Below, piece after piece: positions 1 to 64,000 of a stretch of DNA of 64,000 bases. Position 1 is the stretch's first letter. The number at the start of each line of letters is the position of its first letter. The DNA comes from an uncultured candidate division Zixibacteria bacterium. GTDB taxonomy: Bacteria; Zixibacteria; MSB-5A5; GN15; FEB-12. Under the pieces are notes generated by a model, which was not told the DNA's origin, did not search any database, and saw only the letters and a program-made list of their open reading frames with translations. The stretch covers positions 64,001 to 128,000 of the forward strand of contig CAWDXE010000006.1 of assembly GCA_963806185.1 (NCBI GenBank). Direction: 5' to 3'. The translations under genes were made by a program, and so were the position numbers.

Positions 1-579
1 GCCGTCAATTCGATTGTTTCCGCCTCGGGCTGTTTCTACGCCGTGCGCAGGGAGTTCTTCGAGCCGATCCCCGACTATCTCATTGACGACACCGTGATAC
101 CCATGACCGTCGTCCAGCACGGCTCGCGCTGCATTCACGAAAAGCGGGCCGTGTCGTACGTGCCGATGATTCCGTCCGCCGACCGCGAGTTTCCCCGCCG
201 CGCTCGTATGGCGCTCGGCGGCATTAACGCGCTTATGTACAAGGCGCGATTGCTTAACCCCCTGGCCTACGGACTGTACGCTCTCCAGCTCTGGAGCCAC
301 AAACTCCTTCGCTGGCTGGTGCCGGTGTTCATGCTGGTCGCTTTCCTGGCCAACGCACAGCTCGCCGCTCTGTCGCCCGCCTGGGGACTTCTGTTCTTCG
401 CCCAGGGCTGCTTCTACCTCAGCGCTCTGTACGGGTATTCGCGACGCGAGAGTGACAACCAGCCAAAGATCGTCAAACTGATATACTTCTTTGTTTCCTC
501 AAATCTCGCCTTGCTGTATGCCTGGTGGCAGTTTTTCACCCATCGCAGGCAAACTACCTGGACGGAGTCGCGAGGATGA
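1..579 (+). CDS. Glycosyltransferase family 2, C-terminal part (5'-truncated by window)
   Basis: Frame is open from base 1 (AVNSIVSASGCFYAVRREFF..LIDD..EFPRRARM), with a GT2/PgaC-like GxxxAxRR, DD and RxR pattern followed by TM helices. Confidence 0.85.
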   Translation, partial: AVNSIVSASGCFYAVRREFFEPIPDYLIDDTVIPMTVVQHGSRCIHEKRAVSYVPMIPSADREFPRRARMALGGINALMYKARLLNPLAYGLYALQLWSHKLLRWLVPVFMLVAFLANAQLAALSPAWGLLFFAQGCFYLSALYGYSRRESDNQPKIVKLIYFFVSSNLALLYAWWQFFTHRRQTTWTESRG

Positions 580-1343
580 CCACACCCCTGGCCCAGCTTC
601 CCATCCTCGTCTACCACTACTTTGGCGTTGATCGCACGGTGCAGACCGGCATCAAGCCGGAGGACATTGCATATATCACGCCGGTTCAGCTTTTCCGCAC
701 GCATCTCGAATTCCTCGCCAACGAAGGGTATCAGCCCGTATCGTTCCAGCACGTTGCGGAATCGCTCACGTCGACCACCGGCCTTCCGTCCAAGCCAATG
801 GTGATAACCATCGACGACGGCCATCAGAGCGTTGCCCGCTTTGCCCTACCGTTGCTCGCCGAGTTCGGCTTTTCATCAGAACTGTTTGTCATACCCTCGC
901 GCGTGGGTCAGCCGGGGTACCTGGACTGGGATACGCTCGGCAAGCTGTCGCAATCGGGTATGGCGGTTCAGTCGCACGGCCTCACTCATCGCTATTTGAC
1001 AAAACTTACGCCGGAAGAAGTCCGCTACGAATTGAGCGAATCCAAACGGCTCATCGACCTGAACATCGGTAAACAAACACTCGCGCTTGCCGTGCCGATG
1101 GGACGGTACCCCGAAGGTCTCAATCGCGAACTCTCCGATGTCGGCTACAAAATCGGCTGTACGTCGACGTATGGCCTCAACCGGAATCTCACTTCGTTGC
1201 TGGCGCTCGAGCGCATCATGATCAAAGCCCCCAACGATACGGTCGAAGCTCTCGGCAGATTGCTGAACGACACCACCGCGCTCGCCTGGCAGATGCGCCT
1301 GCGCAATCTGGCCAAGCGCTGGCGCAACCGCCTGATCGGCTGA
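576..1343 (+). CDS. Polysaccharide deacetylase (NodB/CE4)
   Basis: PILVYH, ITIDDG and SHGLTH motifs; ATGA overlap with the upstream stop. Confidence 0.9.
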   Translation: MTTPLAQLPILVYHYFGVDRTVQTGIKPEDIAYITPVQLFRTHLEFLANEGYQPVSFQHVAESLTSTTGLPSKPMVITIDDGHQSVARFALPLLAEFGFSSELFVIPSRVGQPGYLDWDTLGKLSQSGMAVQSHGLTHRYLTKLTPEEVRYELSESKRLIDLNIGKQTLALAVPMGRYPEGLNRELSDVGYKIGCTSTYGLNRNLTSLLALERIMIKAPNDTVEALGRLLNDTTALAWQMRLRNLAKRWRNRLIG

Positions 1344-1459
1344 ACGCCGCTTCCTTTTTCATTGTGTAAGCTCGTGCGGCGTGCTACCTTATAAATACAA
1401 CCGGCAGGCATTTCGTTTGAGCACGGGCATCGAGCTGCCGGTCTTTCATTATCAGGGAG

Positions 1460-2752
1460 ATGGGAAATTTGGTTAACCGCCAGGCAGTTTTTCTGCGCAT
1501 CCTGCGCACGCGGCTGAAATACAGCCCCGCTGTCAATGAACTCTTCGGCATGGGACTGACCTTGGTCGGCATACTGTACCTGCCGTTCAATCGCACCAAA
1601 GCGGCCGGATCGCTCATGCGCGCCCATCGCAACAGCCGTAACATGCGCACTCAAAAATTCCTCGAATTCCTGCTCACCCGGTTCAATCTGTACAATCCCG
1701 ACATCCTCGACCGCCTGGTCGAGGAGCGCTACGTCGAATCACCGCTGGTCCCCAGTCGTTGCCTCAAGCTGAAGGAGAAGCTGGACGACGAAAAGGGGGT
1801 CATCATTATGAAATTCAACGACACCTTCACCGCCCTTCGCCGCGTCGTTGATATGGACAGTTTGCTGGCCGACTATACGCTCTGCCTGGAGCTTTCGTAC
1901 TACGGCTGCTGCAATCCGCAGATTTTGCAGTTCATGCGCTACAGGGACCATCATGTCGTGGTCGGAGCCGTACAGGAACTGGAGCGCGCCTATCTTCATC
2001 GGTTGACCGGTAATTTGGTTCGGGCGGATTACAACAGCTCCACCTGGGTCGATGAACGGCTGTTTACGCCCATGTCGCTGCCAAAGGAATACGATTGTAT
2101 CGTGGTCGCCATGTGGGACGATATCAAACGCCACTATCTGCTCTTCGAGGCTATAGCCGAACTCAATGATCCCACCTATCGCGCCTGTGTCGTCGGCTTC
2201 ACCCTGCACGAACCCCGCGAACGTATCGACGAGTTGATCGACTACTACGGCATTCGCCAAAATGTCATCATCTTCGAACGACAGAAACAGCCACAGGTGA
2301 ATATCCTCCTGAATAAATCAAAGGTAAATCTCCTGCTCTCGTTCAAGGAAGGCGGGAACAAGAGTATCATCGAAGGTTTCTTCGCCGACGTCCCCGGTAT
2401 CGTCCTCAGCGAACATATCGGTATTGATCTTGATTGGATCAACGATCAGACCGGCCGGCTGGTGGACAAACGGCGATTGGCCGAGTCGCTGCAATGGTTC
2501 AGGACCGACTACGCGCGCTTCCATCCGCGGAAGTGGGCGCTGGAGCATATCTCCTGCGCCGCCTCCACCGCCAAGCTCGAATCTACTCTTCGGGAAATCG
2601 CAAAACGTGAGGGCCGCCCCTGGACACGGCCGTTGGCGGTGAAGATTAACGTGCCGGAATGCGATTACTACGACCCGGCCGGGCAACTCGCGCCGCTCGA
2701 TCTCTCCCGGTATCGCCGACCAGCGATCACCGGCCACTCCCCGGTCGCTTGA
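1460..2752 (+). CDS. Glycosyltransferase, GT-B fold (GT4-like)
   Basis: 430 aa; VAMWDDIKRH..LFEA and LLSFKEGGNKSIIEGFFADVP (EX7E) motifs; EPS-locus context. Confidence 0.8.
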   Translation: MGNLVNRQAVFLRILRTRLKYSPAVNELFGMGLTLVGILYLPFNRTKAAGSLMRAHRNSRNMRTQKFLEFLLTRFNLYNPDILDRLVEERYVESPLVPSRCLKLKEKLDDEKGVIIMKFNDTFTALRRVVDMDSLLADYTLCLELSYYGCCNPQILQFMRYRDHHVVVGAVQELERAYLHRLTGNLVRADYNSSTWVDERLFTPMSLPKEYDCIVVAMWDDIKRHYLLFEAIAELNDPTYRACVVGFTLHEPRERIDELIDYYGIRQNVIIFERQKQPQVNILLNKSKVNLLLSFKEGGNKSIIEGFFADVPGIVLSEHIGIDLDWINDQTGRLVDKRRLAESLQWFRTDYARFHPRKWALEHISCAASTAKLESTLREIAKREGRPWTRPLAVKINVPECDYYDPAGQLAPLDLSRYRRPAITGHSPVA

Positions 2753-2918
2753 ACCCGTACCGGGCGATCTCTTGCTTGACGGCGACACGAATTTTGCGCA
2801 CATTCTCCCAGCCGGAACGCGCGCATCGTCCGGCGTTTCGGCCAATACGCAGGATTTGCCGGAAGACGCTCCCCTTTTCGTATGATTCCGGACTGCGCCA
2901 GGTTAAGGATCGTCTTTA

Positions 2919-4778
2919 ATGTCCCGAATTTGCGGACTTGTCCATAGTGTCCTGACTACCGATCAGCTCGAGACGGCCGCGGCTATGATGTTGGCGCCGC
3001 TGCGCCATTCCAATGATTTTTCGATCGAATCTTCCCTCGCTGCCCCGGCGTTCTTCGGACGATCCTATCTGCGTGCATTCAACTTCTCCACCTTTCTCGC
3101 GACCCGACCCGAAGATCAGCTAATGGTCGCCTTTTGCGGCTATCTGCGTGACATCGATCGGTTGCGCGATGAGGTGAAGCGCGATTCGTCGGGCATTGTC
3201 AGGCCGGAGAATCCTGCCGACGTGTTCGCTTACCTGCTGCCCCGTCGCGGCATGAAAATGCTGGCCGATATGTCGGGAAGTTTCACCTTCGCCATGTGGG
3301 ACGGAAAACGCAAACGGCTGTCGATCGGTACCGACCGCTACGGCATGCGTCCCTTGTATTATCGATTAGTCAACGGTGGCTTCGCCTTCGCCTCGGAAAT
3401 TAAGGCAATCACCGCCGTCGTCAACGACACCGACGTCGACATGATTGCCTGGCAGGAACTGTTTGGTTTCGGCCATCCACTTTCTGATCGCACCACCTAC
3501 GCCAGGATTAAGCGCCTCCCGGCCGCGACGGTGATCAGCTTCGACAACGGTCGCGTCAGCAGCGAGAAATACTGGTCGTACGGCGCCATCGTCATCGATC
3601 CAAAACTAACCGTGCCCGATTTTGCGGATGAAGCCCAGCGCTTGCTGCAGCATTCCATTGCCCGCCTCATGAATCAGATCGAAAAACCAATCTGCATGCT
3701 GAGCGCGGGGTTTGATTCCCGACGGGTGTTCCTCGAACTGATCAAACAAAACAAGGGTCTGACCGCTTACACCTGCGCCATCGTCCCTCCCGACGGCTCC
3801 TACATGTGCGATCTGGATATCGCCCGCGCGCTCTGCGCGGAATTCAAAATACCACACGTGGGCATCGATCAGGCGCCTTCCGATCAACAGGGTCAGATCG
3901 CCCGCCACTTGTATCGGCTGCTCGATTTCGATACCGATCAGCACCGCTGGATTATGCCCCTCATTCCCCGGATACCGGTTGCCTCCGGGGTCAACTTCGA
4001 CGGCATCGGCGGCGACATTCTCTTTCAGGATAACTGGGCCACTGAGGACGTGCTCGACGATTCCACGGATCGGAACAAACTCGCGGCAACTATTGAACGA
4101 CTGACACCTCATCATTGGTCGGCTCACTTCAGGGGCGAGGTCGGTTTTGGCTCCAATGTGCCCCGGATTCTGGAAATTCTGGAGAGCCTCCCCTTCGATG
4201 AACATCTGTTTTCCACCTTCTTTCTCATCAACTGGACGCGGCGCAAGACGGCGCTCTTCAGCCACGGCCTCATTTCGTTGAAAGTCGACTCCGTGCTGCC
4301 CTTCCTCGATTACGATCTGGTGGATTTCACCTTCCGCCTGTCTCCACGGCTGAAGCAGAGAGAATCCTCGGCCGAAGGAATGCTCCGTCGTACTCATCCT
4401 GATCTGATGGCGCGCATACCTTCCTCGCATTATCCGGGCATCTTTACCAATCCCGATAAGCACTGCCGACCGTTTTGCACTCCGGTGCCGTCCGGCTATT
4501 GGCCGAAGTCACGGCACGCCACGTATCGGACCGCCATGGCCGACCTCCTCGCCACGCCTGAGATCATGCCGCAGCTTTCCTCACGCGCCCGCCTGGCTCT
4601 CAATGCCATGAGATTCTCCCGCCTGGTAGGCGTGAGCATTCCCGCAATAGATAAACGCGCCTGGCCGCTCAGACTGCTCGGCCTTTATGCCATGCAGCGC
4701 CGCTCGTCCTTACATCCGTCATGGGGTGAAGAACAACTCAGGCTCGCACGCGCGTACGTCTACGATTCGTCGCACTGA
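2919..4778 (+). CDS. Asparagine synthetase-like amidotransferase (EPS-associated)
   Basis: GSFTFAMWD, TDRYGMRPLYY, FASEIKA, LSAGFDSR, GIGGD and PFLDYDLV motifs. Confidence 0.85.
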   Translation: MSRICGLVHSVLTTDQLETAAAMMLAPLRHSNDFSIESSLAAPAFFGRSYLRAFNFSTFLATRPEDQLMVAFCGYLRDIDRLRDEVKRDSSGIVRPENPADVFAYLLPRRGMKMLADMSGSFTFAMWDGKRKRLSIGTDRYGMRPLYYRLVNGGFAFASEIKAITAVVNDTDVDMIAWQELFGFGHPLSDRTTYARIKRLPAATVISFDNGRVSSEKYWSYGAIVIDPKLTVPDFADEAQRLLQHSIARLMNQIEKPICMLSAGFDSRRVFLELIKQNKGLTAYTCAIVPPDGSYMCDLDIARALCAEFKIPHVGIDQAPSDQQGQIARHLYRLLDFDTDQHRWIMPLIPRIPVASGVNFDGIGGDILFQDNWATEDVLDDSTDRNKLAATIERLTPHHWSAHFRGEVGFGSNVPRILEILESLPFDEHLFSTFFLINWTRRKTALFSHGLISLKVDSVLPFLDYDLVDFTFRLSPRLKQRESSAEGMLRRTHPDLMARIPSSHYPGIFTNPDKHCRPFCTPVPSGYWPKSRHATYRTAMADLLATPEIMPQLSSRARLALNAMRFSRLVGVSIPAIDKRAWPLRLLGLYAMQRRSSLHPSWGEEQLRLARAYVYDSSH

Positions 4779-4855
4779 ACCTTTCAATTTCGCTCAGCGT
4801 AGACAACGTCGAGGGCCGACGTACGCCGTTTGGTATGTCTTGGTAGGGAGAATCT

Positions 4856-5830
4856 TCAATAGCCGGAAGGATGGCGCAAACGGGCGATACGGCCCCAGTC
4901 GGCGCGTGCCAGTCGGCACTGTTTCATCCACGGACGGTCCCCGCGCAGGATATTTCGATTGAGCATCAAGGCGTCCTTGGTTCCCGGGGCAAGTGGCAGA
5001 TGATTCTTCCCGGGCTGCACACCGAGGCCGAGGCGGAAACCGATCTCCTGTGTGACTTGCAAAACCACGGGCGAGTAGTTGCCGTTGGGATACGAAATGA
5101 TCTCCGGCGTCTGTCCGGTCAAGTGCTGCAGCGCCACCTGATTCTGCTCGATTTGGTGGCGAATGTCACCAGGACCGTAAATCGTGAGGATGGCGTGATC
5201 GAGCGTGTGATTGCCGATATGCACGAGCGGATGGCCGGCGAACTCTCGTAGTTCGGCCGGCGTAAACGGGCGATCCAGTTCCCCCTGTGGTCGCAGCGCC
5301 CCTACACCAAATTCGGCCACCAGTGCCCGCTCGATTTCATCGTGGCGACGCACTTTCATTTGATTCTGTTCCAGCCGTATGGCCGACACTGAGGCTCCCG
5401 CTTTGCGCCGTTCGCGGTAAAGCACGTCCCACCAGAAACAACGATTGTTCACAATGTGATTCGACGAAATGAAGAACACCGCCGGAATGGTGTACTCGCG
5501 CAAAATCCCCAGTACTCGCACATTGTCATGATAGCTGTCGTCAAAGGTCAGGAGGACATACCGGCCGTCGTCAGGCAGGCCGCGAAGCACCTGGTCCGGC
5601 GAGACGAATTGATAGCCGGCCTGTAAGTAGTATTCGAGAAACTCCCGGAAGCGGGTCATCAGCACCCCTTCGAGAGGATCGACTGTCGGGTCCTGCATTT
5701 CTGCTTCGTCCACAAACAGCTTGTGGAAGAGAAATGACAATAACCCCGGACCGTCGCCGAAAAACCTCAGATGCTCCAGAGCAAGTGATTGACTGATCGA
5801 TTTGATTACAGAGGTAATTACAGACGTCAC
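4856..5830 (-). CDS. Polysaccharide deacetylase
   Basis: LLTFDD, IGNHTLDH and ISYPNG motifs; start codon uncertain (GTG near 5830 follows a GAGGGAG element). Confidence 0.85.
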   Translation of the reverse strand: MTSVITSVIKSISQSLALEHLRFFGDGPGLLSFLFHKLFVDEAEMQDPTVDPLEGVLMTRFREFLEYYLQAGYQFVSPDQVLRGLPDDGRYVLLTFDDSYHDNVRVLGILREYTIPAVFFISSNHIVNNRCFWWDVLYRERRKAGASVSAIRLEQNQMKVRRHDEIERALVAEFGVGALRPQGELDRPFTPAELREFAGHPLVHIGNHTLDHAILTIYGPGDIRHQIEQNQVALQHLTGQTPEIISYPNGNYSPVVLQVTQEIGFRLGLGVQPGKNHLPLAPGTKDALMLNRNILRGDRPWMKQCRLARADWGRIARLRHPSGY

Positions 5831-5919
5831 GACCGCCGGCTCTCCCTCAAAAAAAGGAAGTGGCAAACTCTCCAGCCCACCGCCGGAAAGGTAGCCGATT
5901 TACTCGAAAACACAACCGC

Positions 5920-7056
5920 TTATTTGCCTTCAGACCCGTTCAGACGATGCCCGGTTACGGCCAACTTCTCGAAGAGAATTGTCGCGATACGCCCTGCTGT
6001 GTGACCATCCCACAAGTCGGGTATCCGCCCCTTCTTTGCTCTGCCCTGAAGGATTTCTTCCACCGCCGGCAGAACCTTGGCCGGATCGGGACCCGTCAGC
6101 ACATTGCTCCCGACATCCACCGTAACCGGCCGCTCCGTCGACTCACGCATGGTTACGCACGGCACCTGGAGATAGGTCGTCTCTTCCTGCACGCCGCCCG
6201 AATCGGTCAGAACGAAGCGGCAGGTCGATTGCAGGCGCAGAAATTCCAGATACCCCAGCGGCTCGACTACCTTCAGCGTGTGCGCGTCAACCGTGTCCCA
6301 GAGGCCAAGACGGGTCAGTTCCTTCTGCGTGCGCGGATGGCACGGGAAGACAAACGGAATCCGCTGGGCCAACTGCTTCACCATCTGCCAGATTTCCCTG
6401 AGCCGTTCGGGATTATCGACATTCGACGGACGGTGCAGCGTCATCACTGCAAAGCCCTGTTCGGTTAGTCCGAGGTCTTTCAGAATCGTCGTCTGCCGAC
6501 ATGCGGCCAGACTCGAAGTAAGGGAGTCAATCATGATATTGCCGGTAAAGAAGATTCGCTCCGACGGAACCCCTTCCAGCTGGAGATGCTTGAGCCCCGA
6601 GGGCTCCGTGACAAACAGGTAGTCCGACAATCTGTCGGTTACAATACGATTAATTTCCTCCGGCATCGCCGCGTCAAATGAGCGCAGCCCCGCTTCCACA
6701 TGAGCGATTGGTATTTGCAGTTTGGCCGCGACAATCGACGCCGCCAGGGTGGAATTGACGTCACCGAAAACGATGATCAGGTCCGGGCGGTCGGCCATGA
6801 GCTGACCCTCCAGCGCTACCATAATCCTCGCGGTCTGCTCGGCGTGCGTTCCCGAACCGACGCCCAGATATACGTCCGGCTTGGCCATACCGAGCTGATC
6901 GAAAAACAACGTCGACAGCTTGGGATCATAATGCTGTCCCGTGTGCACGAGCAAAGGAGCAAACCGCTCGGGATATCTCTTTAATTCAGCCAACAGCGGG
7001 GCAGCTTTCATGAAATTCGGACGGGCGCCAACAACCAGCACAAGCTTCTTAATCAC
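5920..7056 (-). CDS. wecB: UDP-N-acetylglucosamine 2-epimerase (non-hydrolysing)
   Basis: VGARPNFMK, HTGQHYD, HVEAGLRS, MPEEINR, TDSGGVQEE and TERP motifs. Confidence 0.95.
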   Translation of the reverse strand: MIKKLVLVVGARPNFMKAAPLLAELKRYPERFAPLLVHTGQHYDPKLSTLFFDQLGMAKPDVYLGVGSGTHAEQTARIMVALEGQLMADRPDLIIVFGDVNSTLAASIVAAKLQIPIAHVEAGLRSFDAAMPEEINRIVTDRLSDYLFVTEPSGLKHLQLEGVPSERIFFTGNIMIDSLTSSLAACRQTTILKDLGLTEQGFAVMTLHRPSNVDNPERLREIWQMVKQLAQRIPFVFPCHPRTQKELTRLGLWDTVDAHTLKVVEPLGYLEFLRLQSTCRFVLTDSGGVQEETTYLQVPCVTMRESTERPVTVDVGSNVLTGPDPAKVLPAVEEILQGRAKKGRIPDLWDGHTAGRIATILFEKLAVTGHRLNGSEGK

Positions 7057-7410
7057 AATACGTTACTCCCATAATCCTGCGTAAACATCTTCGGTGAGGG
7101 GTCATCCCAAGCCGCCGCAAGGTCCGAAAAAATCAAGCCTTTTGCAACCGCTTTCCCGACTCATCACTCCCCCAGTATCGGCACCCCGGGGAACATTCGT
7201 GAACAGATCGATTCCTCCGCTATTTGCCCGCCGCCACACCCCCGGCAAACTCTGTATCCCGTTGCCCCCCAGCTAAGAACCGTCACCTTTCCGCCGATAT
7301 AATGTGTATAACCGGTTAAGGTACTTGAATACACTATTTGAGCACAGTATCTTGGGCACCGGACTGGCCCCCGGTCACCTGATTATAACCATAGCGGAGA
7401 TTCTGGACAC

Positions 7411-8934
7411 ATGTCTACTAGCGAAAGTCGAGGCGTAGAAATTGGCGATATCATTGGCGTTCTCAAAAAACGCAAGTGGCTGATCATCCTCCCCTGGATT
7501 CTGGTCGCGGCGGTCGTGGCCGCCGGCTCCTATATGCTGGCGCCCAAATATCAATCCTTCGCTATTGTCTCGATCGACCCCAAAGTCCGGTTCTCCTCCG
7601 ACCTCCAGCGCCTCCTCGGCATGGACGACAACTATCGCCAGCAGTCGACTGCCGCCGCGCGGGCCGACGAATTGCGGGGCGTCTACAACGAGATTACCTC
7701 CACCTATTACATGGGCAAGCTGGCGGAGAAACTCAAACTTCTCGACAATCCCGGCCTCATTTCGCGGGCCGAAAAACTCACTCTTAAATCTCCGGGCGTG
7801 CCGCTCGATCAGATCAAACTCTACCTCCTCCAGGATGACTTGCAGGAACGGGTTTCAGTCACCTTTGCCGCCGCCAGCCAGATTAAGATCAACGTTATCT
7901 CCACCAATCCGGCCAACGCCCGCGACGTCGCCAATGCGATGGCGGAAATATTTGTCGATGAGCGGGTGAAGCAGGAACTTTCCACCATCCGTTCGTCGCA
8001 GGATTTCTCCGACGTTCAGTTGCAGAAGTATGAATCCCAACTTGAAGATAAGGTCCGCGAAAAGACCGAATTCGAGCGCCGGTATCTGCAGACCAACCAG
8101 GAATCTCCGACTACGTCGGAAAAGAACCGGTTGGACATTCAGTCCGAAATCGACCACACCAACGATGACATTACCGAGGCCCAGCAGACCGAACGGACGA
8201 TCATCGCTCAGCTCCAGTCAACGCCCAGCGCCCCCATCGACCGCCTCACCCTGCGGGAATCCGAGGATTTGCGCCGCTACAAGTCCGAGCTGGATGGACT
8301 CCTGGGCTCGCTGGCGGACATGATGACCAAGTACACCTGGAGCGACCCGCAAATCCTGAACAACAAGGTGAAACAGGATGGTTTGATACGGAAGATCGCC
8401 GGCGAGAACAGCCGACTGGTCGATGCCCAGTATCCGACCGCCGATGAAAAGACCCGCACTACGCTCACCAGCCTGTTCAATACGCGTACGAATCTCGATT
8501 ACCTCTATTCCAAGAAGACACACTTGCTCGGAACAATCGAAGATCTCAAGAGTCACTTCAATCGGATCCCCGAATACCAGTCCACGCTCGATCGGTTGAA
8601 TCGCGAGATCGCTCAGTTGACGACGCTCCGCGACAAATTCAAAGCCCAGCAGGAAAGCTCCACCATCTCGCAAGCCCTCCTCCAGGATATCTCGACCCCC
8701 AAGTACAAGGTCGTCGAACCGGCCAAGCTGGCGATGGCTCCCTTCTCCCCGAATCGCATGAAGATTATCCTGATGGGTATCATGCTTGGACTTGTCGTCG
8801 GCGGAGCGGCCACAATGCTGGTGGAATTGCTGGATAAATCATTCAAGAAGGTCGAAGACGTCGAGCACTACCTCGACTTGACCGTACTGGGCGTGACGCC
8901 CGAGATTGAATATCTGAAACGCGTGAACCGATAG
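7411..8934 (+). CDS. Polysaccharide chain-length determinant / co-polymerase (Wzz/GumC family, no kinase domain)
   Basis: N-terminal TM after KKRKWLII, long coiled coil, VVEPA..P.SP motif, C-terminal TM. Confidence 0.88.
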   Translation: MSTSESRGVEIGDIIGVLKKRKWLIILPWILVAAVVAAGSYMLAPKYQSFAIVSIDPKVRFSSDLQRLLGMDDNYRQQSTAAARADELRGVYNEITSTYYMGKLAEKLKLLDNPGLISRAEKLTLKSPGVPLDQIKLYLLQDDLQERVSVTFAAASQIKINVISTNPANARDVANAMAEIFVDERVKQELSTIRSSQDFSDVQLQKYESQLEDKVREKTEFERRYLQTNQESPTTSEKNRLDIQSEIDHTNDDITEAQQTERTIIAQLQSTPSAPIDRLTLRESEDLRRYKSELDGLLGSLADMMTKYTWSDPQILNNKVKQDGLIRKIAGENSRLVDAQYPTADEKTRTTLTSLFNTRTNLDYLYSKKTHLLGTIEDLKSHFNRIPEYQSTLDRLNREIAQLTTLRDKFKAQQESSTISQALLQDISTPKYKVVEPAKLAMAPFSPNRMKIILMGIMLGLVVGGAATMLVELLDKSFKKVEDVEHYLDLTVLGVTPEIEYLKRVNR

Positions 8935-8984
8935 CGTCCAACCTCGGCCCGGTCTCTACCGCCGGCGTCGGGTGAGCAGAACGT

Positions 8985-9770
8985 CTATTTCCACCCTTTC
9001 GCTCGATTCCAGTAGAAGAGCGCCGTCCCTTCGGGGTTGGCGACTAATTCGCGAAGTTCGGCAAATGCAATGTCGCACTGGGCATTCGTAGCCAACCGGC
9101 GCGCCACCATCTCGGATCGCCCGGTCTCCGCCACCCCGATCAGATTCTCCACCCACAGCGTATAGTATTCGGTACCCGCCCAGTGCACCTCGGGGTGAAG
9201 ACTCAATTCTACCCGTTCAAATCCTGCGCGCTTGAGCAACGGAAAGAGTTTCTTCCCGATCAGAGCATCGCCGCCGAGTTGCGTCTGCAGCACGGCAAAC
9301 TGCTCCCAGACGAAATTGAAAGTCGGGCAATCAGGCCAGAAGGCATTGATCAGGATATTGTTTTCCTGCGTGCAGAATCGCCCGCCCGGCTTCAACACGC
9401 GGTGCGCTTCGCGGACTACCTCACCCGGCTCGCCGACGTGCTCAAGCAAATACCGGCAATACACCAGGTCAAAGGTCGCGTCGGCAAACGGCAGCTTGTG
9501 TCCGTCGCCGCGCACGAACCGGAGGTTTTCCGCAGTGGTATGCACCTTGGCCAATTGCTGCGGGGAATACTCCACACCCACCGCGTACCCGTTGGATGCT
9601 TTTCGAGCCACTGCCTCGGCGAGTATCCCCAGGCCGCTGCCTATTTCAAGCACCTGGTCGGACGGACGGACGTCGAGATACGAGATAAACGCATCATTCG
9701 TCATGGAATTCAGTTTGGCCAGGCGTTCTTGTTCGGTCGGATCTGTTCCGTGTATATATTGTGCTGCCAT
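8985..9770 (-). CDS. Class I SAM-dependent methyltransferase
   Basis: VLEIGSGLG, LPFADATFDLV and RVLKPGG motifs; YIHG..EQERL N-terminus. Confidence 0.9.
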   Translation of the reverse strand: MAAQYIHGTDPTEQERLAKLNSMTNDAFISYLDVRPSDQVLEIGSGLGILAEAVARKASNGYAVGVEYSPQQLAKVHTTAENLRFVRGDGHKLPFADATFDLVYCRYLLEHVGEPGEVVREAHRVLKPGGRFCTQENNILINAFWPDCPTFNFVWEQFAVLQTQLGGDALIGKKLFPLLKRAGFERVELSLHPEVHWAGTEYYTLWVENLIGVAETGRSEMVARRLATNAQCDIAFAELRELVANPEGTALFYWNRAKGWK

Positions 9771-9822
9771 ACGCTCTTTTCCCACGATATGATCGACTGT
9801 CGTCGTGTTTGGTTTGTGCCGG

Positions 9823-11856
9823 TTACGGACAGGCCGGCAACGGCCGGAAGCTGAGAAACAGATGATCCACCATCGCCGTAAGATCCTGAATATCCAGATT
9901 CAGGGGCCAGTCACCGTCGATATTCGCCTCCGCCGGACAGGTCGAAGGTCGAACTGAAATATACAGGTCATCAACCAACTGCTGCAAGTCGGCAATGTCG
10001 ACGGTGTTCAGGGAATCCTCATCGATGTTCCCCACCGTCCCCACACAACAGACCGCCGCGTTGCGATAGAAATCCAGTCCGCCGTCCTCTTCCCCGATGA
10101 GCAGATCACTGTCGCTATCCCCGTCCAGATCAGCAAGAAGCAACGCGAGCCGCGAGCCTTCATCCGATCCCGGGATCTTGTCGGATTGCGCTACTAATGT
10201 CAGGGAATCGGGAAAGCCGCTGACCGAGATGTTGCGAAACCAGGTTACACCGCTCACCGCCGAACCCAGGAGCAGATCCTTGCGGCCGTCGTGGTCCCAG
10301 TCTACAACCGTCGGTATAGTGAACTCGCGGGGAGCCTGTCGAAGTAGTCGCGAAGTCCTAAGACGGAGTACGGGCGCTTCGGCCGTCCCGGTGTTCTCAT
10401 ACAGCAGCACATTCGCCTGGCCGTTGAAATCCCATTCTCCGACCACCAAATCGATCCGGGCGTCGCCGTCAAAATCCATCGGCACCGGCACCGCCAATTG
10501 ATCCACGCGGATCGATCCCAGCGAGTCGGTGACGAGGGTGGGAATGAATGCACTTTTCGAACCGTCGTTGCGATAGTAAACAATTCGACCATTGAGATTC
10601 CCTACCAGCAGGTCCAGGTCGCCGTCGTTATCCCAGTCAACCAGCGCGGGAGCCGCATCGTAGCCGACATTAATATCTGCAAACGCCGTGTCTACCAGAT
10701 CAAGCATCGGTTTGGATGCCGTACCGGTGTTCTCCATGTACGCCAGCGCCCCGTTCTGTCCTCCTACCAGCAGGTCGATGTCGCCATCGTCGTCAAGATC
10801 GCCCGCCGTCGGCATTGACGCCGACCCAACGTCGATGGTCTTCAGATACTGCGAATCCGCCTGCACGTAATTCGGCGCCTGCAGCGTGCCGTCATTGCGG
10901 TACAACCGAAGCGTATACAAGTCTGCCACATTCGCCACTCCGGACAGCATCTCCGCCTTCCCGTCGCCATCAAGATCGCCAAAACTTACATGATTGAACC
11001 CCAGCGTCGGACTGGGTAGAAAGAACTCCGTCAGCCAGGTCAGATCGGAGTGAAATCGATCGCCCTCATTCCGAAAACAGTACAGGCTGTTGCTGAAAAT
11101 GTCTCCCCAGAACAGATCGTAGTCGCCGTCAGTGTCGTAGTCGGAGAACGTGATGCTGTTGAACCCGTGCAGTGGATTGTCCCCCCGATTCGGGCCTCGC
11201 CCTCCGGACGGCGATGGCCCACCCCCAGGAATTGCCAGCACACTGTCATACACGTCGGTGACGAACGTGAATATCGGCTCCTGCGGTGTCCCGATATTGC
11301 GATAGAAATTGAGATTCCCGCCGATCCCGCCCAGAAAGAAGTCGAGATCGCCATCGGCGTCGATATCCACAAACGCCGGCGTGATGTTGGTCGTGGTGGT
11401 CAGACCGCCAAAGACAGAATCAACCAGATCAAAGATCACTTCTCCCGGTATGGAACTGTTGCGATAGAACCTGGCGTGGCCGTGCCGCGAATCGCAGAGA
11501 AGGTCAACGTCGCCGTCGCCATCAATATCACTGAGCGTGTACCAGGTGCCGATATCGATTCCACCCAGCCGCCCGCTCTGCACTTGCCACTTTGCTTGTT
11601 GGGTCGTGCCCACATTCCTCAGATATAAGAGTCGCCCTTCAAACTGGCCGATCAACAGGTCGAGCCGTCCGTCGTTGTCGAGATCGACCAGTTCCGGTTT
11701 GGGGTTGTTGAGCCCGCCCAAAAAGGGAAGGTCAAGCAGAGATCCGTGATCACGCACAGGAAACGGCGTGTATTCGCGGACGAATTGCCCGCTCGCCCCG
11801 GCTGAAAGACCGAGACTCAACGCCGGAAACACTATGACACGAACTAGTAGATGCAT
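9823..11856 (-). CDS. Secreted FG-GAP/VCBS-repeat beta-propeller protein with C-terminal dockerin-like domain
   Basis: Signal peptide; about ten DxDxDGDxDL repeats followed by Y(Y/F)xN; C-terminus CCVGTVGNID..VDIADL..EANIDG..LDIQDL..CP (duplicated Ca-loop/helix). Confidence 0.85.
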   Translation of the reverse strand: MHLLVRVIVFPALSLGLSAGASGQFVREYTPFPVRDHGSLLDLPFLGGLNNPKPELVDLDNDGRLDLLIGQFEGRLLYLRNVGTTQQAKWQVQSGRLGGIDIGTWYTLSDIDGDGDVDLLCDSRHGHARFYRNSSIPGEVIFDLVDSVFGGLTTTTNITPAFVDIDADGDLDFFLGGIGGNLNFYRNIGTPQEPIFTFVTDVYDSVLAIPGGGPSPSGGRGPNRGDNPLHGFNSITFSDYDTDGDYDLFWGDIFSNSLYCFRNEGDRFHSDLTWLTEFFLPSPTLGFNHVSFGDLDGDGKAEMLSGVANVADLYTLRLYRNDGTLQAPNYVQADSQYLKTIDVGSASMPTAGDLDDDGDIDLLVGGQNGALAYMENTGTASKPMLDLVDTAFADINVGYDAAPALVDWDNDGDLDLLVGNLNGRIVYYRNDGSKSAFIPTLVTDSLGSIRVDQLAVPVPMDFDGDARIDLVVGEWDFNGQANVLLYENTGTAEAPVLRLRTSRLLRQAPREFTIPTVVDWDHDGRKDLLLGSAVSGVTWFRNISVSGFPDSLTLVAQSDKIPGSDEGSRLALLLADLDGDSDSDLLIGEEDGGLDFYRNAAVCCVGTVGNIDEDSLNTVDIADLQQLVDDLYISVRPSTCPAEANIDGDWPLNLDIQDLTAMVDHLFLSFRPLPACP

Positions 11857-12043
11857 TTCTATTTGTATTATCGCCTTAATATGTCCAATATAGCATATTG
11901 TCGGCGGCCCGAGAAAACTCTGTCAAGCGCTGGGCGCGGAAATTCGTCCGTTTGGCCCGGCAAACAATTGACTCTCATTGTATAAGTCGATGACCTGCCG
12001 CTTTGTTCCAGTGAGCCCGGTTCAGGAAAGGAGCCTTATCCCC

Positions 12044-13243
12044 ATGCGAGCCTTGTCATTTGCATCCATACTGGCTCTCGCCGTGTCGATCAGCACCTGC
12101 GGTTCGGACAAGAACACTGCGGCAGTCAATCCACCCGCTACCGACACCCTGGCGGACTCCACCTGGCCGGCAGTCTCCACCGTCACCTTCGCCGTCGCCT
12201 ATCCCAATGTGAGTTTCAGCCGTCCCCTCGACATCAAATACCCGCCCGACAACACCAATCGCGCCTTCGTCGTGGAGCAGGAGGGTGCCATCCGCATGCT
12301 CGACAACAGCACTCCCACTACCTCAGTCGCCACGACCTTCCTGGATATTACCGGTCGCGTCAACAGCACCGGCAACGAGGAGGGCCTGCTCGGGTTGGCA
12401 TTTCATCCCGACTTTGCCAATAATCACTACTTCTACGTCAATTACACCGCCGCCAATCCTCGTCGTACGGTTATCAGCCGCTTCACCGCCACAGGTGACT
12501 CGGCCGACAGCACCAGCGAACTCGTCATCCTGACCTTCGATCAACCCTACAGCAACCACAACGGCGGGTGCCTCATGTTCGGACCGGACAATTATCTGTA
12601 TATCGCCACCGGTGACGGCGGGTCGGGGGGCGATCCACAGGGAAACGGGCAAAACACCAGGACACTTCTGGGGAAGATCCTTCGCATCGATGTCGACCAT
12701 CCGTCGGCCGGCCGCAACTACGGCATCCCGGCCGACAATCCGTTCGCTGCGGCAACCGACGGCCGCCGTGGTGAGATCTTCGCTTACGGCCTGCGCAATC
12801 CGTGGCGCTTCTCGTTCGACCGCCAATCCGGTCTGCTTTGGGCGGGCGACGTTGGCCAGGACGAAATCGAGGAGATCGATATCATCGAAAACGGCAAGAA
12901 CTATGGCTGGAATATCATGGAAGGGTCCGCCTGCTACAATCCCAGCTCCAATTGTCAGAAAGCCGGTCTTACCCTGCCGGTAGCGGAATACACGCACTCC
13001 ACCGGCCAATCGGTAACCGGCGGCTATGTCTACCGAGGCACAAAATTTCCTACCCTCGTCGGCACATACCTATATGCTGATTTCGTCTCTGGTCGCGTGT
13101 GGGGCATGCGCTCGATCGGCGGCAAACCAAGGCTGCTCGCTTCCGGTGGGCTCAACATTTCATCATTTGGTGAGGGAGTGGACGGCGAGCTGTACGTCAC
13201 CGCCTTTGATGGGAAAATCTACACGCTGATTACAGCCCAGTGA
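12044..13243 (+). CDS. PQQ-dependent glucose/sorbosone dehydrogenase family (putative lipoprotein)
   Basis: EEGLLGLAFHP, NHNGG, GDGG, GKILRID, YGLRNPWR, GDVG and NYGW motifs; AGGAG RBS. Confidence 0.9.
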   Translation: MRALSFASILALAVSISTCGSDKNTAAVNPPATDTLADSTWPAVSTVTFAVAYPNVSFSRPLDIKYPPDNTNRAFVVEQEGAIRMLDNSTPTTSVATTFLDITGRVNSTGNEEGLLGLAFHPDFANNHYFYVNYTAANPRRTVISRFTATGDSADSTSELVILTFDQPYSNHNGGCLMFGPDNYLYIATGDGGSGGDPQGNGQNTRTLLGKILRIDVDHPSAGRNYGIPADNPFAAATDGRRGEIFAYGLRNPWRFSFDRQSGLLWAGDVGQDEIEEIDIIENGKNYGWNIMEGSACYNPSSNCQKAGLTLPVAEYTHSTGQSVTGGYVYRGTKFPTLVGTYLYADFVSGRVWGMRSIGGKPRLLASGGLNISSFGEGVDGELYVTAFDGKIYTLITAQ

Positions 13244-14005
13244 TCAGTTTGCGGTCGAGTCTGTCGGCTGAATTGTCTCAATAATCGGCTGCAGCGACGT
13301 CGGTATCACCGACGAGCCATTGCCGTTGCCGTTCAGATCTATCAAGCCATCCTTCAGCTTGATAATCCGCCCTGCCTGCCTGGCCAGATTCATATCGTGC
13401 GTGATGATTATGACGGTCTTGCCCGCCTTCCACAGTTCGTGAAAGAGATTCACAATTTCGCCGCCTGAGTGCGAATCCAGGTTGCCGGTTGGCTCGTCGG
13501 CCAAAATGATCTCCGGTTCGTTGGCCAACGCCCGGGCAATGGCCACGCGCTGCATCTCACCACCCGACATTTCCGTCGGCTTGTTCCCCAGCTTGCCGCC
13601 CAGCCCCACTCGATTCAGCAGCTCGACAACCCGATTCCGGCGCTTGCGATTATTCGCCCCGGCAAACAGCAACGGTACTTCCACATTTTCGTAGGCGGTC
13701 GCATACGGCAGCAGATTAAACGCCTGAAAGACGAAGCCGATCTTCTGATTGCGCACGTCGGCCAGTTGGTTCGACGACATCTTATTCACCAGTTGACCGT
13801 CGAGTAAATACTCGCCGCTGCTGGGCGTATCCAGGCAGCCGACCAGATTCATGAGCGTTGATTTGCCCGAGCCTGACGGCCCCACGACGGCGATGAGTTC
13901 GCCTCGTCCGGCCGAAAAATCCACGCCGCGCAACGCCTCGAATTCGACTCTGCCCGTCTTGTACAGCTTCCGGACCTGCTTCAGTTCAATCAAGTTCTTC
14001 ATCAC
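13244..14005 (-). CDS. ABC transporter ATP-binding protein (MacB/LolD family)
   Basis: [24 protein letters not shown] and ADEPTGNLD motifs. Confidence 0.95.
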
Positions 14006-14020
14006 CCTGCTCCGTTTGCC

Positions 14021-15268
14021 TTACTCATATCGCAGCGACTCGACCGGATTCACCGAGGCCGCTCGCAGCGCCGGGAAAAATCCCGAAAGAATTCCCATGA
14101 TGCCTAGAATCACCACTACTATCAGGCCGATCTGAGGCGAAATAGTCGGCCGCCCCATGAACTGCAATACCTCGCTCTCCAGCGGGATCCGCTTGAACCC
14201 CTCTGTCAACACATAGCTCAGGGCCATGCCGCCGAATCCCCCCAGGAACGTGATCAATAGCGCCTCGATCAGAAACTGCGACATAATGTACGACCGCCGC
14301 GCCCCCACCGCCATCTTGATGCCGATCTCGCGTGTCCGTTCCTTAATCGATACGTACATGATATTGGCCACCCCCACGCCGGCAATCAGAAGCGTCAGCC
14401 CGCCGATGATCCCCAGGAATATCTGCAGTCCCAGCATGACATTATTAAATTCCTTCTGGCTCTCCACCACGTCCCACACCCAGAGCGCCCGTTCATCCTT
14501 CGGATCAAATTTGTACTTCGCGCCCATTACTTCGAAAACGCGATGTTCAATCGCCTTCATGTTATCCATGTTCTTCGGCTGATAGATGATGACATTCAAA
14601 AAACGATGGCCGAAAATTGTCTTGAACGTGGTGATCGGAATCGACAGCTTATCGGCGTCCTGCCCGCTGTAAGAATTCATCTGCATCTTCTCGATCTCCA
14701 CACCCACTACCATGAACGGTACACCGTTGACCATGACTTGCTGCCCGATCGGATCTTCATCGCCAAACAGCCGCTTCTTGAGACCGGCGCCGATAAAACA
14801 GACCCGCCGCTTGAGCTGTACGTCAAGGTCGTTTATCATCCGCCCGCCCATTTGCGCGATATGACTTCGCATGAATGCATAGTTGGGAGTTATTCCGGCC
14901 ACGTGATCGCTAACGACGTTGTCGCCGTGCTTCATGACCACACCCCAGCGGGCGTATTCGCCGCCTACGTATTCCATTTCGGGAATCGATTTGCGGAGAT
15001 AATCGATATCGTCCAGTTCAAAGCGGATCGGCCGCCCCTTACCCAAACCCTTGTACGGGATCGACGTCTGGCCACCCCAGAGTATGACGATACCGTCGCC
15101 CATTCCCTTGGAATTTACCGACATCTGGTCGTGCAGCCCCTGGCCGAACCCGAGCAGCAGCATGATTGAAATCGTCCCCCACGCCAGCGCTATCAACGTG
15201 AGCGTGATGCGCTTGCGCTGCTTTCGGAAGTCACGCACGAAGACATTGTATATGATCGATGGCTTCAT
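14021..15268 (-). CDS. ABC transporter permease (MacB/FtsX family)
   Basis: ERTREIGIKMAVGA and PALRAASVNPVESLRYE motifs. Confidence 0.93.
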   Translation of the reverse strand: MKPSIIYNVFVRDFRKQRKRITLTLIALAWGTISIMLLLGFGQGLHDQMSVNSKGMGDGIVILWGGQTSIPYKGLGKGRPIRFELDDIDYLRKSIPEMEYVGGEYARWGVVMKHGDNVVSDHVAGITPNYAFMRSHIAQMGGRMINDLDVQLKRRVCFIGAGLKKRLFGDEDPIGQQVMVNGVPFMVVGVEIEKMQMNSYSGQDADKLSIPITTFKTIFGHRFLNVIIYQPKNMDNMKAIEHRVFEVMGAKYKFDPKDERALWVWDVVESQKEFNNVMLGLQIFLGIIGGLTLLIAGVGVANIMYVSIKERTREIGIKMAVGARRSYIMSQFLIEALLITFLGGFGGMALSYVLTEGFKRIPLESEVLQFMGRPTISPQIGLIVVVILGIMGILSGFFPALRAASVNPVESLRYE

Positions 15269-15275
15269 CAGTTCC

Positions 15276-16511
15276 TCAGAAGAGCTTCAGCGCCTGTACC
15301 GGCTGCAGATTGGCCGCCCGTCGCGCCGGGAAAATACCGGCCAAGAATCCTATGACCCCCAGCAGCGCAACCGCCACCAGGCCGTTGGCCATATCGATCG
15401 ACGGTATTCCGACATAATCTTCCAGTTTCAACATCGGGAACACCGAGACAATGCCCCAGGCCAACAAAAAGCCAAGCAGCCCGCCCATACCGGTGATCAG
15501 GAAAGTCTCGAAAACAAATTGCCAGAGAATCGTGCTCTTGCGCGCCCCCAGTGCCATCTTGATGCCGATTTCCTTGGTTCGCTCCTCCAACACCACGTTC
15601 ATGATGTTCGACACGCCAATCGCACCGGTGATGAGGGTCGCCACACCGATACCGACGAGAAACATCTGAAAGGCCAGGAAAAAGGTCTTGAGGAAAGCAA
15701 TCCCCTCAGTCGTATCCCAGCACGGAAGTGCTTCCGTGTCCGACGGATCGTACCGGAACCGCCGCCCCATGATTTCATTGATCTCGCGCTTCGCCAGTGC
15801 CATCGTCGTCTCCGGATTGCTCTGTGCGACGAAATCATTCAGGTACATTGCCGAAAACATCGTCCGGAACGTCGTCGACGGGATGAATGCCTTGTACTCG
15901 TCGCGGCCGCTGTACGAGCTGTCCTGCTGCTTGTGCTTCATCACCCCCACCACCGTAAACGGCGCCCCATTGACCAGCACCTGCTTGCCGATCGGGTCTT
16001 CATCACCAAACAGATCCTTCGCCAGTCCGTCACCGATAAACACGACCCGACGTTTGTCCTTCATATCCAGATCGTTGATGAAGCGCGAGCCTTCCTCCGG
16101 GATCAGGTTGCGCATCTCGCCGAATTCCGGCCAGATACCGGCCACCTGACGGATGGTATTGTTGCGCCCCACCTGGAACATGACATTCCACTTGCTGTAT
16201 TCCGGCGAGATGCGAAGGATCGTCTGGGCCTTTGCCTTGATGAGGGCGACATCTTCCTCGGTAAACCGGACACTGCGCCCTCGTGGAAGCCCCTTGAATT
16301 CTTTTGATGTTACCCCGGGCCAGAAGATGGCGATGTTCTCGCCCAGCCCTTTCTGTGACTTGATCTGCGCCTCGCCCATTCCCTTGCCGAACGCAAACAA
16401 GAGCACGATCGAACAGGTCCCCCAGAAGATGCCGAACATGGTCATCGCCGTGCGCAGCTTCTGACGACGCATATCATTGAAAAACTGCTTTACCGAAAGG
16501 AGTGGCAGCAT
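15276..16511 (-). CDS. ABC transporter permease (MacB/FtsX family)
   Basis: ERTKEIGIKMALGA and PARRAANLQPVQAL motifs; paralog of the adjacent gene. Confidence 0.93.
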   Translation of the reverse strand: MLPLLSVKQFFNDMRRQKLRTAMTMFGIFWGTCSIVLLFAFGKGMGEAQIKSQKGLGENIAIFWPGVTSKEFKGLPRGRSVRFTEEDVALIKAKAQTILRISPEYSKWNVMFQVGRNNTIRQVAGIWPEFGEMRNLIPEEGSRFINDLDMKDKRRVVFIGDGLAKDLFGDEDPIGKQVLVNGAPFTVVGVMKHKQQDSSYSGRDEYKAFIPSTTFRTMFSAMYLNDFVAQSNPETTMALAKREINEIMGRRFRYDPSDTEALPCWDTTEGIAFLKTFFLAFQMFLVGIGVATLITGAIGVSNIMNVVLEERTKEIGIKMALGARKSTILWQFVFETFLITGMGGLLGFLLAWGIVSVFPMLKLEDYVGIPSIDMANGLVAVALLGVIGFLAGIFPARRAANLQPVQALKLF

Positions 16512-16520
16512 CGGGACCTC

Positions 16521-17618
16521 TTACTCAGCCGTGATTTCTCGCGGCGGACGTTCCACGATCTCCTGACCCTCGATCAGGCCCGAATCAACCTCGATGTTGA
16601 TCCCGTCCGAGAGGCCGGTCTTGATCTTGTGCTCCGTCACCACACCCAGCGAATCGCGAATTTCGACAGTCGATGTCGAATCCTTGGTCTTGACCAGTCG
16701 TTCCGGCACCACCAGTACACTGTCCTTGCGCGCGATAATCACGTTGGCGTTGGCGCTGTACCCGGCCCTCAGTCCTTCCATTCCCTTGGTCGGTATCGTA
16801 ATCTCCACTTCGAACAAGGTTGACCCCTCTTCTTTGTGGGCCTTGGGAGAAATCGTCTTCAACGCGCCGGCGATCTTCTGGTTGGGCAGGGCGCCGATCT
16901 CGATATCCGCATTCATCCCTTCATTTAATTTACCGACGTCGATCTCGTCGACATTCCCTTCAAACAGCAGGTCTTCCATGTACGCCAGAGCCATCAACTC
17001 GCTGCCCGCCTGATACGACGTCAGCGGGACTACCGGATCACCTTCCTTCACATCAATTGAGAGCACCGTGCCGGAGATAGTCGACTTGATCACGTTATCG
17101 ATCTGCCGATTGGCGACTTCCGTGTGGCCGGATTCAATAAGGGCCAGCTTCTCCTTCGACAGTTTCAAACGAAGTTCCGCCTCGTCGTACGCCATCTTGC
17201 GGTCTTCGTATTGCTGATTCGAAATGAGCTGCTTATCGCGAAGTGATTTGTCGCGGTCATATTGGGTCTTGGTATTTTCAAATGACACCTGGGAGAGTTC
17301 GACCTGGCGTTTGGCCTCGGCGTACTCGATCGGCGTTGGATCGGGCGCTATATCCAGAAGCGGATCCCCCACCGTCACGCGGTCGCCGACCTCAACGTAT
17401 ATTTTCCGCACCAATCCGCCGATCTTGGACTTCACCGAGATCTCGCGCTTGGGTACGATCTTGCCCACCGCCAGCGCTTTCTCGATAATCGATCCCTTGG
17501 TCACCTTGACGGTCTTGAGCTGGTCGTCCTTCTTGGCCGAGCCATCTTTGGCCAGGAAGAAGACCACCGCTGCAATCACGCCTACGATGACCACCCCGAA
17601 TAAGATTTTCTTTATCAT
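16521..17618 (-). CDS. Efflux periplasmic adaptor subunit (MacA/HlyD family)
   Basis: N-terminal TM, lipoyl-like halves (VEVGDRV, VKEGDPV), hairpin, VDEIDV motif. Confidence 0.92.
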   Translation of the reverse strand: MIKKILFGVVIVGVIAAVVFFLAKDGSAKKDDQLKTVKVTKGSIIEKALAVGKIVPKREISVKSKIGGLVRKIYVEVGDRVTVGDPLLDIAPDPTPIEYAEAKRQVELSQVSFENTKTQYDRDKSLRDKQLISNQQYEDRKMAYDEAELRLKLSKEKLALIESGHTEVANRQIDNVIKSTISGTVLSIDVKEGDPVVPLTSYQAGSELMALAYMEDLLFEGNVDEIDVGKLNEGMNADIEIGALPNQKIAGALKTISPKAHKEEGSTLFEVEITIPTKGMEGLRAGYSANANVIIARKDSVLVVPERLVKTKDSTSTVEIRDSLGVVTEHKIKTGLSDGINIEVDSGLIEGQEIVERPPREITAE

Positions 17619-17724
17619 GCTGGATTGCTCCTGTCGCTAGCACAAATAGATACGCAAATAGAAATACGCACCCCAGGGGGGATTGTTTCCTCCATCCACT
17701 GAATAATCTGGACATGGAGCCGGA

Positions 17725-18839
17725 CTAGCGGCCCAGGACAAAATCGACACGCGCAAGCGTCACCCCATTGATCACCAGCTCCACCGCCTGCTTGCCCGGC
17801 AGATGGGTGCGGGTGCTGTGATTCACAAAGGGATGTGTGGTGGTCAGTTCGAGCGTTCCCCCGGCCGGGACCTGCTTTTCGGCCCACTTGAACACCTTGG
17901 GGGACAGCTTACCATTCTTCTTAAGAAAATGAATCTTGTAGTCAATTGCCAACTTTTGCGACTTTGAGCCGGTCGAGAACAACTGCAGCGTCAGATCCCC
18001 CTTGCCGCCAATCCTCAACTTCTTCGGTGACAACGAGAACTTCCCCAACTTCAGCTTGGGGTCGGGGGTGAAATCGAATATCGGAAAGACCTTGGCGTGC
18101 CCCTTCTTGATCAGCGTCCGACAGGCATGCTTCACTATCCAGTCGGTGTTCTTATTGCCGATCCTTCTTCCAGGCCAGCGCTGTCCTGATGACCACCTCC
18201 GGGTGATCCTTGGAGATATCGTTCAGGTTGTTGGCAACTGCCTTCCGGACATACAGCGAGGGGTCGGCTTTCAGTTTAGCGAGCAGTTCCAACACCGGCT
18301 TCGGATCCTTGCGGAAAGCCGGGATATGCGCAATCCAGACCCCGCGCGGACGGCTCCCTTCGGCCGCCAGTCGGCGCACATGCTCGTTGGGGTGACCCGC
18401 CCAGCGGTGCAGAACCGGCAGCATCTTGTCCAAATAGGTATTTATGTACGGCCGAATGGTTGACTCACATGTCCCGTGCTGAGTCAAGTACTCCATTGCC
18501 CGTACCGATTCGTCGAAATGCTCCACCCCGAACAACTCGACATACGTCGTCAGAATCCAGCTCTGGAAGCCGCTGGTATGCGGCGAGACGGCAATCAGAA
18601 TATCCACTGTCTTGCCGTATTCTTTGGGTAGGAAATCTGATGTAGCGCGTCGCCACCCACTTGCCGCGCGCCTTGAGTTCGAGCTTCGGGAATTCGGGCG
18701 TGATGACAGCCGTCATGAATTTCTCAATCGGAAACTTCGCCCAGGCGTCGTGGAACATCTCGGCCAGACTGCGAACGGACTCTGGATTGATGTAATCTTT
18801 CCAGAGTCCGCTTTCAGGTCTTTCGGATATTGCAGGCAT
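17725..18839 (-). pseudogene. DNA alkylation repair protein (AlkC-like HEAT repeat with C-terminal Ig-like domain), frameshifted into three ORFs
   Basis: Fragments 18465-18839 (LELKAR), 18152-18607 (NEHVRRLAAEGSRPR, DPSLYVRKAVANNLNDISKDHP) and 17725-18135 (KHACRTLIKKG, IDYKIHF, PKVFK) are colinear pieces of one family member; the breaks may be sequencing errors. Confidence 0.8.
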
Positions 18840-18851
18840 GCGTCCCTGTTG

Positions 18852-20660
18852 CTACTTCGCCAATTTCACAAAATCGTCAACATCCGCAATCGACCGCTTC
18901 ACCGCCGCCACCCAGAAATCGTCCTTCGTCAGATCGACTCCCAGATGCTTCATGGCGACTTCCTCGGTCGTCATGCTGCCGGTGTCGGCCAGCAGCGCCC
19001 GGTATTTGTCGGCAAACGCCTTCCCCTCTTTCTTGGCGCGGTCATACACACCGCCCGCGAACAGATAGCCAAAGGTATACGGGAAGTGGTAGAACGGCGT
19101 ATCGGTGATGAAGAAATGCAGTTTCGAACACCAGAACAGCGGGTGACACCCCGACTCATCCAGCAATTCGCCATACGCCTTGCGCTGCGCGTCGATCATC
19201 AATTCGTTCAGCCGATCCTTCTGTACGATTCCGTTCTTCCGCTCGGCATAAAAGCTCTTGTCGAAAAGATACCGCGCATGGATGTCGGTGAACATCACGT
19301 ATGCCCCTTGCAGCTTCTGGTCCAGAAGCATCAGCCGCTCCTCGCGGTCGGTCGCCTGCTCCATGGCGGCATCGGTGACCAGCGTTTCGGCGAAGATCGA
19401 CGCCGTCTCGGCCAGGGTCATCGGATACCAGGTGGCAAAATACGGATGCTCTTTGAGCACATAGCTGTGATAGGCGTGCCCCAATTCATGGGCCAGCGTC
19501 GACAGATTCTCATACGTGCCGGCGTAGGTCATGAAGATACGGCTCTGCCGAAATGGCCCGGTGCCGGTACAGTATCCGCCTCCCCGCTTGCCGGGGCGAT
19601 CCTCCGCCTCCACCCACCGCTTCTCGAGCGCCATTTTGCAGAAATTGGAGAAGTCCTTTGAAATCGACGCGGTCTGTTCAATCACGAAGTCGCCCGCCTC
19701 TTCAAACGTGTACATCTTCTCCACCGCGCCGCACGGCGCGAACTCATCCCACCACGAAAACTTGTCAATCCCAAGCAGCTTTTTCTTGGCGTCGATATAC
19801 GGCTTCAGCTTGGCCGTCTCGCGGCCGATCACCCGCCACATCGCGTCGAGCGTCTCTTCCTTCAAACGGCACAGCGTCAGCGGCTCATACAACGGGGACG
19901 TCCACCCGCGGCGATTGTATACCGACAGCCGGAACCCGGCCTGCGCGTTGAGCGCCATGGCCGCCATATCGTCCCGCGTCTTCCATGCCTCATTCATCTT
20001 CTGGAACGCCTGATGACGAATCTCCCGCCGCGGATCGGACATCTTGGTCGCCAACTGCCCAAGTGACATCTTCGTAGTACTGCCGTTTTCGTCGAAATCC
20101 ACCATCAGTTCGCCCGACATCCGGTCATAGAGCCGATTCCAGGCATGGTACCCATTGACCGCCAGCTCCAGCGCCAGCGCTTCCATTTCGGGCGGCATCT
20201 TCCTCTTGGCCAGTTCCCGCATTTCATTGAGGAAGAACCGGACCGGCATCAACTCGCCCGTTGACACCAGCTTCTGCCAGGCCGCATCGGCCTGCTTGAG
20301 CGCCAGTGCCTCGAAATCCGTCCGCATCTTCTCCCACTGCGAATTGCATTCGTCTCCCTCGCCGACTATCGCTTCCGCCTTGACGTCTTTTACGTTCGCC
20401 GAAACAAGCATATTGGCAAACGAACGGACCAGCTCGATACTCTCGCACGTCGACTGCAGCGCCAGGATAAATTCGCGCCATTGCGGCGCGGTGGCGTCCG
20501 ACAAGGTAGTCGGCAGCGCAACCAACAGCTTGGCCGCCTGCGCCAATTCATCTTTGGTCTTGGCGCGAAACTGCGCGTACTTGGCAGATTGGCTGCCGCC
20601 GGGGAATATTGAGTCCAGGTCCCAGGTCGGAGCCGGAGGTATTTTGGTCATGGTTGCCAT
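18852..20660 (-). CDS. pepF: Oligoendopeptidase F (M3B peptidase)
   Basis: TWDLDSIF, RPGKRGGGYC, TLAHELGHAYH, LAETAS and FYHFPYTFG motifs. Confidence 0.9.
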   Translation of the reverse strand: MATMTKIPPAPTWDLDSIFPGGSQSAKYAQFRAKTKDELAQAAKLLVALPTTLSDATAPQWREFILALQSTCESIELVRSFANMLVSANVKDVKAEAIVGEGDECNSQWEKMRTDFEALALKQADAAWQKLVSTGELMPVRFFLNEMRELAKRKMPPEMEALALELAVNGYHAWNRLYDRMSGELMVDFDENGSTTKMSLGQLATKMSDPRREIRHQAFQKMNEAWKTRDDMAAMALNAQAGFRLSVYNRRGWTSPLYEPLTLCRLKEETLDAMWRVIGRETAKLKPYIDAKKKLLGIDKFSWWDEFAPCGAVEKMYTFEEAGDFVIEQTASISKDFSNFCKMALEKRWVEAEDRPGKRGGGYCTGTGPFRQSRIFMTYAGTYENLSTLAHELGHAYHSYVLKEHPYFATWYPMTLAETASIFAETLVTDAAMEQATDREERLMLLDQKLQGAYVMFTDIHARYLFDKSFYAERKNGIVQKDRLNELMIDAQRKAYGELLDESGCHPLFWCSKLHFFITDTPFYHFPYTFGYLFAGGVYDRAKKEGKAFADKYRALLADTGSMTTEEVAMKHLGVDLTKDDFWVAAVKRSIADVDDFVKLAK

Positions 20661-20773
20661 GGAGTATCTCCTTCGTTTCTTGAATAATGGCCGAAGATAC
20701 TCGCTCGCGCGCTCCGACGCAAGCATCCGCGACGGGCTCCCTATATCGGCCCCGAATAGGTATATTGCCCGGT

Positions 20774-21052
20774 ATGACTGAGCCTGACGACCCTATCGAG
20801 TATCCCGTCGATGGCACCCTCGATCTGCACCAGTTCACCCCTACCCAGGTCAAGGAGGTAGTGCTGGAATACATAGTGGCCTGCCTTGAGAAACGGATCT
20901 ATGCCTTACGAATCGTGCATGGCAAAGGGATTGGTGTCCAGAGGGAGATTGTCCGCTCGGTGCTCGAAAATCACCCCCACGTTGCCGCCTTTCGCCACGA
21001 GGGCGGTTCCGGCGGCTCCTGGGGCGCCACCGTCGTCGACTTGAAGCCGTAG
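20774..21052 (+). CDS. Stand-alone Smr domain protein
   Basis: LDLH, RIVHGKGIG and GSWGATVV motifs. Confidence 0.9.
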   Translation: MTEPDDPIEYPVDGTLDLHQFTPTQVKEVVLEYIVACLEKRIYALRIVHGKGIGVQREIVRSVLENHPHVAAFRHEGGSGGSWGATVVDLKP

Positions 21053-21084
21053 CTCGGCTCGTTCATCCCGTCAGGGGCACCCCG

Positions 21085-21256
21085 GTACCCCACCGGAACG
21101 GTGGGTTCAATTTCAATGGCTTTCCCCTATCGAAGTGCTGAGCACGCTGGCGACCCACCAGTCTACCGTATCCCCTCTCGTGTCACTCTGGCCCCTCTCA
21201 CCTCGTCATTCCGGGCCCCTCTATCTTGTCATTCTGGGCCGAAGGCCCAGAATCCA
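21085..21256. repeat. Intergenic repeat cluster (GTAC-CCCACC REP and GTCATT(C/T) hairpins)
   Basis: GTACCCCACC-GGAAC-GGTGGGTTC at 21085-21108 matches the REPs flanking the RAYT; GTCATTCTGGGCCGAAGGCCCAGAATCC hairpin near 21228-21256. Confidence 0.75.
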
Positions 21257-21484
21257 TGGGGTTTGCCCACAGAATAATACATGGCTTGCGGTGACCCGCA
21301 CGCTGGGCAAAGTGCTAGCGGCATGAGGTCCCCTAGCTGCACCAATTTGCGTGAAGAGAGTGGCATGGATCATGCAGTCCAGTCGTGATGGCTGAAAACC
21401 GTTGGAACTCGCGTACCAATCGTGTCACAAGATTCTGCTTGACTCGTATCAGAATAGTGATGAAATACAGATTAGGAAGTAAGC

Positions 21485-22531
21485 ATGACAACTATACCCC
21501 CTAATCCCAAGATGCTTCAGGATGCGCTCCTGCTTGCTGAGACTATTCTGACGGATATCGAGTTAAGCCAGATTGTTCTCACAAAAATTGCCATGAAAGC
21601 AAGTCGTTTGGCGAGGTTGTTAAGCGACCATCCGTATCAAGAGATCTTTTTTTACGAGGCTTCGGGTTACCCTACAACTCCAACTGGGATTCCACCCGAA
21701 ATATTTGAACTCTGTCGGCTTGCGGGACGCATGGTTGAGGAGGAGGATGCCAAGTCGCATCAGATCACTACAAAAGCATATACCGACTCGATCGAGGCAA
21801 TTGAGATTTCTCTCGACACTCTATCCAAGTCTATTGAATCTGCAGTTGATCCGAACGTTTCGATCACGTCTGCTAACCCTAGTCAGTACGTAATGTCTCC
21901 GACGGGAAATCGATACGAGAGGGGCGCGTTGCGTACTCAGATTGGCCAGACTGCTCGTCGATTATCGAGTCGCCGAGCGTTTATTTATGATTATGTCTCG
22001 ATGAGATACATTGAACTCAAATATTCCCAACTTGCATATGATCTTTTCTCAGCCCTACGGATACGAGTTGATTCGCTACTTACCGAGCTATTGCCGCAAT
22101 CGATAACTAAGCTATCGTCTATCTATGACAATCTCGTTTCACCTAATCCTGAAGATTGGTCCAACGCCGCTCATTCGTGCCGTAAGGTTCTTCAAGATCT
22201 AGCGGATGTTGTGCTCCCGGCCACGACGGAGACGAGGACAATCGATCGAAATGGTAAGAGGCAAACCATCTCTCTCGGACCAGATCAGTACAAAAACCGG
22301 CTAATGGTCTACGTTTCAGACAATTCCGATTCAGAAACATATGAAGGAATTGTTGGATCAACTCTAGAGTTCATAGGTGATCGATTAGACGCCATCCTGA
22401 AGGGTGCCCAGAAGGGTTCACGTGGTACAATCTCGAAAGAGGAAGCCGAAAGGTATGTGGTACACACCTATATGCTGGTGGGTGACATTCTGTTTCTCTT
22501 TCAATCGAAGAGAACCCCGCCATCCTTGTAA
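21485..22531 (+). CDS. AbiTii-domain-like protein (candidate anti-phage)
   Basis: Visibly lower GC; IELSQI.LTKIAMKASRLARLLSD..FYEASGY and S.TSANPSQY resemble AbiTii-family N-termini; C-terminal EDWSNAAHSCRKVL..LAD..NRL helical domain. Confidence 0.6.
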   Translation: MTTIPPNPKMLQDALLLAETILTDIELSQIVLTKIAMKASRLARLLSDHPYQEIFFYEASGYPTTPTGIPPEIFELCRLAGRMVEEEDAKSHQITTKAYTDSIEAIEISLDTLSKSIESAVDPNVSITSANPSQYVMSPTGNRYERGALRTQIGQTARRLSSRRAFIYDYVSMRYIELKYSQLAYDLFSALRIRVDSLLTELLPQSITKLSSIYDNLVSPNPEDWSNAAHSCRKVLQDLADVVLPATTETRTIDRNGKRQTISLGPDQYKNRLMVYVSDNSDSETYEGIVGSTLEFIGDRLDAILKGAQKGSRGTISKEEAERYVVHTYMLVGDILFLFQSKRTPPSL

Positions 22532-22624
22532 TCTAGATTTTTGGAAGATGTTTCTGCACATTGTGCATGATCGCCAGCCAGAATTGCCTTCTGCGGCTTT
22601 GATGCTATTATTTTCCCCCAGTGC

Positions 22625-22650
22625 TGGATTCCCGCCTTCGCGGGAATGAC
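22625..22650. repeat. TGGATTCCCGCCTTCGCGGGAATGAC palindromic repeat (dRS3-like ATTCCC-N-GGGAAT core)
   Basis: Direct sequence; related copies at 36620-36646, 41055-41081 and 43700-43726. Confidence 0.75.
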
Positions 22651-22689
22651 ATCGTTGGCAGTTCTCAGTAAACTCGACGCCCCATACCA

Positions 22690-22720
22690 AAAACCCCGCC
22701 CGGCGTGAACCGGACGGGGT
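22690..22720 (-). terminator. Intrinsic terminator of the giant secreted-protein gene
   Basis: Minus strand ACCCCGTCCGG-TTCACG-CCGGGCGGGGT followed by a T run, ~20 nt after the stop. Confidence 0.75.
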
Positions 22721-22740
22721 AGGTAATGGTGCTGTGGTGA

Positions 22741-25700
22741 CTACTTGAGGAGCACCATCTTCTTGGTGGCGCTATACGCACCAGCCGTCAAACGATAGAA
22801 GTAGATACCCGAAGCATATCTACCGGCATCCCACACCACTTGGTAATATCCGGGCTGGTCCTCACCCTCAAACGCGTTCACCGTCTGACCCAGGATATTG
22901 TATATCTCCAGCCGCCACTTGCCCGCTTCGGGCAGTGCGAAATCTATCTTCGTCTGAGGATTGAACGGGTTCGGATAGTTCTGCGACAAGCTGTACGCCG
23001 TCGGCAGATTCGACAGCTTCGTCGCCACCACCAGACCGTCCGCCGAACCGATGTCGACGCTCTTCACCGCTGCCGTGTCCGCTCAGCGTCAGCAGCTCGC
23101 CGGTTTCAATCGCACCCTTGCCGGTGGAACTGAACACCAGGATGCGCGTCACCTTGCCGTCGAAGCTGTATTGCAGCTCCATGTCCTTCGCCGCGGAGCC
23201 AAGGACCGGCTTAACGTCACCCTCGACCACCACCTGCACGCCGCCTATTCGCGTGTTGCAGTCGCTGATGCGCAAGGCATCGCCGGAGACCGCCACGGTC
23301 GCCTCGTAGCCGGCGTTGGGATTGAGTTTCTCGTACGGCGAGGCATCGCCCACCACCACGCGGATCAGGTACACCAGGTCTCCGACCGTCAGCGGTATGC
23401 CGTCCGCATTCACGTCCGAAGCCGCTATTGCGCCCTTCAATCCGAACGTTGGCGGGATACACGTCGGGCAATCCTGCGGGAAAGCGCTCAGCCCCTTGAT
23501 GAAATACTGAGTGAACATGACCACGTCGGCGATTTCGTACGCCAGATCATTCAGGTTGATATCACCGCGCGCGTCGATGGAATCAGCGCAGACGATATCG
23601 ATGCCGCCGTTGGTGAAATCGACACACCGCTGCGGCAACCCCTTGCCGCCGGGGATCAGGCAGCTATTCGGCGCGCCGAAGTAACTCGGCATCGGGTACG
23701 AATTGTCGGTGATGTTATGCAGTTCGAGATCGAACACGTTGCGCGAAATCCAGAGCGTATCGCCGCCCTTGCTCGACAAGGCGTTGTCACCACACTCGAG
23801 CCAGAAGAAGCTCACCGGCGCGTACTGGCACTCGAGCGACCGATCATTCGACACCAGGAAGTCTATCGTCGCCATCGTCCCTACCTGACCGTCAAAGAAA
23901 CAGCTCGGATGGTACGCTCCGTTGTTCGTCTCAGCGATACCGGCGATACGCAGCAGCCCGCTCGGACAGCCGTCGCCGCAGTTGCCGTCGGCGCCGTACC
24001 GAAGGTGAAGTACTCCCAGCCGCAACCTTCAAAGAGCGAACCGGGCGTCACCGTGTAGGGGGTCAGAGCCGTCGCGTCATACGCGATCAGGAAACTGAAT
24101 CCGCCGAGCGGCTTGCCCGAACCGTTCAGGAAGATATCGACCAGTGAATGCTGCCCCTGGAATGCGTCGTGAACCTTCTCGATCTGCACGTGTATGCATT
24201 CGTCGATCTGGACTTTGACACAGATCGTATCCTTGTCGATCAAGCCGCATTGATCGGTCGCGGTCAGTTCAAGACAATAGGTTCCGGTCGTGTCGGCGTT
24301 GAAACAGACCTGGCCGTTCGCATACGTTCCGAGCGGCGATACGGTCACGCTACCAACATTGAGGTCCGGATCATTCACCGTGATGTCAAAGCAGACCTCG
24401 CCCACTGCTTCAAGATAGGCCGTGAAGTCGGGCAGAGGTGTAATCACCGGCGCGGCATTGAAGTTGACCGTCACCACCGACGTGTCATAGTCCACCGCTC
24501 CGCAGGCGTCCGTCGCCTTGAGTATAAACTGGTAAACCTTGTCCGATCCGTCGCCGTTGGGCGCCGTCAGGCAGATCTTCCCGGTATTACTGTCATACGT
24601 GCCGAACGGCGAAAGCAATTCGCACGTCGACAGATTGTTGTCCTCGTCGGTACAGCCCGCGGTGATACAGACACTCGCGGTGCCGCAGGCGAAGACCGTC
24701 GTATCGCGACCGGCATTGGCCACCGGCGCGGCATTCAGATTGATCTTCACGAAGAACGAATCAATGCACGACGCGCCGCACGAGTCACTGCACTGCACTT
24801 TCACCTTCACCAGTTGATCGACCGTCGGCGTGAAGACCCAGTTGCCGCCCACCAGCGATCCCGGCCCGGCCAGCAACTCGCAATGTGAGAAATTGCCGTT
24901 CGGATCGGTCGCCCCGACCGGAATGGTGATCTGTGTCGGAGTGCACTGGAATACAACGGTTGTGTCGGCCGGGGGCATCTGGCAGACCGGCGGCGTGTTG
25001 AGCGCGATCGTGATGACTACCGTATCCTGGTCCGCCACACCGCAATGGTCCACTGCCCGGGTGATGAACGTGTAGGTCCCGGACGAACCCGGCGTGAAGC
25101 AAATCTGCCCGCCCGCATATGTGCCCGGGCCACTGATCAACTTGCAGCTATCCAGATTATTGTCGGGATCGGTGCACGACGCCGGCCAGCACACCTGCGT
25201 CGGCGTGCACAGCTTCAGCGACTGATCCGGGCCGGCGTTGGCCACCGGCGGCCGATTCTGCAGTACGTTCACCGTAATCGTATCCGCGTCACCCGCGCCA
25301 CAGGCGTCTGTGGCAAGCACAATTATCTGATGTACGCCCGCGCCGATTGGCGTGAAGCAATACGGGCTGACGGCATTGGTATCCGCCACCGTGCCGTCAA
25401 GCTTCACGAATCGAATCGAAATATTGTTATTGGCGTCAGTGATCGTGAACGGTATGCACACCGGACCGGTCGCACACTGGAACACCGTCGTGTCGGCGCC
25501 AAGTGTCACCACCGGCGCGCTATTGACTGTCACATTGTAGGTCGCCGTGATCGTGTCGGCCTTGCCGCACGAATCAGCCACCGCTGCCGTCACTGTGTAC
25601 GTTCCGGCGGCGCTGATCGTGAAGCACCATTGCCCCGACGCGCTCACGGTTCCGCTGCCCGTCAGTCTCGACCAGGTCAGCCCGTTGCCGTCCGGATCGG

Positions 25701-28700
25701 TCGCCGCGAGTTGGCGACACACCTGTCCACCGGTCGCGCACACGAAGGTATCGACAGGCGTCACCTCGGTCGCCACCGGCGCCCGGTCGATCTGGACATT
25801 CACTTCAAGGTCGCAGGTATCGGCGCCGCAAGCACTGGTCGCGATGACGCGCAATACATAGTGTCCGGTCGTATCGGCCGTGAAGCAGACGTCACCACTA
25901 TTGTACGTACCGATCGGCGACACTGTGACCGTCCCGCCGCCCATCACACCGACCGGGATACATACCTGGCCGGCCGAGCAGAGGAACTTTGACGTCACAC
26001 CCGGGCAACTCAACTGCGGCACGCTGCCGATGGTCACGTTGAACGTCACCTGGCAGGTGTCTGCGCCGCACGAGGTGGTGGCAATTACCGTCGCTGTGTA
26101 GGTTCCCGACACCGCGGCGTCGAAACAAAGCTGGCCGCCACTATAGGTACCAAGCGTCGTCGTCACCGTGGCTGTGCTCGGTGTTATCTCAAGTGTCTGG
26201 CACACCGGCCCCGCCGCGCACAACGATACCGCTATCGGACCGCTCGGGCAGGCTATGTCGGCCCCTTGACCGGTCGTCACAGTTATAACTACGGTATCCT
26301 GATCACTACCACCGCACGAATCGACCACACCGACGATAAACTGGTAGCTGCCCGCGCCGCTCGGCGTGAAGCAAATTTCGTTGGTCGCTGTGTTGATGGA
26401 TCCGAATCCGGAAATCATCGTTTCCGTCAGGCCGCTCGTCCCGTCGGCATCGCTCACATTGTAGTTTAAGCAGATCGGCGACAATGTGCACTGGAACACG
26501 GCGCTGTCGGCCGGCAACGTCACCACCGGTACCGAGTTCAACACCACAGTCACTGTGACCGTGTCGTCAGCCTCAAGACCACAGGCATCTTCCACGTGGA
26601 GGACAAAGACATAACTGCCCGACGCATTCGGCGTGAAGCAAATCTGCGAACCGTTGAATGTACCCGGCCCGCTGAAATCACACACATTCTGATTGTTATC
26701 CGGGTCGGTACAGGCTGCCGGCAGGCATATTTGCGTCGGCGTGCACTGGAAGACATTGGTGTCCGCGGGTAATACCGCTACCGGCGCCTGATTGACCGTC
26801 ACAACCGCATCAATCGTGTCCGCTGCCGTGGCGCCGCAATTATCCGTGATCGTCAGGATGAAATGATACGTCCCGGTCGTATCGGCGTTGAAACAGACCT
26901 GCGAATTGGCCAGGTCGAGCGTCCCGCCGCCCGCCAGCGTGATGACCGGCGTTGGGCTGTCATTGTCCGTCGCCGTGAACTGGAGACAGACCTGCTGCGG
27001 TCCGCACAGGAAGAACGGGTTGTACGATGCAAATTCAATGGTCGGCTTCGAGTTGATGCGGAAATCAACCGTGAAGCTCTCCGTGCAAGTCGCTCCGCAT
27101 GAATCAGTGCACTGAATGCCGACCGTCACGACCTGGCTCTGGGCCGACGGCGTGTAGCACCAATTGCCGCCCGTCAGCATACCCGGCCCCGATGTAATTT
27201 CGCACGACAGCAGGTTGTTATCGGTGGCATACGCCGGCAGGCAGACCTGCGTCGGCGTGCACTGGTAAATGACCGTGTCATTCGGCACGACGCAGACCGG
27301 CGCCGCGTTGAGCGTGATATATATCACTGATGTGTCAACGTCGGTCTTGCCGCAGGCGTCGATGGCTTCGAGAATGAACGTGTAGGTTCCCGACGTCGAC
27401 GGAGTGAAACAGATTTGCGATCCGTCAAACGACCCCGGCCCCGCGATCAGGTTGGTCGCCGTCAGATTGCCATTCACATCCGAACTGCCGGCCACCCAGC
27501 AAATCGCCTGTGGCGCGCAGAGCACAACAGTCGAATCGCGACCGGCGTTGGCCACCGGCGCGCTGTTGTGCGTGTAATAGATCACGACCGTGTCGTAGCT
27601 GATCAGACCGCAGGCGTCGGTCGCCTTCAGCACAAACTCATAATTGAGCGTTCCGGTCGGCGTGAAGCAAATCTGGCCGCCGCTGTATGTACCGGGGCTG
27701 TTCACCAGCTGAACAGTGGTGAGATTGCCGTCGGGATCGGTCGCGCCCGCCGGCCAGCAGATTTGCTGTATTTCACACTGGAATATTGTCTGATCCGGCC
27801 CGGCGTTGACCACCGGCGCCCGATTCAGAGTCACTGTCACTCTAAGCGTGTCAACCGCTGTCGCACCGCACGAATCCAGCGCTTGCGCGACAAGCGTGTA
27901 TACTCCGGCCACCGTCGGCGTGAAGCAAAGCTGACCGGCGTTTAGTGTTCCTGAACCGGAAAGCAGCGTCACCGCCTGCAGGTTTCCGTTGGCGTCACTA
28001 ACCGTGTATGGCAGACAGATCTGCGCCGCGGCACACTGGAAGAGCGATGTGTCATTGGCCAGCGTCAGTACCGGCACGGCGTTGATCGTTACATTATATG
28101 TCACAGTAACGGTATCCGCCGCCCCGCATGAATCAGCTACCTGCGCGACGACACTGTATGCACCCGAGCCGGCCGGCGTGAAGCACCACTGACCGTCCGC
28201 CGCCACTGATCCGGCGCCGGAGATTCGACTCCAGGTCAGCGTTCCGCCATTCACATCCGCAGCGGAGAAACTGTAGCACACCTGAGTCGCCACACACTGG
28301 AAGACATTCACCGGTGTCGTCGGATTCACGGCCACCGGCGCGCTGTTGCGCGTTACCGTCGTCGATACATAGCACGTATCCGCGCTGCAACCCGTTCCTG
28401 CAATAACGCGAATCACATAGGTACCGCTCGTGTCGGCCGTGAAACAGAGTTGACCCGCACTATAACTGCCAATCGGCGAAACAGTCACTGTCGCACTCGC
28501 CGGCGTCACTGTCACCGGCCGGCAGAGCGAGGTCGGCGCGCAGATGAAATAGCTCGCCGCCGGCGGACAGGTCACATCGGCAAATTCGCCGAAGGTCACT
28601 GTCACGTGTACCGTATCGCGGGCCGTCACACCGCAGGAATCGCTCACCTGGGCGATAAAGGAGTAGGTGCCACCGGTGCTTGGTGTGAAGCAAATCTGAT

Positions 28701-31700
28701 TGCCGCTAATCGTACCGCTGCCGGAGATGAGTGTTACCGACTGAATATTGTTATTCGGATCGCTGGTCACGAAGCTCCGGCAAATCTGTGCCGGGGTGCA
28801 GAGATTGACCGTGGTGTCGCCGGCGATAGTGATACTCGGCGCACCGTTTATGACTATGTCATAGGACAACGATACCGTGTCGGCGGCGCCGCACGAATCG
28901 GCCACCTGGGCCACGACACTGTAGGTACCGGTTCCCGTCGGCGTGAAGCACCAGTTACCGCTTGTACTCACCGAACCCGAACCGGACAGCCGCGTCCAGG
29001 TCAAGGTGCCACCGTTGATATCGGTCGCTGTAAACTGCGTGCACACCTCCGTCGGCGTGCACTGGAAGATTGTCGCGGGCAAGCGCGGATTGGCCGCCAC
29101 CGGCGCTGAATTGATGGTTACATGCGCCGTAATGAAGCAGGAGTCGGTGCCGCACGGCGTCGACGCCTTCACCTTCAGAATATAGGTGCCCGACGTATCA
29201 GCCGGGCAGATCACATTGCCGCCCACATACGACCCGATCGGCGTCACCGTATAGGTCGCCACCGGCGCTCCACCCACGGCGATACACAAACTGCCCGGCC
29301 CGCAGATGAATATCGTCTGCTCCGGCGGGCAAACCAGCACCGGCGGCTGGCTCACGGTCACATTAAACGTGATGTCGCAGGTATCCGCGCCGCACTCGGC
29401 CGTCGCGATCACGCGAGCCGTGTATGTGCCCGAGGCCGGTGCATTGAAACAAAGTTGACCGCCGCTGAACGTACCCAGCGTCGTCGTCACCGTCGCATTC
29501 GCCGGTGTGATCGTCAACGCCTGGCAGATCTGGCCGCCGGCGCACTCCGTGATGTTAATCGGTCCGGTCGGACAATCGATCACCGCCACCGGGCCGAAGG
29601 TCACGGTTACGTTGACCGTATCTCTGGCTGACAGACCGCACGAGTCGCTCACTTGAACGATGAATTGATACGACCCGGCGCTGCTCGGAGTGAAACAAAC
29701 CTTGTTGTTGACGGCGTCAAGCGTGCCATACCCCGAAATAAGCGTCTTGGTCAAACCGCTCGAGCCATTAGGATCGGAAACCGTAAAACTCCGGCAAATC
29801 TCGACCGGCGTACACAGATGTACGGTCGTGTCGTTGGCGAGGGTAAGCGACGGTGCACTGTTTACGGTCACATTGTATGTCAGGTTGACCGTATCTTTGG
29901 CGCCGCACGAATCCGCAACTACCGCGCTCACCGCGTAGTTCCCATTACCCGCCGGCGTGAAACACCACTGCCCGCCGGCTGAAACCGTGCCGGTCCCGCT
30001 CAGTTTACTCCAGGTCAGCGTTCCGCCATTGACATCCGCGGCTGTAAAGGTGTAGCAAATCTGGGCCGGCACACACTGGAAGACACTCACCGGCGTCGGC
30101 GGATTCACCGCCACCGGCGCGCTGTTCTTCGTTACCGTTGTCGTGACAAAGCAGGTGTCGGCACTGCATCCGGTCGTTGCAATTACGCGCAGCACATACG
30201 TGCCGCTCGTGTCGGCGGCGAAGCAGACGTTACCGGCACTGTAGGTACCGATCGGCGATATCGTCACCGTGGCACTTGCCGGTGTCACCGTCACCGGACG
30301 GCAGATCGACGTCGGGGCGCAAATGAAGTAGGCCGCGCTCGACGGACACGTGACGTCGGCATACTGCCCCATCGTCACGGTCACGACTACCGTATCAAGA
30401 TCGTACGCGCCGCACGAATCCGTCACTGATGTGACAATCTGGTAGGTCCCGCTCGCACTCGGGGTGAAACACACCGTGTTGGCCGCCGTGTCAATCGCAC
30501 CAAAGCCGGAAACCAGTACCTCGGTCAGCTTGCTTGTCCCATTCGGATCGCTGACTGCATAGCTCCGGCAAATCTGAGTCGGTGCACACAGGAAGATCGT
30601 CGTGTCATTCGCCAGCGTGATCGTCGGTGCGCCGTTCAGGGTGACATTGTAGGTGAGCGTTGTCGTATCCTTGGCGCCGCAGGAATCGGCGACCACCGCC
30701 GTTATTGCATAGGCTCCCGACGACGCCGGCGTGAAGCACCATTGCCCGCCGCTGGTGAGCGTCCCGGTCCCCGTGAGTTTCGTCCAGCTCAACGTGCCGC
30801 CATTGACATCGCTGGCCGCAAAGGTGTAGCACACCTGGGCGGGAGTGCATTGAATGAGATTTACCGGCGTGGTCGGATTGACCGCTACCGGCGCAGAGTT
30901 CAGAGTGACTGTATAGCTGATTGAGGTAGTATCTTTGGCGCCACACGAATCGGACACCACGGCCGTTACCGCATAAGTCCCGGAAATCGTCGGCGTGAAA
31001 CAGAACTGACCGCCCGACGTCACTGTCCCCGACCCGGCCAGCTTTGTCCAACTGAGCGTCCCGCCATTGGGATCGGCCGCCGTGAAGTTGTAGCAGATTT
31101 GCGCCGAGGCACACTGGAAAACCGTCTGGTTCGGCGGATTCACGGCCACGGGAGCTGCATTGAGCCCGATCGTCACCACCACCGTATCCAGATCGACGGC
31201 GTTACACGAGTCGGTCACCTTGATGACAAATGTCGAGGCGCCCGCCGCCCCGGGTGTATAGCAAATCTGATTGCCGGCAAGCGTCCCCGGCCCCGACAGC
31301 AATTGCGTCGACTTTATATTGTTGTCCGGATCGGTGAAACTGACCGGGAAACAAACCTGCCCGAGTGAGCAGAGGAATTTCGTGAAATCGGCCCCGGCGT
31401 TGGCCACCGGCGGGCGATTTATGACCACGGTGACCAGAGTCGTGTCGGCTCCGACATGACCACACTGGTCGGTCGCTGTCACTATCACCGTGTAGACGCC
31501 GGCCGTGTCGGCCGTGAAGCAAACGTCACTACTGGTCGATGACGGCGCCGTGCGCGCACCAAAGCCGTCGATTTCGATTACCCCTGATGTGCACTTGATG
31601 TATACCTGGTTGAACGGCAGACCGTCCGGCAGATCGAACGCAACTCCACCCGTTCCGGATCCGCTCGTACCGCCGGGAACGGTTCCCGTGAACGAATACA

Positions 31701-33063
31701 CCACGGTCCCGCTCAACTTGAACTGCAGGAGAGCTGTGCCGCCGCCGTCGCTGTTGGAGAAAATGACAAAATCACTGTTGGAGCCGTTGCATGTCCTGAT
31801 CGTGCTTGAGAATCCAACCGTCACATAGTTTCCGCTCGAAAAATCAACCGAGCCGTCACCCAATCCGCCATCAGGGCCACCTGCACCCGGCAACGTGAAG
31901 GTCAAATCAGTCGGCACCCCCTTGAGTTGATCGGCCGATTGCGCCGGGCCGACGCCCGACGGGAACGATCCGTAACTGACAATGGAGCTCACGAACACAA
32001 AGTTCGGCAACGTCACCGTAACACCCGAGGAGGCGTTTACCGGTGAAACAAAGTCGCCCGCCACGAATAGTGCCTTGCCCGGCTGGCCGCCGCCCACCTG
32101 CGTGACCGTGCCACCCAACTGGCGCAAATAACTTACCTGATCGTAATTCGATTCATTACCGGCGTACACGCCGAGGTTGCTCACCACCGTGTCGATATCA
32201 CAATTCGGATCGACAATCTGCACGGGCAGACAAATCTGCTGCGGGCCGCACTGCCCGACTGTCCTGTTCGCCGGCATTGTTACGACCGGCGCTGTGCCGT
32301 AGTTCGCCACAACTTTGAATGCCTTGCACTCATTAGTCGATGACAACTCAATTCGCTGGGTCGGATTACACGCCGAGTTTGGCGACTGATACTTGCTGGG
32401 TTTGGGCTCGCCACGGAACTTGATGCGAATGCTGTACTGCCCCGTCGCGACCGGCATGGCAAATGTTACGCACGCATTCCCGTTGGCGTCGGTGGTCGCC
32501 GAGTCCTGGGCAAGCTGGCCGACGTCTGCGCCGCAATTCCCCGTGTTCACGAAAAACAGGACGCGCCGGTTCGCCAATGGCGCCCGGTTGCCGCCCCCGC
32601 AATTCTCCGCCAAATTCGCACAGACTTCCAGCGGTCGCCCCGCGCAGACGGAATCCGGAAGGCCGGTCGTAAAGGCAAGCAACACGTTGCAGTCAGTGAA
32701 GGTCGCTGTAGCCGTCAGTCCGGAACTCAAGCCCAGGGCGTCCACATAGAGAGTCTTGTTGACCGCGTCATCCGGAACGATCCAGATTGCCGAGATGCTC
32801 CCCTCACCGTCTGCCGTCACCGTCCACGGTTCATAAAACTGGGCATTCTCCGGCTCCGGAAGACCTACCTGTAGATGAACCTGCAATTGGACCGATTCGT
32901 TAGCCCAGTATCCGGCGCCTTCGATGTAAACCGTGTCGCCGGGGGCATAATCTAGCGTGTCAGTACTGACAATCGCCGAGAGCGTGGCCGCTTGTGCTGC
33001 TGTGCACAGCAAAACGGCGCCAACTAGGACTGCGAGACCTCGAAACAAATTGTACGTTCCCAT
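22741..33063 (-). CDS. Giant (~3,440 aa reconstructed) secreted protein: ~29 Cys-rich Ig/cadherin-like repeats, cohesin-like domain, dockerin-like domain, T9SS-type C-terminal sorting domain; two apparent frameshifts (~24000, ~23075)
   Basis: ORF 23881-33063 (signal peptide, TDxxDYAPGDTV, NxAPV..C..C..CFTP..D.CG repeats) joins 22868-24025 (RGDINLN..EIADVVMF..SDVNADG) and 22741-23067 (YSLSQNYPNPFNP..ASGIYFYRL..KKMVLLK). Confidence 0.85.
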
Positions 33064-33335
33064 GACGCGAGGACCCTATCTATCGATGAAGTGCAATGTT
33101 TTTGCCGATAGCAAACAGGGTACGCCATAGAAGAGCAGCAGCAGTCTGCCACGCTAAGAGATGGTTGGTGATGCAGTTTGGAAATTGCAACCCGTGAGCA
33201 CTTGACCATGCACTCTTCCTACAGCTACCCAATATCGCCTAAACCCAAAGCCCGGCACCCGGTATCGACTGACTAGGTCGTGTGCCTCACCCGAATACGA
33301 ATTCAGCTAAAACCGGAACCGGCGTGACCAACTAA

Positions 33336-33363
33336 AAGATATGAAACCGCGAGTGTATGTCAA
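33336..33363 (-). promoter_or_regulatory. Putative sigma-70 promoter for the giant gene
   Basis: Minus strand TTGACA-16 nt-TATCTT, ~270 nt upstream of the ATG. Confidence 0.45.
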
Positions 33364-33456
33364 GGGAAAATGACCGCTATAGATGTAGTGATATGGCAAC
33401 AGATGCCCCGGATACGTCGCTTACCGGAACATCTGGGTCCTGTGGAAGAGACCACC

Positions 33457-34332
33457 TCAGCTGGTTTTGGAATTGCGCGAGCGGTTTCGCTCCAGCTTTA
33501 CCAGGAACTCCCCCGCCTCTCGCTTCGACAACCCCTGTTGCACCAACGAATCAACTGTCTCCGAAAAACCCTCGAGGTACTTGGTCAGCACCTTGACCTC
33601 CGGACCCGAAAACGAGATTGCCTTCAGCGTGTAGTCCTCAAAGGCCTCATAGGCAACCGGTGCCACCGTCCGAACCATTTTGGCCATCACCTCGGCATAC
33701 TCACGGATCTCCTGCTGGGCGTGGAGGTCAAGACGTAAGTGCAAAAAATGAAAGAGGTTATGAAGATCAATCTTCCAGTACCACTCGGTGTAGAGAGATA
33801 GCGGCAGATTGATCCTCGCCAGCTCCCTCGCCAGCCCCGCTTCCACAAACTTCGAATACTCCTGGTACAACTCCCGCTGCGTCGTCTGGGCATGCATCAG
33901 AAACTGGTCCTTGAGCTCGTTGGGCACTTCTTCCTCGGACCTCCCCTGATGATTGGTCACGGATTGATAACGAATATCATCCCGCTTCGGCAGATAGAAC
34001 TCTTCTTTCATGACCGAGTACCGGCCCGAGTATTCGTTGACATTGGCTGAACGGTGGCGGATCCACTGACGGGCCACGAAAATGGGCAGTTTGACGTGAA
34101 ACTTGAACTCGACCATCTCAAACGGGGTCGTGTGCTGATGGCGCATGAGATAGCGAATCAGCCCGCGATCCTCGTGCACTTTCTTGGTCCCCTCACCGTA
34201 TGACACTCGCGCCGCCTGCACAATAGCATCATCGGAACCAAGGTAGTCGATCAGCCGGACAAAGCCGTGATCCAGAACCTTGAACTCCTTGTCGAGCAAT
34301 GCGTCGGCTTCAGTATTCTTTGCGTGGCCCAT
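33457..34332 (-). CDS. thyX: FAD-dependent thymidylate synthase
   Basis: AARVSY, HTTPFE, PIFVARQWIRHRSANVNEYSGRY, ARELAR and HAQQEIR motifs. Confidence 0.97.
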   Translation of the reverse strand: MGHAKNTEADALLDKEFKVLDHGFVRLIDYLGSDDAIVQAARVSYGEGTKKVHEDRGLIRYLMRHQHTTPFEMVEFKFHVKLPIFVARQWIRHRSANVNEYSGRYSVMKEEFYLPKRDDIRYQSVTNHQGRSEEEVPNELKDQFLMHAQTTQRELYQEYSKFVEAGLARELARINLPLSLYTEWYWKIDLHNLFHFLHLRLDLHAQQEIREYAEVMAKMVRTVAPVAYEAFEDYTLKAISFSGPEVKVLTKYLEGFSETVDSLVQQGLSKREAGEFLVKLERNRSRNSKTS

Positions 34333-34513
34333 GAAAATTCCCTCCGATGACGGCGCTCAATATAGGCCCATGCCCAAAGGGCGACAACAGAATTGTTACC
34401 CGCCAATTGCTTTCGTGACCGTCCTGAATTACCTTCCGCCTAAGACACAATAACTACTAATTGCCCGGCCACTCTTGCTGCCGCCGGCCGGGATTTGGTC
34501 AAGGAGAAGCAGC

Positions 34514-36025
34514 ATGACTGCCCAACAAGCTTATCAAGAACTCATTAAAGAAGTCAAAGAGATTTCCATCCTTGGGTCATGCGCCTCGGTCCTCGGATGG
34601 GACGAACGCACCTACATGCCCCGTCAGGGCGCCGAACACCGCTCCAACCAGCTCGGCCTGATCGCCCGGCTGAGCCACGAACGGTTCACCTCGTCAAAAA
34701 TCGGCGACCTGCTCGCCAAGAGCGAAAGCGACGGCCTCAAAGCGGGTGATACGCCCGAGGCCGCCAACCTGCGCGAAATCCGCCACCAGTACGACAAAGC
34801 CACCAAGCTGCCGTCCGATCTGGTCGAAGAAATGACCAAAACCACCTCGCTCGCCCAGGGTAAATGGGCTGAGGCCCGCGCCAAATCCGACTTCAAAGCC
34901 TTCCAGCCCTGGCTTGAGAAGATCGTCGCCATCGAACAGAAAGTCGCCGACGCCTACGGCTGGAAGGGCGAACGGTACAACGCCCTGCTCGACAACTATG
35001 AACCGGGCGCGACCGTCGACGACATCGCTTCCGTTTTCGAGAAACTCCGCGGCGAACTGGTGACGCTGCTGCAGAAAATCAAGAATGCGCCGAAAAAGCC
35101 CGATGTCAGCATCATTGAGCGCGAGTACAACATCGAGATGCAGCGTGTCTTTGGTGAATCGGTTGCCGAGGCGATGGGTTTTGACTTCGCCGCCGGCCGC
35201 TTGGACATCACCACCCACCCCTTCTGCTCCGGCTTCGGCCCCGGTGATACTCGCATCACCACGCGCTACAATCCGAGACGATTGAACGACGCCCTCTTTG
35301 GCATCATGCACGAGGCCGGCCACGCCCTGTACGAAATGGGGATACAAAAAGCGGAGTATTTCGGCGAGCCAATGGGCGAGGCTGCCTCGCTCGGCATCCA
35401 TGAATCGCAATCGCGCATGTGGGAAAACCAGGTCGGCCGCTCAAAAGAGTTCTGGGTCTACTTCCTCCCGCAGGCCAAGCGGATTTTCCGCCCGTCGCTC
35501 GACAACGTTTCACTCGATGCCTTCTACGGCGCGGTCAACTACGTGACTCCGTCGTACATCCGTGTCGAGGCCGACGAGGCCACCTACAACCTGCACATAC
35601 TCCTGCGTTTTGAAATCGAGCGCGCCATGTTGACCGGCGATCTCAAACCGGCCGACGTTGCGCATGAGTGGAACAGCCGCTTCGAGAAGTATTTCGGGCT
35701 TAAGGTCGACAACGACGCCAACGGCTGCTTGCAGGACGTTCACTGGTCGGCCGGCTATATCGGCTATTTCCCGACCTACACCTTGGGCAATCTGTATTCC
35801 GCGCAGTTCTTTGCGAAAGCCAGACAGGACATGCCGAATCTGGGCAAACAGTTCGAGCAGGGCAATTATGCCGAGTTGTTAGCCTGGCTGCGGAAGAACA
35901 TCCATATGCACGGCCAGCGTTACCGCGCCACCGATCTGGTAAAGCGAGTGACCGGCCAGCCCTTGTCAGCGCAGCCGTTGGTCGACTATATGAACAAGAA
36001 GTACGGCGAGATCTACGGCTTCTAG
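34514..36025 (+). CDS. Carboxypeptidase Taq (M32)
   Basis: LGWD..T.MP, HPF, HEAGHALYE, HESQSR, IRVEADE, GCLQDVHW and GYFPTY motifs; AAGGAG RBS. Confidence 0.95.
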   Translation: MTAQQAYQELIKEVKEISILGSCASVLGWDERTYMPRQGAEHRSNQLGLIARLSHERFTSSKIGDLLAKSESDGLKAGDTPEAANLREIRHQYDKATKLPSDLVEEMTKTTSLAQGKWAEARAKSDFKAFQPWLEKIVAIEQKVADAYGWKGERYNALLDNYEPGATVDDIASVFEKLRGELVTLLQKIKNAPKKPDVSIIEREYNIEMQRVFGESVAEAMGFDFAAGRLDITTHPFCSGFGPGDTRITTRYNPRRLNDALFGIMHEAGHALYEMGIQKAEYFGEPMGEAASLGIHESQSRMWENQVGRSKEFWVYFLPQAKRIFRPSLDNVSLDAFYGAVNYVTPSYIRVEADEATYNLHILLRFEIERAMLTGDLKPADVAHEWNSRFEKYFGLKVDNDANGCLQDVHWSAGYIGYFPTYTLGNLYSAQFFAKARQDMPNLGKQFEQGNYAELLAWLRKNIHMHGQRYRATDLVKRVTGQPLSAQPLVDYMNKKYGEIYGF

Positions 36026-36048
36026 ACTTGTCGTCCGAAAGAGTATCG

Positions 36049-36646
36049 GTAGCCCACCGTCTTGCGGTGGGCTGAATGTCCCATCAGACTCCCGTGCCAA
36101 ACGCCTGTGCGGTCAGGCCCCCGTGCCTGACCGCACTCTTCTGAGTTGCTTCGGGTCCTGCGGCGATTCCTATCGCCGTGTGACCCGAAGCATCACCATA
36201 CCGGCCCTCACCCCAACCCTCTCCCTGAAGGGAGAGGGGGTATGAGAGGAAATCTGTAGGGCAAAAGTATTTTCAATTTATCAAGCGTTTTGCCAAGGAG
36301 GTGTTGCAACAGGCCCTTTACCTATTTCGAACGTGAGACCTGACGCCCCGCAATTCACCGACTACTCATTGCGAGAACCTCGCGGAGCCGAAGGGGCCGA
36401 CGTCAATCCTGAATCATTCTCGTGCTTCCGCGATCTCGACGATCTCCGCAATCTTACCTGACACGTCATTGCGAGCCGCTCCTTAGCGGCGTGGCAATCT
36501 TTCAGTTCGCTTCCTGTAAGTCGAAACCGCTTCGGTTTCGACCTGACCCACGGGCCTTCGCCATCGAGTAACGTCATGCTGAGCGGAGTCGAAGCATGAT
36601 CCGTATGCAAATCCTACCCTTGATCCCCGCCTTCACGGGTATGACA
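36049..36646. repeat. Mosaic intergenic repeat cluster
   Basis: Ordered modules: GTAG-CCCACC REP (36049), GTCAGGCCCCCGTGCCTGAC (36107-36136), GGTCCTGCGGCGA..TCGCCGTGTGACC (36148-36191), CCCTCACCCCAACCCTCTCCC (36205), GTCATTGCGAG..GCAATCT (36366, 36464), GTCATGCTGAGCGGAGTCGAAGCA + ATCCTACCCT..GGGTATGACA (36572-36646). Confidence 0.9.
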
Positions 36647-36867
36647 ATTCTGTATGGTCAGCATTTCTTGCCTTGGGGCGGCATCGATATCCGGTAATGC
36701 CCTGCGCTCCCCCCTCCGATTGCCGCGCATCCCGACCCGGCCGGCCTTTGCGACGTCGTCCCCCAATTTCTCTTGCAATATGGATGCTATGTACCGATAT
36801 TATCCACGTGGCGGTCACGGCCACAACAACCAGATCAACGCTAAACCTCTGAACCGGGAGTATTTCA

Positions 36868-39543
36868 GTGGCTCTATCCAGTGGTGCCAAGCTAGGTCCC
36901 TACATCATCGAATCAACCGCCGGCGCCGGCGGCATGGGCGAAGTCTACAAAGCCAAAGACAGCCGACTTGATCGCACCGTTGCGATCAAGGTTCTCTCGG
37001 TGCAAGTGGCCGGCAATCAGGATCTCCGCCTCCGTTTCGAACGCGAGGCCAAGGCCATCTCAAGCCTCAACCACCCCAACATCTGCACCCTTTTCGACAT
37101 CGGTCATCAGGACGGTGTCGACTATCTGGTCATGGAGTATCTGGAAGGCGAAACGCTCGCCTCACGTCTCCTGCGTGGCCCGTTATCTGTCCCCGACTTG
37201 CTGAATATTGCCGTGCAGATTGCCGACGGCCTTGACAAGGCCCACCGCCAGGGACTGATCCACCGCGATCTCAAACCGGGCAACATCATGCTCACCAAGT
37301 CCGGCGCCAAACTTCTCGACTTCGGCCTGGCCAAACTGCAGGAATCAGGTGGACTCGTCCACGGTCAGAGTGGTATCACCCGCACCACCACGCCTCTCAC
37401 CGGAGAGGGCGCGATCATCGGCACCCTCCAGTATATGGCCCCCGAACAACTCGAAGGGAAAGAGGTGGATGCCCGCACCGACATCTTCGCCTTCGGCGCC
37501 ATTCTTTACGAAATGGCCACCGGCCGCCGCGCCTTTGACGGCGGCAGTCAGGCCAGCCTCATCGCCTCCATCATCAAGGAACAGCCGCGCGCTATCGCCG
37601 AGTTACAGCCCATGTCCCCTCCCATGCTTGAACGGGTCATCCGCCAGTGCCTGGAAAAGGATCCCGACCATCGCTGGCACACGGCCGGCGATCTCAAGCG
37701 ATCACTGCTCTGGATTAACGAAGGTGGCTCACAGGTCGGCGTGCCGTTGCAGGTCTCTGTTCGCCGCAAATCGCGAGAACGGATGCTCTGGGCCGCAACA
37801 GGTGTATTGGGATTGGCTGCACTCGCCCTGGGCGCGAAGATCTTGTTGCAGGCTAAGCCGGAGCTGAGGGTCGCCCGCTTCTCCATTACCCAGGAGCCTC
37901 GCTATTCCGGCACCACTTGGCCGATGATTTCACCAGACGGCAAGTACGTCGCCTTCCAGGCACAGGACAGCGCCAGAGTGTTTAAGATCTGGGTCCGTCC
38001 CATGAACTCACTCCAGGCGATTCCTCTGGAGGGTACTGATGGCGCCAATCGCCCCTTCTGGTCGCCCGACAGCAAGTTCCTGGCCTTTTTCGATAACCGC
38101 AATCAACTCCGACGAATCCCCGCCACCGGTGGGCCGACCCTTTTGATCTGCGAGGCGCCGCACGCCTCGGATGGTACATGGGGAAGTGACGGCATTATTA
38201 TCTTTGACGGCAACGCCGCCGATTCGCTCCGACAAGTCCCGGCCGCAGGCGGGCCGGTGACCCAGGCATCGTTCATCAACCGCGCGGTCGGCGAAACCGG
38301 TCACGCCTGGCCCTGGTTTCTCCCTGACGGCAAGCACTACTTGTTTAATACCTTTGCGTCCATCCCCGGCACCGGCCAGCAGTCGTACCTGATGTCCGGA
38401 ACTCTCGGATCCAGGGAGAGCAAGAAACTCGCGACAGTGGAATCACGCGTCGTCTATTCGACTGCCGGCTATATCCTCTATATGAAAGATCGCATCCTGG
38501 TAGCACAGCCGTTCAACGCTGATAAACAGGAAATCACCGGCGACCCGATACCCCTCACAAACGAGGTAACCAGTCTCGACGAGCGCGCTCTCTTCAGTGT
38601 TTCCAACGACGGTCAACTGCTGTACCAGCGCGGCACCGCGATAAGCGAGCGACGCATGGTCTGGGTCGACCGTACGGGCAAGGAGCTCTCCGAGGAAATG
38701 CCCCCGTCAGGTTTTGAAAACGTCGCTCTGTCTCCCGACGGCAAACGCATTGCCTATGAACTCACGAGCAACAACGGCAACCAGACCGACATCTGGGTCC
38801 GCGATCTCCAGCGCCAGATTTCTTCGCGTCTGACGTTCAACGAGGCAGCCGACGTCTGGCCGGTGTGGAGTGCCGACAATTCCCGGGTTTATTTTGGCTC
38901 CGACCGAAAGGACAATCTGGGCAAGTGGAGTATCTTCAGCCGACTAGCCAACGGTACTGGATCCGATGAAGAACTGCCGAGATCCGATTCGACTCCCTTC
39001 ATCACGCAAAGCGCCTATCCTGACGGTTCCGCACTCGTGGTCATGTCGGTGCCAATTACGCGCGTCTTCGATATCTGGAAACTCGAACTTCGTTCCGGCA
39101 AGATGGAACCGTTGCTGAATTCTGAATTCAGCGAGCGCTGGGCCTCCATCTCACCCAACAGTCAGTATATTGCCTATAGCAGTAACGAGTCCGGTCGGGC
39201 TCAGGTGTATATTCAACAACTCGGCGCCGGCGGCGGCAAATGGCAGATAACGTCTGTGAACACCCGCATGGCGCAATGGCGCGCTGACGGCCGGGAGTTG
39301 TATTGCGTGTCGGCGGATGGCAACCTGATGGCTACACCGATAAGTTATGAAGGCGGCCTGCAAATTGGTCAGCCGACCGTGCTGTTTCGAAAGCCATTCT
39401 ACTTTGACATCACCTACACGAATTCAAGCTATCAGGTCACGCGCGACGGTCAGCGCTTTCTCTGCGTGACACAGCCCGAGCAGAACTCCTCCGTTGAGCT
39501 GATACTCGTGCAAAACTGGGCCGAGGAACTCGTGGGCCGCTGA
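36868..39543 (+). CDS. Hanks-type Ser/Thr protein kinase with TM segment and TolB-like (PD40) beta-propeller
   Basis: GAGGMGEVY, VAIK, HRDLKPGN, DFGLAK and YMAPEQ motifs; repeated SPDG; C-terminal VQNW. Confidence 0.93.
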   Translation: MALSSGAKLGPYIIESTAGAGGMGEVYKAKDSRLDRTVAIKVLSVQVAGNQDLRLRFEREAKAISSLNHPNICTLFDIGHQDGVDYLVMEYLEGETLASRLLRGPLSVPDLLNIAVQIADGLDKAHRQGLIHRDLKPGNIMLTKSGAKLLDFGLAKLQESGGLVHGQSGITRTTTPLTGEGAIIGTLQYMAPEQLEGKEVDARTDIFAFGAILYEMATGRRAFDGGSQASLIASIIKEQPRAIAELQPMSPPMLERVIRQCLEKDPDHRWHTAGDLKRSLLWINEGGSQVGVPLQVSVRRKSRERMLWAATGVLGLAALALGAKILLQAKPELRVARFSITQEPRYSGTTWPMISPDGKYVAFQAQDSARVFKIWVRPMNSLQAIPLEGTDGANRPFWSPDSKFLAFFDNRNQLRRIPATGGPTLLICEAPHASDGTWGSDGIIIFDGNAADSLRQVPAAGGPVTQASFINRAVGETGHAWPWFLPDGKHYLFNTFASIPGTGQQSYLMSGTLGSRESKKLATVESRVVYSTAGYILYMKDRILVAQPFNADKQEITGDPIPLTNEVTSLDERALFSVSNDGQLLYQRGTAISERRMVWVDRTGKELSEEMPPSGFENVALSPDGKRIAYELTSNNGNQTDIWVRDLQRQISSRLTFNEAADVWPVWSADNSRVYFGSDRKDNLGKWSIFSRLANGTGSDEELPRSDSTPFITQSAYPDGSALVVMSVPITRVFDIWKLELRSGKMEPLLNSEFSERWASISPNSQYIAYSSNESGRAQVYIQQLGAGGGKWQITSVNTRMAQWRADGRELYCVSADGNLMATPISYEGGLQIGQPTVLFRKPFYFDITYTNSSYQVTRDGQRFLCVTQPEQNSSVELILVQNWAEELVGR

Positions 39544-39582
39544 CCCCAGGGCAGAGTCGACTCCTCTCCTCGCCGATATAAC

Positions 39583-39713
39583 GTGCGGTCAGGCCCCCGT
39601 GCCTGACCGAGAGTCGTCATGTTGAAGTCGCTTCTTAGCGCGCTTCAGCATCTCGGTGTTCACCACACTCCCGACAAACTCCAAGTGGCTGGCGTACGTC
39701 TCGTGCGCCAGCC
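39583..39713. repeat. Repeat cluster (GTCAGGCCCCCGTGCCTGAC; GTCATGTTGAAG..CTTCAGCAT; GTGGCTGGCGTACGTCTCGTGCGCCAGCC)
   Basis: Copies of families found elsewhere in the window. Confidence 0.85.
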
Positions 39714-39778
39714 GGCGGCTATCCTCAACTCCACTTACTTTCCATCCTGCGGTCGGGTCTTGTGCCCGATCGCATTTT

Positions 39779-40927
39779 TCATTTATGCCGTGAGTGAGGT
39801 CGATAGGCCCATCTAACATCTCGAATGCGATCATCCTTGATCATGATCTCTGGCCCGGCAACTGATGAGTCCGTGAATATAAAACGACAAAGTTCATTCC
39901 CGCGACGGGATATTAGCGTGTCTCCGTCGATGAGCAGTAAAGTCCCTATCCGGCCGAGAATTATACGATTGTTGTCGGTATTGATGAAGACTGTCGAGTC
40001 TGAGACGATGTCCTCTCCTCTGGAGACTCGATGCACCCAGTCCATGTCCGGACCACTATAGGAAACTGTGCCAACTATGTAGCGCCCCTCTGGTCGAAGA
40101 TGCGTAACGTCTCCGGGAACAAGCACCGAGTTCCATGTCCGTCGGTGTCGGTCAAAAATCAGCACCTCCCTTTCCATGTATCCGCCCTTTTCCGGGATGG
40201 AGAAGATCGCGAGATAATCCTTTTCATGGGCGAATAGAAACCACCCTTCAGCATTTCTCATTCTAACAATTGAATCTGGAACGGGGAATGCCGTCACATC
40301 AATGCCCGTGTCAATCCATGCAATATCCGGAGTACCAGAGAAAATCGAGCCTACACTTACACCAAAAAACGAACCGACCTCGCTCTGCGTACCCGTGAAT
40401 CTGATTTCTCCAGCCGCCGGTTCTCCTACAGAATCGAGTTCGGTGCAGAGTGAGGGAGATACTCGGAGTATCTTGTATTGCGAAAGTCCTTTTCCGACGA
40501 GACAATTCAGGGCATACTGGCCAAGCGGCCTCCCGGCATCATTTTGCCACAGTTGGAGTAGGTGAACGGTCGAAGGAACTCGATATGTTGCAACAACAGA
40601 GCACGTTGCCATGTCGACAACGGTGATCGGCCGACCATACGACTCCACAATCGTCAAGGTTCCCAAATCTGGCTGAAGACGGAGATTGTTGATTTCATTG
40701 GGCGTGTGATCGAGCTTCCACACGGTGTCAATGATTTCGGTCGAATCCAATCGCAGAATCGATATTGTCGCATGATACTCATGCTGCCCATGACTTGAAT
40801 GCGATTCACAGCACCAATCCTCAGAGATGAGCAATAGCGGGTTATTTTCGGCACTCAAGAGGTGTGTGGAAATCAGCATGATGAAGAAGCTTGTTGCGAT
40901 CAGTCTCAATATCCGTGCGAATCGCAT
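39779..40927 (-). CDS. Hypothetical secreted protein (beta-rich, possibly propeller)
   Basis: Long ORF with signal peptide (MRFARILRL..LLSA) after a GGGAGG RBS; lower GC; no recognised motif. Confidence 0.65.
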   Translation of the reverse strand: MRFARILRLIATSFFIMLISTHLLSAENNPLLLISEDWCCESHSSHGQHEYHATISILRLDSTEIIDTVWKLDHTPNEINNLRLQPDLGTLTIVESYGRPITVVDMATCSVVATYRVPSTVHLLQLWQNDAGRPLGQYALNCLVGKGLSQYKILRVSPSLCTELDSVGEPAAGEIRFTGTQSEVGSFFGVSVGSIFSGTPDIAWIDTGIDVTAFPVPDSIVRMRNAEGWFLFAHEKDYLAIFSIPEKGGYMEREVLIFDRHRRTWNSVLVPGDVTHLRPEGRYIVGTVSYSGPDMDWVHRVSRGEDIVSDSTVFINTDNNRIILGRIGTLLLIDGDTLISRRGNELCRFIFTDSSVAGPEIMIKDDRIRDVRWAYRPHSRHK

Positions 40928-41006
40928 AATGATTCCTCCCTGTCGGCTAATATTGCTGCACACCGGGCCGTGAACAATTCAAAAAACTCACTGTTCAGTC
41001 GCTCAG

Positions 41007-41081
41007 CGTTATGCTGAGCGGAGCCGAAACACGATCAGAGTGCGAGTCCTACCCTGGATACCCGCTTTCGCGGGTATGACA
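41007..41081. repeat. 75-bp composite repeat (third copy)
   Basis: Colinear with 36572-36646 and 43652-43726. Confidence 0.85.
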
Positions 41082-41373
41082 ATCCTGTGAATTTCACAAT
41101 CTCTGTACCGCCCTTTTCCCCGGCGCAACTCGCCGCACTCCCCCACAACCCACTGCGCTCAACCGGGTTGCCGTCAACTTCGACAATTGCGGACTTGCCT
41201 CGTAATCATTCACCGTACGATTTATTCCGATTTTCGCAACATTGCGCGTCGCACGGCGTATCTTCATGCCGAATGATCATCGATAGCATGTCTACCATAT
41301 TCGCGGACATTCGAATCCTGATTGACTCCTCACAAGGGACGGAGTATGGTGTGTGCTATCAACGGGAGGTTTT

Positions 41374-43362
41374 ATGCAACACGCTGACGGGATTCCATTG
41401 ATGTACCTGGTGTGGGCGGCCATCGCCTTCGTGGTGATTGTGCTTATTCTACCCTCGCTGCGGGTCATCGGCCAGACCGAAGTAGGCCTGGTGTCAAAAC
41501 GCTTCTCACGCAAACGGCTGTCCGAAGGCAATCCGATCGCCTTTCACGGTGAGGCCGGCTTCCAGGCCAACCTGCTGATGCCGGGCATTCGCTTCAAATT
41601 CTGGCTGCTCTACAGCGTGCGGAAATACCCATGGGTGCAGGTGCCCGCCGGCGAAATCGGCGTCGTCATCTCGCAAATCGGCGAACCATTACCGGTCGGC
41701 GCGAAATCTGCCGTCTACAAATCGGTCTTCGGGAATTTCTCTGACGTCAAAACGTTTGTTGAGAACGGCGGTCAAAAAGGAGTCCAGCGCCCTGTGCTCC
41801 CTCCGGGCACCCTCGTGCCGATACATCCGGTCGCCTTTCTCGTGATCACCAAGCAGCGCGTGCACGGCCGCCCCGTCGATCCGACCATTCTCAGCATTTT
41901 GAATCGGACCGAGACAGGGTTGTCCGTAAAATCGTTCGGTATTCATCCGGAACAGCTCGAAGTAGTGCGGATTGAACCAAAACCGTACGCCGACTCAGGC
42001 GCGCTGGTCGATGTCGTCGGCGTTGTGACAACTTTTGACGGTCCGCCTTTGGAAGCGGGCGACATTGCCTGCCGCCTGGGCGGCTTCGAGGACCTGGCTG
42101 CTATGGAAGCAGCCGGGAAGAGCGACGCTGAGATCATCGAGTACATCCTGCGTAGCAAGAACAACGTCCACAACAATTTCCAGGACTACCAGCAGTTTTT
42201 GGATAATGGCGGCAAGATCGGTTTGCAGCACGACGTCCTCTTGTACGGCGCCTACAACCTGAATCCATTCCTCGTGAAGGTGGAGCTGGTGCCGATGCTG
42301 ATCGTGCAACAGGGCCAGGTGGCCGTGATCAAATCATATGTCGGACTGGCGACCCAGGATACGTCGGGCGCGTCCTTCAAGTACGGTTCCCTCGTTCGCC
42401 CCGGACATCGCGGCGTCTGGCAGGAACCTCTGCGCACCGGCAAGTTTGCCATCAACCCGCGCATCTACAATGCCGAGATTGTGCCGACTGCCATCCTTAC
42501 GCTCAACTGGGCCGATGCTACTTCCAAAGCTCACAACCTGGATAGAGAACTGAAGCAGATTGTTGCCAAGTCACGCGAAGGTTTCGTCTTCAACATCGAT
42601 CTGCAGGTGCAGATCCATGTCCCGGATACACTGGCGCCGCGCGTCATTTCGATGGTCGGTACGATGCAGAATCTGGCTAACGAGGTCCTGCAGGCGGCGG
42701 TCGGCAATCACTTCCGCGACAAACTGCAGAGTATGCCGGCGGTGATGTTCATCGAAACCCGTCAGGAAGTTCAGAACAAGGCGCTCGAACTTATCACCGA
42801 TAAGCTGAGTGTCTACCAGGTGGAAACCAAGGGCGTGTATATTCAGGACGTCGTCTTCCCGGCGGAACTGGTGAAGGTGCTCACGTCACGAGAAATCGCC
42901 AATCAGGAGATTGCGACCTATCGAAAGGAAAAGTCGGCCGAGGACGAACGCATCGAGATGGAAAAAGCACGCGGTACGGCTGATATGCAGAAAGAACTCG
43001 CTGCCTCCAAGGTCGGCGTGGATATTCAGCGCAACAACGCCGAGGCGCGCAAGGCTGTCGCTGACGGTGAGTCGACCTACCTTGAGCGTGTCGGTAACGC
43101 GAAGGGCGCAGAGCCGCGCTCAGTCGGTTTGGCGAATGCCGAGGCCTACGCCAAGCAGGTTCAGGCGCTGGGCATGCAGGGAACGATGCTGGTCAATATT
43201 GCCAACGCTCTCGCCAAGAGCCAGCAACCGTTTATGCCCGGCATCCTGGTGACCGGCGGCGGTGGCTCAATCGAGGCGTTAGCCGCGGCGCTGACTGGTA
43301 AGTTCGCCGGGAACGGCGGCCCGACGACTACCGAACCCGCGACACCCTCAACGTCGAATTGA
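41374..43362 (+). CDS. SPFH/band 7 (flotillin-like) membrane protein with extended N-terminal repeats
   Basis: N-terminal TM, VPAGEIGVV, GGQKGVQ, INPRIY..VPT..LNWA, SREGF..DLQVQIHV, Ala/Glu coiled tail; GGGAGG RBS. Confidence 0.88.
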   Translation: MQHADGIPLMYLVWAAIAFVVIVLILPSLRVIGQTEVGLVSKRFSRKRLSEGNPIAFHGEAGFQANLLMPGIRFKFWLLYSVRKYPWVQVPAGEIGVVISQIGEPLPVGAKSAVYKSVFGNFSDVKTFVENGGQKGVQRPVLPPGTLVPIHPVAFLVITKQRVHGRPVDPTILSILNRTETGLSVKSFGIHPEQLEVVRIEPKPYADSGALVDVVGVVTTFDGPPLEAGDIACRLGGFEDLAAMEAAGKSDAEIIEYILRSKNNVHNNFQDYQQFLDNGGKIGLQHDVLLYGAYNLNPFLVKVELVPMLIVQQGQVAVIKSYVGLATQDTSGASFKYGSLVRPGHRGVWQEPLRTGKFAINPRIYNAEIVPTAILTLNWADATSKAHNLDRELKQIVAKSREGFVFNIDLQVQIHVPDTLAPRVISMVGTMQNLANEVLQAAVGNHFRDKLQSMPAVMFIETRQEVQNKALELITDKLSVYQVETKGVYIQDVVFPAELVKVLTSREIANQEIATYRKEKSAEDERIEMEKARGTADMQKELAASKVGVDIQRNNAEARKAVADGESTYLERVGNAKGAEPRSVGLANAEAYAKQVQALGMQGTMLVNIANALAKSQQPFMPGILVTGGGGSIEALAAALTGKFAGNGGPTTTEPATPSTSN

Positions 43363-43395
43363 TTGACCAAATCGGTTGATTTAAACATCTTGGAT

Positions 43396-43726
43396 GTGCG
43401 GTCAGGCCCCCGTGCCTGACCGCATTCCTTTTGTCAGCGTCTGAATCGTAGGGCAGCATCGATGTCCGCCGCTAGGCGGACGGATGCTGCCGATAAGATC
43501 TCGTGATATCAACAAGACGGCAGCACCCGCTCGAAGACTCGCATCGGTGCTGCCTTACGGTACGCGCCAAAGACCCCCATCATCGTCATTGCGAGCCGCT
43601 TCTTAGCGGCGTGGCAATCTTTCAGCTTCTCTGCTCATCATTGTCGCGCAGCGTCATGCTGAGCGGAGTCGAAGCATGATCGGTAAGTGTATCCTACCCT
43701 GGATATCCGCTTCTGCGGGTATGACA
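43396..43726. repeat. Mosaic repeat cluster including a GTAG-type REPIN
   Basis: GTCAGGCCCCCGTGCCTGAC (43396-43424); GTAGGGCAGCA...TGCTGCCTTAC inverted pair (43448-43558); GTCATTGCGAG (43584-43625); 75-bp unit (43652-43726). Confidence 0.9.
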
Positions 43727-44018
43727 TTTTTGTGCAGTGAGCATCTTAGTCGCGGGTCAGCTTCGGTGCCCGCTTCTTGGCGGCGTGGCAACTTATCGGT
43801 TACCGTCGTTCACGATTCTAACGTTACTTCACTTTTCACTAGCCTCCAACCATTAGCTCCCCGAGCAACTAACTTCAGACAAGCTTGCCCCTCCAGGGGA
43901 CCTTGCCAATGGTATGTCGAAACGAGCGCCCACGCGCTGTCATGCGAAAAGGCTATGCGAGTGAAGCTGATCAGAACCGGTAACACCACTTACCCACGAT
44001 CATCGCGTTTTCCGTTCT

Positions 44019-44729
44019 CCGTACCCCACCTACCAGGTGGGTTCGCTCGAGACCGCTTTTCCCTTCACCCATCACTTGCGACTCTCCCCAACGCACCGTT
44101 CCTCGCGTGATCCAGCCTCGATGTTCCAGCCATCCGGCACCAACATCCCCGGATTCGCCAAGCCTGCATACCACCGGCAACTCGACCACGACCACCGCGT
44201 CGACTCATCGACCAGCCCGGCACGCACCGGGTTATTATGACAGTACTGGATCGCCGCGACCACCGCTTCGTCGCTGCGAAGATTCCGATCGAAACACCGC
44301 CGCTGCCAGATCGCTGTCCGCTCCTGCCCATCGCGTACCACGTGAAACGGGGTGCGATGCCTATGCTCGCGGCCATCCAGTAGAACACTAATGGCGCGCC
44401 CGCTTAGCCGCTTAATCTCCCCGATAGTTCGTCCCAAATCCACCTCCACAGGCGGCACCACCACCAGATGCACGTGATCCGGCATGTACACCCAGGCAAG
44501 AAGGCGAAGACCACTTTGATGCCGCACCGTCTCGATCGCGTCAGAGACCGCCTGACGGGTGGTATTGTTGGTCAAGAGCGGCGTGCGCCGATGAATACAG
44601 AAGGTGATGAATCGGGCCCGGCCGTCATGATCATAATGCTTAAGCCGCATACCGCCTCAGATGAACGAGCGGTGGTTGCCGCTCGGGGAAAAGCACAGAA
44701 GCCGAACCCACCTGTTAGGTGGGGTACGG
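44019..44729. mobile_element. REPtron: RAYT gene bracketed by inverted 27-nt REPs
   Basis: CCGTACCCCACCTACCAGGTGGGTTCG (44019-44045) and its inverse with one mismatch (44703-44729). Confidence 0.85.
44072..44650 (-). CDS. REP-associated tyrosine transposase (HUH Y1, TnpA-REP/RAYT)
   Basis: FITF, MPDHVH (HUH), WQRR.FDR..R, Y.HNNPV.AGLV and W.WSS motifs. Confidence 0.92.
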   Translation of the reverse strand: MRLKHYDHDGRARFITFCIHRRTPLLTNNTTRQAVSDAIETVRHQSGLRLLAWVYMPDHVHLVVVPPVEVDLGRTIGEIKRLSGRAISVLLDGREHRHRTPFHVVRDGQERTAIWQRRCFDRNLRSDEAVVAAIQYCHNNPVRAGLVDESTRWSWSSCRWYAGLANPGMLVPDGWNIEAGSREERCVGESRK

Positions 44730-44796
44730 TTCCTACGCTCTCGTCGGGAACATAGCGAATGTCATCCACGGTGGCAAGAGGGGATAATAAGGGGCG

Positions 44797-45066
44797 TTAC
44801 CGGTTCAGCTCACCATCAATTACCTGCAACCTTGCCTTGAAGTATTTCGCTTCGGCAAACAGGCAATTATCACCGCTTACTCGGAGGGCGTTGATGGCAC
44901 GATCAACGAAATTATGCTGATAAATACCCAGCCCAATGAGAGCTTGAGTTCGACAAATATCGAATTCAGGACCAAGGTCCGATTCGCCCACGCTCAATTC
45001 ATCGAGCAGACGAATCGCTTCCTGAAAGTCCCGACGATTGAGTAGTTGACGAATTTCCTGTATCAT
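44797..45066 (-). pseudogene. Short helical/TPR-like ORF, probably the truncated N-terminus of a larger TPR regulator
   Basis: 89 aa MIQEIRQLL..FQEAIRLLD..LFAEAKYFKARL..G; stops ~70 nt before the REPtron. Confidence 0.45.
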
Positions 45067-45367
45067 TTGACGGTACAGCGTTCCTTCCTTCGATCCTGTC
45101 TCGGCCGGTGAACATGTTGAGGCCAAACCACAAACAGATGCATTTCCAGGAATTGTCCAAACGAGTTGAGCCTTTTGGTATCGACGGAGATTTGTCTATA
45201 ACAAACGGATCATCATCCGTCTCCCCACCCATCCCGACTGACGGCCGATACGTACTCCGATAATCCAGGGCCGATACCGACGGTACCACCAGCAACGCGA
45301 AAACCGCCACCATTCCTATGGCTATCCACCGCGTCGCCGTTTGCCAGAGTGCTCGCATTCGCTTCAT
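44999..45367 (-). CDS. Small exported protein / pro-peptide
   Basis: Signal peptide (MKRMRALW..VPSVSA), acidic GGETDDDPF motif, Ser-rich tail; AGGAGTGAAAGG upstream. Confidence 0.5.
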   Translation of the reverse strand: MKRMRALWQTATRWIAIGMVAVFALLVVPSVSALDYRSTYRPSVGMGGETDDDPFVIDKSPSIPKGSTRLDNSWKCICLWFGLNMFTGRDRIEGRNAVPSNDTGNSSTTQSSGLSGSDSSAR

Positions 45368-45903
45368 ATTCCTTTCACTCCTGATACCTAATATCAACCC
45401 CGCGACGTCTGCATCGCCGCTCATCGTTACAATCGTTTGCTATCGTCTCTATCGTGCAATAGACAAGTTATCTCTGATGAGTGGGTCGGCAAGAACCAGT
45501 GCATCAGTCTGCACTGTTACTGGAAGATTACGGCTTGAGAACGCGTGAGCCGGAATCTCCACGAGTCCCCGCCGGCCACCTGTCATGTATGAGTAGACTA
45601 CGACCACCTGCTATAATGTGTCAAGGGAAAAACGCAGAAAAGACTCTAAAAGTGGAAATAGTTATCTCTGACTGATGGTATCAGTGATGAAGCGACATGA
45701 CACTGTGTGACAACAATCCGTCACTGCCAATTTTATCGTGAAGCATTACAATCGGTTGGCCATTTCTTGCCACTTCCGTCGCCTCTTTGCTTCTCCCCGC
45801 TACACCCACCCCGCCGTTTTAACCTTGCTTCCCTCTCCCCCGCTTGTTACGCTATCCCCACACCGCGCCACTGCTTGGCCGGCCTGAAACGGTAAGAGGA
45901 ACC

Positions 45904-47247
45904 ATGACCATCAACCCGTCTATTTTCAAAGCGTATGATATCCGGGGCACCTACCCCGAACAACTCGCCGAGGAACAAGCCTACGCCATCGGCGCCGCCA
46001 TCGCCACCTATCTCAAACCCAAAGCCATCGCCGTCGGCCGCGACATGCGCATCTCCTCCGGCCCGCTCTTCGACGCCGTCGCGCGCGGCATCAATGACTG
46101 CGGCGTCGACGTGATCGATCTCGGCCTCGTCTCCACCGACGGCCTTTACTTCGCCGTCGGCAAATTCGGCTACGACGGCGGCATTATGATCACCGCCAGT
46201 CACAATCCGAAACAGTACAACGGATTCAAGGTCTGCCGCAAAAATGCCGAACCGCTCTCCGGCTCTGAAGGACTCGACGAAATCCTCAAATCGATTCAGG
46301 AAAACCGCCACATCACCAAGGCCGGCACGCGCGGCGCCATTGTCCGCAAAGACATTTCCGAAGCGTACGCCGATCATTGCCTGTCGTTTATTGACCGCAG
46401 CAAAATCCGGCCGTATTCGATTGTCATCGACGCCGGCAATGGTATGGCGGGCGCCACTCTCCCCCCCGTGCTCGATCAACTGCCCATCACCGTCCATCGG
46501 CTCTATTTCGATCTCGACGGCTCTTTTCCGAATCATCCCGCTTCACCAATCGAACTTGAAAACCTGGTCGACCTGCAGAAGAAAATCGCCGAGACCAAAG
46601 CCGATTTCGGCGTGGCGTTTGACGGCGACGCAGATCGGATGTTTCTCCTCGACAAATTCGGCACTCAGCTCGGCGGCGATATGGTGACGGCACTTGTATC
46701 CAAATCCCTTTTGACCAAACACCCGGGCGAAACCATCCTCTACAACCTGATCTGCTCGCACGCCGTCCCGGAACTGGTCCAGCGCATGGGCGGCAAGCCG
46801 ATCCGCACTCGCGTTGGCCACGCCCTGATCAAACCGCTCATGAAGAAATACAACGCCATCTTCGGCGGCGAACATTCCGGCCATTTCTATTTTCGCGACT
46901 TCTGGTTCGCCGACTCCGGTCTGATCGCATTTTTGGTTTGCCTCGAGCTGATCTCGATGGAGAACCGCCCCCTGCACGAAATGGTCAAGCAGATCGACCC
47001 GTATGTCCGCTCCGGCGAAATCAACAGCCGCGTCGAATCGATTGCCGAAACCATCAACCGCGTGAAGGCGAACTTCAAGGACGGCAAACTGGACGAGATC
47101 GACGGCGTCACGATCGAGTATCCCGATTTCTGGTTCAACTTGCGGCCGTCCAACACCGAGCCGCTCCTGCGGCTCAACGCCGAGGCCAACAACAAGACCA
47201 CGCTGGATCAGACGGTTGACCGTCTTTTGAAAATCATTCGGGGGTGA
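45904..47247 (+). CDS. manB: Phosphomannomutase/phosphoglucomutase
   Basis: FKAYDIRG, TASHNP, FDGDADR, GGEHSGH and RPSNTEP motifs. Confidence 0.93.
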   Translation: MTINPSIFKAYDIRGTYPEQLAEEQAYAIGAAIATYLKPKAIAVGRDMRISSGPLFDAVARGINDCGVDVIDLGLVSTDGLYFAVGKFGYDGGIMITASHNPKQYNGFKVCRKNAEPLSGSEGLDEILKSIQENRHITKAGTRGAIVRKDISEAYADHCLSFIDRSKIRPYSIVIDAGNGMAGATLPPVLDQLPITVHRLYFDLDGSFPNHPASPIELENLVDLQKKIAETKADFGVAFDGDADRMFLLDKFGTQLGGDMVTALVSKSLLTKHPGETILYNLICSHAVPELVQRMGGKPIRTRVGHALIKPLMKKYNAIFGGEHSGHFYFRDFWFADSGLIAFLVCLELISMENRPLHEMVKQIDPYVRSGEINSRVESIAETINRVKANFKDGKLDEIDGVTIEYPDFWFNLRPSNTEPLLRLNAEANNKTTLDQTVDRLLKIIRG

Positions 47248-47253
47248 ACAGCC

Positions 47254-48003
47254 ATGGCACGAGCGTCAATTCTGGTTGTCGATGATGACGAGCTGCTGCT
47301 CGAACTGCTGGTTGATACGCTGACGGCTGTCGGCTACGACGCGGTCGGGGCGCCCGGCGGCATCGAGGCGCTCGACGTCCTTCAGGATCGGAAGTTTGAC
47401 CTGATGATCACCGACATCAAGATGCCGAATATCGACGGCCTGCAGTTGCTCAAGCGGGTGAAACGCCATTACCCCGCTATGCCGGTACTCTTCATCACCG
47501 GCGTCGCTTCGCCCGAGATAATCGGTCATACCGAAGCTGACGGTTTCCTCGCCAAGCCGTTCCGTATCCAGGCCATTGAAGAATTAATCGAATCGGCCCT
47601 GCACCAGAAGCCGGTTTCAGCCGAACACCAGCGCCGGATTCTACTGGTCGGGATGGATCGAAGTTTCGGCGATGTGTTAAGTGAAGGATTGAACTGCCGG
47701 CATTACCTGCCGTTCCCGCATCAGACGCTGAAAGAGGCACTTCACGATCTGGAAAACGGTTCGTTCGACGCGGTCATCGCCGACACCGAGCATTCGCACA
47801 CCGGCGTGAGCGACATGGTCGAACAGATCCGTTCGCTTGGCCCGCGTATTCCGCTCGTATTGGTGGGACAGTCTTTCCCGAATGAAGTGATTGATCGGTA
47901 TCGCGACCGCTTCAACGTTTCGGCTTTTCTGGAGAAACCGTTCAAGGTCGGCCAGGTGATCGACGTGTTGGACCGCCTGACCTCGTCGGTCTCGAGCAAC
48001 TGA
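47254..48003 (+). CDS. Response regulator with two tandem receiver(-like) domains
   Basis: ILVVDDD..ITDIKMP..KPF; degenerate second receiver ending FLEKPF. Confidence 0.88.
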   Translation: MARASILVVDDDELLLELLVDTLTAVGYDAVGAPGGIEALDVLQDRKFDLMITDIKMPNIDGLQLLKRVKRHYPAMPVLFITGVASPEIIGHTEADGFLAKPFRIQAIEELIESALHQKPVSAEHQRRILLVGMDRSFGDVLSEGLNCRHYLPFPHQTLKEALHDLENGSFDAVIADTEHSHTGVSDMVEQIRSLGPRIPLVLVGQSFPNEVIDRYRDRFNVSAFLEKPFKVGQVIDVLDRLTSSVSSN

Positions 48004-48043
48004 TTTCCATTATTGATCATTGTACTATGCGGCAATACACACA

Positions 48044-48410
48044 GTGGCCGGCGTACGTCTCGTGCGCCGGCTCCTTGCCTTTACCCCACTATCATCCCCG
48101 CCACCCCAAATGTCATCCCCGCCTTGAGCGGGGACCCAGTCCTGCATCTCTGCGCGATCTTCTCATACGCCGATTCTTCCTTTGTTTTCAATATTCGCCA
48201 CCCTCCCCCATCGTCATTCCGGCCCCTTGGTCCGGAACCCATGGGTCGAATTATCAGACGTGGTGTCAGGCCCCCGCGCCCGGCACCGATTCCACTCATT
48301 GCGAGGAGCGCAGCGACGAAGCAACCTCATGACAATCGACGTCCTGTGCGCGGCAGGCGTCCTCGCCTGCCCGATCGATGCAGGGGCAGGTCAAGAGCCC
48401 TGCCGCCCAC
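48044..48410. repeat. Mosaic repeat cluster (degenerate copies)
   Basis: GTGGCCGGCGTACGTCTCGTGCGCCGGC (48044-48071), GTCATCCCCG, GTCATTCCGG, GTCAGGCCCCCG and CATTGCGAG..GCAACCT variants. Confidence 0.8.
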
Positions 48411-49270
48411 GAGGGTCAGTCATCCGGGAAGGTATCTCTCCACTCCCCATTCCCCCGACAGGTTTGATGTGCACCCCACCTGCAGTCGAATAGATGCCCG
48501 CCATCAGAACGAAGTTAAAATCCGTGCATCTCAATTCAACCCTGATTGATCCCGAATCTGCCTGCTTTACAAATACCAACAGCGAATCCAGGTAGGTCCC
48601 GTCTGGTCTGAGACTACCCTGCGAGCTTCTCGGAACAAGCGCAATTACAGCATCCGAACCCTGCGCCTCCAGCGTCGGATTTGGACATGCACCGCTCTTC
48701 TTCGGCTGGTATGAAACCGACAGCCAGGCTGTCGTGTCGTCAACTTGCTTCATCACCGCCAGTATTGGAGTCCCTACGGAGGAGTCTATCTTCGGGAATT
48801 CTCCGGGACGAATGTTCCCCCGTATTTTTCCTTTCTCCAACTCCGGCTCATACCGGAAGACGAGTCGCGGATCACCATCCCACACTTCCAGCGAATCGGC
48901 GGTCAATACGAAATATCGCATGGTCGCCCAATGTACTCCGTCGCAGTTTATTGTTACCGTCAGGGCACTGGTGTCGGGCGTGGGAAAGCGCAGAGATGCT
49001 GTTTCCCGCATATAGCGTGTACTGTCAACTGTAAGCGGCTTGGGTGCGATCGGCAACATGACGATTGAACTGTCACCCTGAATTGCCACTTGTGCGTTGG
49101 CACAACTAATTCTCGATTCTGAGACAAATATGTTCACCTCGGCTGTCTTGGCCCCAAAATCGTAGTTGATCACCTTCACTTGCACGTCGTATTGAGGCGG
49201 AGGTGGTTTTGGTACTCTCGCACCAGCGAGCGGCGCCATAGCGATTCCCAGTAGAGCAGCTATCAACATT
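48391..49270 (-). CDS. Hypothetical secreted protein with an internally duplicated beta-rich domain
   Basis: Signal peptide (..LLGIAMAPLAGA); two segments each with C..(Q)G.(S/D)...D(T/S)...V...C; start uncertain. Confidence 0.55.
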
Positions 49271-49572
49271 ATTGCAACTGGCTTTGCCACTGATAAAAAA
49301 AACCGCTCGCATCCGATTGTGGCCGCCCTTCCGGCAGCCAGTTGCTCGAGAACTGATCTCGACCATGCGATCCCCTCCTGCTGAAATACTTGATCCGGAC
49401 TAGCGGGAGCCTGGAAGCAGGCTCGCATTCCGATTCAGCTCCATCGCCGATACACAGATCTGCCTGAATTCTTCCCACCGTTCCACCCTGGATGTACACG
49501 AACGTGTACCGCTGCGCCCATCTTGGCAAAGGCTGCTGCAATTGTCAAGCGGGAAATCCCTCCCATAAATCA

Positions 49573-49598
49573 AGAGCCCCGCATCACTGCGGGGCTCC
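49573..49598 (-). terminator. Intrinsic terminator
   Basis: GAGCCCCGCA-loop-TGCGGGGCTC hairpin ~30 nt downstream of the stop at 49629. Confidence 0.7.
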
Positions 49599-49628
49599 TG
49601 TCTTTGCTTCGCTGAGAGAAGGCGATGC

Positions 49629-52272
49629 TTACTTAACGAGCATCATCTTCTTCACGTTGGAGAACTCGCCGGACGTGAGCTTATAGAAGTACACGCCGCT
49701 AGCTACTGAGCTGGCATCCCACTCAACTGAGAAGAAGCCCGCTTCTTGAGCCGTACCGTTGAAGGTGGTGACAGACTGCCCCTGGATGTTGTAAATCGTC
49801 AGGGAGTAGTCGCCGGCCTTCGGCAGAGCGAACTCAATTGTCGTGCTCGGGTTGAACGGGTTCGGATAGTTCTGCGACAGCGCGTACGCGCGCGGAACCA
49901 GTTTCGCCGCAACCGGCTGGCCGAGAACGGTCGCCATTTCGATGGAGACCATTTCGCCGGACACTTCAAGGAAGTTACCGGTGAAGCCAGTCATGCTGCC
50001 GTGTTCGAAATCGGGATGGATGATGATCCGAGTGATATTGGCACTCTGATCATACTCATAGCCCATCACCGCACTAGTCAGATTCTTAGGCGTCTGGTTG
50101 CCGGCAACCACGACAGCCACGGCACCCATCTCGGCATCAACCGAGTAGACACCACCGTCGTTGCTCCAGATAGCGTTGGCTACGCTGACCTTATCGTACG
50201 GAGCGGCATCGCCCACGACGACACGGATCAAGTAGACCAGGTCGGCCACTGAAAGCGGGATACCGTCAGCATTGACGTCGGAAGCTGCAATCGCACCCTG
50301 CGTCGCATAAGTCGGCGGGATGCAAAGCGGGCAATCCGGCGGGAACGCGGCCAGACCCTTGATGAAGTACTGGGTGAACATAACGGCGTCAGCGATTTCG
50401 TAGCCCAGGCCGTTCAAGGTTGATATCACCACGAGCGTCGATCGAGTCGGCGCAGATGACGTCGACACCACCGTTGAGGAAGTCGATCCAAGCGAACCGG
50501 TTTACCCTTCGCCGGATACATCACACTCAGGCGATGTCGGACCGGTGTAAGACGGCATCGGAGCGCTGAAATCAGTGATATCGACGTAGGTGTCGCCACC
50601 GGCGTCGCCGTAGTAGTCAAACACATTCTTCGCGAGGAAGAGAGTGTCACCACCTACGACTCGAAAGCGTATTATCTCCGCAGTCCATCCAGAAGAACTT
50701 CACGGGCAGCAGCTGGCATTCATACGTCCGATCGTTCGAAACGAGGAACTTAAGAACGGCCAGTTGGAAGGGTCAACAAGCGGATCGCCGACCATATAGC
50801 AATCAGGATGATTCGCACCGTTGTTTGTTTCAGCCATAGCGACGATGCGAACAAGACCGCTCGGGCAGCCATTGCCGCAATTGCCGTTCGGACCAAAGCG
50901 ATACGTGAAATATTCCCAGCCGCAATCCTTGATGAACTGACCCTCTTTGACCTCGGTCAAACTCAACCCAGTCGCATCATAGGCGATGAGGAAGTCGAAA
51001 CCGCCAATCGGGTAGTTCTCGTACGTCGTGGCCAGCAGTGGTTATGTCAATGGTTGTAAATTGACCCTGGAAGACACCCTTACCGTCCGGTCCATGCTGT
51101 TTCTGTATGGTGATCTGGAACGGTACCACCTTTACATTGAAGCAGCAAGTATCCGAGTTCGAAGGATTGTACGTCGGACAAATCGACGTACCGTCCGACA
51201 CCTTCACACAGATCTGGAACGTGCCGGTATAAGCGCAATCTTCACGGTCGCCCAAGTGACTTCACCGGTAACGGGATTGACATTCACCGTACCCGGAGCC
51301 GTTGTGCTCACGAGACTGTAGATCAACTGGCCGAGCGGACCGTCGTCAGTAGCACGATACGGTATCTTGAGCATGTCACCCCAGCCGAATCGTCTTGGCT
51401 GGATCCACCGTCGGGCACGCTAACACCGGTGCGTTGTTCGTCACATTGATGTTGAACGTTACGGTGTCTTTTGCTCCGCAGGCGTCGGCGGCCACGATCT
51501 TAACCGGGTTGACACATACGTCTGCGATCGTCGTAACCCACGAAATGTTGCCATTCGTGGCGTTGACAGTCAAAGCAGTCGGGCCACTCAGCTTGCTGTA
51601 GCTGATGGTCTCGCAGCCATTGAGGGTATCGGGATCGGTAGCATGCGCATTCCCGGTGTAGACAAGCCCAAAATGGAGCGTGGCATCGGGTATGGAAGCC
51701 AGAATCGGCGCATTGTTTGTTACCGTCACGGTACCTGTTGTCACCGCCACCGGCAGAATGCTGGCATTGGCGGCGTTGACAAACTGAGTGGTAATCGGTC
51801 CAAGCGGGCACCCGCAAGCCGTCGAATATTCGAACGTCCCGCCGGCTAACGCCACCGAGCCACCACAGTTATTGCTGGTTTTGAACTTGATCTGGCCAAC
51901 TACCGTGGACCCAATTTTCAGGGACGAATCGGTAGACTGTAGCCGCATAGCAGCAATTCGGATCGTATCCGGGGAGACATGGTTGACACGTGAATAATCG
52001 ATCACGCGATCATCCAAAGCCGTAAACCCCGGCGCCCACTGGAAGGTTAGGGAATCAAAGAACGCGCCGCCGGCCCCGGTTACTTCCAGCACTATTTCCA
52101 CAGCGCTGACCGAGTCTGCCGAGACCACCGCTGTCACATCGAGAAGACCCCGATCACAGCGTAGCGAATTCTTCGACTGGACCGTCACCTGATTAGCGAA
52201 CGATACCGATACCGAAAAAACCACTATAAAGGAGATCAGCAGCAAAGAATATAAGGTTCTTTTTTGCATCAT
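49629..52272 (-). CDS. Secreted cohesin / Ig / cohesin / dockerin / T9SS-type CTD protein, split by several apparent frameshifts (~50420-51380)
   Basis: Fragments 51376-52272, 50977-51255, 50700-50966 and 49629-50471 are colinear with the C-terminal module of the giant gene (CGWEYFTYRFG..GNCG.GCPSGL.RI..AETNNGA; YEIAD.VMFTQYFIKGL; SDVNADGIPL; YALSQNYPNPFNP). Confidence 0.8.
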
Positions 52273-52661
52273 TTAATGCTCCTTTAACAACTCTAAAGAA
52301 CTTTACCTTTTAGGCTATTCACTCAGCCACCACTCTGAAATTACTAACCTAATCTAAAGCCGATGTTTTCCAAAATGGACTGGGCATCGGCGCCCACCAA
52401 TCTCGCTCCAAAGGAACCGGTCAGAACGCGGTGGTAGATTCGCGTGAGAAGTGCGATCTCTGGTTCGAAATTGTTTGGTGATTTAATGAGAGGTTAAAAA
52501 CCGTCCAGGTGTTTTCCACCGGATAGTTTTGCAAGTCTCTTGAAAACCTGGAGGATCAGAGCTTTAATCGACGTAACGCTAAGTTTTAGTTACCGTTACT
52601 AAAGGTGCTGAGGATCCAAAACAGAAGCGTCTTAAACACAACTATTTCCCTAGACGAGCAG

Positions 52662-52690
52662 ATAATACCAACAAACCTTCATTTTGTCAA
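52662..52690 (-). promoter_or_regulatory. Near-consensus sigma-70 promoter
   Basis: Minus strand TTGACA-17 nt-TATTAT, ~390 nt upstream of the ATG at 52272. Confidence 0.7.
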
Positions 52691-52946
52691 GACTTTTTTC
52701 ACTTTCCATCCCCATCTGCCGTTGTTCTACAATGTGTAGTAATAATCGCGCCCCCTCCAACCTCACTCAGAACGATACGCCGAACTCTCCCCACGTCGCC
52801 AAATTCGCGCCAAAAACCCCCGCCTCATCTCCGTCCCAAGAGCAAATTCAGCCCCCCCTGTGCTCCCCCCACGGAGCCTGTCCCACCCCGGCCCCGCCAC
52901 ACTCTCGAAGATCCCGAGTCCCAATCCCCTGCACAACCACATCGGC

Positions 52947-53307
52947 TGTGAAAACAATCACATGTCATCCCTCTTTCGCCTGGCTGGCCGGAATCACTCG
53001 CGAATACAACCGGGCATGGTTCATTAGTGAATTGTTTCACATATATGGCCAATGGCCCACCTCCTTCAGGCATTTGACCCCGGCTACTAATTCCCGGCCG
53101 CGGCCATGTCCAATCAGGGTCCATAGCGCGCCATCAAGCTAGCCCCAATTTCCTAATAAGTGAATTTATTCACAAAGCTAGCCCGCCCCATGCTCCCTGC
53201 CATCTCAATCAGGCGGAGCATGCTTGTGATATAATTCACAAATGATTCGCCGCAAGCTGCGCCCAATTTCCCCAAGCCATTACTCTGTCAGGTGAATTCA
53301 ACCACAA
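52947..53307. promoter_or_regulatory. Array of five GTGA-N6-TCAC palindromic operator boxes (CRP/FNR- or Rex-like)
   Basis: TGTGAAAACAATCACA (52947), AGTGAATTGTTTCACA (53026), AGTGAATTTATTCACAA (53159), TTGTGATATAATTCACAA (53224), GGTGAATTCAACCACAA (53291, degenerate). Confidence 0.65.
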
Positions 53308-53352
53308 GTGAGCAGGCGCGGCAACCGCCCTTGGCGACCGATCAGTCATGCC

Positions 53353-54627
53353 CTAGAACGAATAGACCAGCCCCGCAGAAACCAGATAAACCCGGTTGTC
53401 CTGTCCGCGATCAGCGTACCAGTCCCATTCGGCCGATGTCAGCATGTCAAAGGACAACCGCCGCCCGATCTCCAGATCGCCTATCGCCGAAAACCGCAGG
53501 ACCGTATAATCGGCCTGAAATTCGTCTTCTGTTTTGACATTGCGCCTCGCCCAGACAGCCTCAATTGATCCAAAAAGCCCGGCTGCCTGCTGGTAGTCGA
53601 GCTTCGCCTTCCCTCCCAGTTCGAGGTAGTCCCCGGCCGCCAATTGCTCGGTCCCCTTTTCGTCCAGCCAGTCTATTGCCGGCCCGACGCCCAACTCCAA
53701 ACCGTCCCAAATCGGCCCCACCAGAGTGGCTGATTGCAGTCGCGTATAGTCGCTGCTGAAGGTCTCAGAGTCTCCAAAATTGGCCAACTCCAACTGGAGC
53801 TCCTCAGTCGTCTCCAGCCGGCCGCTCCAGACATGACGACACCGCGAGTCAAGATCGAAGCGCGTGTAGTCACCCCGCCCCTCAATCTCCTGTAGATTCC
53901 GCCGCTCCAGCCGGGCTGATACGTCGAGGTCGGTCTCGCCAAGCTCGCCCAGATAGGTAGTGGAGAGGCCGTAGCTGTCATAATTCAGGTCCGACGAATC
54001 GGCGACGCTTCGGTGGAGGAAGAATAGCTCACTACTGAGGATCGAGAGGCCTGCAAACGTTTGCATAACTCCCAGCGACCCGCCCCACCTATGGTAGCTG
54101 TAGACGTAGTCCGAAGACTGGTCGAACGACACGAAATCCGTCCTGAGCTGCCCGGTCAGCGAGAAGCTGCCCGACACGGGGTAGCCCAGTTTGACTCGCG
54201 AATCCCCGAGGAAATACTCATCTCCCGGCTTGGTCGAGTCGCGATAACGTATCTGCCTCGAGAGATCGGTAGTCCAACTCAGTTTGGCCCTCCGCCAGGA
54301 CGGCCGAATTTCCGATCGAAATTTTACACGCAATAGCTCGGGAGTCTGCTCCAGCGAGCCGCGAAGGTCATACCGGCCGGGCCGGTCTCTCCACCGTGCT
54401 TCGAGCATCGCCCTGAAATCATCCAGATAGGTTGTCTTGATGGTGGTGGCGACGGCCAGTGAATCGGCCGTAGAGCTGGTTAGCGAATCGTGGAAGAAAT
54501 CCTGCGAAAAGAAATCGTACCCCATCCCGGCACGAAAACGCCAACCGGAGGTTTGACCGTACAGATCGCTACCTCCGGCGGCAACTAGCGTCACAAGGAA
54601 GAAGAACAGACGGAAAAATCGAAACAA
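53353..54627 (-). CDS. Putative outer-membrane beta-barrel protein
   Basis: Signal peptide, alternating amphipathic strands, C-terminal AGLVYSF beta-signal. Confidence 0.7.
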   Translation of the reverse strand: MFRFFRLFFFLVTLVAAGGSDLYGQTSGWRFRAGMGYDFFSQDFFHDSLTSSTADSLAVATTIKTTYLDDFRAMLEARWRDRPGRYDLRGSLEQTPELLRVKFRSEIRPSWRRAKLSWTTDLSRQIRYRDSTKPGDEYFLGDSRVKLGYPVSGSFSLTGQLRTDFVSFDQSSDYVYSYHRWGGSLGVMQTFAGLSILSSELFFLHRSVADSSDLNYDSYGLSTTYLGELGETDLDVSARLERRNLQEIEGRGDYTRFDLDSRCRHVWSGRLETTEELQLELANFGDSETFSSDYTRLQSATLVGPIWDGLELGVGPAIDWLDEKGTEQLAAGDYLELGGKAKLDYQQAAGLFGSIEAVWARRNVKTEDEFQADYTVLRFSAIGDLEIGRRLSFDMLTSAEWDWYADRGQDNRVYLVSAGLVYSF

Positions 54628-54654
54628 TCGGCGATGGCCCCACTCAGCGATTGA

Positions 54655-55701
54655 TTAATGCGTGGCGCCAATATAATCGTCCACTTTGTCAATCGCAAGG
54701 TGAGCCGCTTGGAGCGAGGCTTCCGCCCCGGAGAGGTTGCCTGCCTCTATCTCCATTTTTGCCTTAGCCAACAACTCTCTGGCCTGGTCCAAAAGGGCCC
54801 GGGCTTGAGTGCCCGTATCGCCGGTAAGGCTTGTCACCGGCTCCGCCAGTCGATCCACGTCGCCCTTCAGCGCCTCGTAACGCTGACTGACCCGTGAAAG
54901 ATCACTGGCAGCCGTCCCTCCGCATTCGCGAATCGCCTTTTGGGCCAGGTCCCGTGCCGTTTGGAGTGCCTTGAGGGCCTGCGCCGCCTTACCGGCGGTG
55001 TTGAGCTCCTGAGCCAATTGAAGGTTCTTTTCAGCTTGCTCAGCAGCCGTCTTTCCAGCCTCGGAACTGCAGGCCTTGGCGGCGTCAGTCCCCCTGGCTA
55101 CCAGGTCGATCACTGTCGCCTCGCGGCGAATATACTGTTCCCGAATACGGTCAGCCCCCCTGGCCGCATCGAGAATGGTCCCTGCCGTTCGCTCCACCTG
55201 GTCGGCCAGCTTTATGGCCGGTCGATATTTCTCGCTTCGATAAAACTCCCACGCCCGATCCAGCGAATTGCGAGCGACCTGATACAGACTCTGCAGACGC
55301 GGTAGCTCTGCGTCCGCTATAGCCTGCTGAGCCAACTCCAATTGCTCCTCAGCTCGTTCCAGTCGCCGCTGCACTGTCCCTTCCTGATTCTCGCTTTGCT
55401 TGCTATTCGTCAGGGCGGTTCTAAGCAGTTTCCGAGCTTCGAGTGAGAGCTTCTTGGCAACGCCATACGCGCCCCGGTTAAAGGCCTCCCAGGCCTTGGC
55501 CTGAAGGTCGGTGGAACGGGCCAGAACGTCGAGCGCTATCGGATCGTTGGCGTCCCGAATAATCGGCGTGGCATAGTCGATCAACTGATCTGTCTGCTCC
55601 AGAATCACCCGGGCACCATTATCGCCGCTTTGCGCAAATGATGCTCCCGTCATCAATAGGAGCACGGATCCAAGAAGCACAAAAAATGTCGGTCGCCACA
55701 T
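54655..55701 (-). CDS. Secreted alpha-helical repeat protein
   Basis: Signal peptide ..ASFA; four ~75-80 aa repeats of L..A......A......G....A......AR. Confidence 0.7.
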   Translation of the reverse strand: MWRPTFFVLLGSVLLLMTGASFAQSGDNGARVILEQTDQLIDYATPIIRDANDPIALDVLARSTDLQAKAWEAFNRGAYGVAKKLSLEARKLLRTALTNSKQSENQEGTVQRRLERAEEQLELAQQAIADAELPRLQSLYQVARNSLDRAWEFYRSEKYRPAIKLADQVERTAGTILDAARGADRIREQYIRREATVIDLVARGTDAAKACSSEAGKTAAEQAEKNLQLAQELNTAGKAAQALKALQTARDLAQKAIRECGGTAASDLSRVSQRYEALKGDVDRLAEPVTSLTGDTGTQARALLDQARELLAKAKMEIEAGNLSGAEASLQAAHLAIDKVDDYIGATH

Positions 55702-55732
55702 ATTCACAGCACAATCCTCTTACGGAGAGTAT

Positions 55733-55838
55733 AACAAGCCCTGTGCCGATCAGATCGGCAACAATAACCTATTATCAAACAATATCTTAAACCAGAAAAA
55801 CAGATCAAGCACAAGTGCGGCCTGTACCGGCGGGTACA
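55733..55838 (-). promoter_or_regulatory. Putative sigma-54 promoter with upstream activator site
   Basis: Minus strand CGGCAC-AGGGC-TTGT (55748-55733; the -12 GC reads GT); TGT-N10-ACA palindrome TGTACCGGCGGGTACA (55823-55838); AT-rich spacer between them. Confidence 0.55.
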
Positions 55839-55872
55839 ACCTCACCGTCCCTTGCCGCACAACGGCCACGAC

Positions 55873-57201
55873 TTACCCCTTGATATCGTGAACTTTCATC
55901 CGGCTGTAGAGCCGGCGCCGGGTGATCCGCAGCAGCTTGGCCGCCTCCGTCTTGTTGCCACCAGCCCGCTCCAATGCTCCCAGAATCAACTGCTTTTCGG
56001 TCGCTTCCAGCCCCCTTTCACCCATGGGAGCATCATCAAGATCAAGCGGAGCATCATCGATTTCAAGTGAAAAGTCCTCGACCGACAGCGGCTCTCCGCC
56101 GGACAAAATGGCCGCCCGCTCCAGGACGTTTCGGAGTTCGCGGATATTCCCCGGCCAGTCGTATGCTGTCAATAGCTCGGTCACCGGCTCAGCCAGTTGC
56201 CAATGGGCAAATCCCTGACGCTGCAACATGTGCTCTGCCAACGCCACTACGTCGTTTACCCGCTCCGCCAGAGTCGGAATAGCAATAGGAAACACATTCA
56301 GTCGGAAATACAAATCCTCCCGAAATCCCCCGCGCTTGATCTCGTCCTTAAGATTCCGATTGGTCGCCGAAATGATGCGTACGTCTATGTCGACACTGTC
56401 AATCCCGCCCACCCGGACCAATTGCCGCTCCTCGATCACCCGAAGCAACTTCGATTGCATTCCGGGCGACATCTCGCCGATTTCGTCCAGGAATATCGTT
56501 CCCTTCTCCGCCAGCTCGAACCGCCCCCGTTTGCGCGCCTGCGCCCCGGTAAACGCTCCCTTTTCATGGCCGAAAAGTTCCGATTCCAATAGCGTCTCGG
56601 TGAGGGCCGCGCAATTGATCGCAATGAAGGCATTCTCCTTACGCCGGGAATGCTGATGAATCATCCGCGCCACCAGTTCCTTCCCGGTCCCCGACTTCCC
56701 GGTGATCAGCACCGAGGCATCCGTCGGCGCAACCTGATGAATCAGCTTCTTCACCTTCTCCGCGGCCGCCGACCGGCCGACAAACTCAGAGAGCAGCGAG
56801 GCCTCAGCCTGCTTTTCCAGATGCTCGACCATCGCCGCCTGGCGCTGTTGGGAGATCAGCCGATTGACCAGCAGGGCGAGTTCTTCGAGCGAAAACGGTT
56901 TGATCAGGTAGTCGGCCGCCCCCCGTTTCATCGCCTTTACCGCGCTTTCCACCGTCCCGTAAGCGGTCATGATGATCACCTCGGTGCCGGTTCGTTCGAG
57001 CGCCTTGTCGAGTATCGTCATGCCGGAGACATTCGGCATGGAAAGGTCGGTCACCACCACATCATATGAGTGCGTCTCGAGCATCTTCATGGCCACCTGC
57101 GGATCGGTGGCCGTGCTCACCCGATGCCCGGCATCTTCCAGCTCGCCGCACACGAGGGCGGTCATTTTCGGTTCATCGTCGACTACCAGTATCCGCGCCA
57201 T
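55873..57201 (-). CDS. Sigma-54-dependent response regulator (NtrC/ZraR family)
   Basis: Receiver domain; GKSGTGKE, ESELFGHEKGAFTGA, FLDEIGE and WPGNIREL motifs; Fis-type HTH. Confidence 0.95.
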   Translation of the reverse strand: MARILVVDDEPKMTALVCGELEDAGHRVSTATDPQVAMKMLETHSYDVVVTDLSMPNVSGMTILDKALERTGTEVIIMTAYGTVESAVKAMKRGAADYLIKPFSLEELALLVNRLISQQRQAAMVEHLEKQAEASLLSEFVGRSAAAEKVKKLIHQVAPTDASVLITGKSGTGKELVARMIHQHSRRKENAFIAINCAALTETLLESELFGHEKGAFTGAQARKRGRFELAEKGTIFLDEIGEMSPGMQSKLLRVIEERQLVRVGGIDSVDIDVRIISATNRNLKDEIKRGGFREDLYFRLNVFPIAIPTLAERVNDVVALAEHMLQRQGFAHWQLAEPVTELLTAYDWPGNIRELRNVLERAAILSGGEPLSVEDFSLEIDDAPLDLDDAPMGERGLEATEKQLILGALERAGGNKTEAAKLLRITRRRLYSRMKVHDIKG

Positions 57202-57203
57202 AG

Positions 57204-58533
57204 TCAGTGCATCGCTTTCTTGGGCAAATGGATGATCATGCGAGTTGACGAACCGGGACGACTGTCGACCGTCAGCTTGCCTCGCATTTCTTCAATGAGT
57301 CGTTTACTTAAGTACAGGCCCAGCCCGGAACCGGTTTGCTTGGTCGTATAGAACGGGGCAAAGATCCGCTTGGCTTCCTTCGCCGTCATGCCCGGCCCGT
57401 AGTCGATCACTACTATTTGTACTTCGTGCTGACGGTCGGTCACGTCCAGGCCCACTTTGATCGGCCGCTCCGCCGCCTGGCAAGCTTCCGCTCCGTTTAC
57501 CAGTAAATTCAATATAACCTGCCGCAACGCCCGGGGAAATCCCTCCATTGACAGCGCCGGTACCGGTGCTTCCTCCACCCACTGCGCCTGCTGGCCGGCG
57601 TACCGGGTGAGGAAGTGTTTCCGAATGGTGCTCACCATCTCCGCCAGATCATACGTTTCAGGCGTCTCGGTGGCAATCAGCGATTGCTCCGCTCGGGCAA
57701 AATTCAGATACCCGGTCACCAGCGCGTTAAGTCGGTCGGTCTCTTCAACGATATACTTCGCTTCCTCGGCCTGGTGCTTCTTGAAGAGGCGTTCGGCCGA
57801 CGCCCGGATGATGCCGAGCGGGTTCTTGACTTCATGCGCGACGACCGCCACCATCCGCCCCATGAACGAGTGCGTCTCGCCCATATACAATCGCTGTTCG
57901 ATCTGATTGAGGCGGCGCTGCAGGAGGAGGAATACCGCCCCAAGCATCAGCCCGCCCAGCATCGAGATCCCGGTCGCATACCAGAGGTTTTTTCGCAGGG
58001 CGGCCAGCGACGCGAAGTAGTCGACATTTGCTTCCACCCCCAGCACCGCCGCCACCGATCTATTCCGGTCGGTGATCGGTGCGAAGGCCGACTTCAGGAC
58101 GACCTCCCCCACCTGATACGATGGTGTGGCGATGGTCGCATGACTGGTGCCAAAGAACAGGGAGTCGATATATTTCCCGTTGAATGAGGCAAGAAAGTAC
58201 ACACTGTCGACTTCGACCTGCGTAGTGGCGAGGTAGTGAGAACCGTCGTCCAGAATGAACACCTCGGACAGCGAGTCCGACAACCGCAGCCGCTCCAGCC
58301 GACCGATGACCGAGGCGTACACCTCCAGATCATTGGCTCTGAGCTTGTCCAGCTCTTCCGTCTGGATACCGTCTGCTCCCACCTGCGCCAGCGCCGATAG
58401 ACCGCCGCGACAACTGGTTGTCGAGCATCACTTCGGTTTTCCGGTAGTAGAGCCACCAGGAGAGATTGACCAGGGCGATCAGGACGAGAGTAAAGACGGC
58501 GATGACAATCAGCCGGACGGAGGTAGTTCGCAT
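57204..58533 (-). CDS. Sensor histidine kinase (apparent frameshift near 58385-58400)
   Basis: AHEVKNPL, NLLVNG, DYGPG and FYTTK..GSGLGL motifs; the first TM helix lies in a separate ORF (58330-58533). Confidence 0.88.
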
Positions 58534-58588
58534 GCCGCAAAGAAGCGGTTCTCAGTTCGGCTTGGCAACAAGAGTTGTTGGGGGGGAT

Positions 58589-58912
58589 GTGCCGTCAGGC
58601 CCCCGTGCCTGACGGAATCCGTTGCGTCAGGTCCTGCGGCGATTCTTGTCGCCGTGTGACCTGACGCCTCACCCTACTCGCCCTCACCCCAACCCTCTCC
58701 CGGAGGGAGAGCAAGCAAGAGGGAATCTGTAGGGCAGCATCGATGCCCGCCGAGGGCGGGCAGATGCTGCCGGGGGGCCCATGAATTCCGAAAGATGGCA
58801 GCACCCGCTCGAAGACTCGCATCGGTGCTGCCCTACGTGATGGGTTCATTCCAATGGCCGGCGTACGTCTCGTGCGTCGGCGGGTGTGCCGTCAGGCCCC
58901 CGTGCCTGACGG
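58589..58912. repeat. Mosaic repeat cluster including a GTAG-type REPIN
   Basis: 58589-58740 is colinear with 36107-36265; REPIN 58729-58836 matches 43448-43558; GGCCGGCGTACGTCTCGTGCG (58855); second GTCAGGCCCCCGTGCCTGAC (58886). Confidence 0.9.
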
Positions 58913-60556
58913 TGGAGGAATGGGCAGCGTGTCGGGCCGAACTACATGCTGCCAAAGCCAAGAATCAAACCATCTCACAATGTCACTACTGAAACGATGT
59001 GGATAAATGACTAAAAACAGTGGTACCCAATGAGGATGCTTCTTCAACATTGCAGGCACAGTAATTCCACCGCATTCCTCAGCCATTTCCTGCAATTCCT
59101 GCCAGTCCATGGTGTATGGCGGTATGATGGTCGAGTTGTACCCAGTCGGTGTTCGCCACAACAGATATTGCCATGATTCATTAGGGTCGACTCGATGAAG
59201 CATAAGGTACGTGTAGAGCGGCCATTGCAGCTTCAGCTCACGTTTCCAGTTCATTCTTACGGCAAGATGCAATAGAGCTTCAGGAGTATAAGCGCTACCT
59301 TCGAAATTCTCGCTGATCTTCCCGTCAGCCAATCCGAGTTGAGAGAGCACGACAGACTCGCCGCTATAGTAAGGGGACGCCAAAGGGCATTTTGACCCCG
59401 GTTTGTTCGACGTGATTACAGCATCAAGGACACTCATAATTATTTGTTCGGGAGCTGGTGTAGAGTCTACCGTGCGAAGATACCAATAAGCCGCAACATA
59501 CGACGAGACAGCGCCCTCCCCCCATAAAGACATTTCTCTCAGATGCGAGCGAAGGAACCTTTGTATCATTCCATCAATTTCTTCACTGCAATGTTCAAGT
59601 GATCTGTTCCAGATACCGAAAGCACTCAGAACACCAACCAGGAAGGTCACGCGCAATGTATAGAATGGCTGATCGGGGAGTGCATTGCCCTCCAATAAGT
59701 GATCTCTCTTTCCAATCTCTTCGATTAGATTTTCAAAAGACTCAAGTACATACTGCTCTACTAATCGAAATGTGGAAGTCCAGTACTTCTGGGGGAGTTG
59801 ATGTTGCTCAATGACCGCAGATATATAGGCCAAAAAGAACACCCACACTTGTATCTTGGCACAGTGGTTGTTCTTCTCCTCGTACGAGGCTGAAGCAACA
59901 GCTGTAATTAAGGCTGAACTAGCTATGGCGCGAAAGAAACTTGCTTTGGAGGGGCTTTTTTCCCTTTCATTGAGAAAGGGCATCGAGTAACTCAACAGCC
60001 GTTCGAACTTTTCAGGGGAAGGTTCATTATTTCCCTCCTCGAGGTAGAGTTCGCCCAATATTCGGAAATCGCGCAATTCGCTCGGAAGAAGCGACCGCGA
60101 TAGCGCCAGAGTCATCGCCAAGAGTTTTCCTCGGGAAATGAGCTCAACCTGTCGCTCGGGAAAGCCCTTGTCGCGAAGACCACTATTAAAATTATTAATA
60201 GAGACTTGTATTTCTTCCTCGATGTCTGCGTTTACAACTAGGTAAGACCGATGCCAGCGAGCGCTCGCGAGACCAGGGTAGTTCACCTTCAGCATCACAA
60301 GATCCAACAGTTGTGATTCTGCTTCCCTCCAATCGTTTCTCGAAAATCGCTTGTTACTCGTGCTCTTGAGTTGGTACGCATGAATCTCGCCATCTGGGCT
60401 GACGCTAATCACGTCCTTGCCCTCCTCGAGGCCGGTATGCCGCGTGGAGTGAACAATTTCGTGTCCCTCGTTGATGAGCATGGCGCAGAAGGGCAACTGG
60501 TAACTTCGCTCTGTCGCACTATCCAACCAATTTTCGAGAAGCCTCTCTATCATCAA
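58892..60556 (-). CDS. Hypothetical protein with N-terminal PD-(D/E)xK (restriction-endonuclease-like) domain and helical C-terminus
   Basis: E..Y..PF...L...G...H...EEGKDVI..DG..HAYQLK motif; clearly lower GC than neighbours. Confidence 0.65.
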   Translation of the reverse strand: MMIERLLENWLDSATERSYQLPFCAMLINEGHEIVHSTRHTGLEEGKDVISVSPDGEIHAYQLKSTSNKRFSRNDWREAESQLLDLVMLKVNYPGLASARWHRSYLVVNADIEEEIQVSINNFNSGLRDKGFPERQVELISRGKLLAMTLALSRSLLPSELRDFRILGELYLEEGNNEPSPEKFERLLSYSMPFLNEREKSPSKASFFRAIASSALITAVASASYEEKNNHCAKIQVWVFFLAYISAVIEQHQLPQKYWTSTFRLVEQYVLESFENLIEEIGKRDHLLEGNALPDQPFYTLRVTFLVGVLSAFGIWNRSLEHCSEEIDGMIQRFLRSHLREMSLWGEGAVSSYVAAYWYLRTVDSTPAPEQIIMSVLDAVITSNKPGSKCPLASPYYSGESVVLSQLGLADGKISENFEGSAYTPEALLHLAVRMNWKRELKLQWPLYTYLMLHRVDPNESWQYLLWRTPTGYNSTIIPPYTMDWQELQEMAEECGGITVPAMLKKHPHWVPLFLVIYPHRFSSDIVRWFDSWLWQHVVRPDTLPIPPPSGTGA

Positions 60557-61113
60557 AGTCCCTTCGTTTTTTGGCTATAAGTGCCTCGAATTGCTTCTTA
60601 ATCTCCGGATCACTTTCAGACTCCACCATAATCTGCCTAAATCGTTCAGCCATTTGTGGCGCTGCTACTATTGTCGGCAGCTTGATTTTCCCGCTGCGAT
60701 CGAAGTCCATTTCGACATTCTCTAGCATATCGAGGAAATCGCGAGGTCCAAAACTCTCCCGACGAAATTGAAGGTCCTGCCCTTCTCATCGAGAAACTGC
60801 GAAATAGAAGAGAAGAAAGTGCGCTGCTGTTGTTCCGCTACCTGTTTCGCAATACTGTCGACAAGCTCCATCAACTTGGGTTGACCTCCTGCAATCAACT
60901 CGGACGGAGCGAAGGAGATTTGTCCGGACAATTTCATTAATGTGGGCTTTCATCGACTGCGCCGTCTGCCCGGATGACGCGCATCTTGTTCGCTTCAAAT
61001 GCCTTCGATTCAGAGATGCCCAAAACTGATATGAATGTTCTCGCCCGCGTATAGATGAGCTTGTCGATGGAGCGGAGGACGACTTCCTTTGACTTGGGGT
61101 AGTCTGGCAACAC
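60519..61113 (-). CDS. Hypothetical ~195 aa protein (two apparent frameshifts) overlapping the nuclease gene
   Basis: Manual join: GTG at 61113 MLPDYPKSKEVV..RADGAVDES / 60722-60937 KLSGQISF..LVDSIAKQVAEQQQRTFFSSI / 60519-60728 MLENVEMDFD..PTIVAAP..REASRKLVG. Confidence 0.6.
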
Positions 61114-61122
61114 GGCTTTACC

Positions 61123-61956
61123 CTACATCCTCTCCACGCACCCCGCGATCAGGTCACGAATTTCGGTTCGGTGCGCGAGGCTGTCCCGATCACATCCTGC
61201 AACGAGCACGGATGCATGTTGTCGGCCAGCCCCATATCGGTAATAATCGAGAACGCCAGATATCTTGCTCCTCTGATGATGCGCCGCGATCACCTCCGGC
61301 ACCGTCGACATCCCGACCGCGTCGCCGCCGATCGTCCGGAAAAACCGGTACTCCGCCGCCGTCTCCAGCGTCGGGCCGGTCAGCCCCACATACACGCCGG
61401 TCTGCAAGCGGCAAGTTTCTGCTCCAGCGCCACCTGCTTGGCGATCTCCTGATACTTGTGGTTGTAGACCTCGTACATGTCGGGGAAACGGTCGCCCCAC
61501 TTGTCGTCGTTCGGGCCGATCAGCGGATTGCCGGGAAAGAAATTGATGTGGTCCTTGATCAGCATGACGTCGCCCGCCTTGAAATTCGGGTTCATCCCGC
61601 CGGCGGCGTTGGACACAATCAGCGTCTCCATGCCGAGCATCTTCATCACCCGCACCGGAAACGCGATCTGCTGGAACGAATACCCCTCATAATAGTGGAA
61701 CCGCCCCTGCATGCAGACCACCGGTTTCCCCTTCAGGTGGCCGAACAAGAGCCGTCCGGCGTGCGACTCGACTGTCGACACCGGGAAATGCGGAATCTTG
61801 TCGTACGACACCGTGCCGGTCATCTGGATACCGTCGACCAGCGACCCGAGCCCGGTGCCGAGGATGATGCCGATCTGCGGTTTGAGTTTGATCTGCGATT
61901 GAATGTACGCTGGTGGCTTCGCCAAGCTGTTTGTGAATTTCTGCCCACGTCTGCAT
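61123..61956 (-). CDS. punA: Purine-nucleoside phosphorylase (family 2), several apparent frameshifts
   Basis: [41 protein letters not shown] and [12 protein letters not shown] spread over overlapping frames. Confidence 0.88.
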
Positions 61957-62050
61957 GTCTGTCTCCATTTGGGTATGTGTAATTATGTTTGTCGTTTACT
62001 CCTACGCTCACCAGTAAATGGTGGGGCACGGGAACTATGCGCCTCACCGG

Positions 62051-62221
62051 CCCTCACCCCAACCCTCTCCCAGAGGGGAGGGGGAGGAAGATGCGCTCGT
62101 GGCGCACGGGACGTACGCCACGCACGGAATGCACTCCGCCCACCAATCATGTTCGGCGTTTGCCGTGGCCGGCGTACGTCTCGTGCGCCGGCTTGTAAGT
62201 CAGGCTCCCTGCGAGCCTGAC
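62051..62221. repeat. Repeat cluster
   Basis: CCCTCACCCCAACCCTCTCCC (62051), GTGGCCGGCGTACGTCTCGTGCGCCGGC (62165-62192), GTCAGGCTC..GAGCCTGAC (62199-62221). Confidence 0.85.
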
Positions 62222-62961
62222 GATTGGTCCTTCGTGAAAATGAAATTCGCCGTGCAAGGAAGCATCCGCTGCAAGAACGTCAGGCGGCGAAGCACAAAAT
62301 AATACACTGTCTCCACCGGCCCCCGCTTCACCAGCGACGGATAGTAATCCACCCGGCAGTTCAAACCGGCCTGGCGCGCCATGCGGACGATGTCACCCGG
62401 TACCAGCACATCCTCGGGTACCGACGATCGCTTCTTTATCACCCGTCGATAGGCCAGCGGATACAGCACCTTAGGAGACGTCGGTTCATAAAACCAGCAG
62501 GCCGCGCCGGTCGGCTTCAGGATGCGGGCCATCTCGCGCAATGTCTGGGCGTGCGCCACAAAATGGTGTGCCGCCGCATAACAGAAGATCAGATCAACCG
62601 ACGCATCGGCCTCTTCAGTGGCATACCCCTTCGCGGCATAAGCCCGGTCGATCTTCACTTTCCAGATATGTTCCCATTTATTCACCGAGGCTACCGCGTC
62701 CGGGCTGATATCGGTGGCCACGACAATCGCGTCGGGGTGAAGGCGTTTCACGAAACACGACGCCCACCCTTGACCTGCGCCCAGCTCCAGAATCCGGCCC
62801 GTCAGGCGAAGTTCTGAGGCGTATCGACGAAGGCAGTCGAGCAGGATCTCCGCATCGGCAACTTTGGATATGACGTTCTCCACCGACTCAGACGTCGGCT
62901 TCTCCGCCGGCGAGTTACGCCAGAAAGCCAGTTCCCGGGCCTGCTTTTCCTCGATGCTCAC
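62200..62961 (-). CDS. Class I SAM-dependent methyltransferase
   Basis: ILELGAGQG, ATDISP, SVDLIF..AHH and RILKP..EP motifs. Confidence 0.85.
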   Translation of the reverse strand: MSIEEKQARELAFWRNSPAEKPTSESVENVISKVADAEILLDCLRRYASELRLTGRILELGAGQGWASCFVKRLHPDAIVVATDISPDAVASVNKWEHIWKVKIDRAYAAKGYATEEADASVDLIFCYAAAHHFVAHAQTLREMARILKPTGAACWFYEPTSPKVLYPLAYRRVIKKRSSVPEDVLVPGDIVRMARQAGLNCRVDYYPSLVKRGPVETVYYFVLRRLTFLQRMLPCTANFIFTKDQSSGSQGA

Positions 62962-62985
62962 GCTCGCTTCTCTCTCATCAAAGGT

Positions 62986-63450
62986 CTATGCTCCCCCGCC
63001 CGCGCGCCGCATGGTAATAAACCGATTCACGTGGCGCAAAGCTTCTTTGTTCTCCGGCCAGTAGAGCATGTCAATCGCCTCGCCCAGCGAGCACCAGCGG
63101 TAATCGTCATGCTCGCGCGGGTCGATCGTGATCGCCGATTCCGGCCGTACCTCGGCCATGTAGACGCGCTCGACAATTTCCTTAACATCCCAGTGATACC
63201 TGTCGCGGAAATCGTCATCAAGCGGAAAAGAGTACGAGTATTCGACATCGACGACCGACACGCCTCGGACGCCCGTTTCCTCGCTCAGTTCCCGATTGGC
63301 CGCCGCGATTGGCGTCTCTCCCCCTTCTACGCCGCCGGAGACACCCTGCCAGAAACAGTCCTTGCCCGAATTGCGATGCAACAGCAGATACTCGATCCCC
63401 CGCTCGTTGATTCGATAGACGAAGACCATGACTTGTATGGGCTGGCGCAT
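62986..63450 (-). CDS. NUDIX hydrolase (NudB-like)
   Basis: WQGVSGGVEGGETPIAAANRELSEETG Nudix box; EHDDYRW. Confidence 0.9.
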   Translation of the reverse strand: MRQPIQVMVFVYRINERGIEYLLLHRNSGKDCFWQGVSGGVEGGETPIAAANRELSEETGVRGVSVVDVEYSYSFPLDDDFRDRYHWDVKEIVERVYMAEVRPESAITIDPREHDDYRWCSLGEAIDMLYWPENKEALRHVNRFITMRRAGGGA

Positions 63451-63464
63451 ACCTGATCATCCGC

Positions 63465-64000
63465 TCATTTCGGTTTCCGGCCGATTAGCCACATCCACAG
63501 GCAATTGGTGTCGATCGGTTCTTCTTTGACCGAGCCAAACCCCTCGATCTCCTCAAACCCAACCTGCTCGAACATGCCGGCCAGTTCGTGGAATGAGTAC
63601 ATCCGCAGGGACACCTCATGCGTCACCTCGCGGCCATCTTTCTTGATGAACGTCCATGGCCCGTGATTGCGCGAGGTGCGGTAATCGAATTGCCTTGAAT
63701 GCAGCAGCAGAAGATCCCCGTGCCGTTCCCAGTCTCTCGTCGTGTAGTGTTTCAGAATCCAGTCGCGATTGACGATTTGCACCATGAGCCTGCCACCCGG
63801 CTTCAGTGCGGCGTAGAGTCGTTTCAAAACCAGCACATTGTCGGCCTCGCGTTCGAAATAACCCAGCGAGGTTCCGAGATTCGCCGCACCGTCGAAGCGA
63901 TTGGCGAAAGCAAGGCGGCGCATGTCGCCCCTCTGCGTGGCAATGCGCACTCCGGCTTTCGCCGCTTTGGCGTTGAGTCGTTCCAGGTACGACGAGGTGA
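63465..64000 (-). CDS. Class I SAM-dependent methyltransferase (5'-truncated by window)
   Basis: GDMRRL.F..RFD....TSLGYF and ALKPGGRL motifs; frame is open to the window end. Confidence 0.85.
   Translation of the reverse strand, partial: TSSYLERLNAKAAKAGVRIATQRGDMRRLAFANRFDGAANLGTSLGYFEREADNVLVLKRLYAALKPGGRLMVQIVNRDWILKHYTTRDWERHGDLLLLHSRQFDYRTSRNHGPWTFIKKDGREVTHEVSLRMYSFHELAGMFEQVGFEEIEGFGSVKEEPIDTNCLWMWLIGRKPK

Follow-up and report, generated by a model that had tools for sequence, protein, structure and literature searches.

A conserved, patchily distributed and mobile two-gene cassette in this bacterial contig joins a predicted nuclease to a small protein that is very probably, as judged from its structure model, a truncated fold derived from the HK97 capsid/encapsulin. 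We consider it quite likely that the pair is an anti-phage defence system. More tentatively, the small protein may be a domesticated, truncated major capsid protein that acts as immune decoy or sensor of a widespread abortive infection family with swappable effectors (nuclease or caspase-like), tripped by phage head assembly.

In the window (the whole 64,000-nucleotide stretch analysed), the two genes occupy the minus strand and are flanked by punA (matched by TIGR01700 at 61261-61877) and by a cluster of REP-like palindromic repeats (58582..58912; repeat copies genome-wide), in the co-orientation that the earlier note had described, and the cassette contains no methyltransferase, as was also claimed. 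The large gene is intact. It occupies 58892..60556 (-) as an ORF of 554 codons from a TTG, or encodes 553 aa from the ATG at 60553, and its nuclease domain is encoded at 60089..60553 (-). The small gene (60519..61113, minus strand) is spread over three frames by two frameshifts; its intact homologues have 192-199 aa, typically ~197 aa (MLPD...RKLVG). All three pieces lie on the minus strand: piece 1 (60937..61113; profile positions 2-58) encodes a predicted N-terminal helix and E-loop-like beta-hairpin, piece 2 (60746..60952; positions 55-123) an extended P-domain-like strand and a spine-like helix, and piece 3 (60522..60788; positions 110-198) a partial A-domain and a C-terminal long helix. 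A profile made from intact homologues matched the pieces in consecutive order, which bears out the ~195 aa that had been joined by hand. The two genes overlap by 35 nt (60519..60553, minus strand), with both frames coding.

The GC content of the cassette (0.488) is below that of both the window (0.567) and the genome (0.564). The cassette is therefore AT-richer than its surroundings, as had been noted, but not low-GC in absolute terms. The flanking palindromic repeats occur in 13-32 copies each in the genome and, as genome-wide elements, are not part of the system; the final codons of the large gene extend into one REP-like palindrome copy. At least four families of these palindromes are stacked in the intergenic stretches that flank the cassette and punA (window 58582-58912 and 62050-62192). 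A scan for promoters and terminators gave results at chance level. When punA loci of relatives were searched for an empty insertion site (1.5 kb flanks), the cassette was present in 0/19, and the window's flanking genes were also present in 0/19. ORF translations at window positions 53353-57201 read as an ordinary two-component cluster with a sensor kinase and a sigma-54 response regulator; behind it come a secreted protein with helical repeats and a probable outer-membrane protein.

Both frameshifts in the small gene are probably assembly errors. In the source genome, rpoB was matched as 11 pieces, gyrA as 8 and punA as 2. The assembly is rich in frameshifts, and broken genes of this genome should therefore not be read as pseudogenes. 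A sensor kinase and a large secreted protein in the window look split too (57204-58533 and 51376-52272). As to the correction from reads that the earlier note had proposed, a single depth-2 short-read contig from a near-identical strain, covering 60467-60757 only, contains an extra base relative to the assembly at 60758-60760, precisely where the second break lies. The contig ends at this break, and the read check is thus confined to the second frameshift. True decay of the window's small-gene copy is possible; the family analysis is unaffected by it because it was based on intact homologues.

Homologues of the two genes co-occur, in line with the earlier note's expectation. When the nuclease was used to find loci in genomes (n=49), a full small gene was located directly upstream in 42, a partial one in four, and three had no upstream DNA. 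Three of the partial genes are at contig ends; at the fourth locus (L045:1006-1716), the last third of the small gene is fused in frame behind an unrelated ORF, and an intact nuclease gene follows, representing either natural truncation or misassembly. The reciprocal test relied on a DNA motif within the N-terminal half of the small gene, disregarding the overlap, and yielded 120 metagenome stretches, 101 of which were true homologues. The nuclease gene followed in 54/54 of the stretches with a full-length small gene and downstream DNA, and whole-genome profile searches found the small gene preceding the nuclease in a further 4/4 and 4/4. An intact small gene without its large partner was not seen in the metagenome set. 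Small-gene 5′ remnants without the nuclease were found at five loci (L065, L085, L091, L095 and L109), two of which are copies of one locus; by our reading of the translations, four adjoin type I/II restriction or DISARM-like genes.

The overlap measures 35 nt in 33 of the 43 genome loci listed. It comes to 14-32 nt in the remaining 10, in which the match begins elsewhere or one of the genes is damaged. Its register is identical in 53 of 56 metagenome loci, the remaining three not being measurable. Conservation of the RKLVG motif is partly forced by the overlapping frame. Because its Arg and Gly codons are kept although the other frame would permit others (27 loci), both overlapping frames seem to be under selection. 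The distance matrices of 36 gene pairs were correlated (Pearson 0.85), but kinship was not controlled, and the correlation therefore shows joint transfer only.

The large protein comprises a PD-(D/E)xK nuclease domain (residues ~1-155) and a mostly helical body of ~390 aa that ends in a conserved P-H-R motif. Its structure model (pLDDT 92.9) contains a restriction-endonuclease-like alpha/beta fold and is helical after residue 155, in agreement with the long helical region described previously; the 554-aa ORF with an E...GKD...YQLK motif was also recovered as claimed. The catalytic motif in the window's protein is E43-x-G-K-D47-x13-Q61-L-K63. In 117 homologues, E43, Q61 and K63 are invariant (117/117), E15 and D47 are each kept in 116, and H35 and H39 in 116-117; the nuclease motif was kept in 54/54 metagenome copies. 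The helical body has invariant residues of its own (N229, W444, W484, P518 and R520). Fold comparison by Foldseek, which bears mainly on residues up to ~310, gave weak matches to MspJI, Lamassu LmuA, Hachiman and Cap4 (E 0.04-0.13). AspBHI was also among the fold matches; those to MspJI and AspBHI are confined to the catalytic domain, and neither an SRA nor another modified-base reader was matched. PF04471 is present in 12% of the members of the protein's Atlas cluster, and Walker A/B motifs are absent from its consensus. Foldseek on PDB returned nothing at E 0.001 for the model of either protein, PDB sequence searches with both proteins returned nothing significant, and NCBIfam (June 2026) matched neither the large protein of the window nor any of the three small-gene fragments. 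No fusion of the helical body was found among proteins of 946-2700 aa, a weak negative. The large protein is predicted to be a PD-(D/E)xK nuclease, which would cut DNA in a metal-dependent manner.

The small protein is predicted to cover roughly the first two-thirds of a virus shell protein. Its model (pLDDT 88.2) has an N-arm, an E-loop hairpin, a P-domain strand, a spine helix and an A-domain in HK97 order and arrangement, and closes with a long helix (170-196). Capsids and encapsulins occupied 33 of the 50 rows of structure matches listed, including ranks 1-11, and aligned over 137-159 residues, compared with 89 residues at most in the remaining 17 rows; the top viral Foldseek match was the T7M gp10B capsid (E 0.017). 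The alignments stop at 209/278 (9i8e), 198/266 (7bcv) and 203/264 (7k5w). The C-terminal A- and P-domain strands of the complete HK97 fold are missing from the model: a family-specific C-terminal helix replaces the last 60-80 residues, leaving the P-domain strand unpaired and the A-domain partial.

The earlier note's interpretation is supported in part. The trimmed HK97 core that it proposed, and whose four quoted motifs are all in the sequence, stands as a predicted truncated HK97 order with structural matches to capsids and encapsulins. At the sequence level, Pfam, PHROGs and PDB gave no match, and PF04454/PF05065/PF08967 matched 0/42 family members at E 0.01. Profile-profile comparison with shallow encapsulin/capsid alignments was not significant; hhalign of the family against six encapsulins gave P 0.06, yet in structural register over 116 columns. 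Among the Atlas matches to other families that were listed, only phage capsid clusters appeared (0.83 and 0.82, below the 0.9 line). No fusion of the small protein was found among proteins of 350-2000 aa (again a weak negative). The family forms 2,520 clusters at 50% identity, and length and sequence are conserved across clusters. In 55/151 genomes of the window's phylum (L184-L213; source genome C5:25381-25812) there is a ~367-aa protein, usually single-copy and well conserved, that weakly matches Phage_capsid_4 (PF25209); its gene may be a domesticated capsid gene, part of a gene transfer agent, or encapsulin-like.

The pair was detected in 5/285 genomes of the window's phylum, in 0/107 of its family, and in 1/400 and 3/300 further genomes of two other phyla, centre genomes left out. 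According to record titles it spans at least 13 phylum-level groups, the family being at 20-50% identity across many phyla, and intact copies are present in cultured isolates. At 41 of 47 loci the pair is AT-richer than its flanks (mean difference, 9 points). Plasmids gave no match for the nuclease and one for the small protein, viral contigs gave no locus with a single-protein query and one with an alignment query, and 50,697 annotated phage records gave no match to the pair. On IMG/VR viral contig L057 (1-9091), qatABCD, the pair and Dazbog dzbAB are all on one strand.

The two nearest genes per side were compared with PADLOC models at E 1e-25. Near genome loci, 14 of 157 genes, from 9/46 loci, matched (124 were scanned, and 33 with other NCBIfam matches were counted negative). 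Near metagenome loci, 4 of 93 matched, after 3 of 7 raw matches were put aside as generic regulators or enzymes. A narrow control of 134 genes from three genomes of the window's phylum gave 1 match (3 raw). The resulting frequencies, 18/250 versus 1/134 (Fisher p 0.005; raw 21/250 versus 3/134, p 0.016), represent a moderate enrichment of defence genes beside the pair, for which the earlier note had proposed a test. Among the neighbours are genes for SIR2-HerA and for type I, IIG and III restriction, DISARM-like and PARIS/Septu-like genes, and also integrases and transposases; the scan of neighbours, run without PHROGs, named no phage structural gene. Most copies, the window's included, stand alone amid housekeeping genes.

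A plasmid of Sulfitobacter pontiacus (CP144550.1; L240:5824-8342) carries a remote homologue of the small gene, which matches the profile at E 1e-26. It overlaps a frame of 641 codons whose product has a caspase-like domain at its N terminus and a ~380-aa C-terminal part. This single case suggests exchange of the effector, nuclease for caspase-like protease. The variant adjoins an IS3-like element, and both genes match two places in CP144550.1. The motif order of its C-terminal half looks like that of the nuclease body by eye, and BLAST, HMM, hhalign and profile alignment with shuffles detected no homology between the two. No further copies of the caspase-like variant were found; L250, considered as a second one, was a false match.

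As a tentative model, we propose that the capsid-like protein restrains the nuclease until phage head proteins engage it. The gene overlap would couple translation, so that small protein and nuclease are made in roughly equal numbers and form a 1:1 complex. The small protein would dock on the helical body, probably via its conserved C-terminal helix, and guard the nuclease by holding it off or unassembled. Without the closing strands it would form no shell alone, but would expose a capsid-like edge. Once the major capsid protein, scaffold or prohead protease is made late in infection, it would bind the bait or cleave it, and the nuclease, then freed or clustered, would degrade DNA and end the infection together with the cell.

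Cap4/LmuA-type PD-(D/E)xK effectors act as oligomers, and the small protein might instead oligomerise like a capsomer fragment and thereby cluster the nuclease, with the helical body recognising a different trigger, be it DNA ends, modified DNA or another phage protein. The LmuA tetramer (entry 9hr5) is consistent with such a scaffold, the small protein retains the E-loop that makes subunit contacts, and the ~390-aa body, with its own invariant residues, could be the sensor. However, the capsomer-closing part of the fold is missing, and a pure scaffold needs no virus-specific fold, although it could inherit one; we regard this explanation as unlikely. Retention of the N-arm, E-loop and spine helix with loss of the closing strands is also the profile of a chain terminator. 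Such a protein could join growing heads, stall or misshape them and bring the nuclease to packaged DNA, and the cell may survive; satellites interfere with head assembly in related ways. This poisoning is improbable, because a single family at such divergence over many phyla would hardly co-assemble with very diverse capsids, the small gene has not been seen intact without its partner, and translational coupling would suggest a 1:1 ratio rather than the excess that a poison needs.

A small gene upstream of, and overlapping, a nuclease gene is the usual type II toxin-antitoxin layout. In such a module, or in type IV Mrr-like restriction, no phage protein would be sensed, the small protein would be an antitoxin or chaperone, and its capsid ancestry would be incidental. 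The five remnant loci lacking the nuclease fit this account, as do MspJI and AspBHI among the fold matches, but the latter are limited to the catalytic domain with no modified-base reader. We consider it distinctly unlikely as a separate explanation; many such modules act in phage defence, and it overlaps the guard model. An encapsulin compartment with nuclease cargo, a decayed prophage capsid gene or chance resemblance is highly improbable. The protein lacks some 70 residues at the C-terminal end of the encapsulin fold, and none of the 42 members matched the three Pfam families above. No phage structural gene was named among the scanned neighbours, the phage records gave no match, and the conservation across the 2,520 clusters is unlike decay.

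The capsid sensors considered here either enclose the capsid protein in helical repeats or recognise a short motif of it. If the guard model is true, sensing would follow a different logic, in which a truncated capsid protein of the host is tied to a toxic effector and offers a bait that the phage cannot avoid without changing its own assembly contacts. It would be a bacterial decoy/guard system made from the hallmark fold of viruses and, after encapsulins and gene transfer agents, a third way in which the HK97 fold has been domesticated. In the account of how cells took over virus shell proteins, the small protein represents a truncation of this fold that is new, and the family is easy to test, being large, two genes long and intact in cultured isolates.

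The pair could not be assigned to a named system, as the earlier note had also concluded: no PADLOC-DB 2.0 system matches it, with one stray match among 45 large-protein members and five stray single matches among 42 small-protein members. Borvo and Azaca were considered as its identity and gave no PADLOC match. Searches of full-text literature, mostly open papers, brought up no description of the pair, which might be listed under a neutral name, and the terms capsid, HK97 and encapsulin do not occur in the main text of two large discovery preprints. The gene pair is unnamed and likely constitutes a previously undescribed defence against viruses.

By analogy, the pair would act most like Avs8, in which capsid proteins of the HK97 fold activate an Mrr-type nuclease (PMC12236752). 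Capsid proteins trigger nuclease-bearing systems according to PMC12236752 and PMC13581612, in which Avs7 and Avs10 also appear as capsid-sensing STAND systems; the biology of all three centres on the HK97-fold major capsid protein. Avs8A likewise has an N-terminal Mrr-type PD-(D/E)xK nuclease on a large helical protein in a two-gene operon (PMC12236752). The pair is not an Avs, however, because its large protein (540 aa) is without a STAND NTPase and the capsid-like fold is encoded by the pair itself, in its second gene, whereas in the Avs systems as described there it serves solely as ligand. Loss of the second gene is very rare, unlike that of Avs8B, which is dispensable in that account (PMC12236752), and PADLOC Avs models matched 0/45 large-protein members.

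Lamassu LmuA, Hachiman HamA and CBASS Cap4 share the nuclease superfamily (Foldseek E 0.06-0.13), and in Lamassu the effector domain is apparently exchangeable for a protease, as reported (10.1101/2022.05.11.491447). The pair is none of these: it is not accompanied by an SMC ATPase, a helicase, a cyclase or a SAVED domain, and none of the first three is a conserved neighbour among the 157 + 93 nearest genes. Type IV Mrr/MspJI enzymes have an Mrr-like E..D..QxK catalytic domain and no methyltransferase, as here, but the pair has an obligatory capsid-like partner and no matched modified-base reader. CapRel-SJ46 and Lit keep a toxic effector restrained until the major capsid protein appears, and their non-capsid domains read short capsid motifs. 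The restraint would be the same as that proposed for the pair, although no homology to it was found; both are named as capsid-triggered in PMC13581612. Encapsulins, as portrayed in PMC8346489, are host-encoded HK97-derived proteins in conserved operons with an enzyme, and those of family 4 are truncated and two-component. The small protein is outside encapsulin families 1-4. Family 4 retains the ~100-aa A-domain only (PMC8346489), whereas the small protein has lost the C-terminal third but still has its N-arm, E-loop and spine helix together with half of the A-domain, and its partner is a nuclease in a defence context. Two-gene defence with a nuclease effector is a known kind; the type of sensor would, if confirmed, be new.
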